NCBI GenBank assembly: GCA_965219385.1
Contig: CBDCNM010000002.1
Span: forward strand, 96,639-160,638
DNA: 64,000 nucleotides
Direction of reading: 5' to 3'
DNA from: Candidatus Latescibacterota bacterium
GTDB lineage: Bacteria; Latescibacterota; UBA2968; UBA8231
This document shows positions 1-64,000 of the stretch, one piece after another; positions within the stretch are counted from its first letter, which is position 1; each line of letters opens with the position of its first letter. A program made the translations under genes and the position numbers. The notes under the pieces were generated by a model. It searched no databases and was not told the DNA's origin. It saw nothing but the letters and a program-made list of their open reading frames with translations.

Positions 1-2599
1 CTTTAACGTTCCCCTCATCATCGACGACCTTTAACGTCTCATCGAGGAGCATATCCTGGGAGAAGAGCTGTTCAAGCCCGACCTCAATGTTAGTTTTCCT
101 AAGGACCGGAAACCCGAAGACCAGGGAGAATAGACCCGTCCATTCGTCTCGTTCCCTCCCGCCGATGGCGTAGGGGGTATTGTCCTTGAAAAGTTCGCTT
201 TTGAACTTCGGATGGATCATCAAGTCCCCGACTCTGTAGACATAATCGACCTTGTTGATGATGCCCAAAAGGCGAGTGTCCTTTTTAATATCGATTTGGT
301 CTTCATCACGTCTTTGGTGAAGTATCTCGTATTTGAACTTATTGACGAAGTTCATCCCCCAGTTGGAGGCACGATCGTATCCGAACCAGGCGGTATTTAT
401 CCAGGTGTCCTCGGCCGCAAGTTGGTCTTCAACTTTTTGATCCGACCCAGACGACCTCGGGGACTGCATCCACTGGATGAGATCGTCCTGGACGTTGTCT
501 TTGACCTTTTTGATCATATTGAAGAGGCGAAACCTGCCGATATTTGCGTATTCCCTTTCGAATGTGAAAAATCCATACGTGGTCAAATTTCGTTTGTCAC
601 TCGATATGAGAAACTCGCGCTCTTGGCCCACTGTCAGCCTTATATCGGGCGTTATGTAGCCTCCTAGGTAAGCGTTATATCCCTTTCGATCCCTTTTGTA
701 GGGATAATCCGGCTCGTCGTCGTTTTCAAACCTGTCTATCCATCCGTTGTTGTTCATGTCCATTCCGAAGAGGTATTCGGGGCGGTCTGAGCTATATCTG
801 AGGAAGGGTTCCTCGTAGTCGGGGATGGTATTCTCCCGGAATCTGGTGCTGTTTTGATTGAAGTCAGATATGGAGTCGTTATTTTCGTCCCATCCGGGGA
901 AGACGGCCTCGTCGGCAATCCCCTCCAACCCCTTTGATTCAAAAGCTCCCATTTCACTTGAGGTCCTGCTGTCCTGAAATATCCGCTTTTGGTCGGGCTT
1001 CCTGTCCTGATCATCGTTGTCGTCCACAAAGTCGTAGATGCTCTTCGTCTCGTCCTCGTAGTCGATCCTGCCACTACCCCTTGCGTCCACGATAAAGGGG
1101 CTCGTGTTATAGTTATCGTCCATATAGAAGCCCTCTGCAAAGAAGTACCAAGGATAGGAGTTCTTCGAAAGGTTCATCATCCACGCCTCGGACGCCTTAT
1201 CGTCGATGACCCCCGAAAAGGAGTCGTGCGTCTCGAAGCGGATGTTGGGATATTGTCTGAACTGGTGGTTCACGTCGAACTCAGTGTAAAGGTTGAATCC
1301 CCAAAGCTCGTTCACCTCTAATGTGAAGCCGTAAACCTGGTTCGCCGTGGGCAGCCCGTAGTTAAAGACGACCTCCCTCTTGTTCGAGGCGTCCTTGACG
1401 TTTCCCGCGGCACTGGTCACCAGTAGGAAGATCGGCTGTCCATCCTTATTGGTCTGTCGGTCAGATGTCATCTCTACTTTGTAGTCATTGACCAAAGTCA
1501 GCCTAAACCTGATATTTTTGATGTTATTTACAGCATCACTATCGTCCAATATCTCCATCAAATCGGGCAGGTTGTATCGAATCATTATCTCTTCGGTTCC
1601 GTCTGCGGCTCTCACCCCCTCCCGGGGAGTGCCGCCCTCTATACCGGGCCTGAAACCTATCTGGTTTCCCGATAAGACCGTGTCCCTGTCGCTGATTTTG
1701 GTCTCTATCTCTACATCATCGGAAATGAGGATGGCACCGCCTGTGTTGTCCTCCGGGGAGTCGTCGCTTAGCCGGATGGTTATGATGCTGATCTTATCCT
1801 GCAGCTGGCCCGAGGTGAGGAACCCCTTAAACGGATTGCCTTTGAAGCTTTCCAGTGTGCCTCTGCCGTTGTGAGCATTGACAAACGTCCCCCCCACTGT
1901 GACGAAATCCCCGACTTTGACCTTCGCCCTGCCCCCTATCAGATTAGTATAGTCATTAATAACAACGGGATTTGGGTCCGTCCCGAAGCCCGGAGCGTTG
2001 ATCCTGGAAAACAGGGCGGTAGCTGAGGAATTGTCCGACAGAAAATCGACCTGAGCACCTCTGAAGGTGGACTTTCTAAATGTCATCGGCGTTAGGGTCG
2101 TGAGTATCTCATCGCCTAGGGTGATGGAGTAGAAATACTCTCCCTTCTGGTCCGCCGAGATTATAAGCGAGCGAAAGAAGCTGGCATACTGTGCCCTTCT
2201 GAGGATACTACTATTCTCAGTTGACCTCGGGTGCTCCTGTTTCCAGTCGTATACCAACCACCCTCTGGTTATAAAATTCCCATAAAGATCGTAAAAGTAG
2301 TCTCCCTCAAGATCACGATCTACATAGCGTTGGTACGTATTCTTGCTGTAGTTAGTGTAGTCCCACGTCTGCCATTGATATTCCTGGTATAGTTCCTGCG
2401 GGAGATACCAATCCTTCAGGACAGGATCCAAAGCGCCGAAGAGTATCCCTGGCCCTTGAGGTCGAAACGCCACCTTGCCCCTTTGTCTCTGCCCTAAGCG
2501 ACTGCCGTAGTCCTGCTGGGGAAAGGCGCGTCCCCAAGAAAGGGCGAGCAAAAGGAGACAAACTATCGCACTACCCAATATGGTGTGACCTTTTAACAT
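1..2599 (-). CDS. Large Asp-rich secreted/outer-membrane protein, paralog of 2745..5561; 3' end runs off the window
   Basis: Missing from the ORF track, consistent with no in-window stop. Translated by hand from ATG 2599 (RBS AGGAGGGAG): MLKGHTILGSAIVCLLLLALSWGRAFPQQDYGSRLG...GPGILFGALDPVLKDWYLPQELYQEYQW... It is collinear with the 938-aa neighbour and the same frame is open at the window edge. Confidence 0.9.
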   Translation of the reverse strand, partial: MLKGHTILGSAIVCLLLLALSWGRAFPQQDYGSRLGQRQRGKVAFRPQGPGILFGALDPVLKDWYLPQELYQEYQWQTWDYTNYSKNTYQRYVDRDLEGDYFYDLYGNFITRGWLVYDWKQEHPRSTENSSILRRAQYASFFRSLIISADQKGEYFYSITLGDEILTTLTPMTFRKSTFRGAQVDFLSDNSSATALFSRINAPGFGTDPNPVVINDYTNLIGGRAKVKVGDFVTVGGTFVNAHNGRGTLESFKGNPFKGFLTSGQLQDKISIITIRLSDDSPEDNTGGAILISDDVEIETKISDRDTVLSGNQIGFRPGIEGGTPREGVRAADGTEEIMIRYNLPDLMEILDDSDAVNNIKNIRFRLTLVNDYKVEMTSDRQTNKDGQPIFLLVTSAAGNVKDASNKREVVFNYGLPTANQVYGFTLEVNELWGFNLYTEFDVNHQFRQYPNIRFETHDSFSGVIDDKASEAWMMNLSKNSYPWYFFAEGFYMDDNYNTSPFIVDARGSGRIDYEDETKSIYDFVDDNDDQDRKPDQKRIFQDSRTSSEMGAFESKGLEGIADEAVFPGWDENNDSISDFNQNSTRFRENTIPDYEEPFLRYSSDRPEYLFGMDMNNNGWIDRFENDDEPDYPYKRDRKGYNAYLGGYITPDIRLTVGQEREFLISSDKRNLTTYGFFTFEREYANIGRFRLFNMIKKVKDNVQDDLIQWMQSPRSSGSDQKVEDQLAAEDTWINTAWFGYDRASNWGMNFVNKFKYEILHQRRDEDQIDIKKDTRLLGIINKVDYVYRVGDLMIHPKFKSELFKDNTPYAIGGRERDEWTGLFSLVFGFPVLRKTNIEVGLEQLFSQDMLLDETLKVVDDEGNVK

Positions 2600-2632
2600 T
2601 TGGTCTCCCTCCTAATCTTCTATCTCCTATTC

Positions 2633-2681
2633 GTAGGGGCGAGGGAACCTCGCCCCAGGGGCTGGGTTACCCAGCCCCTAC
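2633..2681. repeat. GTAG-type REP-like palindrome (double hairpin)
   Basis: GTAGGGGCGAGG-gaa-CCTCGCCCC then AGGGGCTGGG-tta-CCCAGCCCCTAC. The outer ends GTAGGGGC/GCCCCTAC are also inverted repeats. Confidence 0.65.
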
Positions 2682-2744
2682 ATTTCAAGTAGGTATAATC
2701 TAGCACATAAAGCCACAAGCCATCTCTGCAAATGCGGTAGTTTA

Positions 2745-5561
2745 CTATTGTAACCCAGCGTAGATGATCACAAAGGTGGTGGTACCCGTCTCCACCTCGT
2801 TCCTCTTCGCGATATCCAGGTCCTTCGCTTTGATCGTCTCGGTCAATGTCCTTGTAAAGCTGAAGCCCGTCTTCATAATAAGCTTATATCCCAGATAGTC
2901 CGTCAATGTAGACCACTGTACCGCAAGTACAGAGTTGTTAAAATCGCCCGTGGGTCCCACAGTTCCCCGCTCCAGGAGCTCGTCCTCATCTGCTCTCAAT
3001 TCGGTAAAATGCACAAATTCTGCGCCTAACTCCACCAACGTCCTTTGAAGCACGGGGAACTCCAGGATCAGGGAGAATAACTTCGACCAGTGTCGCTCAT
3101 CCTCATCACGATCTAAGAATGGCGTCTGTCTTAAAAATTCGCTTTTAAATCTGGGCCGGATAAAAATATCGCCGATCGAGTAGGTATAGTCCGCTTTATT
3201 TATAAGCCCAAAAAAGGATGAGGTATCGTTTAAGGGACTCTTATCCAAAGCCCTCGGATCTGAAGATTGTTGGCTGAACGTCTCATATTTGATCTTGTTG
3301 ATAATGTTCAAATTGGAGATTTTAGTGTAGTCCAACCCGATCCAGAGTGTATTCACCCAGGTGTCCTGGGCGGGTAGGATGTCAGGTACATTTGGAGGTA
3401 TCTGCACTCGTGTAAATGATAATAGCGGCGGCTCGCGGCGGTCGTCGGGGATGTTATCCTTGGTCCTCTTTAACATCTCGAAGACCCTGAGCCTCCCCAG
3501 GCGCTGGTAGTCCTTATCCAATGTGAAGAGTCCATAGGTGGTTATATTCTCCTTTTCGGAGGATAGAAGTTCCTCGCGGGTCTGACCTACCGAGAGCCTC
3601 GCGTCGGGAGCTACGCTCGCTCCGATGTAGGCGTTGTACCCGCGGTGATCCCTCTTGTAGGGGAAATCCGGCTCATCGTCGTTTTCGAACCTGTCTATCC
3701 AGTTGTTGTTGTTCAGATCGATGCCGAACAGAAACTCCGGACGGTCCACGCTGTACCTTAGGAACGGCTCCTCGTAGTCAGGTATGCTGTTGCTGACCGA
3801 CTTGTTGTCGTTTTGGTTGAAGTCGGATATGAAGTCGTTATTCTCGTCCCAGCCGGGGAAGTTAGCCCCGTCAGGGCCCCCCTGCAACATTCGTGTCCAG
3901 TCTGGTGTCCTATCCTGATCGTCATTATCCTCTACAAATTCGTACAGAAACCTCGTCGGGACATCGTAATTGATATTCCCCCTAGTATTGACAATAAAAG
4001 GACTGGTGGAATAGTCGGGGTCCATAGAGAAGACTTCCCCGAAGAAGAACCACGGGTAGGAACGGTAGGAGAGGTTCGCCATAAGCGCCTCCGATCTGGA
4101 GGAGGCGACATCAAAGTTCTCTTCCTCGGTGAAGAGGGCGAGGTTGGGATATTGTCTGAATCTGTGGTTGACGTCGTACTCCGCATAAAGGTCAAAGCCT
4201 CTAATATCGTTCGCCTCCAGGGTGAAGCCATATATCTGATTGGCCGTCGGCAGTCCGTAGTCGAAGACGATCCTCTGCCGGTTGGAGCTGTCCTTTATGT
4301 TATCATCCGCCCTTGCGATATCCAAAAGCACGGGCGGTTTGTCGCCATCTATGATCTCTCCTGTTAGGGGAGGAACTGGAACGATGTTCTTCCCCGTCTG
4401 CCTGTCCGACCACACCTGAACCTTAAAGTCGTTGGCCAGGACCAGGTCAAATGTTACCTTCACGATCTCGGTCGGATTCGGTCCGGTGTACGCCGGGTCC
4501 GTGAAATCGTAGTTGATCACTATCTTCTCGGTTCCGTCCGCTGACAGGAACCCCTCCTCCTGAAATCCTCCCTCTATAATCGGCCACCTGGTCGGATCGC
4601 TTGTGACATTTCGTAGCCTTAGAGTTTGGCGAACTCCGGTCTCGAAATCCTGGCGGACTATAATTATATCCTGCTCGAACAAGGCTGTCCCCCCGACCTC
4701 GTCCTCAGGAGAATCGTCTGAAAGGACGACGGCGATAGCCGTGACGGGACGGTCAACTTGGCCCTCACCGAGCGTGCCCTTAAAGGAGCTCCTGTCGAAG
4801 GCATCTAACGTAGATCGGGTATTGTGAGCGTTTATGTACGTTGCACCGATCTTGACAAAATCGCCGATCTGAGCCGTCGCCCTGCCTCCGAGCATATTTG
4901 TGCTATTAGTCGTCCTGCTCGGGCCAACCGTCTCGCTGAGTGCAGGACTCGAAATCCGCGAAAGTAACACAGTTGCCTCATACTTATCCGACGCGAAGTC
5001 CAACTGCAGCCCGTTGAAAGAGGGCTTTGAAAAGGTCATAGGGGTCAGAGTGGTTCTGATTTGATCGCCCACGGTTATGGAGTAGTAGTACTCCCCCTTC
5101 GAGTCGGAGGCGACCAGCACCCGGCTGAACCAGTCATTGTACTTTCCATCCTTAAAGAGGGCGTTTCCAAGCGGAGCAGGTCCCTGCTGCCTCCAGTCGT
5201 AGATCAGCCAGCCCTTCGTCACATAGTTTCCGTAGAGATCGTAAAAATAGTCGCCCTCAAAGGCGGTATCCACGTAGCGCTCGTAAGGGACCCTGGCGTA
5301 GTTGGAGTACTCCCACGTCTTCCACTGGTACTCCTGGTAGAGCTCCTGGGGAACGTACCATTTTTTCACTGCAGGGTCCAGTGCTCCGAAGAGCACACCC
5401 GGCCCCTTCGGCTCGAACGTGACCGCGCCGCCACGCCGCGCCCCCGTGCGGACGCCGTACGTCTGAGAATGGGCGCGGTCGCTAAAAACTACGACCGAAA
5501 AGACGAAGACCAACACCCCAACTAGGAACTTCCTTTGAAGTCCTGAATACTCTCTTGACAT
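2745..5561 (-). CDS. Large Asp-rich secreted/outer-membrane protein of unknown function (938 aa)
   Basis: N-terminal signal peptide (…FSDRAHS|Q). DxDxD-like Ca-binding motifs (EDNDDQDRTPD, WDENNDFISD, IDLNNNNWID). Amphipathic beta-strand-rich C-terminus. Confidence 0.85.
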   Translation of the reverse strand: MSREYSGLQRKFLVGVLVFVFSVVVFSDRAHSQTYGVRTGARRGGAVTFEPKGPGVLFGALDPAVKKWYVPQELYQEYQWKTWEYSNYARVPYERYVDTAFEGDYFYDLYGNYVTKGWLIYDWRQQGPAPLGNALFKDGKYNDWFSRVLVASDSKGEYYYSITVGDQIRTTLTPMTFSKPSFNGLQLDFASDKYEATVLLSRISSPALSETVGPSRTTNSTNMLGGRATAQIGDFVKIGATYINAHNTRSTLDAFDRSSFKGTLGEGQVDRPVTAIAVVLSDDSPEDEVGGTALFEQDIIIVRQDFETGVRQTLRLRNVTSDPTRWPIIEGGFQEEGFLSADGTEKIVINYDFTDPAYTGPNPTEIVKVTFDLVLANDFKVQVWSDRQTGKNIVPVPPLTGEIIDGDKPPVLLDIARADDNIKDSSNRQRIVFDYGLPTANQIYGFTLEANDIRGFDLYAEYDVNHRFRQYPNLALFTEEENFDVASSRSEALMANLSYRSYPWFFFGEVFSMDPDYSTSPFIVNTRGNINYDVPTRFLYEFVEDNDDQDRTPDWTRMLQGGPDGANFPGWDENNDFISDFNQNDNKSVSNSIPDYEEPFLRYSVDRPEFLFGIDLNNNNWIDRFENDDEPDFPYKRDHRGYNAYIGASVAPDARLSVGQTREELLSSEKENITTYGLFTLDKDYQRLGRLRVFEMLKRTKDNIPDDRREPPLLSFTRVQIPPNVPDILPAQDTWVNTLWIGLDYTKISNLNIINKIKYETFSQQSSDPRALDKSPLNDTSSFFGLINKADYTYSIGDIFIRPRFKSEFLRQTPFLDRDEDERHWSKLFSLILEFPVLQRTLVELGAEFVHFTELRADEDELLERGTVGPTGDFNNSVLAVQWSTLTDYLGYKLIMKTGFSFTRTLTETIKAKDLDIAKRNEVETGTTTFVIIYAGLQ

Positions 5562-5636
5562 CGCGATACCTCACCTTGGCTAAAGGCAGCAGATAGGACA
5601 CCACCTCCCCCTGCCCCCTATCCACTACCTACTGCT

Positions 5637-7892
5637 TTAATACACTACCGATACGATTTCGCTTGCTACTTCAGTACCCGTGTCTGCATTAACTTCTACC
5701 CTGAAGATATATGTCCCCGGTGGCAGTAGATTCCCACCTTTATCCGTCCCGTCCCATTCCCATAGTTTCCTATCCCCACTTTTGGGAGGGTAACTTCCGC
5801 TTTTATCGTTACCTGAGTATACCTCCTTGAGGAGCCTCCCCGAAAGGTCGTAGATACCCATCGAAACCTGCCCCTCTCTGGTTAAGCTCGTAATATCGTA
5901 GTTTATGGTGGTAAAGTCGTTGACCCCGTCCCCGTTCGGCGTGAAGGGATTCGGAACCACCAGAAGGTTGATCAGAAGCTCCTCCTCTATCGGCACCTGC
6001 ACCACGAGGTTCGCCGGGTTGTGCACGAGGGGAGCGCCCTCCATTATATCCACTACGTTGCCACCTACCGCCTCCTGGGAGATATCAAGCTCGCCTGTGA
6101 CGGCATCTATGTTCAACGCCTCGCCGACAAACGCCGTCCCGATCCTGAGCACAATGCCCCTGAAGTTCACCCTTACGACCGTTATCTCCCCCGCCTCTAT
6201 ATCGCTCCTTTGGACCTCGGGGAAGCTGATAGAAAAGCGATCCTCCTCTACAAAGTCCACGCTAAAGTCCTTCCGACTTACGGGCAGATCGGTAAGATCT
6301 GCATCGGAGAAGTCCTGGGAGGCGCTCGTCCCGTCCGGGAAGATCATCTCTATTTTGTCGATGGACACCACCCTGACGGGGGTTGTGATCTGGAAGGAGC
6401 TGAACCCTTTGTCGACGCCCGGCCGCATATCGGGCAGGATCGAATACTCAAACTCGGTGATTCGTCCCAGACCCACCTGTCGAGGGGAAATTTCGGCTAA
6501 TATCTCCCGCGCAAGGGGAGAAGCGGAGAAGTCGAAGGACAGCGCGCTGACGCCCTTCGCCAAAAAGAGCTCGTCGCTTGAGAAGTCAAGCTTGATCTGG
6601 AAGAACCGGCGCGGACTCGGAGAGAGGATCTCCACGCCCCCTTCTCCCAGCACTACCTGCCCTTCGGTGGCGATTCCAGCGGGAGAATAGGGCGGCGTCC
6701 ACAGGCTCCAGTTTTCTATGTCATCCCTTACCGAACCTTTTTCTTTCTCTAACGTCACGCTCTTGGTCTCGTAGTCGGACTGGGTGAGGGATATGGCGTT
6801 CCTCTCCTCCAGACTCAATTCGCGGAAGGTAAGCATAGCGTCTGCCACACTTAGATTATCAAGTTCAGATACTATCTCCCTTTCCCTTGAACCCTCGTCG
6901 AGGTCTTCTATGCTCTTCCAAGGCACTTCCTCGCCCTCAGGATCGATCTTCTGCTTTTTTTCCTCATCGAGCCTGACTCGATTGAACACCACGGGCGTGC
7001 TGTCCACTCCGCTCCTCGTCCTCACTGTGACTTTGGAGGGTACGGCATCGCCGATGCTGTCCTGCGCCCAGCGTATCTTACCCAAAAGGGCGAAGGCCTC
7101 TCCCAAATCTAATATATCCGACAGATACTTCGCTGTTGGCACGAACCCCTGTCCGAAGACCTGGAACTCCGAAATCTCAAAGCCGACGGTGGTCTCTGAT
7201 GTAATCTTGATGAAGCGTACAAGCTGAGGGACTATCGGCAAATCGACGACAGGTTGATCGTTTTGCAACTCAAGCAGGTAGGTCGTATATATCGGCCTCC
7301 CCCCGCTTTGGGTCTCATCGCTGCCATCGTTCAAAGAGAGTTTATACGCCCTTATAAAATCGTCCTGAAACGGGAAGTCGGGGGTCGGAAAATCAGGATC
7401 GGCGTTTCTGGGGAAAAACTTTATCCTACTCACGCCGAACTGCGATCCCAGATCGATTTCTATTACTACCCCGAGGGTGTAGACCTGCTTCAGTTCGGTG
7501 CTCTTCCTCTCAAAGGCGGTGCTGGGGTTATTATCTATCATCTTTTTCAGATCCTCACCGATGTCTGCCACCACAGTGGGAGCTGTTACCGAACCTCCCC
7601 TGTCGAGGATCTCCAGGGAGATGTTTTCTGTGCTATCCACCTTCTGGGGGAATATCCAACCCTGTCTGCCTTCGAAATTAAAATCGATGACTCCGCCCGG
7701 TGTGTTCCCACTTTCCACTTCCTTAGAACCCACTATAAACACGGGTGTAATGCCTCCGCCACCGTCTGCCCAAGATTTTCCCTGATCTCCGCCGAGGATG
7801 ATTATTTCCTTTGCTTGGCCATTGCTGATTAACAAAGAAAGACAGATCAAACTAGCCGGAGCAAGTAGTAGAATTCCTCTTTTAATGCCCAT
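5637..7892 (-). CDS. Secreted protein with a discoidin-like region and a C-terminal FlgD-Ig / T9SS-type sorting domain
   Basis: Signal peptide. C-terminal PNPFTPNGDGVND...IYDLSGRLL...WDGTDKGGNLLPPGTYI motif. Confidence 0.85.
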   Translation of the reverse strand: MGIKRGILLLAPASLICLSLLISNGQAKEIIILGGDQGKSWADGGGGITPVFIVGSKEVESGNTPGGVIDFNFEGRQGWIFPQKVDSTENISLEILDRGGSVTAPTVVADIGEDLKKMIDNNPSTAFERKSTELKQVYTLGVVIEIDLGSQFGVSRIKFFPRNADPDFPTPDFPFQDDFIRAYKLSLNDGSDETQSGGRPIYTTYLLELQNDQPVVDLPIVPQLVRFIKITSETTVGFEISEFQVFGQGFVPTAKYLSDILDLGEAFALLGKIRWAQDSIGDAVPSKVTVRTRSGVDSTPVVFNRVRLDEEKKQKIDPEGEEVPWKSIEDLDEGSREREIVSELDNLSVADAMLTFRELSLEERNAISLTQSDYETKSVTLEKEKGSVRDDIENWSLWTPPYSPAGIATEGQVVLGEGGVEILSPSPRRFFQIKLDFSSDELFLAKGVSALSFDFSASPLAREILAEISPRQVGLGRITEFEYSILPDMRPGVDKGFSSFQITTPVRVVSIDKIEMIFPDGTSASQDFSDADLTDLPVSRKDFSVDFVEEDRFSISFPEVQRSDIEAGEITVVRVNFRGIVLRIGTAFVGEALNIDAVTGELDISQEAVGGNVVDIMEGAPLVHNPANLVVQVPIEEELLINLLVVPNPFTPNGDGVNDFTTINYDITSLTREGQVSMGIYDLSGRLLKEVYSGNDKSGSYPPKSGDRKLWEWDGTDKGGNLLPPGTYIFRVEVNADTGTEVASEIVSVVY

Positions 7893-8059
7893 CGAGATCC
7901 CCTCCTAAAGTCATCGGCGCTACCGAATTCCAGCAAACATTAATTAGACATGTTGCGTAATAATCTCTTTAACAACTCAAGCAAGCTCAGTTTTAGATAG
8001 TGGCTACTTGTCAATGGCCACGACATCGTGGACAGTTTTTGGGGCTAAATCTAACCAAG

Positions 8060-10871
8060 CTAATGGTCAGGACATCGTGGACGTTTCCGGCGGAAAGCAG
8101 GTAGTAACCGCTGCATCGTTTGCTGGAGTTTGAAACGACGTTTTTGAGTTGTTTCCAGGCCGCCTCCGCCTCTGTCTGGTATTTGATCGTCAGGATTTGC
8201 TCGGCGGTATCCACCGTTGCCCAGACATATTCGCCGACCCAACGGGAGCCGACCGACCAGATTTCGTTCAACAGGCGAATGTTTCCATGCACGTCCACCT
8301 TGCGAATGAAATGGATGCGTCCTGCTGTAATCGGCAAAGGATCGGGGATCAAACAACGTAAAGAGGCCGTAAGTCGTATCGGTTGAAAGCCCCGACGCAT
8401 TTGTGCCGGTGTCTTGTCTTGTAGACAAGGCGGCGGTTGGTAGCGGGTATGATACCACCATAAAAAGGTCGGAATTTCGGCCTGGACGTGCGCCAAGTCG
8501 CGGAATTTCTGCCGCGACCAGAAAGCGCTGACCCACAGGCTGTGAAAACGTTCGATCCAGTAGTTGCGCTTGGCTTCGTGGACGGGGATGAACAACGGTT
8601 CGATGCCGACGAACAGGCATAAGCGCACGACTCGACCGATCACACGCGGATGGGTATGCCCCCCGCAGAAGGCATTTTCGTTGTCGACCTGTTGGATGAA
8701 AGGCAATCCCAAATTTGCCCAGGTTGATAATAGATGCATACCGGCCCGCGTGCTGGTTTTGTCGGCATATTGCGATAAGTGCACCGCATGGGTGTAATGA
8801 TCTATCGTATGAAAATTTTGGATCTCTTCGCCGCCGTGGACGTGACGGGTGATAATGTCGGTGGCGTGGATGGCATTGGGAGCCCAGGCTACCGGTTCGG
8901 GGTAATAGCAGGCCGTTGAAAAACGGGTGTTTTGCAGATTATATCGTGTGTTTGACCGGAAAAGACGGCAACCGACCTCAAGACGCCCTTTATAGATAAA
9001 TGCCCGCAAAGCGCGGTAGCCTTTTCCCAGGCGATTCAATGCCGATTTGAGCCGGTTACCAAAGGCCCCCAAGGCTGACCATAGCCTATGGAGCCCCCTC
9101 GGCGTCCCCAGGCCGGTGATGTTGCGCATCACCAGCCCGAGATTGAAGGCGCCGCCGTGAATACACAACCGTTTGTAGATCGGAGACGGGCCGCGCAGGT
9201 GGGTACGACGCATACCCCCGGTTTCATATATATGGGCGAAACTACGTTCCGTATACTCGGCGCGACGCCGTTGCAGGGCTCGGCCACGGGCCCCGCATAT
9301 GCGTCGACGGTTGCCATACACCGCCGCCTGCGCCTCGGGATCCTTTTTCCACCGGCGGTGCCCGCGATCAGGCTCGGAAAGGTAACTGCGGATCTGAGCG
9401 CTCTTCAACGTCTTGGCGATGTCATTGCTGTGATACCCCTTATCTGTTACTACTTCAGCGAGCAACGAGGACGGCGCCCATTGCATGCGGACCGCCTCAT
9501 CGACCAGGACTTCCTCCAGATTCAGGGCGGCCTGGATCAGACTCCAGGGCAGCGACTCGGTGTCCCCCTCATCGGCGCCGCACACCTGTACCGCCACCAG
9601 CGCCTGGGTGTCCAGATCGACCGTATGCTCGGCCTTGTGGGCCAAGTGGGTGCGCCCGTCTTTCATCTGGGTCATGCGGGCCTCCGGGTCATGCGGATGC
9701 TTCCAGTCCTTATTGGAACCCTTCTTCGGACGCTTCTGGTCGAGCTTCGCCAGCGCCTGCCGCGTCGGCGTCTCGATCCCTTCGGCCTGGGCCGCCCCTC
9801 CAGATACGCGTCGTAGCTTTCCCCGGTGTCCCGCCGCACAATGCTGCGCAGCGCGGCGTTGGCCTCCAGTGTCGTGGCGTCCACCGCCACCGTCTTCCCC
9901 TTAAGCAGGCCTTGTTGGGCCAACCCCTTCAGCACCCAGTTGAAGACCGCTTGGTGTACTTCCAACGGCAGGCGCTGGCGAATGCGCGACCGGCTCGAAT
10001 GGTCCGGCGTGAGCTCGGTCAAGGCGTAGCCCAGAAACCGGCGCAGGGCCAGCGAATCGGCGACCCGCCAGGCAATGCCTCGCTCCGAGCCCAAGCCCTC
10101 GAAGTAGCCGATCATGAGCATGCGGAAATAGACCCCGGGCGCAATACGGGGCCGGCCCAAGGTCTCCGCGTAATACGGGGCACGAGCTCTTCTACAAAGA
10201 GATCAAACCCATGCGCCGCCAGCAGCTTATTGAGTTGGGTGTAAAACGGATGGCCCGGTGCCTCGGGCAGGGCGCTGATCGGCACCCACATTTCTTGTTG
10301 CTGACTTTCTCGACGCTTGCTCATCGACATACACCGGCCTCCTTCTGGGCGTTGACTCTTACCAATCTAAAAAGAAAGGGTCGGTACGCCAAGGCCATCA
10401 TTTTGCTATATTTCAGACCTATTCAACATTTCAGACTTTTTCAACGGCCTGATAGGTCGTATCGTGAGCTATACCTCGAGATTGGGTCCGTCCATGTCGG
10501 GCTAAGATACGTTGGATCGTCCGGCCACTGGGCACCGGCCTGACCTGGCGTCGTTCCAATTCGGCGCGAAGGGCGCGATGGCCGATCAACCCATACTTTG
10601 TCTGGCAGGTTGCCCCTTGTTCGAAAAGCGGTCGAAGGGTGACCACGGCTTGCTCGATATGGGCGGGTATCTGATGGGGTGATCCATGGGGCGCCCGGGG
10701 CCGATCGCTGAAATCGGTTTGGGGATGGCGTTGGTATGCGGCCCACCATTTGCTGAACCAGCTCGGACTGCGCTCCAACGTCTGACAGATATCGCAACGA
10801 CGCTCGCCTTGCAAGCGACGACGAATGGCTTCTTGACGAAGCTCTTGTTCCGAAGTATAAGTGTCCATCAT
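8060..10871 (-). pseudogene. IS481-like DDE transposase, split by IS1182 and frameshifted near the C-terminus
   Basis: N-terminal HTH part MMDTYTSEQELRQEAIRRRLQG...AHDTT (10871-10456) rejoins in frame to YYPEP...ATD...QVDN...IERFH (integrase core, below 8908) once the IS1182 is removed. Frameshift near 8150. Confidence 0.85.
8909..10451 (-). mobile_element. IS1182-family element copy 1 (transposase pseudogene)
   Basis: IRs CAGGCCGTTGAAAAA at both ends. 4-bp duplication ATAG (8905-8908, 10452-10455). Transposase with GRPxIAPGVYFRMLMIGYFEG and VDATTLEANAA starts at 10330 and has frameshifts near 10185 and 9795. Confidence 0.9.
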
Positions 10872-11149
10872 CCCTCCTCCTTTCAGGAGAGATGATAAAA
10901 AAGTGTCCACGATGTCCTGGCTATTGGGATGTATTAGACGGTCCACGATGTTGTGGCTACTCCAGTGTCCACGATGTCCTGACTATTGACAGCTACTAAT
11001 TTATTCGAGCGTTGTCCCCCAACGACTTACAGAGAAGGAATTGCTACTTTTGGCGGATTTTTTGGGCGTTTTGTAACAGCCTTTTACTGCACAAAGGAGC
11101 ATATTCCCCTCTGAGAAAATGGGGTCGGGAATAAATTAGCGCCCACTAG

Positions 11150-12675
11150 CAGGCCGTTGAAAAACCAGGGTTTTTGCACAATGCACTGTGGGATAGGACG
11201 GCACCGATCTTGAACCTCCATTTGCAAGCAAAGGTCTCGAAAGCACCCAGACCTTTGCTAATGCGATCCCAAGCCCGTTTGAGCCGGTTAGTAACGACGA
11301 AAAAGCCCGATATCAGGCCATGGAGACCCCTCGGAGTCCCCTTCCCGGTGATTTTGCGCATCACCAACCCCAGATTAAAAGCGCCGCCATGAATACACCG
11401 GCGTTTATAGATCTTGTCCTGACTGCGCAGGTGCGTGCGTCGCAGGCCCCCCGTTTCATAAGCGTGGGCGAAACTGCGTTCCGCGTACTCAGCGCGAAGC
11501 CGTTGCAGGGCGTGGCCACGGACCCCTCGTATGCGACGCCGATTGGCATACACGGCCGCCTTGGCCTGGGGATCATTCTTCCACTGGCGGCGCCCGCGAC
11601 CGGGTTCGGAAAGGTAGCTGCGGATCTGAGCGCGCTTCAACGTCTTGGCGGTGTAATTGCTGTGATAGCCCTTGTCCGTTACCACTTCGGTGAGCACGGG
11701 CGGCGGCGGCCGTCCTTTGTGAGCCGCCTCGGCGACCAGGCTCGCCTCCAGATTCATGGAGGCCTGCAGAGCAGACTCCAGGGCAGAGACGCCGTATCGC
11801 CCTCGTCAGCGCCGCACCCCTGAATCGCTACCAGGGCCTGGGTGTCCAGATCGATCGTATGCTCCGCCTTGTGCGCCAAGTGGGTACGCCCGTCTTTCAT
11901 CTTGGTAATGCGCGCCTCCGGGGCATGGGGGTGTTGCCAGTCCTGGTTGGAGCCTTTGTGCGCACGCTTCTGGTCGAGCTGGGCCAGATCCTGCCGCGTC
12001 GGCGTCTCGATGCCTTCGGCCTGGGCCAGCCCCTCCAGATAGGTGTGGTAGCTTTCCCCACTGTCGCGCCGCACGATGCGGCGCAGGGCGGCGTTGGCCT
12101 CCAGCGTGGTGGCGTCCACCGCCACTGTCTTCCCCTTGAGCAGGCCTTCCTGGGCCAGCACCTTCAGCACCCAGTTGAAGACCTCCTGATGCACCTCCAG
12201 CGGCAGGCGCTGACGAATGCGCGACCGGCTCGAATGGTCCGGTGTGGTCTCGGTCAAGGCGTAGCCCAGAAAGTGGCGCAAGGCCAGCGAATCGGCGACC
12301 CGCCCGTCCATGCCGCGCTCCGAGCCCAAGCCCTCGAAATAGCCGATCATGAGCATGCGGAAATAGACCCCGGGGGCAATACTGGGTCGTCCCAAGGTCT
12401 CCGCATAATAGGGGGCGCAGCGCGCTTCCACGAAGGCATCAAATCCATGCGATGCCAGCAGCTTATTGAGTTGGGCATAAAACGGATGCCCCGGCGCCTC
12501 GGGCAGGTCATGGGTCTGTACCCACATCTCCTGCTGCTGACTTTCTCGACGCTTGCTCATCGACATACAACAACCTCCTTCAGCTATTACTAATCTAGAA
12601 TAGAAAGAATAGACTTGTATGCCAAGTCGCCTATTTTTGATATAGCAGAACTTTTCAGCCTTTTTCAACGGCCTG
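11150..12675 (-). mobile_element. IS1182-family element copy 2 (transposase pseudogene)
   Basis: Same IRs. CTAG duplication (11146-11149, 12676-12679). Transposase 12566->11146 with a frameshift near 11770; its TAG stop comes from the target CTAG. Confidence 0.9.
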
Positions 12676-12699
12676 CTAGATAATGATGTGAATTTATAG

Positions 12700-14084
12700 A
12701 CTGGACTTTTGCAAACTCCGCTTTTTCACACAAGTTTTAGGTGTGCGACGATTCTCTCCTGCGTCCACCCTACTGTTATGGCCTGTTCGACCGCCCAGGA
12801 GATGGTTTTGCTGAGCGTCTCTCGCGACCCGGCTCGACAGGCCTCGCCAATGGTCGTCAGCACGCTATGAGCCCAGTCACGCGCACGGCCCTGCCGCATC
12901 CGTGCCATGAGCAGACGGTGCGTCAGCATCACGAGGTACCTATGGCGGGTCTGGCCCTCGCCGCTGCGTAACTGACCGTCTCCCATGCCCAGATGGTGCT
13001 TGCCGTCCCGATGAAAGGTCTCGGTGCCTGTCCAGCGTTTGCGATACACGTTCAGTATACGACGGATCTCCCAGGGCACGCGATGGGTCCGTAGAAACTT
13101 GACCGCTTCCCTGCCGTTCTTGCGATCCCACAGGATCACCAGGCGAACCCGGTGCTTGAGCTTGGGCAGACTCAGGGTTTTGGTGAAATACCATTGTTTG
13201 CGCTTGCCGATGTTGACCTGTTTGCGATCCCCGGGTGGGATATTCGCAGCCACTTCCGCGGCCCTCATCAGGCCGCCCTTGAACTCGACCTTGCGGTTGC
13301 TCTTCAGGGCCCCTACGTAGCCGCGCCCATGACTATGGATGTGATCGAGACACTCGACCCTGCTGAAGTAGCAGTCGAAGGCGAAATCGCCCGGGATCGG
13401 TCGGAACACGACCCAGTCCACCAGCGCTTTGAACCGCTCGGTATGGCTCTTGAAGGAGGGGTCCGTCTCCCCTTCCTGGCGCTTGCGAAAGCGACGGAAT
13501 TCCAACGGATAGTATTTCCCCGAGGTGCACACGTAGTTGGCGATGACGTAGTCGTGGGCAATCATATAGCGCTGGTCGGAGTGATCCCAAAACCAACCCA
13601 CGTCCTCGATCTTTTCTCCGCTGTGGCCGACCAAGGTGTTGTCGATGGCGATCACCCCGCGCGCCGAATAGCGCGTCGAGGGACGATCCTGCAACCATTC
13701 CAGGCGGTGTTCGTTGAGCCCTTTCCCGTCCCATCGCACCGGCGTAATCCAGCGGTTCAGGCAGGATTGATCGGTGGTCTCGACGAACTCGGCGTTGATC
13801 GCCGATACATTTTTGCGTTCGGCCACCATCAACCCGGTCAGATACTCGGCAAAGTGACGGCGCTCCGGGGCGTTGGCGAAGAGGCCGCCGAACGCTGCCA
13901 CCGCTTCTTCAACCACCGTGGGAAAATCAACAATACCTGGCATGAACAACCTCTCTCATGGCCAGGGGAAACGAAGGCGGGGGATGCCTTCGTTCTACCA
14001 AAAATACCAAGTTCCATCGAATTCGCGCTACCCTCTATCCTTGACCGATTATCCCAGGAATTCTGCCTTTTGCAAAAGTCCAGT
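12700..14084 (-). mobile_element. IS701-family insertion sequence
   Basis: 16-bp perfect IRs ACTGGACTTTTGCAAA (12700-12715, 14069-14084). ATAG duplication (12696-12699, 14085-14088). Confidence 0.88.
12726..13943 (-). CDS. IS701-family transposase (open frame, probably degenerate)
   Basis: HFAEYLTGL...DQSCLNRW...IAIDNT...FDCYF...YRKRWTGTETFHRDGKHHLG motifs, with several atypical substitutions. Confidence 0.8.
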   Translation of the reverse strand: MPGIVDFPTVVEEAVAAFGGLFANAPERRHFAEYLTGLMVAERKNVSAINAEFVETTDQSCLNRWITPVRWDGKGLNEHRLEWLQDRPSTRYSARGVIAIDNTLVGHSGEKIEDVGWFWDHSDQRYMIAHDYVIANYVCTSGKYYPLEFRRFRKRQEGETDPSFKSHTERFKALVDWVVFRPIPGDFAFDCYFSRVECLDHIHSHGRGYVGALKSNRKVEFKGGLMRAAEVAANIPPGDRKQVNIGKRKQWYFTKTLSLPKLKHRVRLVILWDRKNGREAVKFLRTHRVPWEIRRILNVYRKRWTGTETFHRDGKHHLGMGDGQLRSGEGQTRHRYLVMLTHRLLMARMRQGRARDWAHSVLTTIGEACRAGSRETLSKTISWAVEQAITVGWTQERIVAHLKLV

Positions 14085-14386
14085 ATAGACTATAAGCAAG
14101 GTTGAAATTGGTCAAAACAGCTACTACTGCAAAATTTAAATCATATTGTTTTAAGTTGTGCCGATATTTGTGATCTAAGATGGTATATTTTACGCGATGT
14201 GTGATTCTGTAAGTCCTTGTTTTTTATCGAGACGTTATTGGGGTCAAATTTCGCCCTGATTCGTAATTTTATAAAAATCAGTCACTTATAAAAAGTCACA
14301 CATCACGTTGTATCATAAAGTTATAGAAAAGTTATCTTCGAGTAAAGTTAAAAATAGCAGGGTCATTTGGTACCTTAAAAATTTTT

Positions 14387-14995
14387 GGCTCCTCCGGAGA
14401 ATCTGTGGGTGAAAGAGCCGGCTCGCCGACGGCATAGAGGAGGCCGAGGATAGCACCGGCGCATCATTCCCGGTATGTTGGGACGGTCCATCAATACCGA
14501 TCCCGACCTACCTTGGAGGGAATGATGCGCCTGATCACAGTACTGAACCGATGCACGAAGTTCAAGCGGTTTGTGTTTGAGGGGGGTCATTTTGACGAAC
14601 ACGGCAGGATCATGGTGAGCCTCAGGCCCCGCAAGAACTCCAGGGCGGAGTGCAGCGGCTGCGGTCCGTTGTCCCCCACCTATGACACGGCTACCGAGGC
14701 ACGGCTGTTCGAGTTTGTTCCGCTCTGGGGGTTCCCGGTCTTTCTGGTGTATCGCATGCGCCGGGTGGCCTGCAAAGCCTGCGGCCGGGTGGTCGTCGAG
14801 AAGGTCCCCTAGAGCACGGGCAAGCACCCCCTGACCGACCTCTACCGCTGCTTCCTGGCACCGTGGGCCAAGAAGCGGTCGTGGATCGAGGGGGCGCGCT
14901 CCTTCCGGACCCGTTGGGACCAAGTCTACAGTTCCGTCCAGTACGTCGTGGAATAGGGGCTCGCTCATCGCCGCCTCGACCGGGTCACGGCCCGG
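14387..14995 (+). mobile_element. ISL3-family remnant (left end and truncated transposase pseudogene)
   Basis: Begins GGCTCCTCCGGAGAAT after an AT-rich run. Translation MRLITVLNRC...CSGC...FEFVPLWG...RRVACKACG (zinc finger) has two in-frame TAG stops at probable Trp positions and is truncated near 14995. Confidence 0.82.
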
Positions 14996-15091
14996 CAGAA
15001 AGAACAAATCAACCTGAAGCCGAAGCGTATTTTACCGCGATGGAATTATACCATCGAATCTCGAAAAGACACGCACAAAAAGGAAAAGTGA

Positions 15092-15655
15092 TTTTTCGGC
15101 AAAGCCTTAATACTTTGTCCCGAATGTTTCGATTTTGCCCGCTCGCCGAGCCCTGATCGGTACTACATCGAAGCCTCTATCGATTGGGGTAGACAGGATG
15201 CTGAATTCCCCTGGAGCAGCGTGTCTGATCAAAAGAAGATCGTCTACTGTTCGCTGGGCTCCCAGAGTTATTGTTATGATAATGGCCGGGCATTTTTTCT
15301 ACGGGTGATGAACGCCTTCGAAGATCTGGAAGGCTACCAATTAATTTTATCTATAGGCGGAAACCCCGCCGCGGAAGATCTGCTATCGGCCCATGGGGAT
15401 ATGATAGTTATAAGGTATGCTCCACAGCTGGATATTCTCGGACGTGCTACTTTGATGATTACCCATGGCGGTTTGAATTCCATCAAGGAATGTATTTATT
15501 TGGGGGTGCCGATGCTGGTTTTCCCCGGACTCTACGACCAGTTCGACAATGCTGCCAGGGTGCTATATCACGGCCTGGGATACGTCGGCCACATGACCAG
15601 GACGGCGTCAAAAGAGATTCGCGCCATGGTACTATCCATAAAAAACTCATCGTCG
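15092..15655 (+). pseudogene. C-terminal fragment of a GT1 (UDP-glycosyltransferase/MGT-like) glycosyltransferase
   Basis: VYCSLGS...APQLDIL...ITHGGLNSIKECIYLGVPML...DQFDNAARV signature. The N-terminal half is missing and the 3' end runs into a MITE remnant. Confidence 0.75.
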
Positions 15656-15702
15656 AAACATCGTAAATATTTGGACCTCAAGCCCCGCCCGGCCGACCAC
15701 CG
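15654..15702 (+). repeat. Internally deleted remnant of the CAGTACTT MITE family
   Basis: TATTTGGACCTCAAG (one end of the MITE) is joined through a shared CAAG to CCCCGCCCGGCCG (the other end). Confidence 0.55.
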
Positions 15703-15735
15703 CGTAGCACTCTCAGCCGACCCGGTCAAATCCAA

Positions 15736-17040
15736 TCATGGTGCCTGCTCCAGGTGGGAAAGTTGGGACGGCGGAGGACCGCCGGTGGCCCAGTCGAGCA
15801 GTTCCACGGTGTGCACCACCGGCACATCGACACCGCGGCCGATTTGTTCGATGCAGCCGATATTGCCGGCAGCTATTAGCTGGGGCTGAGTGCGGGCGAT
15901 ATTCGCGACCTTGCGCTCGAGCAACTCGGCGGCGATCCGGGGTTTGAGCAGGTTGTAGGTACCGGCGCTGCCGCAGCACAGGTGGGCTTCGGGAACTTCC
16001 ACGATCTCAAAGCCGGCCTGCTCAAGGAGCCGCCGGGGTTGTTGTTTTACTTTCTGACCGTGTTGCAGGGAGCAGGCATCGTGGTAGGCCAGGCGCAACC
16101 CGGTTTTGTTTTTGATCTCTCCCAACCCGAGGTCATCCACCACTTCCGCTACGTCCTTCACCAGGGCGGTGACAGCCCGGGCCTTGGGGGCCAGTTCGGC
16201 ATGCTCGCGGAAGATGTGGTCGTATTCCCTGACAGCGGTGCCGCAACCGGAGGTGTTGAGCACGATGGCGTCCAGGCCCCCCGCCTGCATCTGCGCGTGC
16301 CAGACTTGGATGTTGTTGGCCATCAGCCCGAGGCTGTGGGAGCGCTCCCCCATGTGAAAGGTGAGGGCGCCGCAGCAGCCCATTTCCGGCGGGATCACTA
16401 CTTCCACGCCCAGGCGGGTGAGCAGGCGCGCGGTGGCGTCGTTGATGTGCGGCCCCAGGACCTGCTGGGCGCAGCCGGTGAGCAGGGCCATGCGGGCGCG
16501 GCGTTTCCCCTGGGCCGGGACAATGCCCGGGCGGGCCAGGGTGGCGCGGGCGGGAAGAGCGGTCGGCGCCATGTCCACAAGGTGGCGCATCCTGGCCGGA
16601 ACCAGGAAGCCGAACACCCGGCCCAGGCCGGCCAGGCGCAGGCTCAGGCGAAAGCGCCCGGGATGGGGCAGAAGGTAGGTAAGCGCAAAGCGGGTGAGGC
16701 GATCGAAAAGGGGGCGCCTGAACTGGGTTTCGAGCCGGGGCCGCGCTTCTTCGAGGAGATGGGAGTAGGTGACGCCGCTGGGACAGGTGGTCTCACAGGC
16801 CAGACATCCCAGGCAGTTGTCGATGTGTTCCACGGTTTTTTCCGTGATCTCGATCTGGCCCTCGAGCACGCTCTTGATCAGGTAGATGCGTCCCCGCGGT
16901 CCCTCCAGTTCGTTGCCGGTGAGCACGTAGGTGGGGCAGGTGGCATTGCAGAAGCCGCAGTGGACACAGGTACGCAGGACCTGCTCGGAAACCTGGACTC
17001 CGGGGTCTTGCAACAATTCGGGTGCAATAGTGGTGCGCAT
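15736..17040 (-). CDS. glcF: Glycolate oxidase iron-sulfur subunit
   Basis: CVHCGFCNATCPTY and CLGCLACETTCPSGV ferredoxin motifs, two CCG domains, YHDACSLQHGQ. Confidence 0.92.
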   Translation of the reverse strand: MRTTIAPELLQDPGVQVSEQVLRTCVHCGFCNATCPTYVLTGNELEGPRGRIYLIKSVLEGQIEITEKTVEHIDNCLGCLACETTCPSGVTYSHLLEEARPRLETQFRRPLFDRLTRFALTYLLPHPGRFRLSLRLAGLGRVFGFLVPARMRHLVDMAPTALPARATLARPGIVPAQGKRRARMALLTGCAQQVLGPHINDATARLLTRLGVEVVIPPEMGCCGALTFHMGERSHSLGLMANNIQVWHAQMQAGGLDAIVLNTSGCGTAVREYDHIFREHAELAPKARAVTALVKDVAEVVDDLGLGEIKNKTGLRLAYHDACSLQHGQKVKQQPRRLLEQAGFEIVEVPEAHLCCGSAGTYNLLKPRIAAELLERKVANIARTQPQLIAAGNIGCIEQIGRGVDVPVVHTVELLDWATGGPPPSQLSHLEQAP

Positions 17041-17041
17041 A

Positions 17042-18256
17042 TCAGCTCATGGCCTCCCGGTCGCGGATGCCCATCAGGTAGAGGATGCCGTCCAGACCCA
17101 GGGTTGAAATGGCCTGCTTGGCCCCTTCCCTGACCGCGGGTTTGGCGCGAAAGGCGATCCCCAGACCGGCGATGTTCAGCATGGGTAGATCGTTGGCGCC
17201 GTCGCCCACGGCGATGACCTGCTCCAGGCTGATCTTTTCCTGGCGGGTGATGGTTTTCAAAACCTCGGCTTTTTTTTCTCCATCGACGATCTCACCCACG
17301 ACTTTTCCGGTCACCCTGCCGTCGAGGATTTCCAGTTCGTTGGCACACAAATAGTCGATACCCAGTTGCGCCTGGAGGCAGCGGCCGAAGTAGGTGAAGC
17401 CTCCGGAGAGGATGGCGATCTTGTAACCCAGGGTTTTAAGGTTGGCCACCAGCCGCTCCGCCCCTTCGGTGAGGGGTAGCGCGGCGGCGATTTCCCGCAG
17501 GGCGGATTCGGGCAGGCCCTGCAGGAGTTTGAGCCTCTGCCTGAAGCTTTCTTTGAAGTCGATCTGGCCCTCCATGGCCGCGGCCGTAATCCCGGATACC
17601 TGCTCGCCGACCCGGGCGACCCGGGCCAGCTCGTCGATGATTTCCTGCTGGACCAGGGTAGAGTCCATGTCCAGGGCCACCAGTCTGCGGTTGCGGCGGT
17701 ACACGTTGTCTTCCTGAAAGGCGATATCCACCCCCAGCTCACCGGCGGCCTGCATGAATTTGGCGCGCATCCCGGCCGGGTCGGCGGATTGGCCGCAGAC
17801 GGCCAGTTCCACGCAGGCCCGCTGGCGGCGATTCTCGGGCTCCAGAGATAGGCGCTCAGAGAGGCGGGAGATATCATCGATATTGAAACCTGTGGACGAG
17901 ACAATGCCGGCGATGCGGGAGATTTGGGCCGCGGTGATCCGGCGGCCCAGCAGGGTGATGATGTAGCGCTGGTTTTCCTGCTGGCCGACCCAGGCCTGGT
18001 AGTCGTTGGGGGAGATTGGGGTGAAGCGCAGATCCACCCCCAGTTCATAGGCCCTGAAGACGAGGTCCTTGAGCACCGGGGAAGGCTCGGACTGCTCCGG
18101 GATTTCGATCAACAAACCCAGGGACAGGGTGTTGTGGATGACCGCCTGACCAATGTCCAGGATATTGATGTGGTACCTGGCCAGAATGGCCGTCAGCGAG
18201 GCGGTCAGGCCAGGCTTATCGGCTCCGGAGACATTGACCAGGATGATTTCGCTCAT
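17042..18256 (-). CDS. serB: Phosphoserine phosphatase with two ACT domains
   Basis: MSEIILVNVSGADKPG (ACT), HAD motif DMDSTL, SGGF, GDGANDLPML. Start reassigned to ATG 18256, overlapping the upstream stop. Confidence 0.95.
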   Translation of the reverse strand: MSEIILVNVSGADKPGLTASLTAILARYHINILDIGQAVIHNTLSLGLLIEIPEQSEPSPVLKDLVFRAYELGVDLRFTPISPNDYQAWVGQQENQRYIITLLGRRITAAQISRIAGIVSSTGFNIDDISRLSERLSLEPENRRQRACVELAVCGQSADPAGMRAKFMQAAGELGVDIAFQEDNVYRRNRRLVALDMDSTLVQQEIIDELARVARVGEQVSGITAAAMEGQIDFKESFRQRLKLLQGLPESALREIAAALPLTEGAERLVANLKTLGYKIAILSGGFTYFGRCLQAQLGIDYLCANELEILDGRVTGKVVGEIVDGEKKAEVLKTITRQEKISLEQVIAVGDGANDLPMLNIAGLGIAFRAKPAVREGAKQAISTLGLDGILYLMGIRDREAMS

Positions 18257-18726
18257 GCTTCCAGGGTTCCGTTGAGCCACCTGCAAAGGGCTTTGTGCGG
18301 CGCCCTGATCTCTTCGACCGAGGCATAGTAATAATCCTCCCAGCCCTCTTCGGGCAGGCCGGTGAAGAGCATCAGGTTGAGGGGGTAGCGTTCGCAGTCG
18401 GTGCACTTCCTGAAATCGTCCCTGAACAGGAAGGTCTTCTTGCCCAGGGCAATGGCCGCGCCCAGTTCCACCATGACGCCTTCGTCGGGCGGCGTGCCGT
18501 TGACGATGGCAAAGATGGCATCGGACTCAACGACGTCGCGCAGATCCTTCCGGCCCACCTCGTAGGCCCAGCCCGCCGCGGAGAAGTCGACCTGATTGTT
18601 GCGTGCAAAGGGCTCCCAGACCTCGGCCCCAAGGGCTTCGAGGGCGCGCACGAAGACCGGCAGGAGGAGTTGCTTGTGCTGGGTGGAGAAGCCGTAGGGA
18701 CTGGCCAGGTATATCTTCTTTTTCAT
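18253..18726 (-). CDS. Nucleoside 2-deoxyribosyltransferase family protein
   Basis: IYLASPYGF, PDEGVMVELGAAIA, NLML motifs. Confidence 0.85.
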   Translation of the reverse strand: MKKKIYLASPYGFSTQHKQLLLPVFVRALEALGAEVWEPFARNNQVDFSAAGWAYEVGRKDLRDVVESDAIFAIVNGTPPDEGVMVELGAAIALGKKTFLFRDDFRKCTDCERYPLNLMLFTGLPEEGWEDYYYASVEEIRAPHKALCRWLNGTLEA

Positions 18727-18809
18727 ATCACTCCCCAGGTCGTTGCCGCGGGCGCCGATGCCAAAGGTCCCCAGGGCGGCAAAATCCCGTGGGATTCCAG
18801 CGGCATAGT

Positions 18810-19039
18810 CAGTACTTCACGGAATCGGCGGGCGGGGCCGTGCGGGAATTGTGCCTCTGGCGTTTTATGATGCCCAGGGGGCTCTTGCCCCTCGCCGCCC
18901 TCCCAGGCAGGCCTGAGTCCCACAGCCCCCTTTCCCCGCTCCCTGCTGCTGCGCCGGCTCGCAGCCCCCACCGCCCTGCCGGCACCACCCCCTCCCGGCC
19001 TTGAGCTCCAGATAGGTACGGGTATTTCGTCAAGTACTG
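18810..19039. mobile_element. MITE, complete copy (230 bp)
   Basis: IRs CAGTACTTCACGGAAT / ATTTCGTCAAGTACTG. 5-bp duplication ATAGT (18805-18809, 19040-19044). Confidence 0.88.
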
Positions 19040-19300
19040 ATAGTGGTTCAAGTCGGCGATCCACTGATTATAGATAAAGGTAAGCTAGGTGCGCCTTTTG
19101 TCCAGGACCTCTAAGGTGGTAAATTCCGCCAATGGAATTTTTTGCTATATCTAAAACGATTTTATATTATGAATAAGCTCAACATGCTGTGGGAGAAGAG
19201 CCGGATCGAGTGGCTCTCCGGCGGGCGCCGCGTGGGGAAGAAACCCATCTGGATGCTCTGATCCAGCAATGCGATATGAAAGCCATTGGGTCCGTAATAG

Positions 19301-20383
19301 ATGTCGCCAGAACATATCTTCCAGGAAAACGTCCCCCTGGCGCCGTACACCACCATGGGGCTGGGGGGGATAGCCCGCTATTTTGCCAGGTGTCGATGTG
19401 CTGAAGAAATCCGCGATTATCTGGCCTGGGCCGCCAAGGAGGGGCTGCAGGTCCAGGTCCTGGGCGGCGGCAGCAATACCCTTTTTGCGGATGAAGGGTT
19501 TGCCGGACTGGTCCTAAAGGTAGATCTGCAGGGTGTGGTATACGAGGACGAGGGAGGGCGGGTCGAGGTGCGGGCGGGCGCCGGGGAAGATTGGGACGGC
19601 CTGGTGTACCGCTGTATCGAACGAGGTCTGGGCGGGATTGAGTGTCTGTCTGGCATCCCCGGCCTGGTGGGGGCTACCCCCATCCAGAACGTGGGCGCCT
19701 ATGGCCAGGAAGTGAAGGATACCATCACCCGGGTAGTGGCGCTGGACCGGGAAAAGCTCGAAACGGTCGAGTTCGAGAGCGGAGAGTGCGATTTCCGCTA
19801 TCGCCAGAGCCGTTTCAAGGGCGCGGATAGAGACCGCTACATCATCACAGAGGTGATCTATCATCTGCACCGCAACGGCCGGCCGCAATTGTGCTATCCC
19901 GAACTGCGGGACTATCTTGAAGGGCAGGTGGATCCGCAAGAGTTGGAGAGCGGCCGGTCGGCCCTGCGCGCTGTACGAGAGGCGGTTTTGCAGCTGCGGC
20001 GCAAAAAGTCCATGGTGATCGATCCGGTCGATCCAAACGCGCGTTCCGTGGGCTCTTTTTTCCTCAATCCGGTTTTGCCAAAAGCGGAATTCCACGACCT
20101 CGAGCAGCGCTGGCAGGCCGCGGGTGCACCGACTTCCATCCCCTCATTCGCGGTTCCCAAAGGCGTTAAGGTGGCCGCGGCCTGGCTGGTGGAACAGGCC
20201 GGATTCCACAAAGGCTATGGCCGCGGTGGAGCGGGGATCTCCGCCAACCACGCCCTGGCGCTGATCAATCGCAATGGCACCACCCGCGAGGTCCTGGAAC
20301 TGGCTGCTGAAATTCAGCGCGGAGTGGCAGAGAGGTTCGGCATACGCCTCGAAAGAGAGCCGGTCGTGGTGAAGTACACCTGA
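19301..20383 (+). CDS. murB: UDP-N-acetylenolpyruvoylglucosamine reductase
   Basis: LGGGSN, GIPGLVGATPIQNVGAYG, SVGSFFLNP, HALALIN motifs. Confidence 0.95.
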   Translation: MSPEHIFQENVPLAPYTTMGLGGIARYFARCRCAEEIRDYLAWAAKEGLQVQVLGGGSNTLFADEGFAGLVLKVDLQGVVYEDEGGRVEVRAGAGEDWDGLVYRCIERGLGGIECLSGIPGLVGATPIQNVGAYGQEVKDTITRVVALDREKLETVEFESGECDFRYRQSRFKGADRDRYIITEVIYHLHRNGRPQLCYPELRDYLEGQVDPQELESGRSALRAVREAVLQLRRKKSMVIDPVDPNARSVGSFFLNPVLPKAEFHDLEQRWQAAGAPTSIPSFAVPKGVKVAAAWLVEQAGFHKGYGRGGAGISANHALALINRNGTTREVLELAAEIQRGVAERFGIRLEREPVVVKYT

Positions 20384-20395
20384 AGGGAGAGCGTT

Positions 20396-21109
20396 GTGGC
20401 GAAGATATGGGTATTGCAGCATGTGCACTGCGAAAACCTGGGCATCATTGCTCAGGTTCTGCAAGGTTGCGGATTTGAGCCGCACTACGTGCAGACTTTT
20501 GCCGGCGAGCCCGTGCCCGAAGAGATGAAAGACGCGACCGGTCTCATCGTCATGGGGGGCCCCATGGGGGTGTACGATCAGGACCGGTATCCGTTTCTGA
20601 AAGACGAGATGCGCCTGATTGACCAGGCGCTCAAAGCCGAAAAGCCCGTGCTGGGCGTTTGTCTGGGAAGCCAGTTGCTGGCCGCGGTTCTGGGCGCCGA
20701 AGTAAAAAAAGGCAACGCCAAGGAAATCGGCTGGCACGGAGTCGAGTTGAGCGAAGAGGGTCGGGGCGACTGGTTGTGGAGCGGGGTGGAGTCGTCTTTT
20801 ATGGCGTATCAATGGCACGGGGATGTATTTGATCTGCCTGCGGGAGCGACGTCCCTGGCGTTTTCACAACTCACGTCCTGTCAGGCTTTTTCCTACGGAC
20901 GCAATGCCTATGGTTTGCTCTTCCACATGGAGGTTACCGAGAAGATCATCCAGGACATGGTCGATACCTTCGCGGAGGAGCTCCAGGAGGAAAACCTGGA
21001 CGGGCAGGAGATCCTGGCCCAGGCCGGCCAGCACCTGCCGGCCTTGCAGCGCCGGGGCCGTGCCTTTTTCCAGGCCTGGGCCGGTCTGGCTGTGGAGGCC
21101 ATGGACTGA
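20396..21109 (+). CDS. Type 1 glutamine amidotransferase
   Basis: GGPMGVYD, GVCLGSQL (catalytic Cys), WHGD, FHME. Confidence 0.9.
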   Translation: MAKIWVLQHVHCENLGIIAQVLQGCGFEPHYVQTFAGEPVPEEMKDATGLIVMGGPMGVYDQDRYPFLKDEMRLIDQALKAEKPVLGVCLGSQLLAAVLGAEVKKGNAKEIGWHGVELSEEGRGDWLWSGVESSFMAYQWHGDVFDLPAGATSLAFSQLTSCQAFSYGRNAYGLLFHMEVTEKIIQDMVDTFAEELQEENLDGQEILAQAGQHLPALQRRGRAFFQAWAGLAVEAMD

Positions 21110-21153
21110 ATCTGTACAAACATCCATTTTTTATGGGTATGAAACAAGAATCT

Positions 21154-21927
21154 ATGCGACTCCAGGGTAAGGTCGCCCTGATCACCGGTGCGGGCAGCGG
21201 CATCGGGCGCCAGACCGCCCTGCTCTTTGCCCGCGAAGGGGCCCGGGTCGTGGTCGTGGACATTGACGAAGAAGCTGGTCGGGAAAGCGTGGATCTGATC
21301 GCAGCGCAGCAAGGCGAGGCGGTCTACGTAGGCGCTGACGTCTCCAGCGGAGCGGATTGCGAGCACATGGTGCAGCGCGGCGAAGAACTCTACGGTCGGC
21401 TGGACGTGCTGTTCAACAACGCCGGCATTTCCCATATCGACGATGGGGACGCCATAGCCACCGAAGAAGAGGTATGGGACCTGACCATGGCGGTCAACCT
21501 CAAAGGGGTCTTTCTGGGGTGCAAGTACGGGATTCCGGCGTTGCGCCGGGCAGGCGGGGGTGCCATCATAAACACCGCTTCCTTCGTGGCGCTGCTGGGT
21601 GCGGCCACGCCCCAAATCGCCTATACCGCCAGCAAGGGCGGGGTACTGGCCATGACGCGCGAGCTGGCCGTGGTCCACGCCCGCGAGCACATCCGCGTCA
21701 ATGCCCTGTGTCCGGGCCCGTTGCGCACCGAGTTGCTGATGAAGTACCTGGACACCGAGGAAAAGCGCCAGCGCCGGCTGGTCCACATCCCCATGGGGCG
21801 TTTCGGCGAAGCCGAGGAGATCGCCCGCACCGTGCTCTTCCTGGCCGCGGACGAGTCTTCCTATATTACGGGAACGGCATTCACGGTGGACGGCGGGATT
21901 GCGGCCGCGTACGTGACGCCCGAGTAG
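21154..21927 (+). CDS. Short-chain dehydrogenase/reductase
   Basis: TGAGSGIG, NNAG, YTASK motifs. The start could be 21133. Confidence 0.92.
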   Translation: MRLQGKVALITGAGSGIGRQTALLFAREGARVVVVDIDEEAGRESVDLIAAQQGEAVYVGADVSSGADCEHMVQRGEELYGRLDVLFNNAGISHIDDGDAIATEEEVWDLTMAVNLKGVFLGCKYGIPALRRAGGGAIINTASFVALLGAATPQIAYTASKGGVLAMTRELAVVHAREHIRVNALCPGPLRTELLMKYLDTEEKRQRRLVHIPMGRFGEAEEIARTVLFLAADESSYITGTAFTVDGGIAAAYVTPE

Positions 21928-22013
21928 GGCGCAAAAAGAGAAGCCGAAGAATCGAGGTGTTGTTCAAGGCTTATATGGAGGATTAAAGTTCATCTTCAGC
22001 AAGGAAGAATGTC

Positions 22014-23327
22014 ATGAAAGAGTTTTTCCCCAGAATCAAAAAGATTGGTTACGAAGGACCGGATTCAAAGAATCCGCTGGCCTTCAAGTACTACGACGAA
22101 AACGAGGTGGTCGGCAAGAAGACCCTCAAGCAGCACATGCGGTTCTCGGTGGTGTTCTGGCACACCTTCAAAGGCACGGGCTCGGATCCGTTCGGCGGTC
22201 CGGTGTACGACCGCCCCTGGGACGAGGCCCCCGATGAAATGCAACGGGCCGAGGATACCATGCGGGCCGCCTTTGAGTTTATCGCCAAGCTGGGCGCGCC
22301 CTACTACTGCTGGCACGACCGGGATATCGCGCCGGAAGCGGACAACCTGAAGGAGACCAACAAGCGGCTGGACCACACGGTAGCCCTGGCCAAAAAGCTA
22401 CAGAGGGACACCGGGGTGAAGCTTTTGTGGGGCACCTCGAATATGTTTTCGCATCCCCGTTTCACCCACGGGGCCGGCACCAACCCGGATGCCCACGTCT
22501 TTGCCTATGCCGCGGCGCAGAGCAAAAAAGCCATGGAATGCACCCTGGAGCTGAAGGGTTCCAACTACGTGTTCTGGGGGGGGCGTGAGGGGTATTCCAG
22601 TTTGCTGAACACCGATATGGGACACGAGCAGGACCAGATGGCCCGCCTGCTGGAAATGGCCGTGGACTACAAAAAGAAGATCGGTTTCAAAGGTACCCTG
22701 CTGGTCGAGCCCAAACCCAAGGAGCCCGCCAAGCACCAGTACGACTACGATGCGGCCACGGTGCTGAGCTTTCTGCGCAAGTACGGTTTGCTGGATGAAT
22801 TCAAGTTGAATATCGAGGCCAATCACGCCACCCTGGCCGGCCATTCTTTCGAGCACGACCTGACCGTAGCCGCCAGCGCGGGCAAGCTGGGCAGCATCGA
22901 CGCCAACCGGGGGGATTATCTGCTGGGCTGGGATACCGATCAGTTCCCCACGGATCTCTACAGCACGACCTTTGCCATGATGGTGATTCTCGGGCAGGGC
23001 GGCCTGGGCAAGGGCGGGATCAACTTCGATGCCAAGGTGCGACGGGGCTCCTTCGATCCAGTGGATCTATTCCACGCCCACATCGGCGGCATGGACACCT
23101 TTGCACGGGGACTGAAGATTGCCCACCAGATCAAACAGGACGGGGTGCTGGCGGACTTTATCGCCGCGCGCTATCAATCCTATAAAAAGGGCATTGGCCG
23201 CCGCATCATGGCCGGCAAGACCAGCTTCGAAGAGCTGGAGGCCTATATCTTGCAGCACGGGGAACCCGAAAAGCGTAGCGGTCGGGAAGAGATGCTGGAG
23301 AATATCGTCAACGGGTATATAAGGTGA
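22014..23327 (+). CDS. xylA: Xylose isomerase (class II)
   Basis: FWHTF, WHDRD, FWGGREGY, EPKPKEP, NIEANHATLAGH, GWDTDQFP. Confidence 0.97.
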   Translation: MKEFFPRIKKIGYEGPDSKNPLAFKYYDENEVVGKKTLKQHMRFSVVFWHTFKGTGSDPFGGPVYDRPWDEAPDEMQRAEDTMRAAFEFIAKLGAPYYCWHDRDIAPEADNLKETNKRLDHTVALAKKLQRDTGVKLLWGTSNMFSHPRFTHGAGTNPDAHVFAYAAAQSKKAMECTLELKGSNYVFWGGREGYSSLLNTDMGHEQDQMARLLEMAVDYKKKIGFKGTLLVEPKPKEPAKHQYDYDAATVLSFLRKYGLLDEFKLNIEANHATLAGHSFEHDLTVAASAGKLGSIDANRGDYLLGWDTDQFPTDLYSTTFAMMVILGQGGLGKGGINFDAKVRRGSFDPVDLFHAHIGGMDTFARGLKIAHQIKQDGVLADFIAARYQSYKKGIGRRIMAGKTSFEELEAYILQHGEPEKRSGREEMLENIVNGYIR

Positions 23328-23396
23328 GCGGGAATACGGACTGATCGTCCAGCAGCCTGGCCGCCGGAAGTTTCGAGACAGCTTATAAAGAAAAAA

Positions 23397-24600
23397 TCAC
23401 GCAACCGGTCGCCATTTTATCAGGGCGCCGCCGTAGGCGTAGTGTCCGTAGGCAGTCAGGATCGAGCCGTCGCCGAGCAAGACGGAGGACAGGTGGCCAC
23501 TGGCACATCCGTACCACATATCGCCTGTTTCCCAGGTTACGGCCCCGAGGTTCTGGTGGTGCAGATGCGGCCAGTTGTCGAGGATGTAGATCCTGTCCAC
23601 GTTCCAGCTCAGGCCGTGGTCGTGGCTGACCAGCGCGTCGCAGCCCAGCCGATAGCTGGCCAGCTTGCCACCCCGGATATCGAGCCGGCGGACGACCATC
23701 ATGACCAGATCGTCGTTGGGCAGGCGCAGCAGGTTGGCGTGGTGCCGGCCTGCTTCGAGCACGTGGGAAATGGGTGACCAGGTCGCGCCGTCATCCTTTG
23801 AGATGGAGACGCCGGTTCCCGTGAAGCTGTCGTAGTGATAGTCGATGTACCTGGCGGGAACGTCCATGCGCTTGGCGGCGACGATCCAGCCGTTGGCCGC
23901 GCGCACCATGGCACCGTCACTGCAGCTGCGCTCCCAGGTCTGCCCCTCGAAGGTGTCCGTCCATTTCCACGCCTCGGGATGGGATAGGTGTAGTCCTCGC
24001 AGGTGCGCCCACCGTCCCGCGACCAGCAGACAAAGGCGCAACTCGGCCAGGTGCCCCAGGGCTTGTCGTCGACGTCGTCCGGACGGTGGGCACTGGTCCA
24101 GCCGATCAACACGGCCCGGCCTTCAGCGTCGCGGTCCACCAAGGCGTTGCCCTCGCTGCTCCAGGGCTTGCCGTTCGGGGCTTTGGGTAGCGGCACCTGT
24201 TCCGGCCAGGTGCGACCGTAGTCGTGACTGAAGTAGAGGGCTGGCCCTTCCTGCGCCGTGGGACCGTCGCCGTGGCGGCTGAGGGAACCGCCGCCCAGAT
24301 AGGTCAAGCGGACGGCAGGCCCGTAGCCGACGACCTCAAACGCGCTCCAGGTGGCCCCGCCGTCGTCACTTATGGCCGCCACATCTCGCCGTATGGCGAG
24401 GGGCCCTTCCCGGTTCGGGCCGCCCCCATCAACAAGATCTCGCCGTTGTCCATGGCGGCCAGCCCGAAGGGCAGGACCTTCAATTCCCCGAAGCGGGGCA
24501 CGAACTGGTACTCGGCGGGATGGGCGACGAGTCCTCCCCGGCCGTCGCCCTGGAGGACATGATGTTCCTTCCAGGAAAAGCGTTCTGTTTCCTGTAGCAT
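23397..24600 (-). pseudogene. BNR/Asp-box (sialidase-like) protein with two frameshifts
   Basis: Asp-boxes SDDGGATW, SHDYGRTW, SKDDGATW and SHDHGLSW are spread across frames. Start MLQETERF at 24600; shifts near 24380 and 23985. Confidence 0.75.
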
Positions 24601-24625
24601 TGGGGGTTCTCCCAAAGCCCAGCAC

Positions 24626-25450
24626 TTAGCCCTGCAGCTGACGGCGCAGGCCCGCCGGCAGACCAGGCTGATCCCCGTCGTGGTCCGTGTCCGAAAAGCA
24701 GGGCCACCCCTGGCCGCCCAGGTGCTGCCAGTCTTCGCCGCACAGCCAGGCCAGCAGCTGAGCGGCACGCACGGTGAACGGAGGAAACTCGTTGTTGGGC
24801 CAGGAGAAGTTGTGATCCGGGTCGGCGATCCATTCCCGGCACGGCTCGACGGTGCGCCAGTAGTTGTACTTGAGGTTGTTGCGGATCCCCGTATCTGTGC
24901 TGGCGCTGCGGCGGTGCCAGATCGAATAGACCGTCAGGAATATCGTGCCCGGCGGCGAGATGGTCAGGACGGACTGCCTTACGCTGCGGAGGCGGCTCAG
25001 GAGCCCTCCGTAGCCTTTGAAGAGGTGGCTCCCCGGCAGGATCTCGGTGGGCCCCATCGCTCGGGTCACCGCTTCGGGGTAGTAGAACACCTGGAGGTAG
25101 TCGAGCCGCGGAGTGATGATCGAGCCGCCATCCTGGTGCCAGTTCAGGGCGGGCGCGGGGCATTCGACCCGGTGATTGGCCATCAGGGTCGGGAGGGTGA
25201 AATCCTTCCCGAGAAGCGAGCGCAGGGCGCCGGCGCCCTGGGGATTCTTGATGACGCCGTCCACGAACCAGTCCTCCTGCAGGATTTCAATAGGCTCGGG
25301 TCCGTCGTGCTGGTTGAGGAACTCCACCGTGCGGTGGTTGACCTCATCCGGGACCACGCCTTCGAGCATCAGGTAGCCGTTCCTGCAAAAGTCCATCACC
25401 TGTCCGTCGTCGAGGGTGGCTTTGCAGTCGTACAGGGTCGGGGTGCTCAT
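24626..25450 (-). CDS. Phytanoyl-CoA dioxygenase (PhyH) family protein
   Basis: FCRNGYL, WHQD, GPTEILPGSH, distal His. Start reassigned to ATG 25450. Confidence 0.85.
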   Translation of the reverse strand: MSTPTLYDCKATLDDGQVMDFCRNGYLMLEGVVPDEVNHRTVEFLNQHDGPEPIEILQEDWFVDGVIKNPQGAGALRSLLGKDFTLPTLMANHRVECPAPALNWHQDGGSIITPRLDYLQVFYYPEAVTRAMGPTEILPGSHLFKGYGGLLSRLRSVRQSVLTISPPGTIFLTVYSIWHRRSASTDTGIRNNLKYNYWRTVEPCREWIADPDHNFSWPNNEFPPFTVRAAQLLAWLCGEDWQHLGGQGWPCFSDTDHDGDQPGLPAGLRRQLQG

Positions 25451-25803
25451 TTCTCGAGAATAAACTCCCATTTCATGCCTCCGTACTCCGGGTCGAGGTA
25501 GGCCAGGGTCAATTCCGGGAATTTGACGATGCGCCATCCGTCGCTCATGGCCTCCAGGACCGTCTGGTAGGGCCAGTCGTCCGGGTCGTCTGGTCCGTCG
25601 TAGACCTTGCCGTCGACGACGATGGACATCCCCAGTACGGGCGATTCGAGATCCGTGGTGTTGGTCTGGAGGAACAGGAGCCGCTGGACTGACGATGCTC
25701 TGTCCTGCTTTAAGCGCTCCAGGGCTTGCTCGAGATCCGCTTCGGTGAGCGAGCCCTGTCTGAGCTGCTCGAGCCACTGCGCAACCTGGGCGGCGTCAAC
25801 CAT
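25447..25803 (-). CDS. Hypothetical protein coupled to the PhyH gene
   Basis: 118 aa with RBS AAAGGA; its stop overlaps the PhyH ATG (ATGA). Confidence 0.75.
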   Translation of the reverse strand: MVDAAQVAQWLEQLRQGSLTEADLEQALERLKQDRASSVQRLLFLQTNTTDLESPVLGMSIVVDGKVYDGPDDPDDWPYQTVLEAMSDGWRIVKFPELTLAYLDPEYGGMKWEFILEK

Positions 25804-25828
25804 TTTGGGTCCTTTGCAGGGGGAATAT

Positions 25829-25892
25829 CAGTAGTTCACGGAATCGGCGGGAGGCCGTGCGGGGCTTGTGCCTCTGGCGTTTTATGAGGCCC
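25829..25892. repeat. Partial MITE copy (one end only)
   Basis: CAGTAGTTCACGGAATCGGCGG...GTGCCTCTGGCGTTTTATGAGGCCC matches the 18810 end. Preceded by AATAT (ANNNT). Confidence 0.8.
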
Positions 25893-25978
25893 GTTATGGC
25901 GTAATTCAGTCAAGAATAGGCATTTCAAAGGCCCCTGTCAACCACGCCGGAGCCGGCCACCGGGACGTCGGCCCCCTG

Positions 25979-26722
25979 TCAGTCTGCGGGGAAGTGGCCT
26001 TTGTACTCCAGCCCCAGAATCTCCCGGGAGCGGGCCGCGTTGCAGTACTGGTCCGCATCCGGGTGACTGGCCGTGTGCATGATGTCGAAAGCGATGGTAT
26101 CGTTCTCCAGCGCCAGGTGACAGGCCTGGGCCAGATCGTGCCGGCAAACCCAGCTGATGCCGCCGCGGGCGGGGGTGCCGTCCCGGGTGATGCCGAGCCT
26201 GCTGTCGCCGATGCTGCAGGGCCGCAAAACGATGATGCGCACTCCGTGGGCGTCGTGGTACTGGCGGCAAACTTCCTCCTGCAGGCGCTTGGTGATTCCG
26301 TACAGGTCTCCTTCCTTGCTGCGGACCTCCGACGACAGGAAAATACCGTCCGGATGTTGCACCACGCAGGAGCTCATTTGCACTACCCGCCTGAGGTTGC
26401 GCCGCCGGGCCGACTCGAGAATATTCCACATCCCCTTTACGTTGATGAGGAAAGGGTTCAGGTTGTTCTCGACCGGGTCCTGATAACCGAAGTAGGCGGT
26501 GAGATTGACGACGCCGTCCATGCCCTCCAGGGCGCGGTCAACGGCGTGGAAGTCGGCCACGTCGCCGTAGAGCTTTTCCCCCTCCCAGTCCCCGTCGAAG
26601 CGCCGGTAGGCCTTCCAGGCTGCCGGGTTGTAGTCGAAGGCGCGCACCTGGTGACGCCCTTCGAAGTTTTCCAGTACTGCCCGGCCGACCCACCCGGCGG
26701 CGCCGATGACTGCTACTTTCAT
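25979..26722 (-). CDS. NAD-dependent epimerase/dehydratase (extended SDR)
   Basis: GAAGWVG, YGITK motifs. Confidence 0.88.
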   Translation of the reverse strand: MKVAVIGAAGWVGRAVLENFEGRHQVRAFDYNPAAWKAYRRFDGDWEGEKLYGDVADFHAVDRALEGMDGVVNLTAYFGYQDPVENNLNPFLINVKGMWNILESARRRNLRRVVQMSSCVVQHPDGIFLSSEVRSKEGDLYGITKRLQEEVCRQYHDAHGVRIIVLRPCSIGDSRLGITRDGTPARGGISWVCRHDLAQACHLALENDTIAFDIMHTASHPDADQYCNAARSREILGLEYKGHFPAD

Positions 26723-26885
26723 GAGCGGTTCTCCGCGTTAGACATTGTCGTTACCAATATAGCGAGTTGAGCCCGTCGTCGACAAATCGCCGCTCCCAGA
26801 AGATGTGCAGACAAGCATGCACTTCCTGGGCGACCAGCCTGTCCAACGCGCGGAAGCGCTATTTCGGCGTCCCAACCAGGTGGTA

Positions 26886-26915
26886 TTGACAATACCCAAT
26901 CGCCTGAGATAACTT
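26886..26915 (+). promoter_or_regulatory. Putative sigma70 promoter for glnB-glnE
   Basis: TTGACA-N18-TAACTT about 165 nt upstream of glnB. Confidence 0.5.
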
Positions 26916-26986
26916 ACGGAATCGGCTCATGAGCATCTCCTTTTATAGGGGTTGCGGGAACAACGCCATAGAGGGGTAAGCCCTGA

Positions 26987-27418
<432 letters not shown>

Positions 27419-27430
27419 AATGGAGGTTGT

Positions 27431-30400
27431 ATGGCGCCGCCCAGCGCCGCCCACGTGAAGCGGTTGGCGCACCAGGTCCTGACCTGCAAGGAAAAAAAAG
27501 CCGCGCCCCTGCTGCGCCGGCTCGGCTTCAAAGAGCCGCGGCAAGCCCTGCAGGTCCTCGATCGCCTGGCCGGTCCCGCCGCCCCGGGCATCGAACCGCT
27601 GCCGGCCCAGGTTCTGGCGGCGGTGGCCCGTACCGGGATGCCCGACCGGGCCCTGCGGCACCTGGAGCGCCTGGTCAACACCGCCGGGACCCCCACTTTC
27701 CTGTACGCCCGTTTTAAAGAATCTCCCCGGCTCACCGAGTACCTGGCCCGGCTGCTGAGCCACAGCACCTTCCTCGCCGACATCCTCGTGCGCAACCCGG
27801 AATACCTTTTCTGGCTCTTCGAAGACACCCCTTTTCTGTCCCGGCCGCTCGCCAAACAGACCTTGCTGGAGCTGCTGCGTCGCGCTGTGGATCGCTTTAC
27901 AGAACCGGGGAAGCGCGTTGATGCCCTGCGCCGGATCCAGCGCCGCGAACTGCTGCGCATCGGCGCCGCAGAGGTGCTCCAGCTCAAGGAGGTGGAGCAC
28001 CTCTGCGGCGAATTGTCCGACCTGGCCGACGCGGTCCTGGAGATCGTTCTGGAGGAGGTCACCCGGGAAATGGTGCGCCGCTACGGCCGCCCCAGGAACG
28101 AACGCGGCCAGCCCGCCCATTTCTGCCTGGTATGTCTGGGCAAACACGGCGGTCGGGAACTCAACTACAGCTCGGATATCGATTTGCTGTTCGTCTACGA
28201 CGAGGAGGGGCAGACCCGGCCGCGCCGCCCGAGCGCCGCCATCGACAACAGCGAGTTCTTCCGCCGTCTGGGCGAGCGCCTCGTCCAGGTCCTGACCGAG
28301 GTTACCCCCGAGGGTTTCCTCTACCGGGTGGACATGCGGCTGCGGCCCGAGGGTGAGGCCGGTCCTCTCTCCCGTTCGCTGCGCCGCTACTGGATCTACT
28401 ACGAGACCCGCGGAGAGCTGTGGGAAAAGCAGATGCTGATCAAGGCGCGGCGCGCTGCAGGCTCGCAAAGATTGTGGAAGCGATTTACCGAAATGCTGAT
28501 CCCCTTCATGTACCCGGCCCACTTCACGGTGCGTCCCCAGGAGGAGATCCGCCGCATCAAAGAACGCATCGAAGCCCAGATCCTGGAAGATCCCACCCGC
28601 GACAACAACATCAAGCTGCAGGCTGGAGGGATCCGCGACATCGAGTTCATCGTGCAGTGCCTGCAGTTGCTCAGCGGCCGCATCAACCCCCGCATCCGCC
28701 ACCACAATACCCTGGAGGCCATCTCCCAACTCGAGCAAGCCGCGGCTCTGTCCTCCGGCGAAGCCGAAGACCTGCGCCGGGCCTATGTATTTTTCCGCCG
28801 CCTCGAAAACCTGTTGCAAATCCAGGAGGGCCGTTCGGTCTACGCCGTGCCCGAAGAGCGCGCCGAGCGCGCTGCCCTGGCCGGACTCCTGGAGCTGAAA
28901 GACACCAGGGCACTCGGGACCGCCCTCAGAGGGCACCGCAAACGGGTGCGCTCGGTCTACGACAACCTGTTTTACGGCGCGCGAGAACAGCCGGATGATC
29001 TGAAGTGGCTGCTGGAGGCCGGAGCGGACAGTCCGCGCGCCCGGGAGGCCCTGGCCCCATACCCTTTCGACGACCCGACGGCTTTCCACCGCAACCTGCT
29101 CCAGCTGGCCAGTGCCGACATGCTGACCAGCACCGCTCGCGAGCACTTCGAGGAACTCCTGCCCATGCTGCTGGCCTCGCTGGCCGCCGCTCCGGATCCA
29201 GACCAAGGCATGGTGCACTTTGCCCGGATTGTCAACGCCTACGGCGCCCCGGGGACCTTCTACGAGTTGCTGCGCACCCATCCCAACTTTCGCGAGTTGC
29301 TGATCTCCATCTGCAGCACCAGTCGCTTTTTATCCGAGCTGATCCAGCGCGATCCGGGCCTGCTGGACGGACTTTTTACCCCGGATGCGGACGGTGGGGC
29401 TGCAGAACAGGCCGGCGGGCGGGGCGACCTGGGCGCCGCGCGCCGCTTCCGCAACCAGGCGCTGGTGCGCATCGGCACGGACGATCTGCTGGGCCTGATT
29501 ACTGCGGAAGAGACTTTTTTACGGCTGAGCGAACTGGCCGAAAAGCTCCTGCGGATGGTCTACAAAGAAGCCTGGCGCCGCCTGGTCCAGCGCCAGGGCA
29601 AACCGCGTGACAGACGCGGCAAAGAGGTCTTTTTTGCCTGTTTCGCCGGTGGCAAGTTCGGCGGCCGGGAACTGGTCTTCGGGTCCGATCTGGATCTGTT
29701 CTTCGTGTACGAGGACGAGGGCCGGACCGGCCGCACCCGCGCCGAAAACAGCGTTTTCTTCATCGAGCTGGCCCAGGAGATGATCCACCTGCTGCACGCA
29801 AACGACCTGTACGAAGTAGACGTGCGGCTGCGCCCCGAAGGCCGCAGCGCGCCCATGGCCCTCTCGCTGCCGGCCTACCGCCACTACCTGAACCACAGGG
29901 CGTCTACCTGGGAGCGCCTGGCCCTGACCCGGGCGCGCTTGGTGGCGGGCGATGCGGATCTGGGCAAACGGGTGCAACGAGCCATTCACCGATTCGTCTT
30001 CCGCAGTCCGGTGGATGCGGCCACGATCGCGGAAATGCTGGACGTGCGCCACCGCATGGAACCACGGCAGGAGCGGGGCCGCCCCCTCCAGGTGGACATC
30101 AAGCGCGGCCCGGGCGGCCTGGTGGACATTGAGTTCATCGCCCAGATCCTGGTGCTGAAGCTGGGAAAGAAAAGACCGAAGCTGCGGCTGACCGGGACCC
30201 GCCAGGTACTGCTACAGGTCCTGCAGCTACACCACCTGAACCGGCGGGAAGGTCGCTTTCTGCTGGACGCCTACGACCGACTCAGGGAGGTTGAAAAAGC
30301 CATGCGCAGAGCCAGCAACCAGGCGTCGCAGGTCTTGCCCGGAGAGCGGGAACTGGCACCCCTCGCCCGCTCCCTGGGCCAGCAGGAGCCAGAGGCCCTG

Positions 30401-30484
30401 CTTCGGGAAGTCGAGGATCTCATGCGGGAGACGCGCCGCATCTTCACGCGCTTATTCGCCGATTTCGCCCGGAGCGGAGAATAG
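27431..30484 (+). CDS. glnE: Bifunctional glutamine synthetase adenylyltransferase/adenylyl-removing enzyme
   Basis: Two nucleotidyltransferase domains (GKHGGRELNYSSDIDL...VDMRLRPEG; GKFGGRELVFGSDLDL...VDVRLRPEG). Confidence 0.93.
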   Translation: MAPPSAAHVKRLAHQVLTCKEKKAAPLLRRLGFKEPRQALQVLDRLAGPAAPGIEPLPAQVLAAVARTGMPDRALRHLERLVNTAGTPTFLYARFKESPRLTEYLARLLSHSTFLADILVRNPEYLFWLFEDTPFLSRPLAKQTLLELLRRAVDRFTEPGKRVDALRRIQRRELLRIGAAEVLQLKEVEHLCGELSDLADAVLEIVLEEVTREMVRRYGRPRNERGQPAHFCLVCLGKHGGRELNYSSDIDLLFVYDEEGQTRPRRPSAAIDNSEFFRRLGERLVQVLTEVTPEGFLYRVDMRLRPEGEAGPLSRSLRRYWIYYETRGELWEKQMLIKARRAAGSQRLWKRFTEMLIPFMYPAHFTVRPQEEIRRIKERIEAQILEDPTRDNNIKLQAGGIRDIEFIVQCLQLLSGRINPRIRHHNTLEAISQLEQAAALSSGEAEDLRRAYVFFRRLENLLQIQEGRSVYAVPEERAERAALAGLLELKDTRALGTALRGHRKRVRSVYDNLFYGAREQPDDLKWLLEAGADSPRAREALAPYPFDDPTAFHRNLLQLASADMLTSTAREHFEELLPMLLASLAAAPDPDQGMVHFARIVNAYGAPGTFYELLRTHPNFRELLISICSTSRFLSELIQRDPGLLDGLFTPDADGGAAEQAGGRGDLGAARRFRNQALVRIGTDDLLGLITAEETFLRLSELAEKLLRMVYKEAWRRLVQRQGKPRDRRGKEVFFACFAGGKFGGRELVFGSDLDLFFVYEDEGRTGRTRAENSVFFIELAQEMIHLLHANDLYEVDVRLRPEGRSAPMALSLPAYRHYLNHRASTWERLALTRARLVAGDADLGKRVQRAIHRFVFRSPVDAATIAEMLDVRHRMEPRQERGRPLQVDIKRGPGGLVDIEFIAQILVLKLGKKRPKLRLTGTRQVLLQVLQLHHLNRREGRFLLDAYDRLREVEKAMRRASNQASQVLPGERELAPLARSLGQQEPEALLREVEDLMRETRRIFTRLFADFARSGE

Positions 30485-30500
30485 TGAACCATACTGCGCT

Positions 30501-30691
30501 AAATACCCGTAGCTATTTGGACCTCAAGGCCGGAAGGGGATTTTGCCGGAGGCGTTTTATGGGGGAGTAGAGCGGGGAAAAGGGAGCTCTGGGACTCAGG
30601 CCTGCCTGGGGGGAGTGGCGAGGGGCAAGAGCGCCTTGGGCATCGTAAAACGCCAGAGGCACAATCTCCGACGGCCAACCGCCGATTCCGT
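30501..30691. repeat. MITE copy lacking intact termini
   Basis: AAATACCCGTAGCTATTTGGACCTCAAGGCCGG...AAAACGCCAGAGGCACAA...GCCGATTCCGT matches 40906-41107 and the reverse complement of 18810-19039. Confidence 0.82.
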
Positions 30692-30709
30692 TTGTCAGGG
30701 CATGAAACG

Positions 30710-31609
30710 CTATCCCACCCTCTCCGGAAAACGCAAAAACCGGTATGCCGTCCCACCCATGATATCCGCGTATTCCCCCTCCGACAGATCCGGCAGCAAT
30801 TCCTCGATTACCGTGGTATAAACCCCGTACCCCGGCTCCTGGTAAATCCACGGCGCATCGCTGGCCCACATCAGCCGCTTGGACCCGAAGGAATAGCGCA
30901 GAAACCGGTGGATTTGCGCCAGATCGGGATAGGGAAAGGCCTGATTGCTGCAGGCGTATTGTCCGGACAGGTGCAGCATCACATTCTCGTAGCGCGACAG
31001 CCGGTGGATGGTGTGCTGGGTGAAGTAGAAGTTGTGATTGTGGATGTGCGGACGTCCCTTTCCATCCCACGAGAATTTGCCCTCGCCCGGACACACCCCC
31101 ATGTGGTTGAAGACCACCCGCACCTGCGGGAAGGCGTTGATCAGATAGGCGGTCAAGTGGGCGTCCACGGCCTTCAGATAAAGCCACAGCACGTAGTCGC
31201 GCTTGGCCGCGCGCTTCCAGATTCGGTAGGAACCGAATTCGCGCACGTCCATCGGCGCAAAAGGATCGCGCGGTCCTCCCAGGGTCCGCAGGCGAAAACC
31301 GATGATGCCGCCGTCGCCTGCCAGGCGGTCCATGTGCTCCTCGGGCTCGGCGCATTCGGGCGGGATCAGGCCAATTCCCTGGAAGCGATCCGGGTAGGTT
31401 TTGAGGCAATGCCGCAGGTAAGCGTGGTACTCGATCCCGGTGCCGCCATACTGCACCAGCATGGCCTGGTCGATATGGTTTGCCTCCATATGGTCCAGCA
31501 GCTTCTCGGCCGTCTCCTCGCGTTCGGCCGGACACACCGGGGTGGGCTGGCGCGGAAACTCGGCCGAGGCGCGGGCGAAAACGTGCAAATGAGCGTCTAT
31601 TCGCGGCAT
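30710..31609 (-). CDS. Amidohydrolase (Amidohydro_2) family protein
   Basis: IDAHLHVF, NHMG, LMWASDAPW. Confidence 0.88.
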   Translation of the reverse strand: MPRIDAHLHVFARASAEFPRQPTPVCPAEREETAEKLLDHMEANHIDQAMLVQYGGTGIEYHAYLRHCLKTYPDRFQGIGLIPPECAEPEEHMDRLAGDGGIIGFRLRTLGGPRDPFAPMDVREFGSYRIWKRAAKRDYVLWLYLKAVDAHLTAYLINAFPQVRVVFNHMGVCPGEGKFSWDGKGRPHIHNHNFYFTQHTIHRLSRYENVMLHLSGQYACSNQAFPYPDLAQIHRFLRYSFGSKRLMWASDAPWIYQEPGYGVYTTVIEELLPDLSEGEYADIMGGTAYRFLRFPERVG

Positions 31610-31610
31610 C

Positions 31611-32330
31611 TCACACCTCCAGACCGAACAGCTTGCGGCGTTGGGGGGTGGTACACAGATGGGCTATACTGGAAAATCGGGAGTCCGGCTCCGGCTCTTG
31701 CAGTTTAATCTTATTGTACCCCATGATGATGGATTTCCTGGGGGTGAGGGTGCAATTGTCCATGGCGGTGTGCAGGCCGACGGCGTTGAAGATAATGGCG
31801 GTACCCGCCTGGCCGGGCAGGGCTTTGTGCCTGGGCATGGTATGGTTGCACTGGGGTCGGAAAAAGGTATCGTCGTTGGTCTTGTGGGAGCCGGGCACAA
31901 AGCCGAATTCGCCGCCTCGAGGCGGCACGTCGTTGAGGTAGATCTGCATCTTGGGATGGAGCGGGGCGCTGCGCTCCATGTCCGGATGCCAGCCGGTATA
32001 GGCCAGCGGCCAGGGCGGCACCGTGCGCGCGGCCAGTCCGCCGAAGAGCAGCTCTCCGTCGGTGATGTCCAGAAGCAAATCGCAATAACTGGGATGGTCC
32101 ACCAGGTCGACAAAGGCCTCGTCCTTTTCCAGTGGATCCGGGATATCGCACCACACCGGCGCGGCGTCGCCGCGCTCGACCTGGTCGAGCCAGTCCTCTT
32201 TGCACTCTTCGGTCCAATGGTCGAACACCTGCTGCAGGCGCTGCAACTCCTCGCCCCCAATGGCCTCCTCGACCACTACGACCCCCTGCTCTTCAAACTG
32301 TTTTTTAGCCGCCTGAGTCGCACCTGACAT
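31611..32330 (-). CDS. PhyH-family dioxygenase
   Basis: WHPD, FVPGSH, distal LHT. Confidence 0.85.
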   Translation of the reverse strand: MSGATQAAKKQFEEQGVVVVEEAIGGEELQRLQQVFDHWTEECKEDWLDQVERGDAAPVWCDIPDPLEKDEAFVDLVDHPSYCDLLLDITDGELLFGGLAARTVPPWPLAYTGWHPDMERSAPLHPKMQIYLNDVPPRGGEFGFVPGSHKTNDDTFFRPQCNHTMPRHKALPGQAGTAIIFNAVGLHTAMDNCTLTPRKSIIMGYNKIKLQEPEPDSRFSSIAHLCTTPQRRKLFGLEV

Positions 32331-32403
32331 CGCGATCCTCCTTCAAGTCTGCTGGTACGGGCCACGGTTTTGCAAAGATATGCCCAGCTCTGCGCCTGGC
32401 CTC

Positions 32404-32596
32404 CTACACGCACCCTTCATACCCCCTGCCCACAACCAGCTCATAATCGGGCTTGGGATCCTTGCCGATGTACTTCGACGCGGCACTCGTATAGGCCACG
32501 GTCAGACCGATCCTCCGATTGGGGCGTGAGCAGGTTTTCGACCAGCAAGAATCCCTCGCTTTCGAACTGGTCGATCTGTTGCTGTGTCAGTGGCAT
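32404..32596 (-). pseudogene. PhyH-family gene reduced to its two ends by internal deletion
   Basis: MPLTQQQIDQFESEGFLLVENLLTP joined out of frame to NRRIGLTVAYTSAASKYIGKDPKPDYELVVGRGYEGCV*. RBS GGAGA retained. Confidence 0.7.
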
Positions 32597-32691
32597 TTTA
32601 AATCTCCTGTCCATAGGAGAATCAGCCTAGTAGATGACCAGCTGAATTGGGCTGGCTGACGGGCCGGCCTCAAAATCAACGCGGTCGACTA

Positions 32692-32769
32692 CTAGAGTCT
32701 CTGGCCGAAGACGTCGGCGAAGAAAAAATCTAATAAATCCACGTCCTCGTCGCCATTGAAATCACCCTG
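32692..32769 (-). pseudogene. Isolated dockerin/EF-hand-like motif remnant
   Basis: Translates QGDFNGDEDVDLLDFFFADVFGQRL* with no nearby start. Confidence 0.5.
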
Positions 32770-32958
32770 CCGTGGAGGTGCGGAGCGGAGGAAGTACTTC
32801 TTAAATATAAAACCAAAACGCCCCGCATTCCATTTGTTGGAACGACCCTGTTTTTCACCTTGTCGCCCAGGGTCGCGCCAGATTATATTTATAGGCTTGT
32901 ACGACGCCGCTCAGGAAACGAGTAGAAGCTGAGATCTGGAAGGAGACACTGCGACCTC

Positions 32959-34149
32959 ATGGCATTACAACCCGCTATTGTCGAGCAGCTGCATGCTGCC
33001 GTAAACCAGGAACGGCTCGTCGACACCGCCGTGCGGTTGATCGATGTGCCGAGCCCGACCCGCACCGCAAAAGACGCCCTGGATACCCTGGACGCCATCC
33101 TCACCGAGGAAGGCCTGGAGGTCGAGCGTCCCGAGGCAGACTATCCGGAATCGCCGGCGGTCGCAACCCGCCTTGAAAGCGGTAAGCCCGGCCGCACACT
33201 GCAGTTCCAGGGGCATCTCGACACGGTACACCTGCCGTATGTGCCGCCGCGCCTCGAAGACGGCAGGCTGTACGGCAGCGGCGCGGCCGACATGAAAGGG
33301 GGGATCGCTGCCATGGTCGAGGCGACCCGCGCCCTGCGCGACACCCATTTATTGCCGGGCGGACAGGTGTTGATAACCTCGACGGATATGCACGAAGCAC
33401 CGTGGGGCGATGGTCGGCAGATACGCGGGCTGGTACAGGCCGGGTACGTCGGCGACGGGGTACTGATACCGGAGTACCTCTACGACCGCCTGCCGGTGGT
33501 GGGCCGCGGCATGGCGGTGCTCGATGTGCACGTCCGGCGGGAGGGCCAGCCGGTTCACGAGGTGCTGGGCGGTATCGAACAACCCAATGTCATCAGCGCG
33601 GGCGCCGAGCTCGTCCGCCGTTTCGAAGAACTCGACGGCCAGCTGGCGGCGAGTACGCATCTGCTCGGTGGGCGCGAAAGCCTCTTTATCGGCAAAGTCG
33701 GAGCAGGGGAGATTTTCAACCAATCGCCGACCGACTTTCGCCTGCAGGGCACGCGACGCTGGCTGCCCGGCGCGGACCGCGACGACGTCGAAAAGCAGTT
33801 CCGCGCCATCCTGGAGGCCGTTGCCCGACGCGACGGCATTGAGGTGGAGGGGGACTTCATGTTTTTGTCGGGGCCGTTCGAAATCGACCGGTCCCATCCG
33901 CTCCTGCAGGCATTCCAGAGCGCCTACCAGGCCGCTACCGGCACCCGTCTGCCGCTGGGCGGCAAACCGCTGATGGACGATGGCAATACCATCCTCAACG
34001 TTTCAGACGCCGTCCCGATCACGCACGGACCGAATGGGCTGGGCGCCCATACGGTCGCCGAGGAAGTCGCCGTCGCCGAACTGGTCCGCGTCGCTCTGGT
34101 GTATGCCTTGGCGGCCGTCTGTTTTTGTGGAGGAACCCATGAACGATAA
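32959..34149 (+). CDS. M20/ArgE-DapE family metallo-hydrolase
   Basis: GHLDTV, GSGAADMKGG, GAHTVAE. Confidence 0.9.
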   Translation: MALQPAIVEQLHAAVNQERLVDTAVRLIDVPSPTRTAKDALDTLDAILTEEGLEVERPEADYPESPAVATRLESGKPGRTLQFQGHLDTVHLPYVPPRLEDGRLYGSGAADMKGGIAAMVEATRALRDTHLLPGGQVLITSTDMHEAPWGDGRQIRGLVQAGYVGDGVLIPEYLYDRLPVVGRGMAVLDVHVRREGQPVHEVLGGIEQPNVISAGAELVRRFEELDGQLAASTHLLGGRESLFIGKVGAGEIFNQSPTDFRLQGTRRWLPGADRDDVEKQFRAILEAVARRDGIEVEGDFMFLSGPFEIDRSHPLLQAFQSAYQAATGTRLPLGGKPLMDDGNTILNVSDAVPITHGPNGLGAHTVAEEVAVAELVRVALVYALAAVCFCGGTHER

Positions 34150-34359
34150 ACACAGCACACTGGATTCCCCGCCACAGGACCTGCCGACCAGCGATCTGGT
34201 CGACGCGCAGCGGACCCTCAGTGCCGACTACCCCTGAGGCGGTAAATTATAAAGGGCCTTTTCTTGTATAAAATTCCTGCTGCGCTCGCAGCCCGGCCGC
34301 CCTGCTCAAAGGTCAAATGGGATTTTTCATATAGGCTCTTAATGGAGGAGATCCCGACC

Positions 34360-35166
34360 ATGATTGTAGAGTGGAACAACCACATGTTCAGCGCGGATCA
34401 GGAGCGTTATCCGCTGCACCCTGATTCTCCCTATACCCCTGGATTTCCAGACGGCGATCCCCTGGACATCTATATGGCCCACATGGACCGGGAGGGCATT
34501 GATCGGGCGGTGCTGGTGCAACCGGCTCCGTACTGGGACGACCACCGGCTGCTCCTGAATTGCCTGAAGCGCGCGCCCCAGCGCTGCAAAGGAGCTTGCC
34601 TGTTCAGGCCGGACGACGAGGACGCGCCGGCCAGGATGGCGGACCTGGTAGCGCGGCAGCCGCTCTTCATCGCCACCCGCCTGCACCTGCTCAACGGCCG
34701 GGACCTGGGGCCGGACAGCACCCTGGATCCAGGGGTACAGGCGATCTGGAGGAAAGCCCTGGAACTGGGGCTGATCGTCGAGCTGCACGCGGATGCTACC
34801 TACGCGCTGCCTCTGGCCAATATGCTGCGCGAACATCCGCGGACCACGGTGGTGATCGACCACCTGGCCGAGGCCGGCTTCGGGAACAGCGGTACCCCGG
34901 TGGAGTTCGCCCACATGCTGGATCTGGCCAGATTCGACGGGGTCTACATGAAGCTTTCCGGCCTGAATCACTTTGCCAAAGACGAACCGCACTACCTGAG
35001 CGCGCGGCCCTTTACCCGCCGGGTGATCGCCGAGTTTGGTCCGGATCAGCTGGTCTGGGGCAGCGGGGTGCCCGGGATCGTGGATGCGCATATGCCCGAG
35101 TATTCGGAGGCGGTCCGGATGAAGGTAAAGGGGGGCAATCTGCAGCGCTTGCTGGGTTTTGCGTGA
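34360..35166 (+). CDS. Amidohydrolase (Amidohydro_2) family protein
   Basis: AVLVQP, IDHLAE, YMKLSG, LVWGS. Start at ATG 34360 after GGAGGAG. Confidence 0.85.
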   Translation: MIVEWNNHMFSADQERYPLHPDSPYTPGFPDGDPLDIYMAHMDREGIDRAVLVQPAPYWDDHRLLLNCLKRAPQRCKGACLFRPDDEDAPARMADLVARQPLFIATRLHLLNGRDLGPDSTLDPGVQAIWRKALELGLIVELHADATYALPLANMLREHPRTTVVIDHLAEAGFGNSGTPVEFAHMLDLARFDGVYMKLSGLNHFAKDEPHYLSARPFTRRVIAEFGPDQLVWGSGVPGIVDAHMPEYSEAVRMKVKGGNLQRLLGFA

Positions 35167-35286
35167 TGGCCCGGGCTGGTGGATTCTGCCATGAGATTGG
35201 CGGGACTCGCCAGTCCGGGTTTTGAGCGGATTTTAGATTTAACTGAAATTATAGTAATTTAGGAAAAAAACAACATGGTTATGACC

Positions 35287-35302
35287 TGGCACGGGGCTTG
35301 CT
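35287..35302 (+). promoter_or_regulatory. Sigma54 (-24/-12) promoter of the pspA operon
   Basis: TGGCACGGGGCTTGCT matches TGGCACG-N4-TTGCW, with an AT-rich tract upstream. Confidence 0.8.
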
Positions 35303-35344
35303 CCCTGGAGGAGTGTCTACATGGACCCAACAAAGGCGGACGTG

Positions 35345-35548
35345 ATGCAGAAAGGCATAACCAGAGAGCAGGTCGAGCGCGTAGCGCGCATCTACAAGAC
35401 CAACCAGGATGCGGGTCAGGCCCTGGGTATTACCATGCGGAGCTTCGGCCGGCTGTGTCGCAAGTACGGGGTGGAGACACCCTATGGACGCAGGAGGCGA
35501 CGCCTACACGAGGAAGTGGGACACACCGACATTTTTCCTAGGAGGTAA
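35345..35548 (+). CDS. Small basic protein, possible Fis-like HTH
   Basis: MQKGITREQVERVARIYKTNQDAGQALGITMRSFGRLCRKYGV. Alternative start 35321. Confidence 0.7.
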   Translation: MQKGITREQVERVARIYKTNQDAGQALGITMRSFGRLCRKYGVETPYGRRRRRLHEEVGHTDIFPRR

Positions 35549-35552
35549 AGCA

Positions 35553-36233
35553 ATGGCCGGGGGAAGCATAGATCGCATCGGAGCCATCTGGAAGTCCAAT
35601 ATCAACGAGTTGCTGGACCGGATGGAGGACCCGGAGAAAATGGTGCGCCAGTTTGTCCGGGACATGGAAGAAGAGGTCGATAAGGCGGTCCGGGCCGCGG
35701 CTGGGGCCATGGCCAATCAGCGCCGCGTGGAGCGGGAATACGAGGAAAGCCAGGCCCGGGTTCGGGAGTGGCGGCAGCGCGCCGAGCGCGCGGTCGAAGA
35801 AGGAGATGAGGAGGGCGCGCGTCGCGCCCTGGAACGCAAGGCTTTTTGTGCCCGGGCCGCGGAAGTGGCCGGGGCGGCCGCGGAAGAAAGCCGCCAGGCC
35901 GCAGCGCAGCTGCACGCTCAACTGGACGAATTGAGAGCGGGTCTGCGGGAAGCCCGGAGCCGCCAGGGGGCTTTGATCGGGCGCTACCAGGCGGCCCGTA
36001 AACAGCCGCGGGCCGGCGCGGAGGGATTGGCCGGTACGGTGCGGCTGGAGGAGCGGATCGCAGCCCACAAACGCGAGTTCGAGCGGATGGTAGAGCAGGT
36101 CGAAACCGCCGAAGCCGAGGCCGAGTTGCAGCGGCAACTGGCCGCTGAGCGCCGGATTCAGGAACCGGGTGCGGGAGAGCGGGTGGAAGATGAACTGGCC
36201 GAGTTGAAGACCCGGGTATCCGAGAAAAAATAA
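35553..36233 (+). CDS. pspA: PspA/IM30 family protein
   Basis: KSNINELLDRMEDPEKMVRQFVRDM, long coiled coil, RBS AGGAGG. Confidence 0.9.
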   Translation: MAGGSIDRIGAIWKSNINELLDRMEDPEKMVRQFVRDMEEEVDKAVRAAAGAMANQRRVEREYEESQARVREWRQRAERAVEEGDEEGARRALERKAFCARAAEVAGAAAEESRQAAAQLHAQLDELRAGLREARSRQGALIGRYQAARKQPRAGAEGLAGTVRLEERIAAHKREFERMVEQVETAEAEAELQRQLAAERRIQEPGAGERVEDELAELKTRVSEKK

Positions 36234-36244
36234 AGGAGAGGAAC

Positions 36245-36625
36245 GTGGAAGGTCAGGAGTTCTCGTACAGATCCAGGCTGGTGGCCGGACTGCTGTGCTT
36301 TTTTCTTGGGACCTTTGGGGCGCATCGCTACTATGTCGGCAAAATCGGCACTGGTATATTGATGCTGGTGACCCTGGGCGGTCTGGGCATCTGGTACATG
36401 ATCGACCTGATCGTGATTATGGTGGGCGCCTTTCGCGACGACCAGGGCCGCCTGGTCTACGACTGGCTGGACCCGCAGGTGGGGCAGCGCGGACGGGAGG
36501 CCCTGAATGCCCAGTTGGAGGCGATTGAAGTGCGTTTGACGGATACGCAGGATGTGATGATCACCCTGAGTGAGAAGTACGATCGCCTCGAAGATAAATA
36601 CAAAGAGCTTAAAAGAGATGATTGA
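36245..36625 (+). CDS. TM2-domain membrane protein with C-terminal coiled coil
   Basis: FLGTFGAHRYYVGKIGTGIL...GIWYMIDLI. Confidence 0.88.
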   Translation: MEGQEFSYRSRLVAGLLCFFLGTFGAHRYYVGKIGTGILMLVTLGGLGIWYMIDLIVIMVGAFRDDQGRLVYDWLDPQVGQRGREALNAQLEAIEVRLTDTQDVMITLSEKYDRLEDKYKELKRDD

Positions 36626-36658
36626 GGAAGTGAAACCATTGACTTGAATCCCTCTGGT

Positions 36659-37474
36659 ATGGAAATCGGTCGCATAGTCTTGTTGGGCGTGCTACTCGCG
36701 CTGGTTGGGTATGTGGGCATGGGGGTTTTGCTCTACGTCTTGCAATCCCACCTGGTCTACGTGCCCCAGCGCAAAATGGTTGCGACTCCCGAGGATATCG
36801 CTCTTGCGTACCAGGATGTCGTTTTTACCAGCGCGGATGGGGTGCGGCTGTCCGGCTGGTGGTTGCCGGGCGAGAAGCCCAGGGGCGTGGTGCTGTTCTG
36901 CCATGGCAACGGTGGCAATATCTCTCATCTGCTGGAGCGCATCCGGGTTTTCCACGATCTCGGACTGAGCACCTTTGTGTTCGACTACCGCGGCTATGGC
37001 CTGAGCGAAGGCGCGCCGACAGAGCAGGGCACCTACCTGGACGCGGAGGCTGCGTGGAATTACCTGGTGCGGGAACAGGGGGTGGAAGCAGGCGAGATTC
37101 TGGTTTATGGCTGGTCGCTCGGCGGTCCCATTGCTACCTGGCTGGCGCAGCGCCATACCCCCGCAAAGCTGGTGCTGGAATCCACCTTCACGTTGATCCC
37201 GGATCTGGGCCAGGATCTGTATCCGCTCTTTCCGGCCCGGCTGCTGTCGCGTTACGAGTACAATACCCTCGATTGCCTTTCCAGAGTGAGCTGCCCGCTG
37301 CTGGTGGTCCACAGCCTCGAGGACGATCTGATCCCTTTCGCGCACGGCCGCCGGCTCTACGAAGCGGCCAGAGGACCCCGGAAATTCCTTGAAATCGCGG
37401 GGGAACACGGCGATGGATTTATGTGGTCGGCGGAGCCCTACAAAGAAGCTCTGGATGGGTTTATCTCGCTCTAG
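36659..37474 (+). CDS. Membrane-anchored alpha/beta hydrolase
   Basis: N-terminal TM segment, HGNGGN, DYRGYG, GWSLGG. The start may be 36644. Confidence 0.9.
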   Translation: MEIGRIVLLGVLLALVGYVGMGVLLYVLQSHLVYVPQRKMVATPEDIALAYQDVVFTSADGVRLSGWWLPGEKPRGVVLFCHGNGGNISHLLERIRVFHDLGLSTFVFDYRGYGLSEGAPTEQGTYLDAEAAWNYLVREQGVEAGEILVYGWSLGGPIATWLAQRHTPAKLVLESTFTLIPDLGQDLYPLFPARLLSRYEYNTLDCLSRVSCPLLVVHSLEDDLIPFAHGRRLYEAARGPRKFLEIAGEHGDGFMWSAEPYKEALDGFISL

Positions 37475-37506
37475 TCTCACGAAATACCGCCGATTCCGTG
37501 CAGTAC

Positions 37507-39162
37507 TCATATTTCCCGCTGCAGGACAATGGGTTGCTTCTCGATCTGCGCACGCGGAATCGTCTTCTTGAACATCTTGTATTCGCGGCGATAGCGTTTG
37601 TGAACCTTGAGTTCGACCTGCTCGGGCACCGGGTCCTCGACGGGCCAGTCGAAGTAACCATCCACATCGCTGTAAACGTGCCACATATCCAGGACCACGG
37701 AGGCCCCGGGAAGCGGCTGGCCCTGACTGTCCACGACCCGGCCGCGGACGGCTTTGCCAGGATTCAGGCGGAATTCGGCCGCGTGAGACTCCGCCTCGGG
37801 ACCGACCTTCACATGCCGCCACTGTGGTGCGTAACCATTTGCCTCCACGGTCAAAACCATTTCGCCGAGCGGCACACCATCAAATCGAAAGTGGCCCCGG
37901 GCATCGGTTTTGACCAGGGGATGATTGTTTTTGGGGTGAATGGAGCGATAGCCCAACTGGGGCGAACCAACCAGCCGCGGACCGCCTCCCCACGGATCCA
38001 GCTCGGTGCTCTCTTGCCAGAAGTCGGCGGCGTAGCGGTTGGGGCTGCGCTCGACCGTGGCATGGACGAGCGGCTGGCCTTGTTGGTCCAGCACGCGGCC
38101 TTGCAGACTCGCGTAAGCCGGCGATACCTTCGCGCGCTCCACGGCGATCGGCCAGACCTTCGTAGCTTCGGCATCGCTGCCGACCACCACCAGCTGGTTC
38201 GGGCCGGCTTTGATCATGTCGAACTGGCCGGTAATAACCGGCTCGGGCAGATCCGAGAAGCTAATGCGGTCCTGCCACGTGTGGCCGTTGTCCAGGCTGA
38301 ACGCGACGTGGAACCCCGGTCTACCGTATTCGCACGCCACCACCCCATTGTCCAATGCCGCCAGGGTGGGCGAGATACACATCAGGTGCGGCCGGGTCGC
38401 CACCGGTCTGGTCCATGTTTTTCCCAGGTCGTCCGACCAGCACCCGTACAGGGGACGGTACTGAGCCGGAAGGTGCGAAAACTGGGTCCGCAGCATGGCC
38501 AGCATCCGTCCGTTGGGCAACAGGGTGATGCTCGGCTCGCATGAACTTAGGTACTGGCCCGGCAGTTCGGGGTTGGGGTCCACCGGCTCATAGGCAATCG
38601 AGCTGTAGTGGTGCCAGGTGTGTCCCTGGTCTTTCGAGCAGACGAGGAACGCCCGATGGAGGCTTTCGCTGTCGCCCTTGAATCCGCCGTACATCGGTGC
38701 CAGCACATCGCCGTTGGGAAGCTGCACCATTTTGCCTTTAGCCATCGAGGGTAGCACCGCATCGAGGGATGGAGGACCGGCCAGGGGCAGGTACAGACGG
38801 GCCGTCTCGACGTCCCAGTACCTCATATCATCGGTGAAGCGCAGGAAGGGCATTTCGAACCAGCCCTCTTTACCGTCGGCAGCATGGCGCACGTCCGACA
38901 CGGGCATAATGACGCCGCCGTCCCGCAGGGTGCCGCTGTCAGCGCCGCCTCCCAACTCGGACGGGCCCTTCATCTTCTCACTCCAGGTCCGCCCCCCGTC
39001 GGTGGAGGTTCTATAAGACTTCGCATCTGGAAAGAAGGCCGCTACCACTCCCGTCCGCGACACCATCAAATTGGCGGTATTCTGGTAGACCTTATCACCG
39101 AGCCTGGTCGGTTCGCCGACCCTGATCTTCAATATCTCCACAGAGGATTCAGATTGCGGCAT
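37507..39162 (-). CDS. BNR/sialidase-like propeller with C-terminal carboxypeptidase-regulatory-like domains
   Basis: Asp-boxes STDGGRTW, SKDQGHTW, SDDLGKTW, SLDNGHTW; GRVLDQQGQP and GRVVDSQGQPLPGA repeats. Confidence 0.85.
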   Translation of the reverse strand: MPQSESSVEILKIRVGEPTRLGDKVYQNTANLMVSRTGVVAAFFPDAKSYRTSTDGGRTWSEKMKGPSELGGGADSGTLRDGGVIMPVSDVRHAADGKEGWFEMPFLRFTDDMRYWDVETARLYLPLAGPPSLDAVLPSMAKGKMVQLPNGDVLAPMYGGFKGDSESLHRAFLVCSKDQGHTWHHYSSIAYEPVDPNPELPGQYLSSCEPSITLLPNGRMLAMLRTQFSHLPAQYRPLYGCWSDDLGKTWTRPVATRPHLMCISPTLAALDNGVVACEYGRPGFHVAFSLDNGHTWQDRISFSDLPEPVITGQFDMIKAGPNQLVVVGSDAEATKVWPIAVERAKVSPAYASLQGRVLDQQGQPLVHATVERSPNRYAADFWQESTELDPWGGGPRLVGSPQLGYRSIHPKNNHPLVKTDARGHFRFDGVPLGEMVLTVEANGYAPQWRHVKVGPEAESHAAEFRLNPGKAVRGRVVDSQGQPLPGASVVLDMWHVYSDVDGYFDWPVEDPVPEQVELKVHKRYRREYKMFKKTIPRAQIEKQPIVLQREI

Positions 39163-39175
39163 CGTGCCATTCCTT

Positions 39176-39937
39176 TCAGAGCTTGCCTTCCTTTTGCCAC
39201 TCTGCGAAGAGTTGCTTGCGGTAGGCCTCGGCCCGTTCTTTATCTACCTGGGCGCGCTGGGCGTAGAAGACGAATCCCAGGGCCCGGCGGGGCCGCTCGC
39301 TGGGATTGGCATCGGCCCGGTGGATGGTCATGCAGTGGTGCACGATCAGGTCCCCTGGTTCGGCGTGGATGGCTTTCTCCCGGTGGAAATCCGCCTCGCC
39401 GTAATCGGTGATGCCCTGGGAAAAACCCAGCACATTGGAGCGCTGGTGCGGCCGCATGTCCTGCCAGCGCGATCCGGGCACAAAGCGCATGCAGCCGTTT
39501 TCTTCGTCGATGGTATCCAGGGCCAGCCACAAGGTCACGGCCTCGTTGGGTTCCAGCATGAAATAGAACCCATCCTGGTGGGGCGGGGTCACCTTGCCGA
39601 CGCGGGCCGGTTTGTTGAACCACTGCAATGGTTTGCCCACCACCTGATCGTCCATGAAAAATTCGCCCAGTTCAATAAAACGGTCGCTGTTGTTGAGTTG
39701 CTCGAAAAATTCATCGTATGCGGACATGTTCTGCAGCCGCATGATGGCTCGAAGGTCGTCCTTTACCTCGTAGAACGCCGCTTCATCCGGCAGATTGGGC
39801 AGTAGTTCGGCGATGTAGCGGTCGATCTGGCGATTGATCTGCCGGGCTTCCGCCGCGCTCATAAAACCGCGCAACACCAGGTACCCGTCCCGGTCAAAGG
39901 CCTCTTTGAGCTGTGGGGCGTTTTTCCTCCAGTCCAT
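39176..39937 (-). CDS. PhyH-family dioxygenase
   Basis: FDRDGYL, TPPHQDG, ENGCMRFVPGS, TIHRA. Confidence 0.9.
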   Translation of the reverse strand: MDWRKNAPQLKEAFDRDGYLVLRGFMSAAEARQINRQIDRYIAELLPNLPDEAAFYEVKDDLRAIMRLQNMSAYDEFFEQLNNSDRFIELGEFFMDDQVVGKPLQWFNKPARVGKVTPPHQDGFYFMLEPNEAVTLWLALDTIDEENGCMRFVPGSRWQDMRPHQRSNVLGFSQGITDYGEADFHREKAIHAEPGDLIVHHCMTIHRADANPSERPRRALGFVFYAQRAQVDKERAEAYRKQLFAEWQKEGKL

Positions 39938-39949
39938 GATGTATCCTTT

Positions 39950-40726
39950 CTACGATTCGGGGTCGGGGCGCTCGGCGTTGTAAATGTTGTAAGCATTGAC
40001 CAGAGTGCCGCCGTCTACCACCAGGGTCTGGCCGGTGATATAGCTGCCCTCGTCCGAGACCAAGAAGGCCGCGGCCCCGGCTACTTCGGCGGGCAGGCCG
40101 GAGCGGCCCAGCAGGGCCATATCAATGGGCCCGGGCAGGGCGTCGTCGGGCTGGTCGACCTGGATGGGACCCGGAGCGATACAGTTGACCCGGATGCGGT
40201 ACGGGGCCAGGTCCGCGGCCATACTCTTGGTCATGGTCTCCAGGGCGCCTTTGGCCGCGCCGTAGGCGCAGCAGCCCGGTTGTGGCACAAAGCCGTTGAC
40301 CGAGGAGATGTTGATGATATTGCCCCCGCCTGTTCGGACCATGATCCGGGCGGCCGTCTGGGCGCACATGAACACCCCGGTCTGGTTTACCGCGATAATG
40401 CGATCCCAGGTCTCCTGAGACAGGTCCAGGATGTGGCCGTTGACGCCGGTGATGCCGGCGTTGTTGATCATTATGTCGAGGCCCTCGAAGTGTTCGATGG
40501 TCTGGTCGATCAGGCGCTCCACCTGTTCCCGATCGGCGACATCGGTCTGGACGAAGAGGGCTGTGCCGCCGGCTTCTTCTACTTCCCGGCGGGTGCGTTC
40601 GCCGCTGTCTGGATCGCGCTGTGCCAGGACGACTTTGGCGCCTTCCCGGGCGAAGCGTTTTACAATGCCGCGGCCGATGCCGCGACCTCCGCCGGTGACG
40701 ATGGCGATTTTGTCCTTCAATAACAT
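39950..40726 (-). CDS. Short-chain dehydrogenase/reductase
   Basis: TGGGRGIG, NNAG, YGAAK. Start at ATG 40726 after GAGGAG. Confidence 0.92.
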   Translation of the reverse strand: MLLKDKIAIVTGGGRGIGRGIVKRFAREGAKVVLAQRDPDSGERTRREVEEAGGTALFVQTDVADREQVERLIDQTIEHFEGLDIMINNAGITGVNGHILDLSQETWDRIIAVNQTGVFMCAQTAARIMVRTGGGNIINISSVNGFVPQPGCCAYGAAKGALETMTKSMAADLAPYRIRVNCIAPGPIQVDQPDDALPGPIDMALLGRSGLPAEVAGAAAFLVSDEGSYITGQTLVVDGGTLVNAYNIYNAERPDPES

Positions 40727-40905
40727 GGGGCACTCCTCAGATCCCTGCGGCGTCCCGAAAATAGTAGTAGGGGTGGTAGCGGGGTAAGATACCTCAATTT
40801 TGTTGTTGGGACAAGAAGTGCCGGGCTGTTGGGTGGTGGTTGTGGGTTCGTCTTTCGCTTTCGGGATATTTGACGGTTCAGGATGGTTGTGCTTGATTAG
40901 AGAAT

Positions 40906-41107
40906 CAGTACTTAACGAAATACCCGTAGCTATTTGGAGCTCAAGGCCGGGAGTTGATGTTGCCGGCGGGGCGGTGGGGGCTGCGAGCGGGCGCAGCAGC
41001 AGGGAGGGGGTAGTGGGGGGGTGGAGCAGGGCAAGAGCGCCTTGGGCCTCATAAAACGCCAGAGGCACAAGCCCCGCACGGCCGTCCGCCGATTCCGTGA
41101 AGTACTG
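40906..41107. mobile_element. MITE, complete copy (202 bp)
   Basis: IRs CAGTACTTAACGAAAT / ATTCCGTGAAGTACTG. 5-bp duplication AGAAT (40901-40905, 41108-41112). Confidence 0.88.
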
Positions 41108-41145
41108 AGAATGGCTTCACCTGGCAGATAAATCAAGCACAGGTA

Positions 41146-42258
41146 GTGTCATCCATGACTGGTTCCCTGCCTTTTACCCGCATCATTCAGGGTCTGCCGC
41201 CCACCGTGCCCTTTGTGCCGCCCGAAGCCCTGGAGCGGCGCAACGCCCGCCCTTTGAAGGTGCGGGTGGGCGCCAACGAGAGTGCTTTCGGAATCTCGCC
41301 GCGGGCCCGGGAAGCCATGTGCGCGGCCGTCAACCAGATCGCCTGGTACAACGACCCGGAAGGCCACGATCTGCGGGCGGCCCTGGCCCGGGCGCACGGG
41401 GTGACCATGGACCAGCTGAGCATCGGCAGCGGCATCGACGATTTATTGGGCCTGGTGGTGCGGCTCCTGATCGAACCCGGGGATCCGGTGGTGAGTTCGC
41501 TGGGTGGTTATCCTACCTTCCACTACCACGCGGACGGCTTCGGCGGCGTCCTGTACCGGGTGCCCTACAGGGACGATTACGAAGATCTGGAAGCCCTGTT
41601 GGCCCAGGCCGGGAAGGTCGAAGCCCGCCTGCTCTACGTGGCCAACCCGGACAATCCCATGGGCACCTGGCACCCGGCCCCTGCCCTGCGTCGTCTCATC
41701 GAGCAACTGCCGGACACCTGTGTGTTGATCCTGGACGAGGCCTATGTGGATTTCGCTCCGGACGAGGCCCTGTTGACCCTGGATCCGGACGAGTTGCGGG
41801 TCGTGCGCATGCGCACCTTTTCCAAGGCGCACGGCATGGCCGGAGCCCGGGTCGGCTATGCCATAGCCCATCGGGAGATGGTGGCGGCCCTGGACAAGGT
41901 GCGCAATCACTTCGGGGTCAACCGGGTGGCCCAGGCCGGGGCCCTGGCCTCGCTCCAGGACCGGGCCTTCATCGACAGCGTGGTACAAGCGGTCGCGGAA
42001 GGCCGGCGGGAGTACGAGGCTCTGGGCCGCGAACTGGGGCTGTCCACCCTTCCTTCGGGGGCCAATTTCGTGGCCATGGACATAGGAGACGGGCTGCGGG
42101 CTCGGGCCCTGATGGGGGCCCTGCTCGAACGCGACGTATTCGTGCGCATGCCCGGGGTGGCGCCCCTGGATCGCTGCATCCGCGTCACCGTCGGCACACC
42201 TGAAGAACGGGAGGCCTTTGCGCAGGTTTTGCGCCAGGTCCTGCCCCAGATTCGTTGA
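41146..42258 (+). CDS. PLP-dependent aminotransferase, HisC-like
   Basis: GANES, NPDNPMG, DEAY, RTFSKAHGMAGARVGY. The start may be 41155. Confidence 0.9.
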   Translation: MSSMTGSLPFTRIIQGLPPTVPFVPPEALERRNARPLKVRVGANESAFGISPRAREAMCAAVNQIAWYNDPEGHDLRAALARAHGVTMDQLSIGSGIDDLLGLVVRLLIEPGDPVVSSLGGYPTFHYHADGFGGVLYRVPYRDDYEDLEALLAQAGKVEARLLYVANPDNPMGTWHPAPALRRLIEQLPDTCVLILDEAYVDFAPDEALLTLDPDELRVVRMRTFSKAHGMAGARVGYAIAHREMVAALDKVRNHFGVNRVAQAGALASLQDRAFIDSVVQAVAEGRREYEALGRELGLSTLPSGANFVAMDIGDGLRARALMGALLERDVFVRMPGVAPLDRCIRVTVGTPEEREAFAQVLRQVLPQIR

Positions 42259-42268
42259 GGAAATACCC

Positions 42269-43156
42269 ATGAAGCTCCTGGTTTCGGGCTCCACCGGTCT
42301 CATAGGCACGGCCCTGGTCCAGCGGCTCGCAAGCGCAGGGCATGACATCGTGCGGCTGGTGCGCGGGCGGGCGGAGGACACAACAGGTGCCATCTCCTGG
42401 GCAAGCATGACGGCAGCGGATCTGGAGGATCTGAACTGGGTGGTGCATCTGGCCGGCGAGAATATCGCGGGGCGCCGGTGGAGCGCGGCCCAGAAGGCCC
42501 GGATTCGCGCCAGCCGGGTCGAGGGGACGCGGAGGTTGTGCCGGACTCTGGCCCAGGTTGCCCGTCCTCCCCAGGTCCTGGTCTGTGCTTCGGCAGTGGG
42601 GTATTACGGGGATCGTGGCGACGAGGTGCTGCGCGAGGACAGCGCCCCGGGCACTGGTTTTTTGCCCGAGGTCTGCCGGGAATGGGAGGCGGCCGCGGAG
42701 CCGGCCCTGGAAAAGGGCATCCGGGTGGTGCATTTGCGTTTTGGCCTGGTCCTCAGTCCGGCCGGTGGGGCGCTGGGCAAAATGCTCCTGCCCTTCAAGC
42801 TGGGGGTGGGTGGCAGGATAGGTAACGGGCGGCAGTACATGAGCTGGATTTCGCTGGATGATGTGGTGGGGGCCACAGGCCATGCCCTGACCACGGAGGT
42901 CCTGCGGGGACCGGTCAATGTGGTGGCCCCCAATCCGGTCACCAATGCGGAGTTTACCCGGGTTCTGGGGCGGTTGCTGAGACGTCCGACGCTTTTCCCC
43001 GTGCCGGCCTTTGGCGCTCGTCTGGCCCTGGGCGAGATGGCCGAGGCTTTGTTGCTCTCCAGTACGCGGGTGGAACCGGGGCGGTTGCTGGAGACCGGCT
43101 ACCAATTCCTCCACGTCGATCTGGAAGCGGCGTTGCGGTATTTGCTGGGAAGATAG
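42269..43156 (+). CDS. TIGR01777-family NAD-dependent epimerase
   Basis: SGSTGLIG, HLAGENI, SAVGYYG, GRQYMSWI. Confidence 0.92.
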   Translation: MKLLVSGSTGLIGTALVQRLASAGHDIVRLVRGRAEDTTGAISWASMTAADLEDLNWVVHLAGENIAGRRWSAAQKARIRASRVEGTRRLCRTLAQVARPPQVLVCASAVGYYGDRGDEVLREDSAPGTGFLPEVCREWEAAAEPALEKGIRVVHLRFGLVLSPAGGALGKMLLPFKLGVGGRIGNGRQYMSWISLDDVVGATGHALTTEVLRGPVNVVAPNPVTNAEFTRVLGRLLRRPTLFPVPAFGARLALGEMAEALLLSSTRVEPGRLLETGYQFLHVDLEAALRYLLGR

Positions 43157-43304
43157 GGGCCAGATCTTGAGGTTCGTGTATTTGTCGAGGGTGTAACCCG
43201 CGCGAAACACACTGTACCGATTCCTACACACTCCCTGATCCAGTCCCGGAGAAAAACCACCCTGGTATGGTTGTTGCATTGGTTCTTTCCAGGAGAAAGA
43301 ACCA

Positions 43305-44936
43305 ATGTGGAAACACAGCTGTGCAGTCATCCTTGTGCTAGCCGCCTATGCCCGGGCCTCGGTCTTTCCGGCCGCTCTGCTCGGAGCCGGCGACCAGGAA
43401 GCCCTGCAGGACGCGGCGGCCGAAGTGGACGAGCCCGGGCAACTCGGCCTGCGCATCCGCCTGCAAGGCCCCTTCGAGGGCTTGAACGAGACCCGGGTCT
43501 ACCAGCGCCTGGAGTGGCGCCTCGGAAGGGGCCGGAAGGCCTTTCTGCTCACCGAAAAAGACCCCGGTGAAAAACGGTGGGCGGATTTTGCCGCGTTTTA
43601 CCTGCAGTGGCAGGGGCGCGCCAGCCCCTTGCAAGTCTTTGCCGGGGATGTGCGCCCTGGATTTGCCCAAGGCCTGGTCTTCGGTCGCTCGAGCAGGAGA
43701 CGCAGCCCCCTCTCGGCCACTTTGAGAGACGACAGCAAATACATCGGTTATCGCTCCAGTGCGGAGAACCAGGCCCTGCGCGGACTGGCCCTGCGCTATG
43801 GCGGTAGGGGGTTCGAAGCAGTGGCCGTTGGAGGGCGCGCCCGGCGCGACGCGCGTCTGGACGAGGATGGCACCGCAGTATCCCTGCCCGAGGACGGGAT
43901 CCATGTATCGGCGGGCGAGGAGGCCGGCCGCAAGCGCTTGCAGGCCTGGACCGCCGGCCTGCGGCTGCGCTGGGTGAAAAGGCGCTGGCAGGTCGGCGCG
44001 AGCCTGCAGGGGATGCGTTTCAACCGCCGGGTGGATCTGCGGCGGCCGGAGAAGACCCCATGGGCCTTTCGGGGGCGGGATCAGTACCTGGGGGGGCTGG
44101 ATTTCAAGGTAGTCCTGGAGACCGTGCGGAGTGCCCTCGAAGCCGGTCGGGACCACCGGGGGCACTGGGGGATTTTGAGCTTCACCCGGATAAGGCTGGG
44201 CAAGCTCCGGCTGAAAGGACTGGTGCGCTATTACGCACCTGGTTTTCACAGTTTCTACGGCGGCTCGGCAAGTGCCGCGGGCATGCAGAACGAACGCGGT
44301 TATCTGCTGGCGCTGGAAGGTCGCTGGAGGCGGCAAAAGTGGCGGTTCCTGGTGGACCAGTTCGCCCCGGTTCAGCCTGCCTATGCCAGCCCGGTACTCG
44401 GGGTGACGGAGGTGTGGAGCCTCGGCACCGAGCACCCGCTGGCGCCGCGCTGGCATGCACAGCTCCTCTACCAGGACCGCAAGGGCCCGCGCTGGCGGGA
44501 TGGAGCGTCTCACTCCGAGCGCAGTCGGCGAGGCCGGGTGGGGATAACCTACCGGGCCGGGCCCAGGGCCCGGGTTGGTTTCCGTCTCGAAGGGCGCTGT
44601 TTGAGGGACACCGGGAGGGGAAGCGAGATTGGAGGGATGACCTCTTTGCTCTGGCAGGGGAAGTGGGGTGTCGCCCGCTACACCTTCCACCTCAGTCGCT
44701 TTTCGACGGCTTCCTACAGAACCCGGATCTACGAATTCGAGTACGATCTTCCCGGGACCGTGAGCATCCGGCCGCTCTACGGCGATGGCTGGCGGTTTTA
44801 TCTGCTGGCCGGGTTCCGCTGGCGCCCTGTAGAGGTGGGCGGACGCTATCGTTACCAGCGCCGCCTGGGAGGCGAAAAGCCCCTGCACTATTTCGGTTTA
44901 CAGGTGGATTGTCGAATCGGCGGAGCGCGCGCTTAG
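43305..44936 (+). CDS. Putative outer-membrane beta-barrel protein
   Basis: Signal peptide, alternating beta-strands, and EKDPGE, FAQGL, NERG, RIYEFEYDL motifs recalled from FCB-group ComEA/HhH-associated barrels. Confidence 0.65.
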   Translation: MWKHSCAVILVLAAYARASVFPAALLGAGDQEALQDAAAEVDEPGQLGLRIRLQGPFEGLNETRVYQRLEWRLGRGRKAFLLTEKDPGEKRWADFAAFYLQWQGRASPLQVFAGDVRPGFAQGLVFGRSSRRRSPLSATLRDDSKYIGYRSSAENQALRGLALRYGGRGFEAVAVGGRARRDARLDEDGTAVSLPEDGIHVSAGEEAGRKRLQAWTAGLRLRWVKRRWQVGASLQGMRFNRRVDLRRPEKTPWAFRGRDQYLGGLDFKVVLETVRSALEAGRDHRGHWGILSFTRIRLGKLRLKGLVRYYAPGFHSFYGGSASAAGMQNERGYLLALEGRWRRQKWRFLVDQFAPVQPAYASPVLGVTEVWSLGTEHPLAPRWHAQLLYQDRKGPRWRDGASHSERSRRGRVGITYRAGPRARVGFRLEGRCLRDTGRGSEIGGMTSLLWQGKWGVARYTFHLSRFSTASYRTRIYEFEYDLPGTVSIRPLYGDGWRFYLLAGFRWRPVEVGGRYRYQRRLGGEKPLHYFGLQVDCRIGGARA

Positions 44937-44996
44937 AAGGAGTTGACAAGCCAGGTCTGGTTGGATGACTTGGGCGGATTTTTTATCCTTGAATAC

Positions 44997-47744
44997 ATGA
45001 AATACTACTGCAAATGGTCGCTGGTGGTCGGATTGCTGCTGAGTGGGGTGCAGGATGGATGGGGACTGATCTGTGCCACCGGGCCCGCTGCCGGGCGAGT
45101 GCAGCAAGATGGGGCCCGGCAGGGCCAGGTACAGGCTCTGGTGATCTATGCCCGCTTTCGCAACGAGGGTGACGGACGGAGTGAAGCACTGGCGTTTACT
45201 CGCCGTTTCTTCGATCCCGAAGAGCCCGGCAGCCTCACCCATTTCTACCAGGAGATGTCCCGCGGCCAATTCAGCCTGACGGGCACGGTCCTGCCCCGCT
45301 GGTACACCTCGGATCAGCCGGCCTCGGCCTATGTCGCCACCGAAAGGGGAGAGGGGGGCAGATTCGGCACCTTTTCCAGAGAAATACTGCAAGCCGTCGA
45401 CGCCGAGGTAGATCTGGGTTTGTACGACAACGATGGTCCCGACGGCGCGCCCAATTCCGGGGATGACGATGGGGAGGTGGATTTCATCTTCCTCAATACC
45501 CTGACGGCTCCCGAAGGGTTTATCATCGGCAAGGCCACCGGCGTTGCGCGCCTGGGATTGGACCTGGCCTACACCTCGAATGACAGGGCGATCAACGGGG
45601 GGGTTATCCAGGTCCGTTCAGACGATGATTCAGGTGGGACCGGGGGGGTCCTGCAACGGGGTCATACCTTTGAGCTGGCCGTGGGCCACATGGCGCACGA
45701 GTACGGGCATGTGCTGGGGCTGCCCGATTTGTTCGATGCGTCATTCGCCCAATCCCACTACGGCGAATTGGAACCTGCGGAGGATTCTGCCGGAATCGGC
45801 TACTGGGGGCTGATGGGATGGGGGACCCTGGGCTGGAACGAGGTGGATGGTCCCAATCCCTTTTGCTCCTGGAGCCTGGAGCAACTGGGCTGGATCGGGG
45901 TTGAAAACGATCTGCTGGTCGTGGTCGAAGAAAACCTCGAGGACGTGGTTTTCGAGGACGTGAATGCCGGGGGCAAGGTCTACAAGCTGCCGGTCCAGGG
46001 CCAGAACAGGTACTTCCTGGTGGAACACCGCCGCTCCGGCACCAGCTACTACGAGCGCAACCTGCCGGCCTCGGGGCTGCTGATCTGGCAGATCGATAAA
46101 ACACCGGGAGCCTTTAACAGTTCCGAAACCAGGAAATTGGTGGATCTGGTATGCGCGGATGGTTTGTTCAGGGATGCGGGGTACCCAGAGGGCCGGGTGG
46201 CCGATCCAGACTTTGGCCGGGACAATCTGGACTTTTGGGCCCACGACGAAAACTACCGCACGACCCACAGCGGCAATCAGGGCGATGCCACGGACGTATT
46301 CGACGGGGTGGTCGCGACCGATTTTTGGGCGGCCTCCAATCCCGCGGCGCCGTCGGGGATCCGGGTCGGCGATATCCGCCGTCGGGGAGACGACATGGTG
46401 GCGGACCTGTACCTGGAGGATCTCCACCGAGCGGGCCTCATCCAACCGGACGAGGTCTGGGAAGATAGCATCTGGATCGTGGGCGATGTGGTGGTGCGGG
46501 CCGATACCCGACTCATCATCAAGCCCGGCACCCGGGTGATGGTGGGGGAAGATCTCCGCCGCCTCGGCCGCGATCCAGAGCGCTGCGAAGTGGTGATCCA
46601 GGGCGATCTCATCACCGCGTCTTCCGGCCGGGACTCGGTGCTTTTTACCTCCGCGGCCGCGGAGCCCCGGCCGGGCGCCTGGTACGGGATCGTGGCGGGC
46701 GCCACTGGCCGCCTAACCATCCGCAACACCATCGTAGAGTATGCCCGCAACGGTCTGTCGGGAAGCAATATGCTGAATCCCCAGATACTGAACGGGGTGA
46801 CGATCCGCCAGGCCAGTCGCCACGGGATCCACTTTGACAGGCTCCAGGGTCAAGTCACCTTGACGCGCCTGGAGGCGAGCGCCGCTGGTTCGACCGGAGT
46901 GAAGGTGATTGGCCAAGGCACCCTCGAGGTCCAGGAGGGGCGTTTTGCCGGCAATGGTCACAGCGGTCTGGAGCGGGTCGGGGGCCGGTTGGAGTGTGCC
47001 CTGAGCGAATTTGTCGACAATGGACTCGAGCAGGACGAGGGAGCCAATTTAAAACTGGGCGTCGGGGTGTCGGGCAGGGTGTCTCAGAACCGCTTCGAGG
47101 GGGGCGTGGGCATCCGCTGCAGGGACAGCAGAGACGTGCTCATCGAGGAAAACCGCCTGGTTGATCACCGCATCGGCCTGATTTCGGCGTCCTCGCGCCC
47201 CTGGATCCAGGGCAATGAATTTATCGGCAACGAACTGGCATTGCAGATCTCCGGCTTCGTGGTGCCGACTTTTCTGGCCCTGAACATCATTGAAGGCACC
47301 GATCGGCTGCTGGACAACCAGGCGTCGATCGAGGTGGTGGCGCGCAACAACTGGTGGGGACAGGTCGACGAGAACTGGATCGAAGAGCGCATAAGCGGAG
47401 AGGTGATCTGGCGGCCCTTCCTCAATTTCGATCCGCGCGTGCCCGTGGGGTTTACCTTGAGCCAGAATTTTCCCAATCCCTTCAACGGCACTACCGTGAT
47501 CGACTACACCGTGGGCATTGAAGTGCCTATAGTCGCCGGTGAAGTCGATATGGTACTGGAGGTGCGCAGCATCATCGGAGGATTGGTGCGGCGTCTGGTG
47601 CGACAACCAGCCGCTCCGGGTTTCTACTCCGTGGTCTGGGATGGCCGCAACGACGCGGGCGAGCCGGTGGCCAGCGGGGTGTATTACTACCAGCTCAAGG
47701 TGGGGCCGATTACACTTTACAAACGGCTGCTCTTGCTCAAATAG
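44997..47744 (+). CDS. Secreted M6-family (immune inhibitor A-like) metalloprotease with beta-helix and FlgD-Ig/T9SS-type C-terminus
   Basis: HEYGHVLGLPDLFD zinc motif, YDNDGPDG...DDDGEVD, SQNFPNPFN...WDGRNDAGEPVASGVYYY. Confidence 0.9.
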   Translation: MKYYCKWSLVVGLLLSGVQDGWGLICATGPAAGRVQQDGARQGQVQALVIYARFRNEGDGRSEALAFTRRFFDPEEPGSLTHFYQEMSRGQFSLTGTVLPRWYTSDQPASAYVATERGEGGRFGTFSREILQAVDAEVDLGLYDNDGPDGAPNSGDDDGEVDFIFLNTLTAPEGFIIGKATGVARLGLDLAYTSNDRAINGGVIQVRSDDDSGGTGGVLQRGHTFELAVGHMAHEYGHVLGLPDLFDASFAQSHYGELEPAEDSAGIGYWGLMGWGTLGWNEVDGPNPFCSWSLEQLGWIGVENDLLVVVEENLEDVVFEDVNAGGKVYKLPVQGQNRYFLVEHRRSGTSYYERNLPASGLLIWQIDKTPGAFNSSETRKLVDLVCADGLFRDAGYPEGRVADPDFGRDNLDFWAHDENYRTTHSGNQGDATDVFDGVVATDFWAASNPAAPSGIRVGDIRRRGDDMVADLYLEDLHRAGLIQPDEVWEDSIWIVGDVVVRADTRLIIKPGTRVMVGEDLRRLGRDPERCEVVIQGDLITASSGRDSVLFTSAAAEPRPGAWYGIVAGATGRLTIRNTIVEYARNGLSGSNMLNPQILNGVTIRQASRHGIHFDRLQGQVTLTRLEASAAGSTGVKVIGQGTLEVQEGRFAGNGHSGLERVGGRLECALSEFVDNGLEQDEGANLKLGVGVSGRVSQNRFEGGVGIRCRDSRDVLIEENRLVDHRIGLISASSRPWIQGNEFIGNELALQISGFVVPTFLALNIIEGTDRLLDNQASIEVVARNNWWGQVDENWIEERISGEVIWRPFLNFDPRVPVGFTLSQNFPNPFNGTTVIDYTVGIEVPIVAGEVDMVLEVRSIIGGLVRRLVRQPAAPGFYSVVWDGRNDAGEPVASGVYYYQLKVGPITLYKRLLLLK

Positions 47745-47843
47745 GCCAGGGTAGCGGCGAACCTGCCTTGTTTGCGCCGGCGGGTTCTTTATATTTCCTT
47801 CTTTAATACTCTTTACTTCCCCTTGCTACAAAAGGCATACTCC

Positions 47844-49643
47844 TTGACCAGGGGCATTGTCGTTCTGGATTTTGGTGGGCAGTACGCCCATCTGATTGCC
47901 AACCGCATCCGCCGTCTGCAGGTTTACGCCGAGACTCGTTCGCCCGAGGTCGCCCCCGAGGAAATCGAAGGGGCCGACGGCCTCATCCTGTCGGGGGGGC
48001 CCGCGAGCGTGTACGCGGCTGATCAACCCTCCTACAACCCCCGGCTTTTTCACCTGGGCCTGCCCATGCTCGGGCTGTGTTACGGGCACCAGTTGCTCTG
48101 CCAGCAATTCAGCGGCGAGGTGGCGCCGGGGGACACCATGGAATACGGGGCCGCGCGGCTAAGGGTCAAAAACCCCCGGGGGGTTCTGGCCGGCCTGGCG
48201 GAGAGCGAATCCATCTGGATGAGTCACAAAGACAGCGTGGTGGCCCTGCCCGAAGGCTTCGAGATCCTGGGTGAGACCGAGGATTGTCCGGTAGCGGCCA
48301 TGGGCAACGAAGAGGCCAGGATCTACGGTTTGCAGTTTCACCCCGAAGTCACCCACACGGCTTCGGGCATGAAGGTGCTCGAAAACTTCGTCGATATCTG
48401 CGGCTGCGCCCGGGACTGGACCATGGAGCACTTCATCGACCAGTCCCGGGCGCAGATAGAGGCGCAAACGGCCGGGCGCAAGGTCTTCCTCCTGGTCAGC
48501 GGTGGAGTGGATTCCACGGTTTCATTCCTGCTGCTGAACCGGGCGCTGAGCGAAGAGCGGGTGCTGGGCCTGCACATCGACAACGGGCTCATGCGCCAGA
48601 ACGAAACCGCTCTGGTCGGCCGGTTGATGCAGGAGTCTGGTTTCGCCAACCTGGAAGTGGTGGATGGCGGCGCGGATTTTCTCCGGATCCTGGAGGGGGT
48701 GGCCGACCCCGAGGAAAAGCGGCGGCGCATCGGCGAGGAGTTCCTGCGGGTGCGGGATCGCGCCCTCGAAGCCCTGCAACTCGATCCGGAGGAGTGGCTG
48801 CTGGGGCAGGGTACCCTCTACACCGACACCATCGAATCGGGAGGGACCCACAACGCCGAGGTGATCAAGACCCACCACAACCGCGTGGGCATGATCGAGA
48901 GGTTGCTGACCGCAGGCAAGCTCATCGAGCCCCTGGCGCAGCTCTACAAGGACGAGGTGCGCGAACTGGGCGAAAAGCTGGGGCTGCCGCATCACCTGGT
49001 GTGGCGCCACCCTTTCCCCGGACCGGGATTGGGGGTGCGGGTGCTGTGCTCCGATGGCAAAGAGGACCTGGGAGAGGACGGGCCGGCGGTCTCTGCCGTG
49101 GCCAGGATAGGGCGCAAGTTCGGTCTCCAGGCCCAGATCCTGCCCCTGCGCAGCGTGGGGGTGCAGGGCGATGGGCGGACCTACGCCCATCCGGTTGCGG
49201 TGGCGGGAGAGGCCGATTGGACCACCCTCGAAGCGTTGTCTACCGAATTGACCAATACCCTATCCCAGATCAACCGGGTGGTCTACCTGCTGGGCCCCGA
49301 GGAGCGGCTCCGGCAATCCTTGAAAGAGGGGTATCTGACCCGGGATCGCCTGGACTTGCTGCGCCGGGCCGATGCCCTGGTCATGGAGGCCCTGGAGCGG
49401 CACGACCTGATGCAGGAGGTCACGCAGATGCCCACCGTGCTGGTGCCGCTCTCCTCGGACGGACTCCAGGAGAGTATCGTGTTGCGTCCGATTTCCACGG
49501 ACGACTTCATGACCGCCCGCTTCAGCCTGTTGCCCCGGGGCTTTGTGGACGAGGTCGCAGCCGGCTTGCTGGCGCTGGAGGGGATCGAGGCGGTGTTTTA
49601 CGACATTACCCACAAGCCGCCGGGCACGGTGGAGTGGGAGTGA
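47844..49643 (+). CDS. guaA: GMP synthase (glutamine-hydrolysing)
   Basis: LDFGGQY, GLCYGHQ, QFHPEV, SGGVDS, IKTHHN, RHPFPGPGL, KPPGTVEWE. TTG start assumed. Confidence 0.95.
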   Translation: MTRGIVVLDFGGQYAHLIANRIRRLQVYAETRSPEVAPEEIEGADGLILSGGPASVYAADQPSYNPRLFHLGLPMLGLCYGHQLLCQQFSGEVAPGDTMEYGAARLRVKNPRGVLAGLAESESIWMSHKDSVVALPEGFEILGETEDCPVAAMGNEEARIYGLQFHPEVTHTASGMKVLENFVDICGCARDWTMEHFIDQSRAQIEAQTAGRKVFLLVSGGVDSTVSFLLLNRALSEERVLGLHIDNGLMRQNETALVGRLMQESGFANLEVVDGGADFLRILEGVADPEEKRRRIGEEFLRVRDRALEALQLDPEEWLLGQGTLYTDTIESGGTHNAEVIKTHHNRVGMIERLLTAGKLIEPLAQLYKDEVRELGEKLGLPHHLVWRHPFPGPGLGVRVLCSDGKEDLGEDGPAVSAVARIGRKFGLQAQILPLRSVGVQGDGRTYAHPVAVAGEADWTTLEALSTELTNTLSQINRVVYLLGPEERLRQSLKEGYLTRDRLDLLRRADALVMEALERHDLMQEVTQMPTVLVPLSSDGLQESIVLRPISTDDFMTARFSLLPRGFVDEVAAGLLALEGIEAVFYDITHKPPGTVEWE

Positions 49644-49683
49644 AGGGGCCCGCCGTGCCGGGATCCTGCAACCCGTCTCCAAG

Positions 49684-50934
49684 CTACTTGACCAGAAAGT
49701 ACTTGTTCTTGCCGCGGCGGACCACGATGTACTTGCGGTGCAGGCCATCCTCCTTGCGCATGAGCCGGCCCATTTCGGTGCAGCGCTCGCCGTTTATGTA
49801 GATGGCCCCGGTCTTGATATCCTCCCGGGCCTGGCGCTTGGAAGAGGAGATGCGGGCCTGGGCCAGCAGGTCGACCAATCCCAGTTCCGGCTCCTCCATG
49901 GTGTGGGACGGCACGTCGTTGAACCCCTGCTTTATTTCGTCTTCCTCCAGATCCTCGAGCTCTCCGTAAAACAGCGCACGCGATATTTTCTCTGCCTTGC
50001 GCGTGGCTTCGGAGCCGTGGACCAGGGTGGTTAATTCCCGGGCCAGCCGGGTTTGCGCCTGCCGCTTTTCCGGGTGCTGCCGGGTTTCCTCCTCGAAGGC
50101 GTTGATTGCGTCCCTGGTCAGGAAGGTAAAATACTTCAAGTAAGAAATGACGCTCTGGTCGTCGGCGTTGATCCAGAACTGGTAGAACTGGTAGGGCGTG
50201 GTCCGTTGCGGATCGAGCCACACGGTCCCGGATTCGGTCTTGCCGAACTTGGTGCCGTCCGCCTGGGTGACCAGAGGACAGGTCAACCCGTAGACCTTAT
50301 GGGCCAGGATGCGCCGGATCAAATCGGAACCGGCGGTGATATTGCCCCATTGATCGCTGCCGCCGGTCTGCAACTCGCAGTCGTGGGTCTGGTGCAGTTT
50401 CAGGAAATCGTAGGCCTGCAGGACCATGTAGCTGAACTCGGTGTAGGAGATGCCGGTGTCGAGACGAGAGGCCACCGAGTCCTTGGCCAGCATATAGGGG
50501 ACGGGAAAATGCTTGCCGATATCGCGCAGTAGATCGATGGCCTTGATAGCTCCGAGCCAGTCGTAATTGTTGACGATTTGCGCCGGGTTGCCCGCTGCGC
50601 TGAAGTCGAGAAAGGGTTCCAGCTGCAGCTTGATCTTCGCGCTCCACTCCTCCACGGTCTCTCTGGCATTCAGGGCGCGTTCCTCGGCCTTGCCACCCGG
50701 ATCGCCGATCAACCCGGTGCCGCCGCCCACCAGGGCAATGGGGTGGTGGCCGGCCAGCTGAAAGCGCCGCAGCAACAAGACCGGCAAAAGGCTGCCCACG
50801 TGCAGGCTGTCGGCGGTCGGGTCAAAGCCGTTGTAGAGTGCGATGGGGCCGCTCTGCAGCCGTTGCGCCAATCCGTCCTGGTCGGTGATTTGATAGATCA
50901 GACCTCTGAATTTCAGATCTTCGAGCAGGTTCAT
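49684..50934 (-). CDS. tyrS: Tyrosyl-tRNA synthetase
   Basis: GFDPTADSLHVGS, GGSDQWGNI, KFGKT, C-terminal S4 domain. Confidence 0.97.
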   Translation of the reverse strand: MNLLEDLKFRGLIYQITDQDGLAQRLQSGPIALYNGFDPTADSLHVGSLLPVLLLRRFQLAGHHPIALVGGGTGLIGDPGGKAEERALNARETVEEWSAKIKLQLEPFLDFSAAGNPAQIVNNYDWLGAIKAIDLLRDIGKHFPVPYMLAKDSVASRLDTGISYTEFSYMVLQAYDFLKLHQTHDCELQTGGSDQWGNITAGSDLIRRILAHKVYGLTCPLVTQADGTKFGKTESGTVWLDPQRTTPYQFYQFWINADDQSVISYLKYFTFLTRDAINAFEEETRQHPEKRQAQTRLARELTTLVHGSEATRKAEKISRALFYGELEDLEEDEIKQGFNDVPSHTMEEPELGLVDLLAQARISSSKRQAREDIKTGAIYINGERCTEMGRLMRKEDGLHRKYIVVRRGKNKYFLVK

Positions 50935-50953
50935 AGGTCATCTCCTCGATGGC

Positions 50954-50984
50954 AAAAAAAAGCCCCTGATAAAAAATCAGGGGC
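50954..50984 (-). terminator. Intrinsic terminator (attenuator) in the tyrS leader
   Basis: GCCCCUGAU-U5-AUCAGGGGC 9-bp stem followed by U8, just upstream of the tyrS RBS GAGGAGA. Confidence 0.88.
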
Positions 50985-51015
50985 CGGATGCACGTACTGG
51001 TAGAATGATGGCGTC

Positions 51016-51066
51016 CTAACCCCCTGAGGCATAATAGTAGTATCGATATGCAATGGTACGAGTCAT
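51016..51066 (-). CDS. Tyr-rich leader peptide of tyrS (MTRTIAYRYYYYASGG)
   Basis: 16 codons with 5 Tyr, 4 of them consecutive. RBS AAAGGA. Lies between the promoter and the terminator. Confidence 0.85.
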   Translation of the reverse strand: MTRTIAYRYYYYASGG

Positions 51067-51100
51067 CTTATTTTTATCCTTTAAGTCGAACAGTGAAGTG

Positions 51101-51129
51101 AATATAATGCCGGGTATTGGACCTGTCAA
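51101..51129 (-). promoter_or_regulatory. Sigma70 promoter of the tyrS leader
   Basis: TTGACA-N17-TATATT on the minus strand. Confidence 0.8.
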
Positions 51130-51168
51130 ACAAGGGCCCGGGCGCCGCTCAGGTTTGTACGCACCGGT

Positions 51169-51302
51169 TCACCAGCTCCTTGATCTCGCCACGATGGGCT
51201 CGTTGATCATGCGGGTGATTCGCCGCACGACTGCGGGCAGGGTGGGGCGGCGTTCCATCCGTTTTTGCAGTTCTTCGCAGGGGCTATTTTCGGTGTCGAC
51301 AT
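51169..51302 (-). pseudogene. Possible HDOD-domain gene stub
   Basis: EELQKRMERRPTLPAVVRRITRMINEP resembles the HDOD N-terminal LPTLP motif and is followed out of frame by EIKELV. Confidence 0.45.
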
Positions 51303-51366
51303 GGATCTTGCAAATACAAGGTCTTCCGTCAGGGGAAAGCCGAACGCGGGGTTCGAGGCGAGTATT

Positions 51367-51395
51367 TTGCGCTGTCGGGGATTATTGCCTATTAT
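51367..51395 (+). promoter_or_regulatory. Putative sigma70 promoter of tRNA-Val
   Basis: TTGCGC-N17-TATTAT about 40 nt upstream of the tRNA. Confidence 0.55.
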
Positions 51396-51433
51396 TTTTT
51401 ACCTGCCGGATGGTTCAAGGCGTTTTCGCTTTG

Positions 51434-51510
51434 GGGCGATTAGCTCAGTTGGTCAGAGCACCTGCCTTACAAGCAGGGGGTCGCTGGTTCGAGCCCGGCA
51501 TCGCCCACCA
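51434..51510 (+). tRNA. tRNA-Val (anticodon TAC)
   Basis: Acceptor stem GGGCGAT/ATCGCCC, anticodon arm CCTGC-CTTACAA-GCAGG, GTTCGA T-loop, encoded CCA. Confidence 0.97.
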
Positions 51511-51607
51511 AATTTTCAGCCGCTGACTCTGGCGGTTTGCAAGTTAGCGCGAGCCTCCGGGGATGGCCCTCTCGGGGGCTTAAAGAAGGGCTGAGAACAG
51601 GGAATAC

Positions 51608-54600
51608 TTGATGGGGACTGAAACCACCATCCGGGAAGGACAGGTCCTCACCGGCCCGCTGTTCAGCGAGCCGATGCTGGTGGAGACCGTCCGTTCAAAC
51701 GGGACCGACATCTGGGTCGCGGGCCTCGTCGGCCAGAAGTCTGAGCGGTTCCACCGGGTCACGCTCACCTCCGACGACATCTCGAACCTGGCCATCGCCG
51801 ACTCCGCTCTGTCCTACGACGGCGACGGGCGGCTTCTGCGCCTCGGCCTCCAGGCCTATTCACTGGGCATCGCCTACGAATTCGACCCCTATTTCGGGCT
51901 TTCCATCTCGCGCGTGGACCCGTTGCCGCACCAACTCGAAGCGGTCTACGATCATCTACTCAAGCTGCCCAGCGTGCGCTTCCTGCTCGCCGACGATGCG
52001 GGTGCGGGCAAGACCATCATGGCCGGCCTCCTGGTCCGCGAGCTCAAGCTTCGGGGCCTCGTCGAACGGGTTCTCGTCGTCTGTCCCGCCAACCTGACCT
52101 TCCAGTGGCAGCGCGAACTCAAGGAAAAGTTCGACGAGAAATTCCTCATTCTTAAGGGCGGCGACATCCGCGATCAATTCGGCGTCAACCAGTGGCTGGA
52201 GCAAAAGCAGATCATCACCTCGCTCGACCTGGCCAAGCGCACCGACATCCTGCCCGGACTGCGGCAGGTGCACTGGGATCTGGTGATCGTCGACGAGGCG
52301 CATCGCATGTCGGCCCGCGATGAGACCCATAAGAGCCAGCGCTACCGGCTGGGGGAGTTGCTGCGCGACAGCGCCGATCACGTACTTTTGTTGACTGCCA
52401 CGCCCCACAAGGGCGATCCGCAGAACTTCACCCTGTTCCTGCAGCTTCTCGACCGGGACGCCTACGCCGACGTGAGTTCGATCCGCGAGGCCATGGAGCG
52501 GAGGCGAGCGCCCTTCTACCTGCGGCGCACCAAGGAGGCGATGGTCTACTTCCCGGAGCGTCAGACGGACGGGACGTGGACCGCGAAGCCGGTTTTCACG
52601 AAACGTATCCCGCGCACCGCCGCCTTCGCCATTGAAGGCGCTGAATTCGAGCTCTATCAGAAGATCACCCGGTTCGTGAAACGGCAGAGCGCTCGCGCCG
52701 CGGCGCAGGGGGACGACCCGCAGGCTCGGGCGGTCGGCTTCCTGATGTCGTTGTACCAGCGGCGCCTCGCCTCCAGCACGCACGCTATGCGGCGATCGCT
52801 CGAGAACCGAACAAGGCGTCTGGAGGATGGTCTCAAGCGCGCCCAAGAACTGGTGCGGATGGCGCCGCCGGATCTTCCCGACTTAGAAGAGCTGGAGGAG
52901 TTCGAGGACGCCGAGCGCGAGCGCCTGGAGAGGATGCTGGAGGCGATCACGCTGGCCGGCAACGCCGAGCAGATACGTGAAGAGATCGCCGAACTCCTCG
53001 AGCTGGCCGAAGAGGCCAAGGCCGTCGAAGGCTCGGGCAACGAGGCCAAATTCGGACATCTTCGGGGGATCATGCAGGAGGAAGGGTTCTTCGACCGTCC
53101 CGACCAGCGACTGCTGCTCTTCACCGAGTTCAAGGACACCCTCGACTATCTGATGGAACAACTGAAAGCCTGGGGCTTCAGCGTCGGCTGCATCCACGGA
53201 GGCATGAAGTCCGGCTCGCGCGACGAACCGGGAAGCCGGCTCTACACCGAGCAGCAGTTCCGCGAAGGCGCCATCCAGATCCTGGTGGCCACCGAGGCGG
53301 CCGGCGAAGGCATCAACCTTCAGTGCTGCCACATCCTCTTCAACTACGACATCCCCTGGAATCCGAACCGGCTCGAACAGCGCATGGGCCGCATCCACCG
53401 CTACGGCCAGCGGCACGATTGCCTGATCTTCAACTTCGTGGCGACCAACACCATCGAGGGGCGGGTGCTCCAGCGCCTCTTGGACAAGCTCCAGGAGATC
53501 CGCGACGCCCTCGACGACGACGCGGTGTTCAACGTGGTGGGCGAGGTCTTGCCGTCCGCCCACGTGGAGCGCGTACTCCGAGACTACTACGCGGGGAAAT
53601 TGGGTGACTCTGATCTTGAAGAGCGGCTTTTGCAGGACGTGGATGAGGGGCACTTCCGGGCGATCTGCCAGACGGCGCTGGAAGGGTTGGCCGCCAAGAG
53701 GCTCAACCTCGACATGCTCATCGAGCGCCGGGCGAGGGCCCAGGAGCGGCGCGTCGTGCCCGAGACCATCGCGCGGTTCATCAAAGAGTGCGCCCAGGAT
53801 GCGGCCCTGGCCCTGAGGCCGGTGGGCCACTTGGCGCATACCTTCGAGCCGGGGCGGACTCCGTCCGGTTTGAAGAAGTACGAGCACAATCCAGACTGGA
53901 AACTCCCGGAGCTAGCGATTCGCTATCCGCGCCTGTCGATGGACCGCGACACGGCCGAGGAACACAACCTCGAATGGGTGACCCCCGGACATCCCCTGTT
54001 CGAGGCCCTGCGCCGTCATAGTCTAAATCTCGGCCAGGATGCCTTTGCCAAGGGGGCCTGTTTCCATTCACTGGCACACGCAGCACCGGCGCGCCTCGAC
54101 TTCTACCGGGCGCGGGTCGTGGATGGCCTCGGACAGGTCATCCACGAACGGCTGTTCACCGTGGAGCTCGCGAATGACGGCTCTCCCTGCCTCCGCGAAC
54201 CGGATGTCCTCGGCGATCTAAGCCCGGCCCACGCTTTGGGGGGTCTACCGCCCGTAGCCGCTCTCCCGGAGGCGACCGCCTGGCTCAACGAGCACGCGCT
54301 AATCCCGTTCAGCGACGAGGTCCGCACGGAGCGTCTGGCCGAGGTCGAGCGCATTGCCAGGCACGTCGAGCTGTCCTTGACCGAGGTTCTCCAGCGGATC
54401 GATGACGAGATCGGCCGTGCCGACGAAGAGGTGGATAACGACGTGACCGGCGCCGAAGGCCGCCTAGCGCAGGCCGAAACCCGTCATGCCGAGGTGCTGG
54501 CGCGGCGCAAGCGGCGGCATGAAGAGTTCGAGCGGCAGCGGGCGGTGACCCTGCAGGGAGTCGAGCGGCTCGCCAGCGTCCTGATCCTGCCCCATCCCGA

Positions 54601-55012
54601 ACGCGAGACCCTCGATGTCCGGCGCCTGCGTCCACATCCCGAAACCGAGATGACGGCGATGCGGGTGGTCATGGAGTACGAGACCGCGCAGGGCCGTCAG
54701 GTCGAAGATGTTCACGAGAAAAATCTTGGGTACGATATAACCAGCCTCGATCCAGCGTCCGGCGAGTTGCGTCTGATCGAGATAAAAGGTCTCGCCGCCG
54801 CCACCGGCAGCATCCTGCTGACGCCCAACGAGCGTCGCGTGGCCGAGGATCGCCGCGACTGCTACTGGCTCTACGTGGTGACCAACTGCGCCAGCGCCCC
54901 GGAGCTTCAGGATCCGATCAGAGACCCCGCCCGGTTCCCGTGGCACGAGGTCATCAAGGTCGCCCATTACTGGCTGGACGTGAACGCGATGACCAAGCCG
55001 ATGGAGGTGTGA
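51608..55012 (+). CDS. SNF2-family helicase with C-terminal DUF3883-like (PD-(D/E)xK) domain
   Basis: ADDAGAGKT, VDEAH, TATPH, AAGEGINLQ, QRMGRIHRYGQ; C-terminal GYDITS...IEIKG...LTPNE. Confidence 0.92.
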   Translation: MMGTETTIREGQVLTGPLFSEPMLVETVRSNGTDIWVAGLVGQKSERFHRVTLTSDDISNLAIADSALSYDGDGRLLRLGLQAYSLGIAYEFDPYFGLSISRVDPLPHQLEAVYDHLLKLPSVRFLLADDAGAGKTIMAGLLVRELKLRGLVERVLVVCPANLTFQWQRELKEKFDEKFLILKGGDIRDQFGVNQWLEQKQIITSLDLAKRTDILPGLRQVHWDLVIVDEAHRMSARDETHKSQRYRLGELLRDSADHVLLLTATPHKGDPQNFTLFLQLLDRDAYADVSSIREAMERRRAPFYLRRTKEAMVYFPERQTDGTWTAKPVFTKRIPRTAAFAIEGAEFELYQKITRFVKRQSARAAAQGDDPQARAVGFLMSLYQRRLASSTHAMRRSLENRTRRLEDGLKRAQELVRMAPPDLPDLEELEEFEDAERERLERMLEAITLAGNAEQIREEIAELLELAEEAKAVEGSGNEAKFGHLRGIMQEEGFFDRPDQRLLLFTEFKDTLDYLMEQLKAWGFSVGCIHGGMKSGSRDEPGSRLYTEQQFREGAIQILVATEAAGEGINLQCCHILFNYDIPWNPNRLEQRMGRIHRYGQRHDCLIFNFVATNTIEGRVLQRLLDKLQEIRDALDDDAVFNVVGEVLPSAHVERVLRDYYAGKLGDSDLEERLLQDVDEGHFRAICQTALEGLAAKRLNLDMLIERRARAQERRVVPETIARFIKECAQDAALALRPVGHLAHTFEPGRTPSGLKKYEHNPDWKLPELAIRYPRLSMDRDTAEEHNLEWVTPGHPLFEALRRHSLNLGQDAFAKGACFHSLAHAAPARLDFYRARVVDGLGQVIHERLFTVELANDGSPCLREPDVLGDLSPAHALGGLPPVAALPEATAWLNEHALIPFSDEVRTERLAEVERIARHVELSLTEVLQRIDDEIGRADEEVDNDVTGAEGRLAQAETRHAEVLARRKRRHEEFERQRAVTLQGVERLASVLILPHPERETLDVRRLRPHPETEMTAMRVVMEYETAQGRQVEDVHEKNLGYDITSLDPASGELRLIEIKGLAAATGSILLTPNERRVAEDRRDCYWLYVVTNCASAPELQDPIRDPARFPWHEVIKVAHYWLDVNAMTKPMEV

Positions 55013-55035
55013 GAAGAGTGAAGGCTGTGGGAATT

Positions 55036-55066
55036 TGATGTCATTGACTGCAATGACATCATTGCA
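55036..55066 (+). promoter_or_regulatory. Overlapping palindromic operators on the antitoxin promoter
   Basis: TGATGTCATTG-N4-CAATGACATCA and TGCAATGA-CA-TCATTGCA overlap a TTGACT -35 box. Confidence 0.65.
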
Positions 55067-55094
55067 TATTTTCCCGGAATTGGAGGTAAAGAAA

Positions 55095-55316
55095 ATGGCC
55101 AGCATGACAATCCGCAACCTCGACGATGACCTAAAGCAGCGTCTGCGCATCCAGGCGGCCGAGCACGGCCGCCTGGATGGAGGAGGAAGCGCGGGCGATC
55201 TGGCACGCGCCATACGCGCTCGATTCGCGCCCTTGGGCGGTGTGGAACTGGACATACCGCCGCGCGAACCGATGCGCGATCCACCCCGGATTTTGAGCCC
55301 TGTGGCATCGAGGTAA
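55095..55316 (+). pseudogene. Degenerate FitA-like ribbon-helix-helix antitoxin
   Basis: MASMTIRNLDDDLKQRLRIQAAEHGR; the MEEEAR segment is out of frame. No cognate PIN toxin follows. Confidence 0.7.
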
Positions 55317-55349
55317 TCAACACATGGACCGCATGATCGCTGGTCGCTT

Positions 55350-55556
55350 ATGAAAAAGCCGATGTTCAAAGCCGACGAGCCGGATGCTCAGTACCAAGCC
55401 ATCTTTGGCGATGTGTCCAGGATTATTGACGCCGCCAAGCGATCGGCCACCCGTTCGGCGAATACCGTTATGGCCGCCGCGTATTGGATGATCGAGCGTC
55501 GTATCGTTGAGTTTGAGCCGTCAGGAGAAAAAATTCTCCAAACAGCGGCTTGCTGA
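55350..55556 (+). pseudogene. DUF1016/YhcG N-terminal stub
   Basis: Similar to the start of 57304..57813 (YQAIFGDVSRIIDAA...AYWMIERRIVEFE); truncated. Confidence 0.7.
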
Positions 55557-55581
55557 CGCAAGAAAGAGAAAGGTGGAAACA

Positions 55582-55806
55582 ATGAACCATCCCAGAATTG
55601 CCGACCTGACCGTCGCGGAATTTAAGGAACTCCTTCGCGAGACAATCGCGCAATCGTTCGCCGACCTGCTCGGCGACCCCGATGAGGGCCTGGTACTGCG
55701 TGAGGACCTGGCCGAAGAGTTGCGGCGATCCCTTGCCGAGGTCGGCGCCGGCGGACAAACGTCGAGCCTGTCGGAGGTCGCAAGCAGACTCGAATCGACC
55801 AAATGA
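55582..55806 (+). CDS. Putative type II antitoxin
   Basis: 74 aa, IADLTVAEFKELL...GDPDEGLVLRE, ATGA-coupled to the RelE-like start. Confidence 0.7.
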   Translation: MNHPRIADLTVAEFKELLRETIAQSFADLLGDPDEGLVLREDLAEELRRSLAEVGAGGQTSSLSEVASRLESTK

Positions 55807-56333
55807 CCTATGACGTTGCACTGACTCCAACGGCCGAAGCCGACCTCCACCGCTTGGATTCGGCCGTTGCGCACCGTGTGATCGATAAAGTGCAGTGGCT
55901 GGCGGACAACATCGAGACGAGCCGGCTTGAGGCATTGACCGGCTCCTGGCCGGGTGTATTCAAGCTCAGGGTCGGGGACTATCCGGAGAGCGTTATTCGG
56001 GAAGTCGTCGGGAACGCACTCGTCCACCGAGACTACAGCATCGCGGGCGTGGACGTTACGTTGGCTATCTTCTCAAACCGCCTCGAAATTGTAAGTCCCG
56101 GGGATCTGTCCCACACACTGACGCCCGAGAAAATCGCCTCCGGCGCGCGCTACGCGCGAAACCAGACGCTGGTCAACGTGATGCGCGACTATGGGTACGT
56201 CGATCCTCGCGGCATGGGGATAAGGAAAAAGATCATTCCCGGAATGCGCGCCCACAACGGCACCGAGCCGGACCTGATCGAAGAAGAGCACCGCTTCACG
56301 GTTCGCCTGTGGAAGGAACCGAAGCCATCGTGA
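55803..56333 (+). pseudogene. Deletion fusion of a RelE-like toxin N-terminus to the C-terminus of an HATPase_c_4/RecG-C-like protein
   Basis: MTYDVALTPTAEADL...FKLRVGDY | PESVIREVVGNALVHRDY...RLEIVSPG...ARNQTL...GMGI. Confidence 0.72.
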
Positions 56334-56380
56334 TCCCCGGCGAATGCAAGCGTCTCACCCAAGTCGATTCGACACGGACT
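56330..56380 (+). pseudogene. DUF1156 methyltransferase start stub
   Basis: GTGATCCCCGGCGAATGCAAG...AAGTCGATTCGACACGG matches 60250-60345 with the part between two AAGTCGATT repeats deleted. Confidence 0.6.
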
Positions 56381-56397
56381 TCGCCTGATCGGGATGC

Positions 56398-56419
56398 TTG
56401 ACAGCATATTTTGCTGTCA
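56398..56419 (+). promoter_or_regulatory. vapBC promoter/operator
   Basis: TGACAGCA-N5-TGCTGTCA palindrome containing TTGACA. Confidence 0.65.
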
Positions 56420-56459
56420 TCAGGCTTTTTCGGTCACCCAAACCGATAAGGAGGCTGCG

Positions 56460-56717
56460 ATGAGTTCCACTGTCACTGTCCGCGATATTGACCCGGCGGA
56501 CAAAGCCTGGCTCAAACGAGAAGCGCGCCAAGTCGGCGTGTCAATGGAAGAGTTTATCCGCCGTCTGATCCGCGAGAAGCGCGCCAAGGCCGAGCACCGC
56601 GCAACGCCTTCCGAGGCTTTCAAGCGGTATTTTGGACCCGAACATGGGGTCGAGCTGCCGGAGTCTGGGCGCTATGCATACCGGAAGGTCGAGTTCGCTG
56701 GTGAGAGTGAGACGTGA
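56460..56717 (+). CDS. FitA/VapB-like RHH antitoxin
   Basis: TVTVRDIDPADKAWLKREARQVGVSMEE; RBS AAGGAGG; GTGA overlap with vapC. Confidence 0.8.
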   Translation: MSSTVTVRDIDPADKAWLKREARQVGVSMEEFIRRLIREKRAKAEHRATPSEAFKRYFGPEHGVELPESGRYAYRKVEFAGESET

Positions 56718-57166
56718 ACGCTCCTGTTGCTTGGCTCCTCGATGCGAATGTCATCTCGGAAATGATGCGCCCGCATCCAGAACCGCGTGTCGCTGCGTTT
56801 CTGGATAAGATCGCCGACCAAGGGATTGGTCTTGCATCCATTACTGTCTGGGAAATTCTCAACGGCATTGGCCTCCTTGATGCCGGACGGAGACGTGACG
56901 CCCTCGCCGAGCGGTTTCAGAACCTGCTCGACGACCTCTTTGAGGAGCGGATATTCGATTGGACCTTGGACGACGCTCGAGAGTGCGCCCGCATTATGGA
57001 AGCGAAGCAGCGTCGGGGCGAGGCGCTCGAAGACCACCTGCCGGACGCCTTTCTCGCGGCAACGGCGGCCCGACGCAGCCTCACCATCGTCACGCGAAAT
57101 GCAAGTGAGTTCCGCAATACCGGCGTTGAAGTCGTCAATCCTTGGGCTGTAGGAGAGAAGCCATGA
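56714..57166 (+). CDS. vapC: VapC/FitB PIN-domain toxin
   Basis: LLDANVISE, ITVWEI, DAFLAATA, VTRNASEF, VVNPW. Confidence 0.92.
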   Translation: MNAPVAWLLDANVISEMMRPHPEPRVAAFLDKIADQGIGLASITVWEILNGIGLLDAGRRRDALAERFQNLLDDLFEERIFDWTLDDARECARIMEAKQRRGEALEDHLPDAFLAATAARRSLTIVTRNASEFRNTGVEVVNPWAVGEKP

Positions 57167-57285
57167 ACAAGGGGATGCTTGACCAACAGATTCTAGACGA
57201 CATCATACGGCGCATTGTAGAGGTGGCTCAACCGGAGAAGATCATTCTCTTCGGGTCCGCCGCTCGCGGCGAGATGAACCGCTTA
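57163..57285 (+). pseudogene. Truncated MNT nucleotidyltransferase (copy of 60435..60761)
   Basis: Near-identical DNA to the 5' end of 60435 (LFGSAARGEMNR), then deleted and fused in frame to DUF1016. Confidence 0.78.
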
Positions 57286-57303
57286 CGGGGAGAAGAGCAG
57301 ATT

Positions 57304-57813
57304 ATGAAAAAGCCGATACTCACAGACGACAAGCTGGATGCTCAGTACCAAGTCATCTTTGGCGATGTGTCGAGGATTGTTGACGCCGCCAGGCAATCAG
57401 CTGCCCGGTCGGTGAATGCCGTTATGACCGCCGCGTATTGGCTGATCGGACGGCACATCGTGGAGTTTGAGCAGTCAGGCGAACAGCGAGCGGACTATGG
57501 AGAGGAGATTGTCGAACGGCTTGCCACTGATCTTTCCGCCCATTACGGCCGTGGATTCTCGATCCGCAATGTCTGGAACATGAAGGCGTTCTACCTCGCA
57601 TGGCCGATTCCGCAGACGGTGTCTGCAGAATCAGAATCCAGCGGAAATCTCCAGATAGTGTCTGGAGAATCTTCGCTAGCCAGCGTCGCCTCGCACTTTC
57701 CGCTTCCCTGGTCCGCCTATGTGCAGCTATTATCGGTTAAGAACGCGCATTCCCGTGAATCCTACGAAACCAAAGCGATTCACGGTGGTAACGACGACGA
57801 TGGTGGCGTTTGA
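57304..57813 (+). pseudogene. DUF1016/YhcG N-terminal domain, nuclease half missing
   Basis: AYWLIGRHIVEFEQSG..RADYG..YGRGFSIRN..LPWSAY; ends before the C-terminal domain. Confidence 0.78.
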
Positions 57814-57896
57814 CCAGAGGCGGATAATACGATACGTTGGGCAATGACAGAACGGATTCATGCAGCAACGCCCTGAATATTGAAAAGGATTTGAAA

Positions 57897-59279
57897 ATGG
57901 CAAAGAAGCAAACATCAGAAAATGATCCAAAAGAAGTTCAGAACGAAGGTATCACTGCGATTTCCGTACAGGGCTTTAAGTCACTTGCAAAAGAGAGTCG
58001 GATTGAAATTCGTCCACTAACGATCTTGGCAGGTGCGAATAGTTCTGGCAAATCGAGTATTATGCAGCCTCTGTTGCTGATGAAGCAGACTCTTGAAGCG
58101 AGTTATGACCCCGGACCACTTTTATTAGATGGCCCAAATGCTAAATTTACGTCCGCTAACCAATTCATTTCGCGTTTGCAGAAGGATTCTAAGCGACAGA
58201 CATTTAGAATCGAAATGGAGAATATAGAACCTGATTTAACGATTAAAAATGTATTTTCTATGGAAAAGAACCAAGCGATTGCAATCCAAGAGATGACGAT
58301 TAAAAAAGATGGGAACCACCTGCAATTGAAATCAAATCAAAGTTCCAGTTCTTTAAAGCGTACTGTCTCAGAATTTCTTTCTGACTCAGAATTTCTTTCT
58401 GAAAAAATAGGAGATTCTGAAGATTTGAAATTGGAGATCGTTAGAAATCGTTGTTTTCTCCATGTTGGCTATAAGTTCCTTGATAATAAAAGAGATTTTA
58501 AAAGAGATTTTTCCTCACCTCAATTCCATGCATCTATCATAACAAAAATATTTTCCGACCGCCTCAATAGAAGATTACGAGATGTGATTCATGTCCCTGG
58601 ATCACGCGGCAATCCCGAGCGAGTCTATTCTAGGACTGCCTCGGGGCCTGATTTCCCGGGCATATTTAACAATTATGTCGCCACTATCATTGCACAGTGG
58701 GAAAAAGAGAAAGATAGACGACTACATGATATAGAAACTATGCTTTTAGATCTTGGTCTAACCTGGAAAATTTCTGCAAAAGCGGTTGATGATACACAGA
58801 TTGAGTTACAGGTGGGACGCCTTTCACAACCAGAGCCGACAGAAGATCTTGTAAATATCGCTGATGTTGGCTTTGGCGTCTCGCAGGTGTTGCCCGTGCT
58901 TGTCGCGCTTTTGGTTGCTGAGGAAGCGCAACTCGTATATCTCGAACAACCGGAATTGCATTTGCATCCGCGAGCGCAGTATGAACTAGTGAAGATTTTA
59001 GTGGAGACGGCAAAACGCGGTGTGAAGTTGATCGTGGAGACACATAGTGCGCTGTTGTTACGCAGAGTACAGACATTGATGGCGGAGGGTAATCTCGCTC
59101 CTAATTTGGTGAAGCTACACTGGTTCTCGCGTAATTCCGAAGATGGAATGACTTCGATTCAGAGTGCTGATCTAGACGAAATTGGTGCTTTTGGGGATTG
59201 GCCGGAGGATTTTGGTGATGTCGAATTGATGGCTGAAAGTGCGTATCTCGATGCGGTGGAAGAGCGGAGTAAAAGATAA
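57897..59279 (+). CDS. ABC-type (AAA_15/AAA_21-like) ATPase with DUF3696-like C-terminus
   Basis: GANSSGKS, signature DVGFGVSQVLP, LEQPELHLHP, VETHS, WPEDF. Confidence 0.9.
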   Translation: MAKKQTSENDPKEVQNEGITAISVQGFKSLAKESRIEIRPLTILAGANSSGKSSIMQPLLLMKQTLEASYDPGPLLLDGPNAKFTSANQFISRLQKDSKRQTFRIEMENIEPDLTIKNVFSMEKNQAIAIQEMTIKKDGNHLQLKSNQSSSSLKRTVSEFLSDSEFLSEKIGDSEDLKLEIVRNRCFLHVGYKFLDNKRDFKRDFSSPQFHASIITKIFSDRLNRRLRDVIHVPGSRGNPERVYSRTASGPDFPGIFNNYVATIIAQWEKEKDRRLHDIETMLLDLGLTWKISAKAVDDTQIELQVGRLSQPEPTEDLVNIADVGFGVSQVLPVLVALLVAEEAQLVYLEQPELHLHPRAQYELVKILVETAKRGVKLIVETHSALLLRRVQTLMAEGNLAPNLVKLHWFSRNSEDGMTSIQSADLDEIGAFGDWPEDFGDVELMAESAYLDAVEERSKR

Positions 59280-59800
59280 TGGCAAAGAAGCCTCCTCGGC
59301 GATTGGTGATTGATGTCGATGTTGCACGTTCTGCCGGTGAATCGAAGCATCCGATTTCAAGTGCATGTCGGAGATTTCTAGAGACGATGTTGAGTGTTGG
59401 ACACCATGTTGTAATGACAGATGCGATAAAGGAAGAATGGAATTCCCATCAGTCTAGATACTTTCGTATATGGCTTAGGCAAATGTGGAGCCGTAAACAA
59501 GTTAATCGAGTCGAAGAGGAAAGCAATGATAATTTGCGAAAGAAAATTAATAAAGCTGTAACTCCAAAGCAGAAGATAGTTGTTGATAAGGATGTCCATC
59601 TTATTGAAGCAGCGATTGCGACGGATCGACTGGTCACTTCCCGAGATGAGACAGCACGAAGTGCATTTGGAGATGCGTCAGATGACGTAGGAGAATTGAG
59701 GCGAATTGTGTGGATAAATCCAACACAGAAATACGAAAAGCCCATTGAATGGCTACAGAAGGGCGCAAAGTTTGAAGCGCATCGTCAGCTAGGTGCCTGA
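59279..59800 (+). CDS. Hypothetical protein, PIN-like fold suspected
   Basis: TAATG-coupled to the ATPase. LVIDVDV...EEW...DVHLIEAA...VTSRD acidic pattern. Confidence 0.7.
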   Translation: MAKKPPRRLVIDVDVARSAGESKHPISSACRRFLETMLSVGHHVVMTDAIKEEWNSHQSRYFRIWLRQMWSRKQVNRVEEESNDNLRKKINKAVTPKQKIVVDKDVHLIEAAIATDRLVTSRDETARSAFGDASDDVGELRRIVWINPTQKYEKPIEWLQKGAKFEAHRQLGA

Positions 59801-59832
59801 TTCGATCATTGGTTTATAAGCGGATATTGTAA

Positions 59833-59935
59833 CTGACCTTACGCAGTAGCTCCCTATCTTGTGGTTTATCGAAGCCTGTTGACCCAAGATATTGGGGCGA
59901 AATTGAGGATTTTCTGGAAAACTGCGTAACGTCAG
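59833..59935. mobile_element. 103-bp MITE
   Basis: 15-bp IRs CTGACCTTACGCAGT / ACTGCGTAACGTCAG (1 mismatch), flanked by an ATTGTAA direct repeat (59826-59832, 59936-59942). Confidence 0.8.
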
Positions 59936-59955
59936 ATTGTAAGATGAAAAAATCA

Positions 59956-60190
59956 ATGAATCATCGTAGAATTACCGACCTGACCGTCGCAGAATCTAAG
60001 AAACTCTTTTGCGAGACAATCTCGCAACGTTCGCTGACTTGCTCGGCGACCCTGATGAAGGCTTGGTGCTGCGTGAGGACCTAGCCGAAGAGCTGCAGCG
60101 ATCCCTTGCCGAGATCGGCACGGGAGAACAAACGTTGAGCATGTTGGAGGTCGTGAGCAGGCTCAAGTTAAATAAATGACCTATGACGGT
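59956..60190 (+). pseudogene. Frameshifted second copy of the 55582 antitoxin plus RelE start stub
   Basis: DNA collinear with 55582-55816, including AAATGACCTATGACG. Confidence 0.8.
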
Positions 60191-60249
60191 TAGCTATGCG
60201 TGATTGGAATGAATATGAAATCATCCTCCGCATGGGCCGAGAAGTGCCT

Positions 60250-60438
60250 GTGATCCCCCGCGAATGCAAGCACCTCGTCGAAGTCGATTTTCCAATCGCC
60301 GAGGTTTCCTGGCACGCGGCACGGGAGAAGTCGATTCGGCACGGGCATCCGAATAGGCTGCTCCTGTGGTGGGCGCGGCAACCGTTGGCCTCGTCGCGGG
60401 CGGTGTTGCTGGCGTTGCTGCTAGGAGAGAAGCCATGA
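60250..60438 (+). pseudogene. DUF1156 adenine methyltransferase N-terminal stub
   Basis: IPRECKHLVEVDFPIAEVSWHAAREKSIRHGHPNRLLLWWARQPLASSRAVL. Confidence 0.8.
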
Positions 60439-60761
60439 AAAAGGGGATGCTTGACCAACAAACGTTGGACGACATCATACGGCGCATTGTAGAGGTGGCT
60501 CAACCGGAGAAGATCATCCTCTTCGGGTCCGCCGCCCGAGGCGACATGAATCGCCATAGCGACGTTGATCTGCTCATCATCAAGGAGGGCGCGGACGCGC
60601 TTGAACTCATGGGCGATATTTATATGAATCTCGATGGCGTCGGCGCAGCCGTCGATGTGGTTGTGGTGACGCCGGCGGATGTGGAGCGCTATAAGGACAG
60701 CCATGCGCTGGTCATCAAGCCCGCTCTGCGGGAGGGAACGGTGGTATATGAAGTCGCGTGA
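60435..60761 (+). CDS. Minimal nucleotidyltransferase (MNT antitoxin)
   Basis: ILFGSAARG...SDVDLL...VDVVV. Confidence 0.9.
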   Translation: MKKGMLDQQTLDDIIRRIVEVAQPEKIILFGSAARGDMNRHSDVDLLIIKEGADALELMGDIYMNLDGVGAAVDVVVVTPADVERYKDSHALVIKPALREGTVVYEVA

Positions 60762-60778
60762 GCACTTCCCACCTGATG
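60748..60778 (+). pseudogene. Probable HEPN toxin start stub
   Basis: MKSREHFPPD overlaps the MNT 3' end, where a HEPN partner normally begins, then breaks off. Confidence 0.45.
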
Positions 60779-61110
60779 GAGCAGATAATGAAAACCGTTC
60801 CAGTCCCGGCACACGACGTTCGAGCGGCGGGAGCGAGGGTGGCGGCACTTGACCGGTCGCGGGGAATACGATACTTTGAGCATGACAGGTGCCTTAGACG
60901 AGCGGGTGTCGGTTTCCTTGAGCGGAAATCATGCTCGATCTAGTAAGGAGTCTATTTTTATTCAACGATCTCACGGAAGAGTGAGCACGGATTCATGCAA
61001 TAACGTCGAGAGCAGATACTATCTGGCGAATTGGCGCACCGTTCAACAGATTCACCATATCCGTTGATGCCTAACCGAGCCTGGTTTCACAGTCTCCGTA
61101 TAGAAAAATT

Positions 61111-62247
61111 ATGAATCACCTCGAAAGATATGATGTGTTGACGGCCTCCCCCTCTCCTGCGCCGTCGCATTGGTCTGCTTCCTACACTCATCGGGAGTGC
61201 TCGCTGCATCAACTATCGCCCTACATAGGAAAGCTAAAGAGCATCATTGCCAGAGATTTGATTTTGCAGTATAGCGAGCCGGGTCAGTTGGTAGCGGATA
61301 TGTTCTGTGGCAGCGGTACGGTGCCTCTGGAAGCAGCCCTCCTCAGGCGACGTGTATTTGCATCCGATACGAGCGTATATGCTATTACTTTGACCAAGGG
61401 AAAACTAAACGCACCCGAACGGATTGATGTCGCATTTGAAACTCTTGATAAGGTTCTAAACCACGTGGAATCATTGCCAACACCTGATCTTCGAGATATT
61501 CCACGATGGGTCCAGGCTTTCTTTCATCCTCGCACCCTGAAGGAGGCTCTGCGACTTACTCGATTCCTCAAACGCGAACGACGCTATTTTCTCTTGGGAT
61601 CAATGCTCGGCATTCTACACCACCAAAGACCTGGGTTTCTATCGTATCCCAGCAGCCATCTCGTGCCATACCTTCGATCAAACAAGTTTCCCAAATCTGC
61701 ATACCCAGAACTCTACGAATACCGTCCCGTTGAGCCACGCTTGAAAGCAAAAGTAGAACGCGCTCTGAAGCGCACACCAGAAGCCTCGTTATCCGCATTG
61801 GTTGATGGTGTTCGTCTATCTTCAGCGAAATCTATTAATCTTCCAGAGAGCATCGATTGCGTAATCACGAGTCCTCCTTACATGAATGCCCTAGACTACC
61901 GACGTGATAATCGTCTGCGGCTCTGGTTTCTTGGTGAATCATTTGGCGAGCGAGCAGACCGCACATTCACAACTCTTCCAGAATTTAGAAAATTGATGGA
62001 CGCGCTTGCGAGACAGTTAGATCAAAAAGTGCGTCGAGGTGGATATTGTATTTTTATGATCGGCGAGCAAATATTTCGAGGTAGTGATTACTTTCCATCA
62101 GAAGTGTTAGCGCAGAGCTTCTTAACGCATGCTTCGACATTTCGTCTTTACGACGTCATAACCGACATCATTCCCGATATTCGTCGCTCACGCAAACGTC
62201 TAGCAGGCGTAAAACGAGAGAATGTTCTCGTCTTCAGGAAAGACTAG
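61111..62247 (+). CDS. DNA amino-methyltransferase (N4-C/N6-A, motif I before motif IV)
   Basis: HQLSPYIGK, DMFCGSGT (SAM binding), ITSPPY (catalytic). Confidence 0.9.
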   Translation: MNHLERYDVLTASPSPAPSHWSASYTHRECSLHQLSPYIGKLKSIIARDLILQYSEPGQLVADMFCGSGTVPLEAALLRRRVFASDTSVYAITLTKGKLNAPERIDVAFETLDKVLNHVESLPTPDLRDIPRWVQAFFHPRTLKEALRLTRFLKRERRYFLLGSMLGILHHQRPGFLSYPSSHLVPYLRSNKFPKSAYPELYEYRPVEPRLKAKVERALKRTPEASLSALVDGVRLSSAKSINLPESIDCVITSPPYMNALDYRRDNRLRLWFLGESFGERADRTFTTLPEFRKLMDALARQLDQKVRRGGYCIFMIGEQIFRGSDYFPSEVLAQSFLTHASTFRLYDVITDIIPDIRRSRKRLAGVKRENVLVFRKD

Positions 62248-62249
62248 AT

Positions 62250-64000
62250 ATGCGCAAAAATCTCCCGCCTATTGATTTGTTTATCGGAGAGGAAATAGAT
62301 CAATTCCCGAACTATGTGATTGAAGAATATATAGATTCTGGAAATAACGGACACCTGTTTCGAGCCTTCAACCGATCGGCTGAAAACAATGTCGCATTTA
62401 AAATCGTTCCCGCCAAAAATCTTCCAGATGATGAAGGCGAACAACAAGTGTATCTCAATGAGGCAAAAAAGGCCAACCAGCTTGAGCACCCATCCGTGGT
62501 AAACTACATCGACGTTTTTCCTTACGATGAGCCTAAAAAAAAGATCAAATGTGTGGTTTTTGTATGTAACTATATCAAAGGACAAAATCTGAAGAATTAT
62601 ATGAAAAAGAAGGGGTCAGAAATCAATATCCCGTTCGTGGAAACATTTCTGCGAACGATGTTTGAACTACTATACGAATTAAAGGAACGCAAACTTCAGC
62701 ATGGCGATTTGCACGCTGGCAATGTACTCGTCGCAATTCCGGAATTTGATCCTTATGAACGACCGACCTTCCGAGTAACAGATTTTGGCGTTCGAGAATT
62801 GACCGGACAGATATCCCATGTGAGTGACTATCTGCACGTGGCGGACACACTTAGACAACTACTGGAAAAAATCGAGTATAGTAACTACGAGGGGAGAGAT
62901 CGTTACGCCTACGAAATTCTCAGGAGAGAGTTCCTGGGTCGTCACCTAATCGAGACTGATACCAGCGCAGATCCATTAGCCTCTAATCCCCGCGAGCTTC
63001 TGGCAAAGCTGGACTCTGTGGACGATCAGTATTTGGCGGCAAAAAAGAACTCTGTAACTACGCTAGTATCGCCATTCGATTACCCTAACTGCGAGCAAAT
63101 CGGGAACTCTCATCTATTGCTGAAGAGCCTCTACTCTGACCGTTTACTTGGACTGTCAGAAATCCAAAAACGGTCAAACTTGATACTGACCGGACCTCGA
63201 GGATGTGGGAAGACCACAGTCTTTCGTGCATTGAGCCTGGAATATCTGACTTCCACTGAGAATGATAATCCGAGCAATTTGACCTATATTGGTGTCTATT
63301 ATAGATGCGATGACCTGTACTTCGCTTTTCCAAGATACCAGACCCCTGATCGTAACGAGGCACTGGATGTTCCCATGCACTTCCTGACTGTCACGCTGAT
63401 AGCCATCGCGTTAGAGCAAATTGACACATGGGCAAAAAAGCATTTTCCAGATGAATTGGAGAAGAAAGAGGAGATCCTGGTTACCGAACTCTGGGAGCTA
63501 TTTGACTGGCAGCCTCCGGGAAATCCAACCTCTAGACAGTTGTCTACTCTGGTGAACAGGTTAAACAAGGAGAGGAAGCGTGCAGTCGACAAACAACGCT
63601 TCGTTCATGTACGGGAAGAACCTATCAAAGGCTATTTCGGCCCAGGGACGATGTTTGGAGCCTGCCGCCTTATCCGGAAGAGACTATCCTTTCTGCACGA
63701 GCGTCATTTTTATTTTTTTGTTGACGATTATTCACATCCAAAAATAACCAAAGACCTGCAAGCAAACCTTAACCGGTTGGTTATGCATCGTAATCCGGAC
63801 GTTTTCTTCAAGCTCTCGACGGAAAGCCCTGTTTCTTTTGCAAAAGAAGACGTAGACGGCAAGCAGTATGTCGAATCTCGTGAGTACGATCTTCTCAATC
63901 TCGGATTGAGATATATTTCAAGTGACCCTAAACAGACGCTGGATTTCTTAGAGGATTTATTCGCCCGCCGTTTCCAGGAAGTCGAGAATTATCCGGTTAA
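62250..64000 (+). CDS. Ser/Thr-type protein kinase fused to a P-loop (AAA+/STAND-like) ATPase; 3' end runs off the window
   Basis: Not in the ORF track. Translated by hand: IDSGNNGHLF, VAFK, NEA, HGDLHAGNVL, TDFG, then LTGPRGCGKTT (Walker A) and FYFFVDDYS (Walker B). The same frame is open at 64000. Confidence 0.88.
   Translation, partial: MRKNLPPIDLFIGEEIDQFPNYVIEEYIDSGNNGHLFRAFNRSAENNVAFKIVPAKNLPDDEGEQQVYLNEAKKANQLEHPSVVNYIDVFPYDEPKKKIKCVVFVCNYIKGQNLKNYMKKKGSEINIPFVETFLRTMFELLYELKERKLQHGDLHAGNVLVAIPEFDPYERPTFRVTDFGVRELTGQISHVSDYLHVADTLRQLLEKIEYSNYEGRDRYAYEILRREFLGRHLIETDTSADPLASNPRELLAKLDSVDDQYLAAKKNSVTTLVSPFDYPNCEQIGNSHLLLKSLYSDRLLGLSEIQKRSNLILTGPRGCGKTTVFRALSLEYLTSTENDNPSNLTYIGVYYRCDDLYFAFPRYQTPDRNEALDVPMHFLTVTLIAIALEQIDTWAKKHFPDELEKKEEILVTELWELFDWQPPGNPTSRQLSTLVNRLNKERKRAVDKQRFVHVREEPIKGYFGPGTMFGACRLIRKRLSFLHERHFYFFVDDYSHPKITKDLQANLNRLVMHRNPDVFFKLSTESPVSFAKEDVDGKQYVESREYDLLNLGLRYISSDPKQTLDFLEDLFARRFQEVENYPV

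What the first reader, a model, noticed from the sequence alone, without database searches (positions are those of the whole stretch)
50935..51129. Tyrosine leader-peptide attenuator controlling tyrS
Seen on the minus strand, in order: a TTGACA-N17-TATATT promoter; an RBS; a 16-codon ORF MTRTIAYRYYYYASGG (51066-51016; Tyr at codons 7 and 9-12); a 9-bp terminator with U8 (50984-50954); then tyrS. UCAGGGG in the Ser-Gly codons (51027-51021) is complementary to the terminator 5' arm CCCCUGA (50983-50977), extended by GGACGC/GCAUCC, so it forms a mutually exclusive antiterminator. Known: this is the architecture of the trpL, hisL and pheM-pheST attenuators, whereas Firmicutes regulate tyrS by T-box. 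Inference: ribosome stalling on Tyr codons when Tyr-tRNA is scarce frees the antiterminator and induces TyrRS. I do not know of a described Tyr-codon attenuator for tyrS, but I could not search the literature.
Basis: partly seen in the sequence, partly recalled or inferred. Interest (0 to 1): 0.92.

Follow-up and report, generated by a model that had tools for sequence, protein, structure and literature searches.

The report
Tyrosine-codon leader attenuator before tyrS
A tiny tyrosine-rich mini-gene followed by a stop-transcription hairpin sits in front of the tyrosyl-tRNA synthetase gene of this uncultured Latescibacterota bacterium and many of its relatives, and most likely works like the classic trp and pheST attenuators, a familiar kind of switch on a gene for which I found none published.

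Summary
These are the promoter, the AGGA ribosome site, the 16-codon ORF MTRTIAYRYYYYASGG, the terminator with U8, and UCAGGGG complementary to the terminator's 5' arm.

Conservation, not chance statistics, makes the case. I found 47 non-identical versions upstream of tyrS, all in one family of Candidatus Latescibacterota. Each has a short ORF with 1-6 Tyr codons, a G-run next to its stop, and a CCCC(U/C)G terminator 19-50 nt before tyrS (152-155 in two).

A sister element in relatives precedes a DAHP synthase gene. Its leader is rich in Phe, Tyr and Trp, so codon content follows gene function. The nearest TyrRS outside the phylum (Paenibacillus) carries a T-box instead.

The best reading is ribosome-mediated transcription attenuation that senses Tyr-tRNA charging (confidence 0.8).

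Weak points:
- No expression data cover the leader.
- Covariation of the antiterminator is not significant.
- The window's copy lacks an anti-antiterminator.

I found no published tyrS leader peptide. One relevant 2010 survey could not be read. Earlier notes of this scan report similar tyrS leaders in gut Clostridia. Verdict: a new member of a known kind, of moderate interest.

The parts
51124..51129 (-). -35 hexamer TTGACA
   Evidence: 11 of 12 with the -10. A TTGAC-type -35 at 17-18 nt spacing is seen in 38 of 42 related leaders.
51101..51106 (-). -10 hexamer TATATT
   Evidence: TATATT is nearly fixed among the relatives.
51077..51080 (-). Shine-Dalgarno-like AGGA of the leader ORF
   Evidence: An SD-like 4-mer lies 4-11 nt before the start in 24 of 42 relatives.
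51016..51066 (-). Leader ORF, 16 codons plus TAG: MTRTIAYRYYYYASGG
   Evidence: Conserved as an ORF in relatives.
51031..51048 (-). Regulatory codons TAT CGA TAC TAC TAT TAT (Tyr7, Arg8 as the rare codon CGA, Tyr9-12)
   Evidence: One search gives the codon list. In the genome's long ORFs CGA is 7.8% of Arg codons and TAT is 29% of Tyr codons.
51029..51051 (-). Local hairpin GCAUA/UAUGC holding the Tyr codons in its loop; a possible pause hairpin (inferred)
   Evidence: Minimum-free-energy folds.
51011..51027 (-). Antiterminator 5' strand: UCAGGGG (51027-51021) plus GGACGC (51016-51011). It spans the last codons and the stop.
   Evidence: It pairs with the terminator's 5' arm when the 3' arm is withheld.
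50976..50991 (-). Shared strand: terminator 5' arm GGCCCCUGAU (50985-50976) plus GCAUCC (50991-50986). It pairs either with the antiterminator strand or with the 3' arm.
50954..50970 (-). Terminator 3' arm AUCAGGGGCU (50970-50961) and U8 tract (50961-50954)
   Evidence: The hairpin is -17.8 kcal/mol. The helix is 98.3% paired across 30 relatives, with 2 pairs changed on both sides.
50942..50947 (-). Shine-Dalgarno GAGGAG of tyrS, downstream of the terminator
49684..50934 (-). tyrS, tyrosyl-tRNA synthetase, 416 aa; the only copy in the genome

Best explanation
This is a ribosome-mediated (leader-peptide) transcription attenuator of tyrS.

Transcription starts at the conserved TTGACA/TATATT promoter. 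A ribosome translates the 16-codon leader while RNA polymerase moves on.

When Tyr-tRNA(Tyr) is plentiful, the ribosome runs to the UAG. There it covers UCAGGGGG, which lies 1-9 nt before the stop. CCCCUGA is then free to pair with the 3' arm, the terminator forms, and transcription ends at the U8 tract 20 nt before tyrS.

When charged tRNA(Tyr) is scarce, the ribosome stalls at the early Tyr codons (7, 9, 10). UCAGGGG stays exposed and pairs with CCCCUGA before the 3' arm is made. Polymerase reads through and more TyrRS is made.

Shown here: the parts, their mutual exclusivity, and their conservation and placement in relatives. Inferred: translation of the ORF, stalling, the kinetic choice between structures, and the response to tyrosine.
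For: 1. Anatomy. All parts lie in the right order between a promoter and tyrS, and no other gene could use this terminator.

2. Conservation with the gene.
- 17 of the 24 other sampled genomes of family f1 have a clear leader, 3 are partial or uncertain, and 4 have none.
- There are 42 distinct leaders and 5 more.
- A covariance model built from 30 of them gives full-length hits at E <= 1e-5 in 35 of 64 f1 genomes and in 0 of 87 genomes of other families of the phylum.
- For the 13 such hits whose tyrS coordinates I hold, all lie directly upstream of tyrS.
- In the own genome the model finds only this site.

3. Coding signature.
- Tyr is 131 of 827 leader codons (15.8%), against 2.8% genome-wide.
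- Close relatives differ by TAT/TAC changes while keeping Tyr.
- A start codon and the reading frame are kept.
- The promoter keeps a fixed distance to the start codon.

4. Geometry.
- The distance from the stop to the terminator's 5' arm is 22-41 nt in 41 of 42 leaders. The one exception is L059 at 77 nt, where my script mis-picked the hairpin.
- In the 11 lineages where the truncated fold forms the antiterminator, its 5' strand ends from 18 nt before the stop to 9 nt after it. In 8 of the 11 it ends within 3 nt before to 1 nt after the stop.

5. Alternative pairing.
- The ORF 3' segment pairs with the 5' arm better than 95% of shuffles in 25 of 42 leaders.
- Own pairs beat swapped pairs: -15.4 against -14.07 +/- 0.53, with 152 of 20000 permutations as good.
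- With the 3' arm withheld, the antiterminator forms in the window's leader and in 11 of 19 lineage representatives.
- In genus g13 the G-run can instead pair with ACCCC just after the Tyr codons, the classical 1:2 helix.

6. Codon content tracks the gene. The sister element before a DAHP synthase gene (Pfam PF00793, 284.6 bits) encodes leaders such as MKTSAAYRYFYFYFYYAFAERGER.

7. No T-box or other Rfam family is present here. Paenibacillus tyrS orthologues do have T-boxes.
Against: - There is no experimental or transcript evidence.
- In a fixed-column alignment the antiterminator is 73.3% paired, no better than shuffles (72.8%; 139 of 500 reach it). Its G4/C4 core is invariant, so support rests on conservation and only modest covariation.
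- Equilibrium folds keep the terminator at every ribosome position tried. The switch must therefore be kinetic, which I cannot compute.
- The truncated-transcript fold did not give the antiterminator in 8 of 19 lineages.
- The window's copy has no upstream partner for the G-run. An untranslated leader would therefore default to read-through, unlike trp.
- With a footprint reaching 12 nt past the A-site's first base (general knowledge, not tested), stalls at Tyr11 or Tyr12 would hide UCAGGGG.
- Some lineages keep only one Tyr codon (RRYRR in L021, L063, L070; L020). That is thin for a codon sensor. The flanking CGCCGAUACCG is conserved at the nucleotide level and remains unexplained.
Confidence: 0.8

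Rival explanations
1. The terminator/antiterminator switch is real but is set by something other than a translating ribosome. Candidates are TyrRS binding its own leader (as E. coli ThrRS binds its operator) or tRNA(Tyr) binding directly. On this view the ORF is incidental or secondary.
For: - The nucleotide string around the first Tyr codon (CGAUAC, often CGCCGAUACCG) is conserved even in lineages with a single Tyr codon.
- In several folds the Tyr codons sit in a hairpin loop.
- Antiterminator covariation is weak.
Against: - No T-box or other known leader family matches, even at E <= 10.
- The roughly 110-nt leader is far shorter than a T-box.
- Start codon, frame, stop position and TAT/TAC synonymous changes are all kept.
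- The sister DAHP synthase leader changes its codon content to Phe/Tyr/Trp. A codon reader explains that; a TyrRS or tRNA(Tyr) binding site does not.
Confidence: 0.08
2. The promoter, short ORF and terminator form an independent small gene (a small RNA or a 16-residue peptide) that merely lies next to tyrS. tyrS would be expressed from another start or by unregulated read-through.
For: The unit has its own promoter and a strong terminator. The nearest Rfam resemblances are small RNAs, but only through the terminator hairpin (MicL, 26.5 bits against a cutoff of 56).
Against: - The unit is always directly upstream of tyrS, on the same strand, 19-50 nt from its start in most lineages.
- No second promoter-like site lies between the terminator and tyrS.
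- The peptide sequence is poorly conserved apart from the Tyr run and the terminal G-rich codons. That fits a codon sensor rather than a functional peptide.
Confidence: 0.05
3. The upstream ORF acts on translation rather than transcription, for example by delivering ribosomes to tyrS through reinitiation. The hairpin would serve only as an RNA-stability element.
For: Leader genes have been proposed to raise translation by reinitiation (PMC4833913; abstract and passages seen). The gap from the terminator to the tyrS start is short.
Against: - The hairpin is followed by 5-8 U in all 42 leaders, the mark of an intrinsic terminator.
- The leader stop lies about 82 nt before the tyrS start, with a stable hairpin between.
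- In two lineages the gap from the terminator to tyrS is 152-155 nt.
- The G-run/C-run competition would have no role.
Confidence: 0.04

Closest known systems
pheM leader of the E. coli pheST operon (leader-peptide attenuation of an aminoacyl-tRNA synthetase). Cited as Springer 1985 in review PMC11802643 (passage seen) and in PMC1262725 (passage seen).
   Same: A synthetase gene is preceded by a short ORF rich in codons for its own amino acid and by an intrinsic terminator with a competing upstream pairing. The signal is the charging level of the cognate tRNA.
   Different: Tyr instead of Phe. A different phylum (Latescibacterota). No sequence relation tested or expected. The window's copy has three interacting segments and no anti-antiterminator. 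Some relatives appear leaderless.
Classical attenuators predicted upstream of trpS and leuS in Streptomyces (PMC1262725; passages seen).
   Same: Comparative-genomic prediction of leader-peptide attenuation of synthetase genes outside the Proteobacteria.
   Different: Other amino acids and another phylum. That paper lists tyrosine genes as regulated 'by T-boxes' in other species and reports no tyrS leader peptide.
T-box leader of tyrS in Firmicutes (Rfam RF00230). Found here upstream of the Paenibacillus orthologues L051 (94.2 bits) and L061 (120.1 bits).
   Same: Same gene (TyrRS 57-62% identical), same physiological signal (tRNA(Tyr) charging), and same output (terminator versus antiterminator).
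   Different: The sensor is direct tRNA binding to a structured RNA of about 220 nt. Here it is a ribosome reading Tyr codons in a roughly 110-nt leader. RF00230 does not match the window even at E <= 10.
aroR leader peptide (Phe-Tyr-Phe) upstream of aroF (DAHP synthase) in Corynebacterium glutamicum. Neshat 2014, as summarised in review PMC11802643 (passage seen).
   Same: It resembles the sister element found here in relatives: an aromatic-codon leader before a DAHP synthase gene.
   Different: It concerns the sister element, not the window's tyrS leader. According to the review, transcription in C. glutamicum responded to Phe but not to Tyr availability.
trpL attenuator of the E. coli trp operon (textbook; details recalled, cited in PMC11802643).
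   Same: Coupled transcription and translation. The stop codon is placed so that a terminating ribosome masks the antiterminator strand. The terminator is more stable than the antiterminator. The g13 relatives have a 1:2 / 2:3 / 3:4 layout.
   Different: It controls a biosynthetic operon, not a synthetase. The window's copy lacks the 1:2 helix.

Membership tests
Leader-peptide (ribosome-mediated) transcription attenuators (trpL, hisL, pheL, pheM type) | A short ORF with a start signal lies in the 5' leader, between the promoter and the regulated gene | tested here: met
   A promoter-like site scoring >= 9 of 12 is seen in 38 of 42 relatives and an SD-like site in 24 of 42. In 6 lineages the -10 ends 7 nt before the start codon.
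Leader-peptide (ribosome-mediated) transcription attenuators (trpL, hisL, pheL, pheM type) | The ORF is enriched in codons for the amino acid tied to the regulated gene | tested here: met
   5 of 16 codons are Tyr in the window. Across 42 leaders Tyr is 15.8% of codons, against 2.8% in the genome. Four lineages keep only 1 Tyr codon.
Leader-peptide (ribosome-mediated) transcription attenuators (trpL, hisL, pheL, pheM type) | An intrinsic terminator lies between the ORF and the gene | tested here: met
   10 pairs plus U8. The hairpin is -17.8 kcal/mol. It is 98.3% paired across 30 sequences.
Leader-peptide (ribosome-mediated) transcription attenuators (trpL, hisL, pheL, pheM type) | An antiterminator that is mutually exclusive with the terminator | tested here: inconclusive
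   It is present and exclusive in the window and forms in 11 of 19 truncated folds. Own pairs beat swapped pairs in 19848 of 20000 permutations. Fixed-column covariation is not above shuffles.
Leader-peptide (ribosome-mediated) transcription attenuators (trpL, hisL, pheL, pheM type) | The stop codon is placed so that a terminating ribosome masks the antiterminator strand | tested here: met
   In the window UCAGGGG ends 3 nt before UAG. In the 11 lineages whose truncated fold gives the antiterminator, its 5' strand ends from 18 nt before the stop to 9 nt after it. Footprint size is taken from general knowledge.
Leader-peptide (ribosome-mediated) transcription attenuators (trpL, hisL, pheL, pheM type) | An anti-antiterminator (1:2) helix that includes or adjoins the regulatory codons | tested here: not met
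   The window's leader has no C-rich partner upstream of the G-run. Genus g13 relatives do have ACCCC/GGGGU. That helix is 75.3% paired against 62.5% in shuffles, but a slide of +1 scores almost as well. This feature is common in the family but is not needed for the basic mechanism.
Leader-peptide (ribosome-mediated) transcription attenuators (trpL, hisL, pheL, pheM type) | Read-through rises when the cognate charged tRNA is scarce and depends on translation of the leader | not testable with these tools
   RNA contigs of two metatranscriptome runs from one study match tyrS coding DNA only. None covers the leader.
T-box leaders (Rfam RF00230) | A match to the T-box covariance model (Stem I specifier loop, T-box sequence, antiterminator bulge) | tested here: not met
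   No RF00230 match in window 50700-51700 at E <= 10, and none at the gathering cutoff in the 10 Latescibacterota-labelled loci scanned. The Paenibacillus loci L051 and L061 do match.
Curated Rfam amino-acid leader families (His, Trp, Thr, Leu and Phe leaders) | A match to any of those covariance models | tested here: not met
   None appears among the 12 matches at E <= 10. Family names are recalled; the scan covered all 4227 Rfam 15 models.

The most novel reading that the evidence does not exclude
One attenuator module has been copied and re-coded within a single Latescibacterota family. The same backbone is used before two genes: an Arg-Tyr entry into the codon run, a G-run at the stop, and a GCCCCUGA terminator. 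Before tyrS it carries Tyr-only codons. Before DAHP synthase it carries mixed Phe/Tyr/Trp codons. This would be a natural example of a leader peptide re-tuned to a new signal by codon substitution. Some descendants have become leaderless and keep a single Tyr codon next to the rare Arg codon CGA. That would mean one hungry codon in a slowly decoded context is enough to set the switch.
Probability: 0.4. Interest if true: 0.65.

Novelty: new member of a known kind. Interest (0 to 1): 0.47.

Why it matters
- It adds tyrosine and tyrS to the short list of synthetase genes thought to be controlled by leader-peptide attenuation (pheST; predicted trpS and leuS).
- It places this mechanism in a candidate phylum with no cultured members.
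- It gives a clean case of the same gene sensing the same signal in two ways: a T-box in Firmicutes and a ribosome-read leader here.
- The 47 natural variants differ in Tyr count (1 to 6), in having or lacking a 1:2 helix, and in having an SD or being leaderless. With the Phe/Tyr/Trp sister element they form a ready-made series for testing how many regulatory codons and which helices an attenuator needs.
- For annotation, the element marks the tyrS transcription unit and could be added to RNA family libraries.

Tried and rejected
- Rfam at E <= 10: only terminator look-alikes and the tRNA.
- Whole-leader fold stability against shuffles was not significant.
- Expression. One look-up found 3 RNA runs. 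Exact-match contigs of two runs from one study lie on tyrS coding DNA (50451-50674, 50703-50871, 50614-50845). None lies on 50935-51129. Coverage is too thin to say anything about transcript ends or read-through.
- Equilibrium folding with ribosome masks never removed the terminator, so that test cannot discriminate.
- MAFFT alignment of all 42 leaders (A1) misaligned the divergent lineages. I used a 30-sequence subset (A2) and dropped L007, L018-L022, L039, L042, L055, L059, L063 and L070.
- One search listed 53 rows. I dropped 11 (Paenibacillus and other Firmicutes) as chance ORFs in front of T-box-type terminators.
- Other leaders in the own genome.
  - A strict scan (447 terminator-like sites, 73 candidate ORFs) left only the tyrS leader as convincing.
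  - One apparent Ile/Thr candidate is the C-terminus of a ClpP-like gene, judged by eye.
  - A relaxed scan (6665 sites, 111 candidates) also found nothing else. Two five-Trp ORFs lie in coding DNA.
  - One search's output was cut.
- The own DAHP synthase homologue has no leader.
- Weak model hits outside family f1 are plain terminators or tRNA plus terminator. The hits matching model positions 48-133 in g13 are also tRNA plus terminator.
- The nearest non-Latescibacterota TyrRS loci (Dethiobacter, Syntrophomonadaceae, CPR) show no Tyr leader.
- Literature. Six searches found no tyrS leader peptide. The 2010 survey by Lopatovskaya et al. (Mol Biol 44:128) is not held and may bear on priority.

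Full report
**Observation.**
- TTGACA (51129-51124), a 17-nt spacer and TATATT (51106-51101) form the best promoter-like site in the 3.5 kb scanned, matching 11 of 12 positions.
- AGGA (51080-51077) lies 10 nt before ATG 51066.
- The ORF ATG ACT CGT ACC ATT GCA TAT CGA TAC TAC TAT TAT GCC TCA GGG GGT TAG gives MTRTIAYRYYYYASGG.
- The hairpin GGCCCCUGAU-UUUUU-AUCAGGGGCU (50985-50961) is followed by U8 (to 50954).
- GAGGAG follows, then the tyrS ATG at 50934.
- tyrS encodes a 416-aa class I Tyr/Trp-type synthetase with the TyrRS C-terminal domain. It is the only copy in the 5.8-Mb genome.
- UCAGGGG (51027-51021) is the exact complement of CCCCUGA (50983-50977).
- The proposed extension GGACGC/GCAUCC pairs at 5 of 6 positions.

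Upstream lie only a divergent tRNA-Val (51434-51510, + strand) and a + strand helicase-like ORF. The hairpin therefore serves no other gene.

Window-only statistics are weak. One search finds 2 promoter-like sites against 0.8 +/- 1.0 in shuffles and 5 terminator-like sites against 3.3 +/- 2.0. The whole-leader fold has z = -1.62.

**Relatives.** The genome belongs to Candidatus Latescibacterota. The nearest TyrRS genes in named public contigs are MAGs with that label, a few labelled Gemmatimonadetes.

I examined the 24 other genomes of the same family (f1) sampled.
- 17 have a clear version of the element directly upstream of tyrS: a short ORF with Tyr codons, a G-run next to its stop, and a terminator with a U-run.
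- 3 are partial or uncertain: a contig end, no canonical start codon, and a weak U-run.
- 4 have none.
- The 5 loci I examined from other families of the class have none. There tyrS follows a trpF-like gene.

Adding the named contigs gives 42 non-identical leaders. Five more came from the model search.

Examples:
- MTFATTYRYYYSTSGG
- MKNCYRYYHLEISGG
- MALKSYYYRLEKQYGG
- MHTLHVYRYYYYTLSTRGV
- MQTLRADRHYYYTPLHRQG (a large genus)
- MQTLRADRYYYYYYTSRPKGG
- one-Tyr forms such as ...DRRYRR...GGTER

A covariance model was built from 30 leaders, with only the terminator pairs specified.
- In the own genome it finds only this site at 75.2 bits. The next hit scores 16.8 bits at E about 1.
- In a sample of 151 genomes of the phylum, full-length hits at E <= 1e-5 occur in 35 of 64 f1 genomes and in 0 of 87 genomes of other families.
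- The model misses the divergent lineages (for example genus g18), so 35 is a lower bound.
- For the 13 such genomes whose tyrS position I know, the hit abuts tyrS in all 13.
- Weak hits outside f1 are plain terminators or a tRNA followed by a terminator.

**Signs that the ORF is read as codons.**
- Tyr makes up 131 of 827 leader codons (15.8%), against 2.8% in the genome's long ORFs.
- Within the large genus the run reads TAT TAT TAT, TAT TAC TAT or TAC TAT TAT. Tyr is kept while the third base drifts.
- TAT, the minor Tyr codon genome-wide (29% of Tyr codons), accounts for 86 of 131 leader Tyr codons.
- An Arg codon sits immediately 5' of a Tyr codon in 24 of 42 leaders. In 16 cases it is CGA, which is 7.8% of Arg codons genome-wide.
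- A promoter-like site scoring >= 9 of 12 precedes 38 of 42 leaders, with TATATT almost fixed.
- An SD-like 4-mer precedes 24 of 42.
- In 6 lineages the -10 ends exactly 7 nt before the start codon, which suggests leaderless translation.

**A sister element.** Secondary hits of the model in f1 genomes led to a second leader of the same build. Of the 16 regions fetched, 8 were this element, 5 were further tyrS leaders, and 3 were a tRNA plus terminator.

Its peptides are rich in Phe, Tyr and sometimes Trp:
- MNPSTAPRYFYFFYFYAFDKGGER
- MKTSAAYRYFYFYFYYAFAERGER
- MTCRTARYFSFYFFTWKFSGG
- MTTSTRYFYYYWFYASGQGG

In 5 of the 8, an ORF that starts 16-27 nt downstream begins like the L112 protein, which Pfam assigns to DAHP_synth_1 (284.6 bits). 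My ORF picker did not resolve the other three.

Alignment with the window's leader shows the shared ends...GCCTC(A/T)GG..GGGGGTTAG and GCCCCTGA...TCAGGGGC.

So the codon content changes with the function of the gene behind it. This is the strongest single argument for a codon-reading sensor. The own genome's one DAHP synthase homologue (52.5% identity) has no such leader.

**Structure.**
- The terminator helix is 98.3% paired over 30 sequences, with two pairs changed on both sides. No shuffle of 500 reached its covariation score.
- The antiterminator is harder to prove because its G4/C4 core never varies.
  - In fixed columns it is 73.3% paired, which is not above shuffles (139 of 500 reach it).
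  - Sequence by sequence, the ORF 3' segment pairs with the 5' arm better than 95% of its own shuffles in 25 of 42 leaders.
  - For 17 lineage representatives, own pairs are stronger than swapped pairs: -15.4 against -14.07 +/- 0.53 kcal/mol, with 152 of 20000 permutations as good.
  - Lineage-specific arms are matched by lineage-specific ORF segments. Examples are CACCGGGGG/CCCCCGGUG in L021 and CGUCCUCG/CGAGGACG in L059.
- When the transcript is folded only up to the terminator loop, the 5' arm pairs back to the G-run in 11 of 19 representatives, including the window.
- In the large genus and in L050 the G-run prefers ACCCC or ACCUC right after the Tyr codons. This is a classical anti-antiterminator (1:2) helix. 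It is 75.3% paired against 62.5% in shuffles, but a one-column slide scores almost as well.
- The window's copy has no such partner.
- Full-length equilibrium folds keep the terminator (-17.8 kcal/mol) whatever part a ribosome masks. The antiterminator appears only when the 3' arm is withheld. The choice must therefore be kinetic, as in known attenuators (recalled).

**Mechanism.** I assumed a footprint from 15 nt before to 12 nt after the first base of the A-site codon.
- A ribosome waiting at Tyr7, Tyr9 or Tyr10 leaves UCAGGGG free.
- One at Tyr11 or Tyr12, or at the stop, covers it.

Plentiful Tyr-tRNA thus sends the ribosome to the stop, where it hides the G-run and lets the terminator form. 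Scarcity holds the ribosome at the early Tyr codons, the antiterminator forms first, and tyrS is transcribed. The parts and their competition are shown. Translation, stalling and the response are inferred.

**What is known.** Leader-peptide attenuation of synthetase genes is established for E. coli pheST and predicted for trpS and leuS in Streptomyces (PMC1262725, passages; PMC11802643, passage). The first of these papers lists tyrosine genes as T-box regulated.
- Paenibacillus orthologues of this TyrRS (57-62% identical) carry T-boxes at 94.2 and 120.1 bits. None of the 10 Latescibacterota-labelled loci scanned does.
- The C. glutamicum aroR leader (Phe-Tyr-Phe) before aroF is a precedent for the sister element (PMC11802643, passage).
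- PMC2659441 (Table 3, passage) lists E. coli aroF as having an 'attenuator sensing tyr-tRNA', citing work from 1980.
- Six full-text searches found no tyrS leader peptide and nothing on attenuators in Latescibacteria.
- Naville and Gautheret 2010 (PMC2965389, passages) does not mention one.
- The 2010 survey by Lopatovskaya et al. is not held, so priority cannot be excluded.
- Earlier notes of this scan (e1-4674096 and e1-4943028, not checked here) describe Tyr-codon leaders before tyrS in uncultured gut Clostridia. The scan has therefore seen this kind of element before, on other DNA.

**Verdict.** This is a new member of a known kind: a classical attenuator on a new gene and amino acid, in a candidate phylum, with a re-coded sister element and leaderless and one-codon variants worth testing. 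Confidence in the mechanism is 0.8. Interest is moderate.

Noticed in passing
L111:1505-1659(-), L112, L113, L117, L119, L124:143-284(+), L125, L126 (relatives; not in the window): A sister leader-peptide attenuator with Phe/Tyr/Trp-rich leaders (e.g. MKTSAAYRYFYFYFYYAFAERGER, MTTSTRYFYYYWFYASGQGG) lies upstream of a DAHP synthase gene (Pfam PF00793) in at least 8 family genomes. It has the same terminator and G-run design as the tyrS leader. The own genome's DAHP synthase homologue (G000 C2:1738728-1739729) lacks it.
   Followed up: partly
L007, L021, L055, L059, L063, L070 (tyrS leaders of relatives): The -10 hexamer ends exactly 7 nt before the leader's start codon, so these leader ORFs are probably translated from leaderless transcripts. 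The window's copy has a spacing of 34 nt from the -10 to the ATG, and an AGGA.
   Followed up: partly
window 51043-51045 and the same position in relatives: The rare Arg codon CGA (7.8% of Arg codons in long ORFs) sits immediately 5' of a Tyr codon in 16 leaders. The string CGCCGAUACCG is conserved even where only one Tyr codon remains (RRYRR forms). Whether this is a slow-decoding context or an RNA motif is unexplained.
   Followed up: partly
L037-L048, L093 (genus g13 leaders): Two linked variants recur: Thr-Pro (ACC CCG) with Gln-Gly (CAG GGG), and Thr-Ser (ACC UCG) with Glu-Gly (GAG GGG). The second weakens the 1:2 and the 2:3 helices together, as if the two competing helices were kept in balance. 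L056 is an exception.
   Followed up: no
L024, L027-L030, L087, L094: In other families of the class, tyrS directly follows a gene whose end reads like phosphoribosylanthranilate isomerase (trpF), judged by eye. There is no leader or terminator between them.
   Followed up: no
window 51434-51510 (+); L077:301-374: A tRNA-Val(TAC) gene is divergent from the tyrS leader promoter. A tRNA gene in the same divergent position is also seen in relative L077.
   Followed up: no
window 44943-47744 (+): A 933-aa ORF with an HEYGH zinc-protease-like motif and a long repeat-rich C-terminal part lies upstream of guaA (47772-49643). Seen only in the ORF list.
   Followed up: no
table: Outside Latescibacterota, the closest TyrRS relatives are Firmicutes (Paenibacillus, Dethiobacter, Syntrophomonadaceae; 57-65% identity), some Chloroflexota and CPR MAGs. 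This hints at past transfer of this tyrS type between phyla, with a change of regulatory leader.
   Followed up: no

Follow-up and report, generated by a model that had tools for sequence, protein, structure and literature searches.

The locus studied here has several close relatives among described systems. Makarova et al. 2014 (PMC4012209) reported a family in which a Zn-ribbon, an S/T/Y kinase, an AAA+ ATPase with an Arg in the P-loop, a CARF domain and a wHTH are fused into a single chain; a methylase is not mentioned in the portion of that article covered here. A second group comprises cassettes where a methylase is linked to a CE effector (PRTase-CE, PF24390, or HD-CE, PF24391), an ORC-CDC6-like ATPase (PF24389) and a CARF6 protein, optionally with thyX. 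These cassette families reportedly go back to Nicastro et al. 2023. A methylase, a Ser/Thr kinase and an ORC/Cdc6-clade ATPase are also found together in BREX type 2/Pgl (PglX, PglW, BrxC/BrxD) and in MADS (mad2, mad6), and a eukaryote-like kinase is the likely abortive-infection effector of Stk2 and PD-T4-6, both single-gene systems. Metis (10.1101/2025.11.05.686725) and PUA-Cal-HAD (10.64898/2026.01.15.699771) are described, in the covered parts of both sources, as sensing m6dAMP, and the Metis paper predicts own-methylase "type III" versions as well as the sensing of methylated cytosine. Finally, according to the part of Payne et al. covered (10.1101/2024.01.29.577857), defence was observed for 7 of the 9 tested Hma-embedded candidates.

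In a genome of Candidatus Latescibacterota we found a three-gene cassette that encodes a predicted DNA methylase, a kinase-ATPase and a tandem CARF6 protein, the third gene lying outside the 64-kb window (the whole stretch of 64,000 nucleotides that was analysed). The original prediction, made from the window, held that the methylase ends 2 nt before a gene of at least 583 codons missed by the ORF track. This was confirmed: the ATG at 62250 lies 2 nt past the methylase stop, the frame stays open to the window end over 583 codons, and the complete gene encodes 827 aa; it was absent from the ORF list solely because it runs off the window end. The downstream sequence, once retrieved, showed that the proposed gene pair is real and that the locus had been incomplete, since the third gene, encoding the CARF protein, had been missed. 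The features are listed below, with G000:C2 denoting contig numbering.

61111..62247, + strand: methylase, N6/N4-family methyltransferase, 378 aa
62250..64000, + strand: kinase-ATPase, first 583 codons of 827 aa (Pkinase + PF24389)
G000:C2:158888-161371, + strand: full kinase-ATPase gene, ending at window-equivalent 64733, 733 nt beyond the window
G000:C2:161364-162464 (window-equivalent 64726-65826): CARF gene, 366 aa, tandem CARF6
C2:162461-165445, after the CARF gene: hmaB (PADLOC HmaB, E 3.5e-112)
C2:170064-172835, downstream of hmaB: hmaC (PADLOC HmaC, E 1.8e-94)
51608..55012, + strand: HmaA, SNF2 helicase with a NOV_C domain (PADLOC HmaA, E 8.5e-171; Pfam), context outside the trio
60251..60422, + strand: remnant copy of the hmaB 5′ end (island self-blastn)
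51434..51510, + strand: tRNA-Val (ARAGORN), left island edge

The start of the CARF gene overlaps the kinase-ATPase stop by 8 nt, its 366 aa being counted from the overlapping ATG. A promoter scan gave 7 matches vs. 6.5 in shuffled sequences, i.e., the chance level.

The methylase carries FCGSG at residues 65-69 and SPPY at 254-257, in the order FxGxG, insert, SPPY. It matches PF01555 in Pfam (E 1e-9), and its best solved relative is the DNA cytosine-N4 methyltransferase 8S9M (E 1.7e-6). By its sequence, the protein is likely an N4-cytosine DNA methylase, where we infer both the base and the DNA substrate. The insert and the SPPY region are conserved across 70 aligned homologs, and the insert hardly varies in bacteria and archaea, also when cassettes whose partner modules are unrelated are compared. 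The methylase had no match in an annotated phage collection.

The second protein had been predicted to be a kinase (HGDLHAGN, DFG) fused to a P-loop ATPase (GPRGCGKT, FFVDDY). All these motifs are present in the frame, and both parts are recognized by Pfam (Pkinase, E 1e-14; PF24389, E 2.6e-56), with an additional match to the PADLOC model CARF6--CARF_STK_AAA (PDLC01925, E 3.6e-22). The kinase spans residues ~20-260 and is followed by an ORC-CDC6-like AAA+ ATPase and a conserved basic C-terminal region. The APE motif is lacking, just as had been supposed: the stretch between DFG and the invariant D193 is just 11-13 residues long in 66 of 66 homologs of near-full length, and the catalytic residues are retained. 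The predicted model of the 827-aa protein has a pLDDT of 82 and a kinase fold resembling PpkA (Z 18.4); matches in the fold searches were filled by kinases and bear on the kinase part. In the ATPase, the P-loop GxRGCGK and its Arg (R317) are found in 66/66 homologs, and R750, R755, R761, R765 and R766 of the C-terminal basic patch are each kept in 60-65 of the 66. Walker A and Walker B are intact, in contrast to PglW, whose STAND domain is inactive according to the covered part of PMC12839542. Sequence searches with the ATPase against solved structures yielded nothing useful beyond P-loop matches. The earlier parallel with STAND ATPases as infection sensors was not supported, and an Avs/NLR-like identity was rejected: the ATPase is ORC-CDC6-like, the kinase and PF24389 account for the protein, and Pfam gave no match to TPR, LRR or WD sensor repeats on the 827 aa.

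The CARF protein, likely the sensor of the cassette, matches PADLOC CARF6--CARF_CARF_CARF (PDLC01917, E 3.8e-16). Its model (pLDDT 93) consists of two lobes, a tandem CARF, and has no effector domain. In Foldseek, unrelated tandem Rossmann proteins came on top with low TM-scores and CARF proteins occupied ranks 26-38; this ambiguity was settled by a wide structural search, where 6SCE was the best match (Z 15.0, 242 residues, rmsd 4.7). The modelled fold matches oligonucleotide-binding CARF proteins, the best matches being those that bind cyclic oligoadenylate. The known ligands of CARF domains are cyclic oligoadenylates; methylated mononucleotides are not known to be among them. A pairwise comparison of the two CARF halves found no sequence similarity, searches with the protein against sequences of solved structures gave nothing useful, and an Atlas search returned unnamed clusters only.

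When compared to the STK-AAA-CARF family, the cassette shares the kinase-AAA+ fusion, the P-loop Arg and a tandem CARF6 partner, yet it is divided into two genes, has no Zn ribbon and includes a methylase, the single chain and the absent methylase being those of the covered portion of PMC4012209. At loci L100 and L179, a single chain containing both the kinase-ATPase and CARF follows the same methylase, so that the two-gene form here represents a split variant; the fusion is also seen at L180, though with the start of the kinase separated from it. Like the CE-effector cassettes, the locus has a PF24389 ATPase followed by CARF6 and a linked methylase; it differs in that a kinase fused to the ATPase replaces the nucleotide-degrading enzyme (no Pfam match to PRTase-CE or HD-CE was found), and in that its methylase belongs to a distinct SPPY clade (the tree is a quick tree). 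The parts of the cassette are thus already catalogued, as the fused kinase-AAA-CARF family, PADLOC CARF6 and Pfam PF24389, and for this reason "undescribed" was too strong a word for what had been proposed as a candidate defence system, the defensive context itself being upheld by neighbouring Hma and R-M genes. We found no paper on this cassette and no experimental test of it in the literature; an in silico description, supplements included, may exist.

The likeness to other systems is more restricted. The trio has no PglZ, BrxC, BrxHI or other MADS genes, none of which are constant neighbours either, and the match of the kinase-ATPase to NCBIfam MAD6 (31 bits vs. a cut-off of 460) is a generic kinase-domain match; with low-score domain matches only and the gene sets absent, identity with BREX/Pgl or MADS was rejected. 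The likeness to PD-T4-6 is limited to the kinase domain (best E 1.7e-16, residues 17-185). An ordinary type II R-M system was dismissed as well, given that no constant fourth gene, restriction nucleases included, was found among 345 clustered flanking ORFs and no nuclease domain was matched by Pfam in the trio. The statement that no restriction endonuclease is visible in the window calls for a caveat: HmaA has a C-terminal NOV_C domain (PF13020, E 6e-22), which we take to be a nuclease fold, although it is part of the Hma system around the trio and lies outside the trio itself. With Metis and PUA-Cal-HAD, as far as the covered parts of those papers go, the cassette may share a working model only, in which phage-driven genome degradation frees a methylation mark and triggers a toxic effector: the PUA-like sensor, the calcineurin effector and a MisB-type partner are missing, no PUA, calcineurin or HAD match was obtained in Pfam for the trio, and the main text of 10.1101/2025.11.05.686725, as covered, uses neither the word "CARF" nor the word "kinase".

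The cassette lies between hmaA upstream and hmaB and hmaC downstream, likewise the position of the candidates in the covered part of 10.1101/2024.01.29.577857; compared by their descriptions there, HEC-01 to HEC-09 include no equivalent, and no HEC or PDC model is among the PADLOC matches listed for the three genes. Hma-embedded copies were also found at L003, L010 and L015, and other loci adjoin type I/III R-M genes. The arrangement recurs in dozens of genomes of bacteria and archaea, which rules out a chance neighbourhood of methylase and kinase-ATPase. The expected linkage of homologs to the methylase proved conserved both ways: among loci with room, the methylase precedes the kinase-ATPase in 71/74 and CARF follows it in 75/76, while in the reverse test the kinase-ATPase lies downstream in 62/68 methylase loci. 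The kinase-ATPase start codon is positioned -8 to +7 nt from the methylase stop in 56/72. The GC content of the cassette is lower than that of the flanks in 77/80 loci, the trio here being low-GC too, and the distribution is patchy: within its own phylum, 5/168 genomes carry it, spread over 4 families. A 1366-aa "methylase fusion" at L009 was rejected, the extra part being an in-frame extension that lies opposite a DUF499-like gene, on the antisense strand.

The effector slot was surveyed in 14 other PF24389 regions from the own phylum, one of which is a second cassette of this same genome. Five combine a C5 methylase with HD-CE; four carry PRTase-CE, three of these with an N6/N4 methylase and one with another methyltransferase; three have TIR fused to the ATPase (two complete with CARF6 and methylase); and in the remaining two the kinase-ATPase and CARF6 are accompanied by DruA, which replaces the methylase. 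The trio represents, with a kinase as effector, a broader modular cassette built of a methylase, an effector (kinase, PRTase-CE, HD-CE or TIR), an ORC-CDC6-like ATPase and CARF6: the kinase fills the slot held by PRTase-CE, HD-CE or TIR in the sister cassettes, and the methylase chemistry swaps too. The retained catalytic residues and this sister slot support the ATPase-gated kinase effector envisaged earlier, although the probable sensor is the overlooked CARF protein. The same methylase clade also precedes ParA-SIR2 modules (L112, L115, L173-175, L182) and DUF262-HEPN modules (L171, L176), a pattern that fits a single chemical product being read by different sensors. Together with the near-invariant insert, this suggests that the mark, rather than the sequence, may be what matters. 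The methylase-ParA-SIR2 DNA had no match in E. coli genomes. Besides, thyX or thyA is adjacent at 9/194 flanks vs. ~0.1 expected, and the adjoining thymidylate synthase is a spare copy in 7/7 and 3/3 genomes checked, a clue tying the system to pyrimidine pools.

Judging from its context and the effector swaps, the cassette very probably has a defence role. As to the mechanism, we tentatively propose, at somewhat less than an even chance, an alarm leading to abortive infection, where methylated DNA breakdown products would signal through CARF and the ATPase to the kinase. The methylase would mark the host DNA; phage-driven DNA breakdown would free methylated nucleotides or short fragments; the predicted CARF protein would bind these products and turn on the ATPase, possibly via its oligomerisation; and the fused kinase would likely phosphorylate host proteins, thereby stalling the infected cell. 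We infer here the methylase target (DNA, N4-cytosine), the ligand, the CARF-to-ATPase coupling, the ATPase oligomerisation and the toxicity and substrates of the kinase. In a fuller version, possible but held more tentatively still, the alarm would be self-contained: the cassette would make its own N4-methylcytosine mark, CARF would read a freed methylated cytosine nucleotide or fragment, the ORC/Cdc6-type ATPase would relay the signal to a kinase lacking an activation loop, and a spare thymidylate synthase would buffer the pyrimidine pool; such an alarm could hold the key to a large family in which methylases and effectors are interchangeable (kinase, TIR, PRTase and HD, plus ParA-SIR2 and DUF262-HEPN next to the same methylase). 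On the side of the alarm stand the two-way linkage, low GC, patchy spread, defence embedding, effector and methylase swaps, the near-invariant insert, the CARF fold, the lack of a signal synthase among the neighbour proteins scanned, spare thymidylate synthases, and Metis and PUA-Cal-HAD as precedents. Against it, an enzyme that clears the signal is not a constant member of the cassette, while in Metis the effector is paired with MisB, which has this role; the known CARF ligands are cyclic oligoadenylates; the ATPase has its basic patch; DruA replaces the methylase at two loci; and thyX is absent beside this copy and most others.

Methylation-based self marking in the restriction sense, as originally put forward, is a possible reading among others and ranks below the alarm. 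In this nuclease-free scheme, resembling BREX/MADS, the methylase would protect host sites, while the ATPase would bind unmethylated incoming DNA, assemble with CARF and fire the kinase. We consider it rather unlikely, yet some findings favour it: the conserved basic patch suits direct DNA binding, ORC/Cdc6-clade ATPases do bind DNA (10.64898/2026.10.19.760177, as covered), and R-M and Hma genes are frequent neighbours. PD-lambda-5, moreover, is described as a compact RM+Abi system. R-M methylases are expected to show diversifying specificity, whereas the insert, putatively for target recognition, hardly varies even where the partner modules are unrelated, and the scheme would account neither for a nucleotide-type sensor that is obligatory nor for the thyX link. 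A complex prediction for the ATPase region with the methylase scored 0.00, giving no answer either way. If, instead, the methylase, its SAM supply or the Hma/R-M machine were a bait, a phage anti-restriction or SAM-destroying protein could free the kinase, as with PrrC and PARIS, whose guarding is discussed in the covered part of Payne et al. (10.1101/2024.01.29.577857). The embedding within Hma and R-M operons, the tight translational coupling of methylase and kinase-ATPase, and a SAM synthetase (L069 and its relative L070) or SAH hydrolase (L091) beside three loci would fit; still, such guarding seems unlikely, as three unrelated modules would need to guard one methylase clade, many copies are surrounded by housekeeping genes and have no R-M neighbour, and at L143/L145 the methylase gene and the kinase-ATPase and CARF genes run towards each other.

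It is less likely again that the cassette is a selfish addiction module, with the methylase as antidote, killing by the kinase-ATPase upon loss of the element and hence of methylation, and phage defence as a secondary effect. A dedicated CARF sensor would not be needed for this, and the sister effectors TIR, HD-CE, PRTase-CE, SIR2 and HEPN are typical immune effectors, even though the mobile, low-GC, patchy cassette occurs on one viral contig and one plasmid. Among 99 complete trios, 7 have a broken kinase-ATPase frame and 1 a broken methylase frame, which fits a toxic kinase-ATPase gene, but this gene is the longest of the three and some of the breaks may be assembly errors. Least probable of all, we think, is that the cassette responds as an accessory effector to cyclic oligonucleotides which type III CRISPR or CBASS produces in trans, with the methylase doing a separate job. 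The best CARF fold matches point this way, and two Cas10-palm matches and one SMODS match in the host genome could supply the signal in trans, which also counts against the alarm; these lie >1 Mb from the cassette, however, no signal synthase was found among 174 neighbour proteins scanned, and the obligatory methylase would be unexplained.

CARF6 proteins and ORC-CDC6-like ATPases are catalogued with no ligand or tested function in the literature covered, and the cyclases that supply CARF proteins in CRISPR do not accompany them. A near-obligatory methylase whose chemistry varies between sister cassettes offers a direct hypothesis for the CARF6 ligand. Were the alarm mechanism true, it would widen methylated-nucleotide danger sensing from adenine to cytosine as a cytosine counterpart of Metis, add a new class of CARF ligand, with a DNA breakdown product replacing a synthesised cyclic messenger, and account for a methylase cassette that has no nuclease and is widespread among bacteria and archaea. 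Protection of host sites by the methylase, if true, would mean restriction logic without a nuclease.

As for the island itself, the hmaB 5′ remnant upstream of the cassette is 85% identical to the start of the intact hmaB just beyond the CARF gene and is likely an insertion or recombination scar, and the tRNA-Val is likely the integration site of the island.

Both genes named in the original prediction were found in the sequence with their listed motifs (the window corresponds to G000:C2:96639-160638), and retrieval of the downstream sequence completed the second gene and revealed a third behind it.

61111-62247: methylase, 378 aa
from 62250, open to the window end and running past it: kinase-ATPase, 827 aa in the genome
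beyond the window, overlapping the end of the kinase-ATPase gene by 8 nt: CARF protein, 366 aa

The stop of the third gene overlaps the start codon of a DUF1156 methylase gene, and the GC content of the three genes is 46% vs. 60% for the contig.

The 827-aa protein matched a kinase domain (E 1e-14) and the ORC-CDC6-like ATPase family PF24389 (E 2.6e-56) in Pfam, and CARF6--CARF_STK_AAA in PADLOC (E 3.6e-22). Over 66 near-full-length homologs, the kinase residues H151, D153, H155, N158, D178 and F179 and the ATPase motifs GxRGCGK and DDY were kept in all 66, and K51 and E71 in 65. Since only 11-13 residues separate the DFG from the invariant D193, the usual activation segment is missing from the kinase, in line with the lack of an evident APE motif noticed originally. 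The structure model (pLDDT 82) resembles Hanks-type kinases, among them PknB and PpkA (for the latter, Z 18.4, rmsd 2.8, 220 aligned), and kinases filled its fold-search lists. The 366-aa protein gave no Pfam match; it matched the PADLOC CARF6 CARF_CARF models (E 3.8e-16), and its model (pLDDT 93) aligned best with 6SCE, which we take to be Can1 (Z 15.0, rmsd 4.7, 242 residues), followed by Card1, Can2 and Csa3. As modelled, it consists of two CARF lobes without an effector domain. The CARF6 label reportedly originates in Makarova 2020, and the families PF24389-24391 are said to come from Nicastro 2023.

The methylase matched Pfam N6_N4_Mtase (E 1e-9), its closest solved relative being the DNA cytosine-N4 methyltransferase 8S9M (E 1.7e-6). 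FxGxG is followed in it by an insert and then by SPPY, as in methyltransferases of the alpha arrangement, and N4-cytosine enzymes typically carry SPPY; judging from these motifs, the target is likely N4-cytosine and the substrate DNA. The conserved insert is the region that would normally set target specificity, and its motifs and SPPY were kept in 18 aligned methylases, viral-contig ones included. Identity to the window's copy is 38-75% for the methylase and 26-72% and 23-68% for its two partners; at depth, the methylase, insert included, is at least as conserved as they are.

The kinase-ATPase fusion family is large (697 matches among 8000 scored candidates), with both kinase and PF24389 present in 117/120 of the fusion matches listed. 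Out of 121 confirmed loci, the best 80 were kept; they come from many bacterial phyla and also from archaea. The original prediction would have failed had the homologs not been linked to methyltransferases. They are linked, with counts that are not independent because the loci are kin and partly duplicates: a methylase lies upstream at 71/74 of these best 80 loci (those with room) and a CARF gene downstream at 75/76. For the reverse direction, 524 methylase loci from metagenomes were reduced to the best 80; 68 of these have 600 nt or more of sequence past the methylase, and at 62 of them it continues into kinase-ATPase. The three loci without an upstream methylase hold only a partial kinase-ATPase (L036, L058, L074). 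Of the six reverse exceptions, two encode the partners on the other strand (L143, L145); the rest have a CARF remnant (L140), ParA and SIR2 (the near-identical L112 and L115) or SIR2 upstream of the methylase (L120). The first start codon falls -8 to +7 nt from the methylase stop at 56/72 loci, and cassette GC is below flank GC at 77/80. In its own phylum the methylase occurs in 5/168 genomes, across 4 families. No fourth gene was constant among 345 flanking ORFs; the neighbours that recur are thyX and genes of Hma and of R-M types I and III. The cassette is real and conserved. Splits or interruptions affect the kinase-ATPase gene more frequently than the other two genes, at 7/99 trios (L005, L011, L012, L026, L071, L090, L117) and at L181; toxicity, gene length or assembly error could each account for this.

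Makarova et al. 2014 described a small family of proteins that join a Zn ribbon and a kinase to an AAA+ ATPase whose P-loop contains Arg, and to CARF and wHTH (PMC4012209); a methylase is absent from the accessible part of that description, whereas the trio is methylase-linked. Behind the same methylase, L100 and L179 encode kinase-ATPase-CARF-CARF single chains of about 1220 aa, and L180 has such a fusion with the kinase start split off; the split and the fused arrangement thus belong to a single system.

A phylum-wide search found PF24389 in 17/168 genomes, and 14 regions were fetched; the locus in the window itself, three loci previously covered and one at a contig edge were excluded; CARF at L193 and L195 was called only by a profile built in this analysis.

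5/14: C5 DNA methylase, HD-CE, ATPase, CARF6 (one in the source genome, one with Vsr)
3/14: N6/N4 methylase, PRTase-CE, ATPase, CARF6
1/14: PRTase-CE, ATPase, CARF6, another methyltransferase
2/14: TIR-ATPase, CARF6, N6/N4 methylase
1/14: TIR-ATPase, no partner genes seen
2/14: DruA, kinase-ATPase, CARF6

A methyltransferase is present in 11/14. These contents show that the kinase occupies a swappable effector slot of a cassette class whose methylase slot is filled by true DNA methylases. The source-genome example (L183, G000:C2:3666000-3680000, cassette ~3671000-3675900, minus strand) carries an ORC-CDC6-like ATPase. At L193 and L194, Druantia DruA (DUF4338), which may be a DNA-modifying input, stands in the methylase's place; at L192 and L196, with TIR-ORC-CDC6-like ATPase fusions, an HsdS-like gene lies just upstream. 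The trio is a split, methylase-linked, kinase-effector variant of the catalogued CARF6/ORC-CDC6 class. Feature tests rejected membership of type II R-M, BREX/Pgl, MADS, Avs and Metis; the word "undescribed" in the original prediction nevertheless goes too far, since the fused family and the CARF6 models are already in catalogues. Our literature search found no paper on the trio, although papers' supplements may list such loci.

The methylase clade also accompanies other modules. Among 8 viral-contig methylase loci (one per partner type scanned, the others judged by near-identical starts), the full trio, methylase plus kinase-ATPase and a weak match occurred once each, and two further arrangements at 3/8 and 2/8.

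L173-L175 (6920-9979), L112, L115, L182: methylase-ParA-SIR2 operon; prophage-like viral contigs, metagenome contigs and a Salmonella record (the last by its annotation)
L171, L176 (6938-9831): methylase, DUF262 (GmrSD_N) and a protein with a weak RiboL-PSP-HEPN match; viral contigs

The methylase would be an input shared by kinase-ATPase, ParA-SIR2 and DUF262-HEPN modules. The ParA matches no named PADLOC system; ParA-sirtuin pairs are described in 10.64898/2026.10.19.760177, the main text of which has no word starting with "methyl".

The cassette is probably defensive. On the reading that we tentatively prefer, a methylation alarm, the methylase would mark host DNA, phage nucleases would liberate methylated nucleotides or fragments, the CARF protein would bind these, and the ATPase would assemble and turn on the kinase, which lacks an activation loop and whose phosphorylation would stall the cell. 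The CARF step is suggested by the fold and by a scan of 73 + 101 neighbouring proteins, which showed no linked signal synthase, and the last step by kinase defences, such as Stk2, and the nature of the alternative effectors. Release of m6dAMP by phage nucleases is established, according to the accessible parts of the reports, in Metis (10.1101/2025.11.05.686725) and PUA-Cal-HAD (10.64898/2026.01.15.699771); the Metis authors, in that same part, predict own-methylase and cytosine-sensing versions, but via MisA homologs rather than CARF.

Four points speak against the alarm: the cassette has no constant clearing enzyme; the ATPase carries a basic patch, conserved among homologs, that suits DNA binding; two DruA-led loci have no methylase; and the host has matches elsewhere, two to the Cas10-Cmr2 palm (frames 490 and 537 aa) and one to SMODS (G000:C2:2619302, 1549748, 3324988). 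Among the rival readings, self/non-self recognition without a nuclease seems rather unlikely to us, and guarding of the methylase or of SAM quite improbable. We give still less credit to an addiction module, and least to a signal supplied in trans, with no linked synthase near the cassettes. The mechanism is directly testable by experiment.

At some loci a thymidylate synthase gene accompanies the cassette. Eight loci have thyX directly beside it in the same orientation, with 2-nt gaps at L048 and L051 and a stop-start overlap at L065; thyA adjoins it convergently at L119, and thyX lies 1 kb away at L014. Adjacent thyX/thyA number 9 among 194 flanks vs. about 0.1 expected from genome-wide density, kin loci not being independent and mobile DNA perhaps having a higher baseline. 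In 7/7 genomes the thyX near the cassette is additional to another copy (50/78 handles searched). On a quick methylase tree (83 rows, truncated L065 left out), the 8 labelled rows required 8 changes vs. a shuffled mean of 7.8, and cassette ThyX groups are only 21-40% alike, thus indicating repeated gain. In a separate search, a Bradyrhizobium plasmid carried a trio with kinase and ATPase split, then thyX. thyX is absent from the window's own genome. It also occurs in three sister cassettes, again besides a chromosomal thyA, so the link spans effector types and concerns the methylase-sensor core. Other neighbours were noted.

L082:11944-14112: intein inside the adjacent thyX
L087:4729-6777: dCTP deaminase-like, unknown and thyX operon
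L100:5197-5919: thymidylate kinase
L146:210-1775: dCMP-deaminase-family protein
L091:377-1966: SAH hydrolase (methyl cycle)
L069:11680-12879: SAM synthetase (methyl cycle)

Upstream of the trio stands hmaA (51608-55012); downstream come hmaB and, at a greater distance, hmaC. The island that holds them begins after tRNA-Val, and part of the 5′ end of hmaB survives as a remnant ahead of the cassette. At window 57837-59800, L001:9235-11160 and L001:11277-13027, the island also contains a HEC-01A/B pair and two ABC-ATPase/weak PIN-like pairs (NsnB/HEC-03-like). Payne et al., in the accessible part of their preprint, report defence by 7/9 tested Hma-embedded candidates (bioRxiv 2024.01.29.577857); none of HEC-01 to -09, as far as the accessible descriptions go, has the gene content of the trio. 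Several direct repeats of 137-239 nt, 84-93% identical (window 55348-60554; also G000:C2:165307-166235), separate small toxin-antitoxin-like and nucleotidyltransferase fragments, which suggests repeated cassette capture by recombination.
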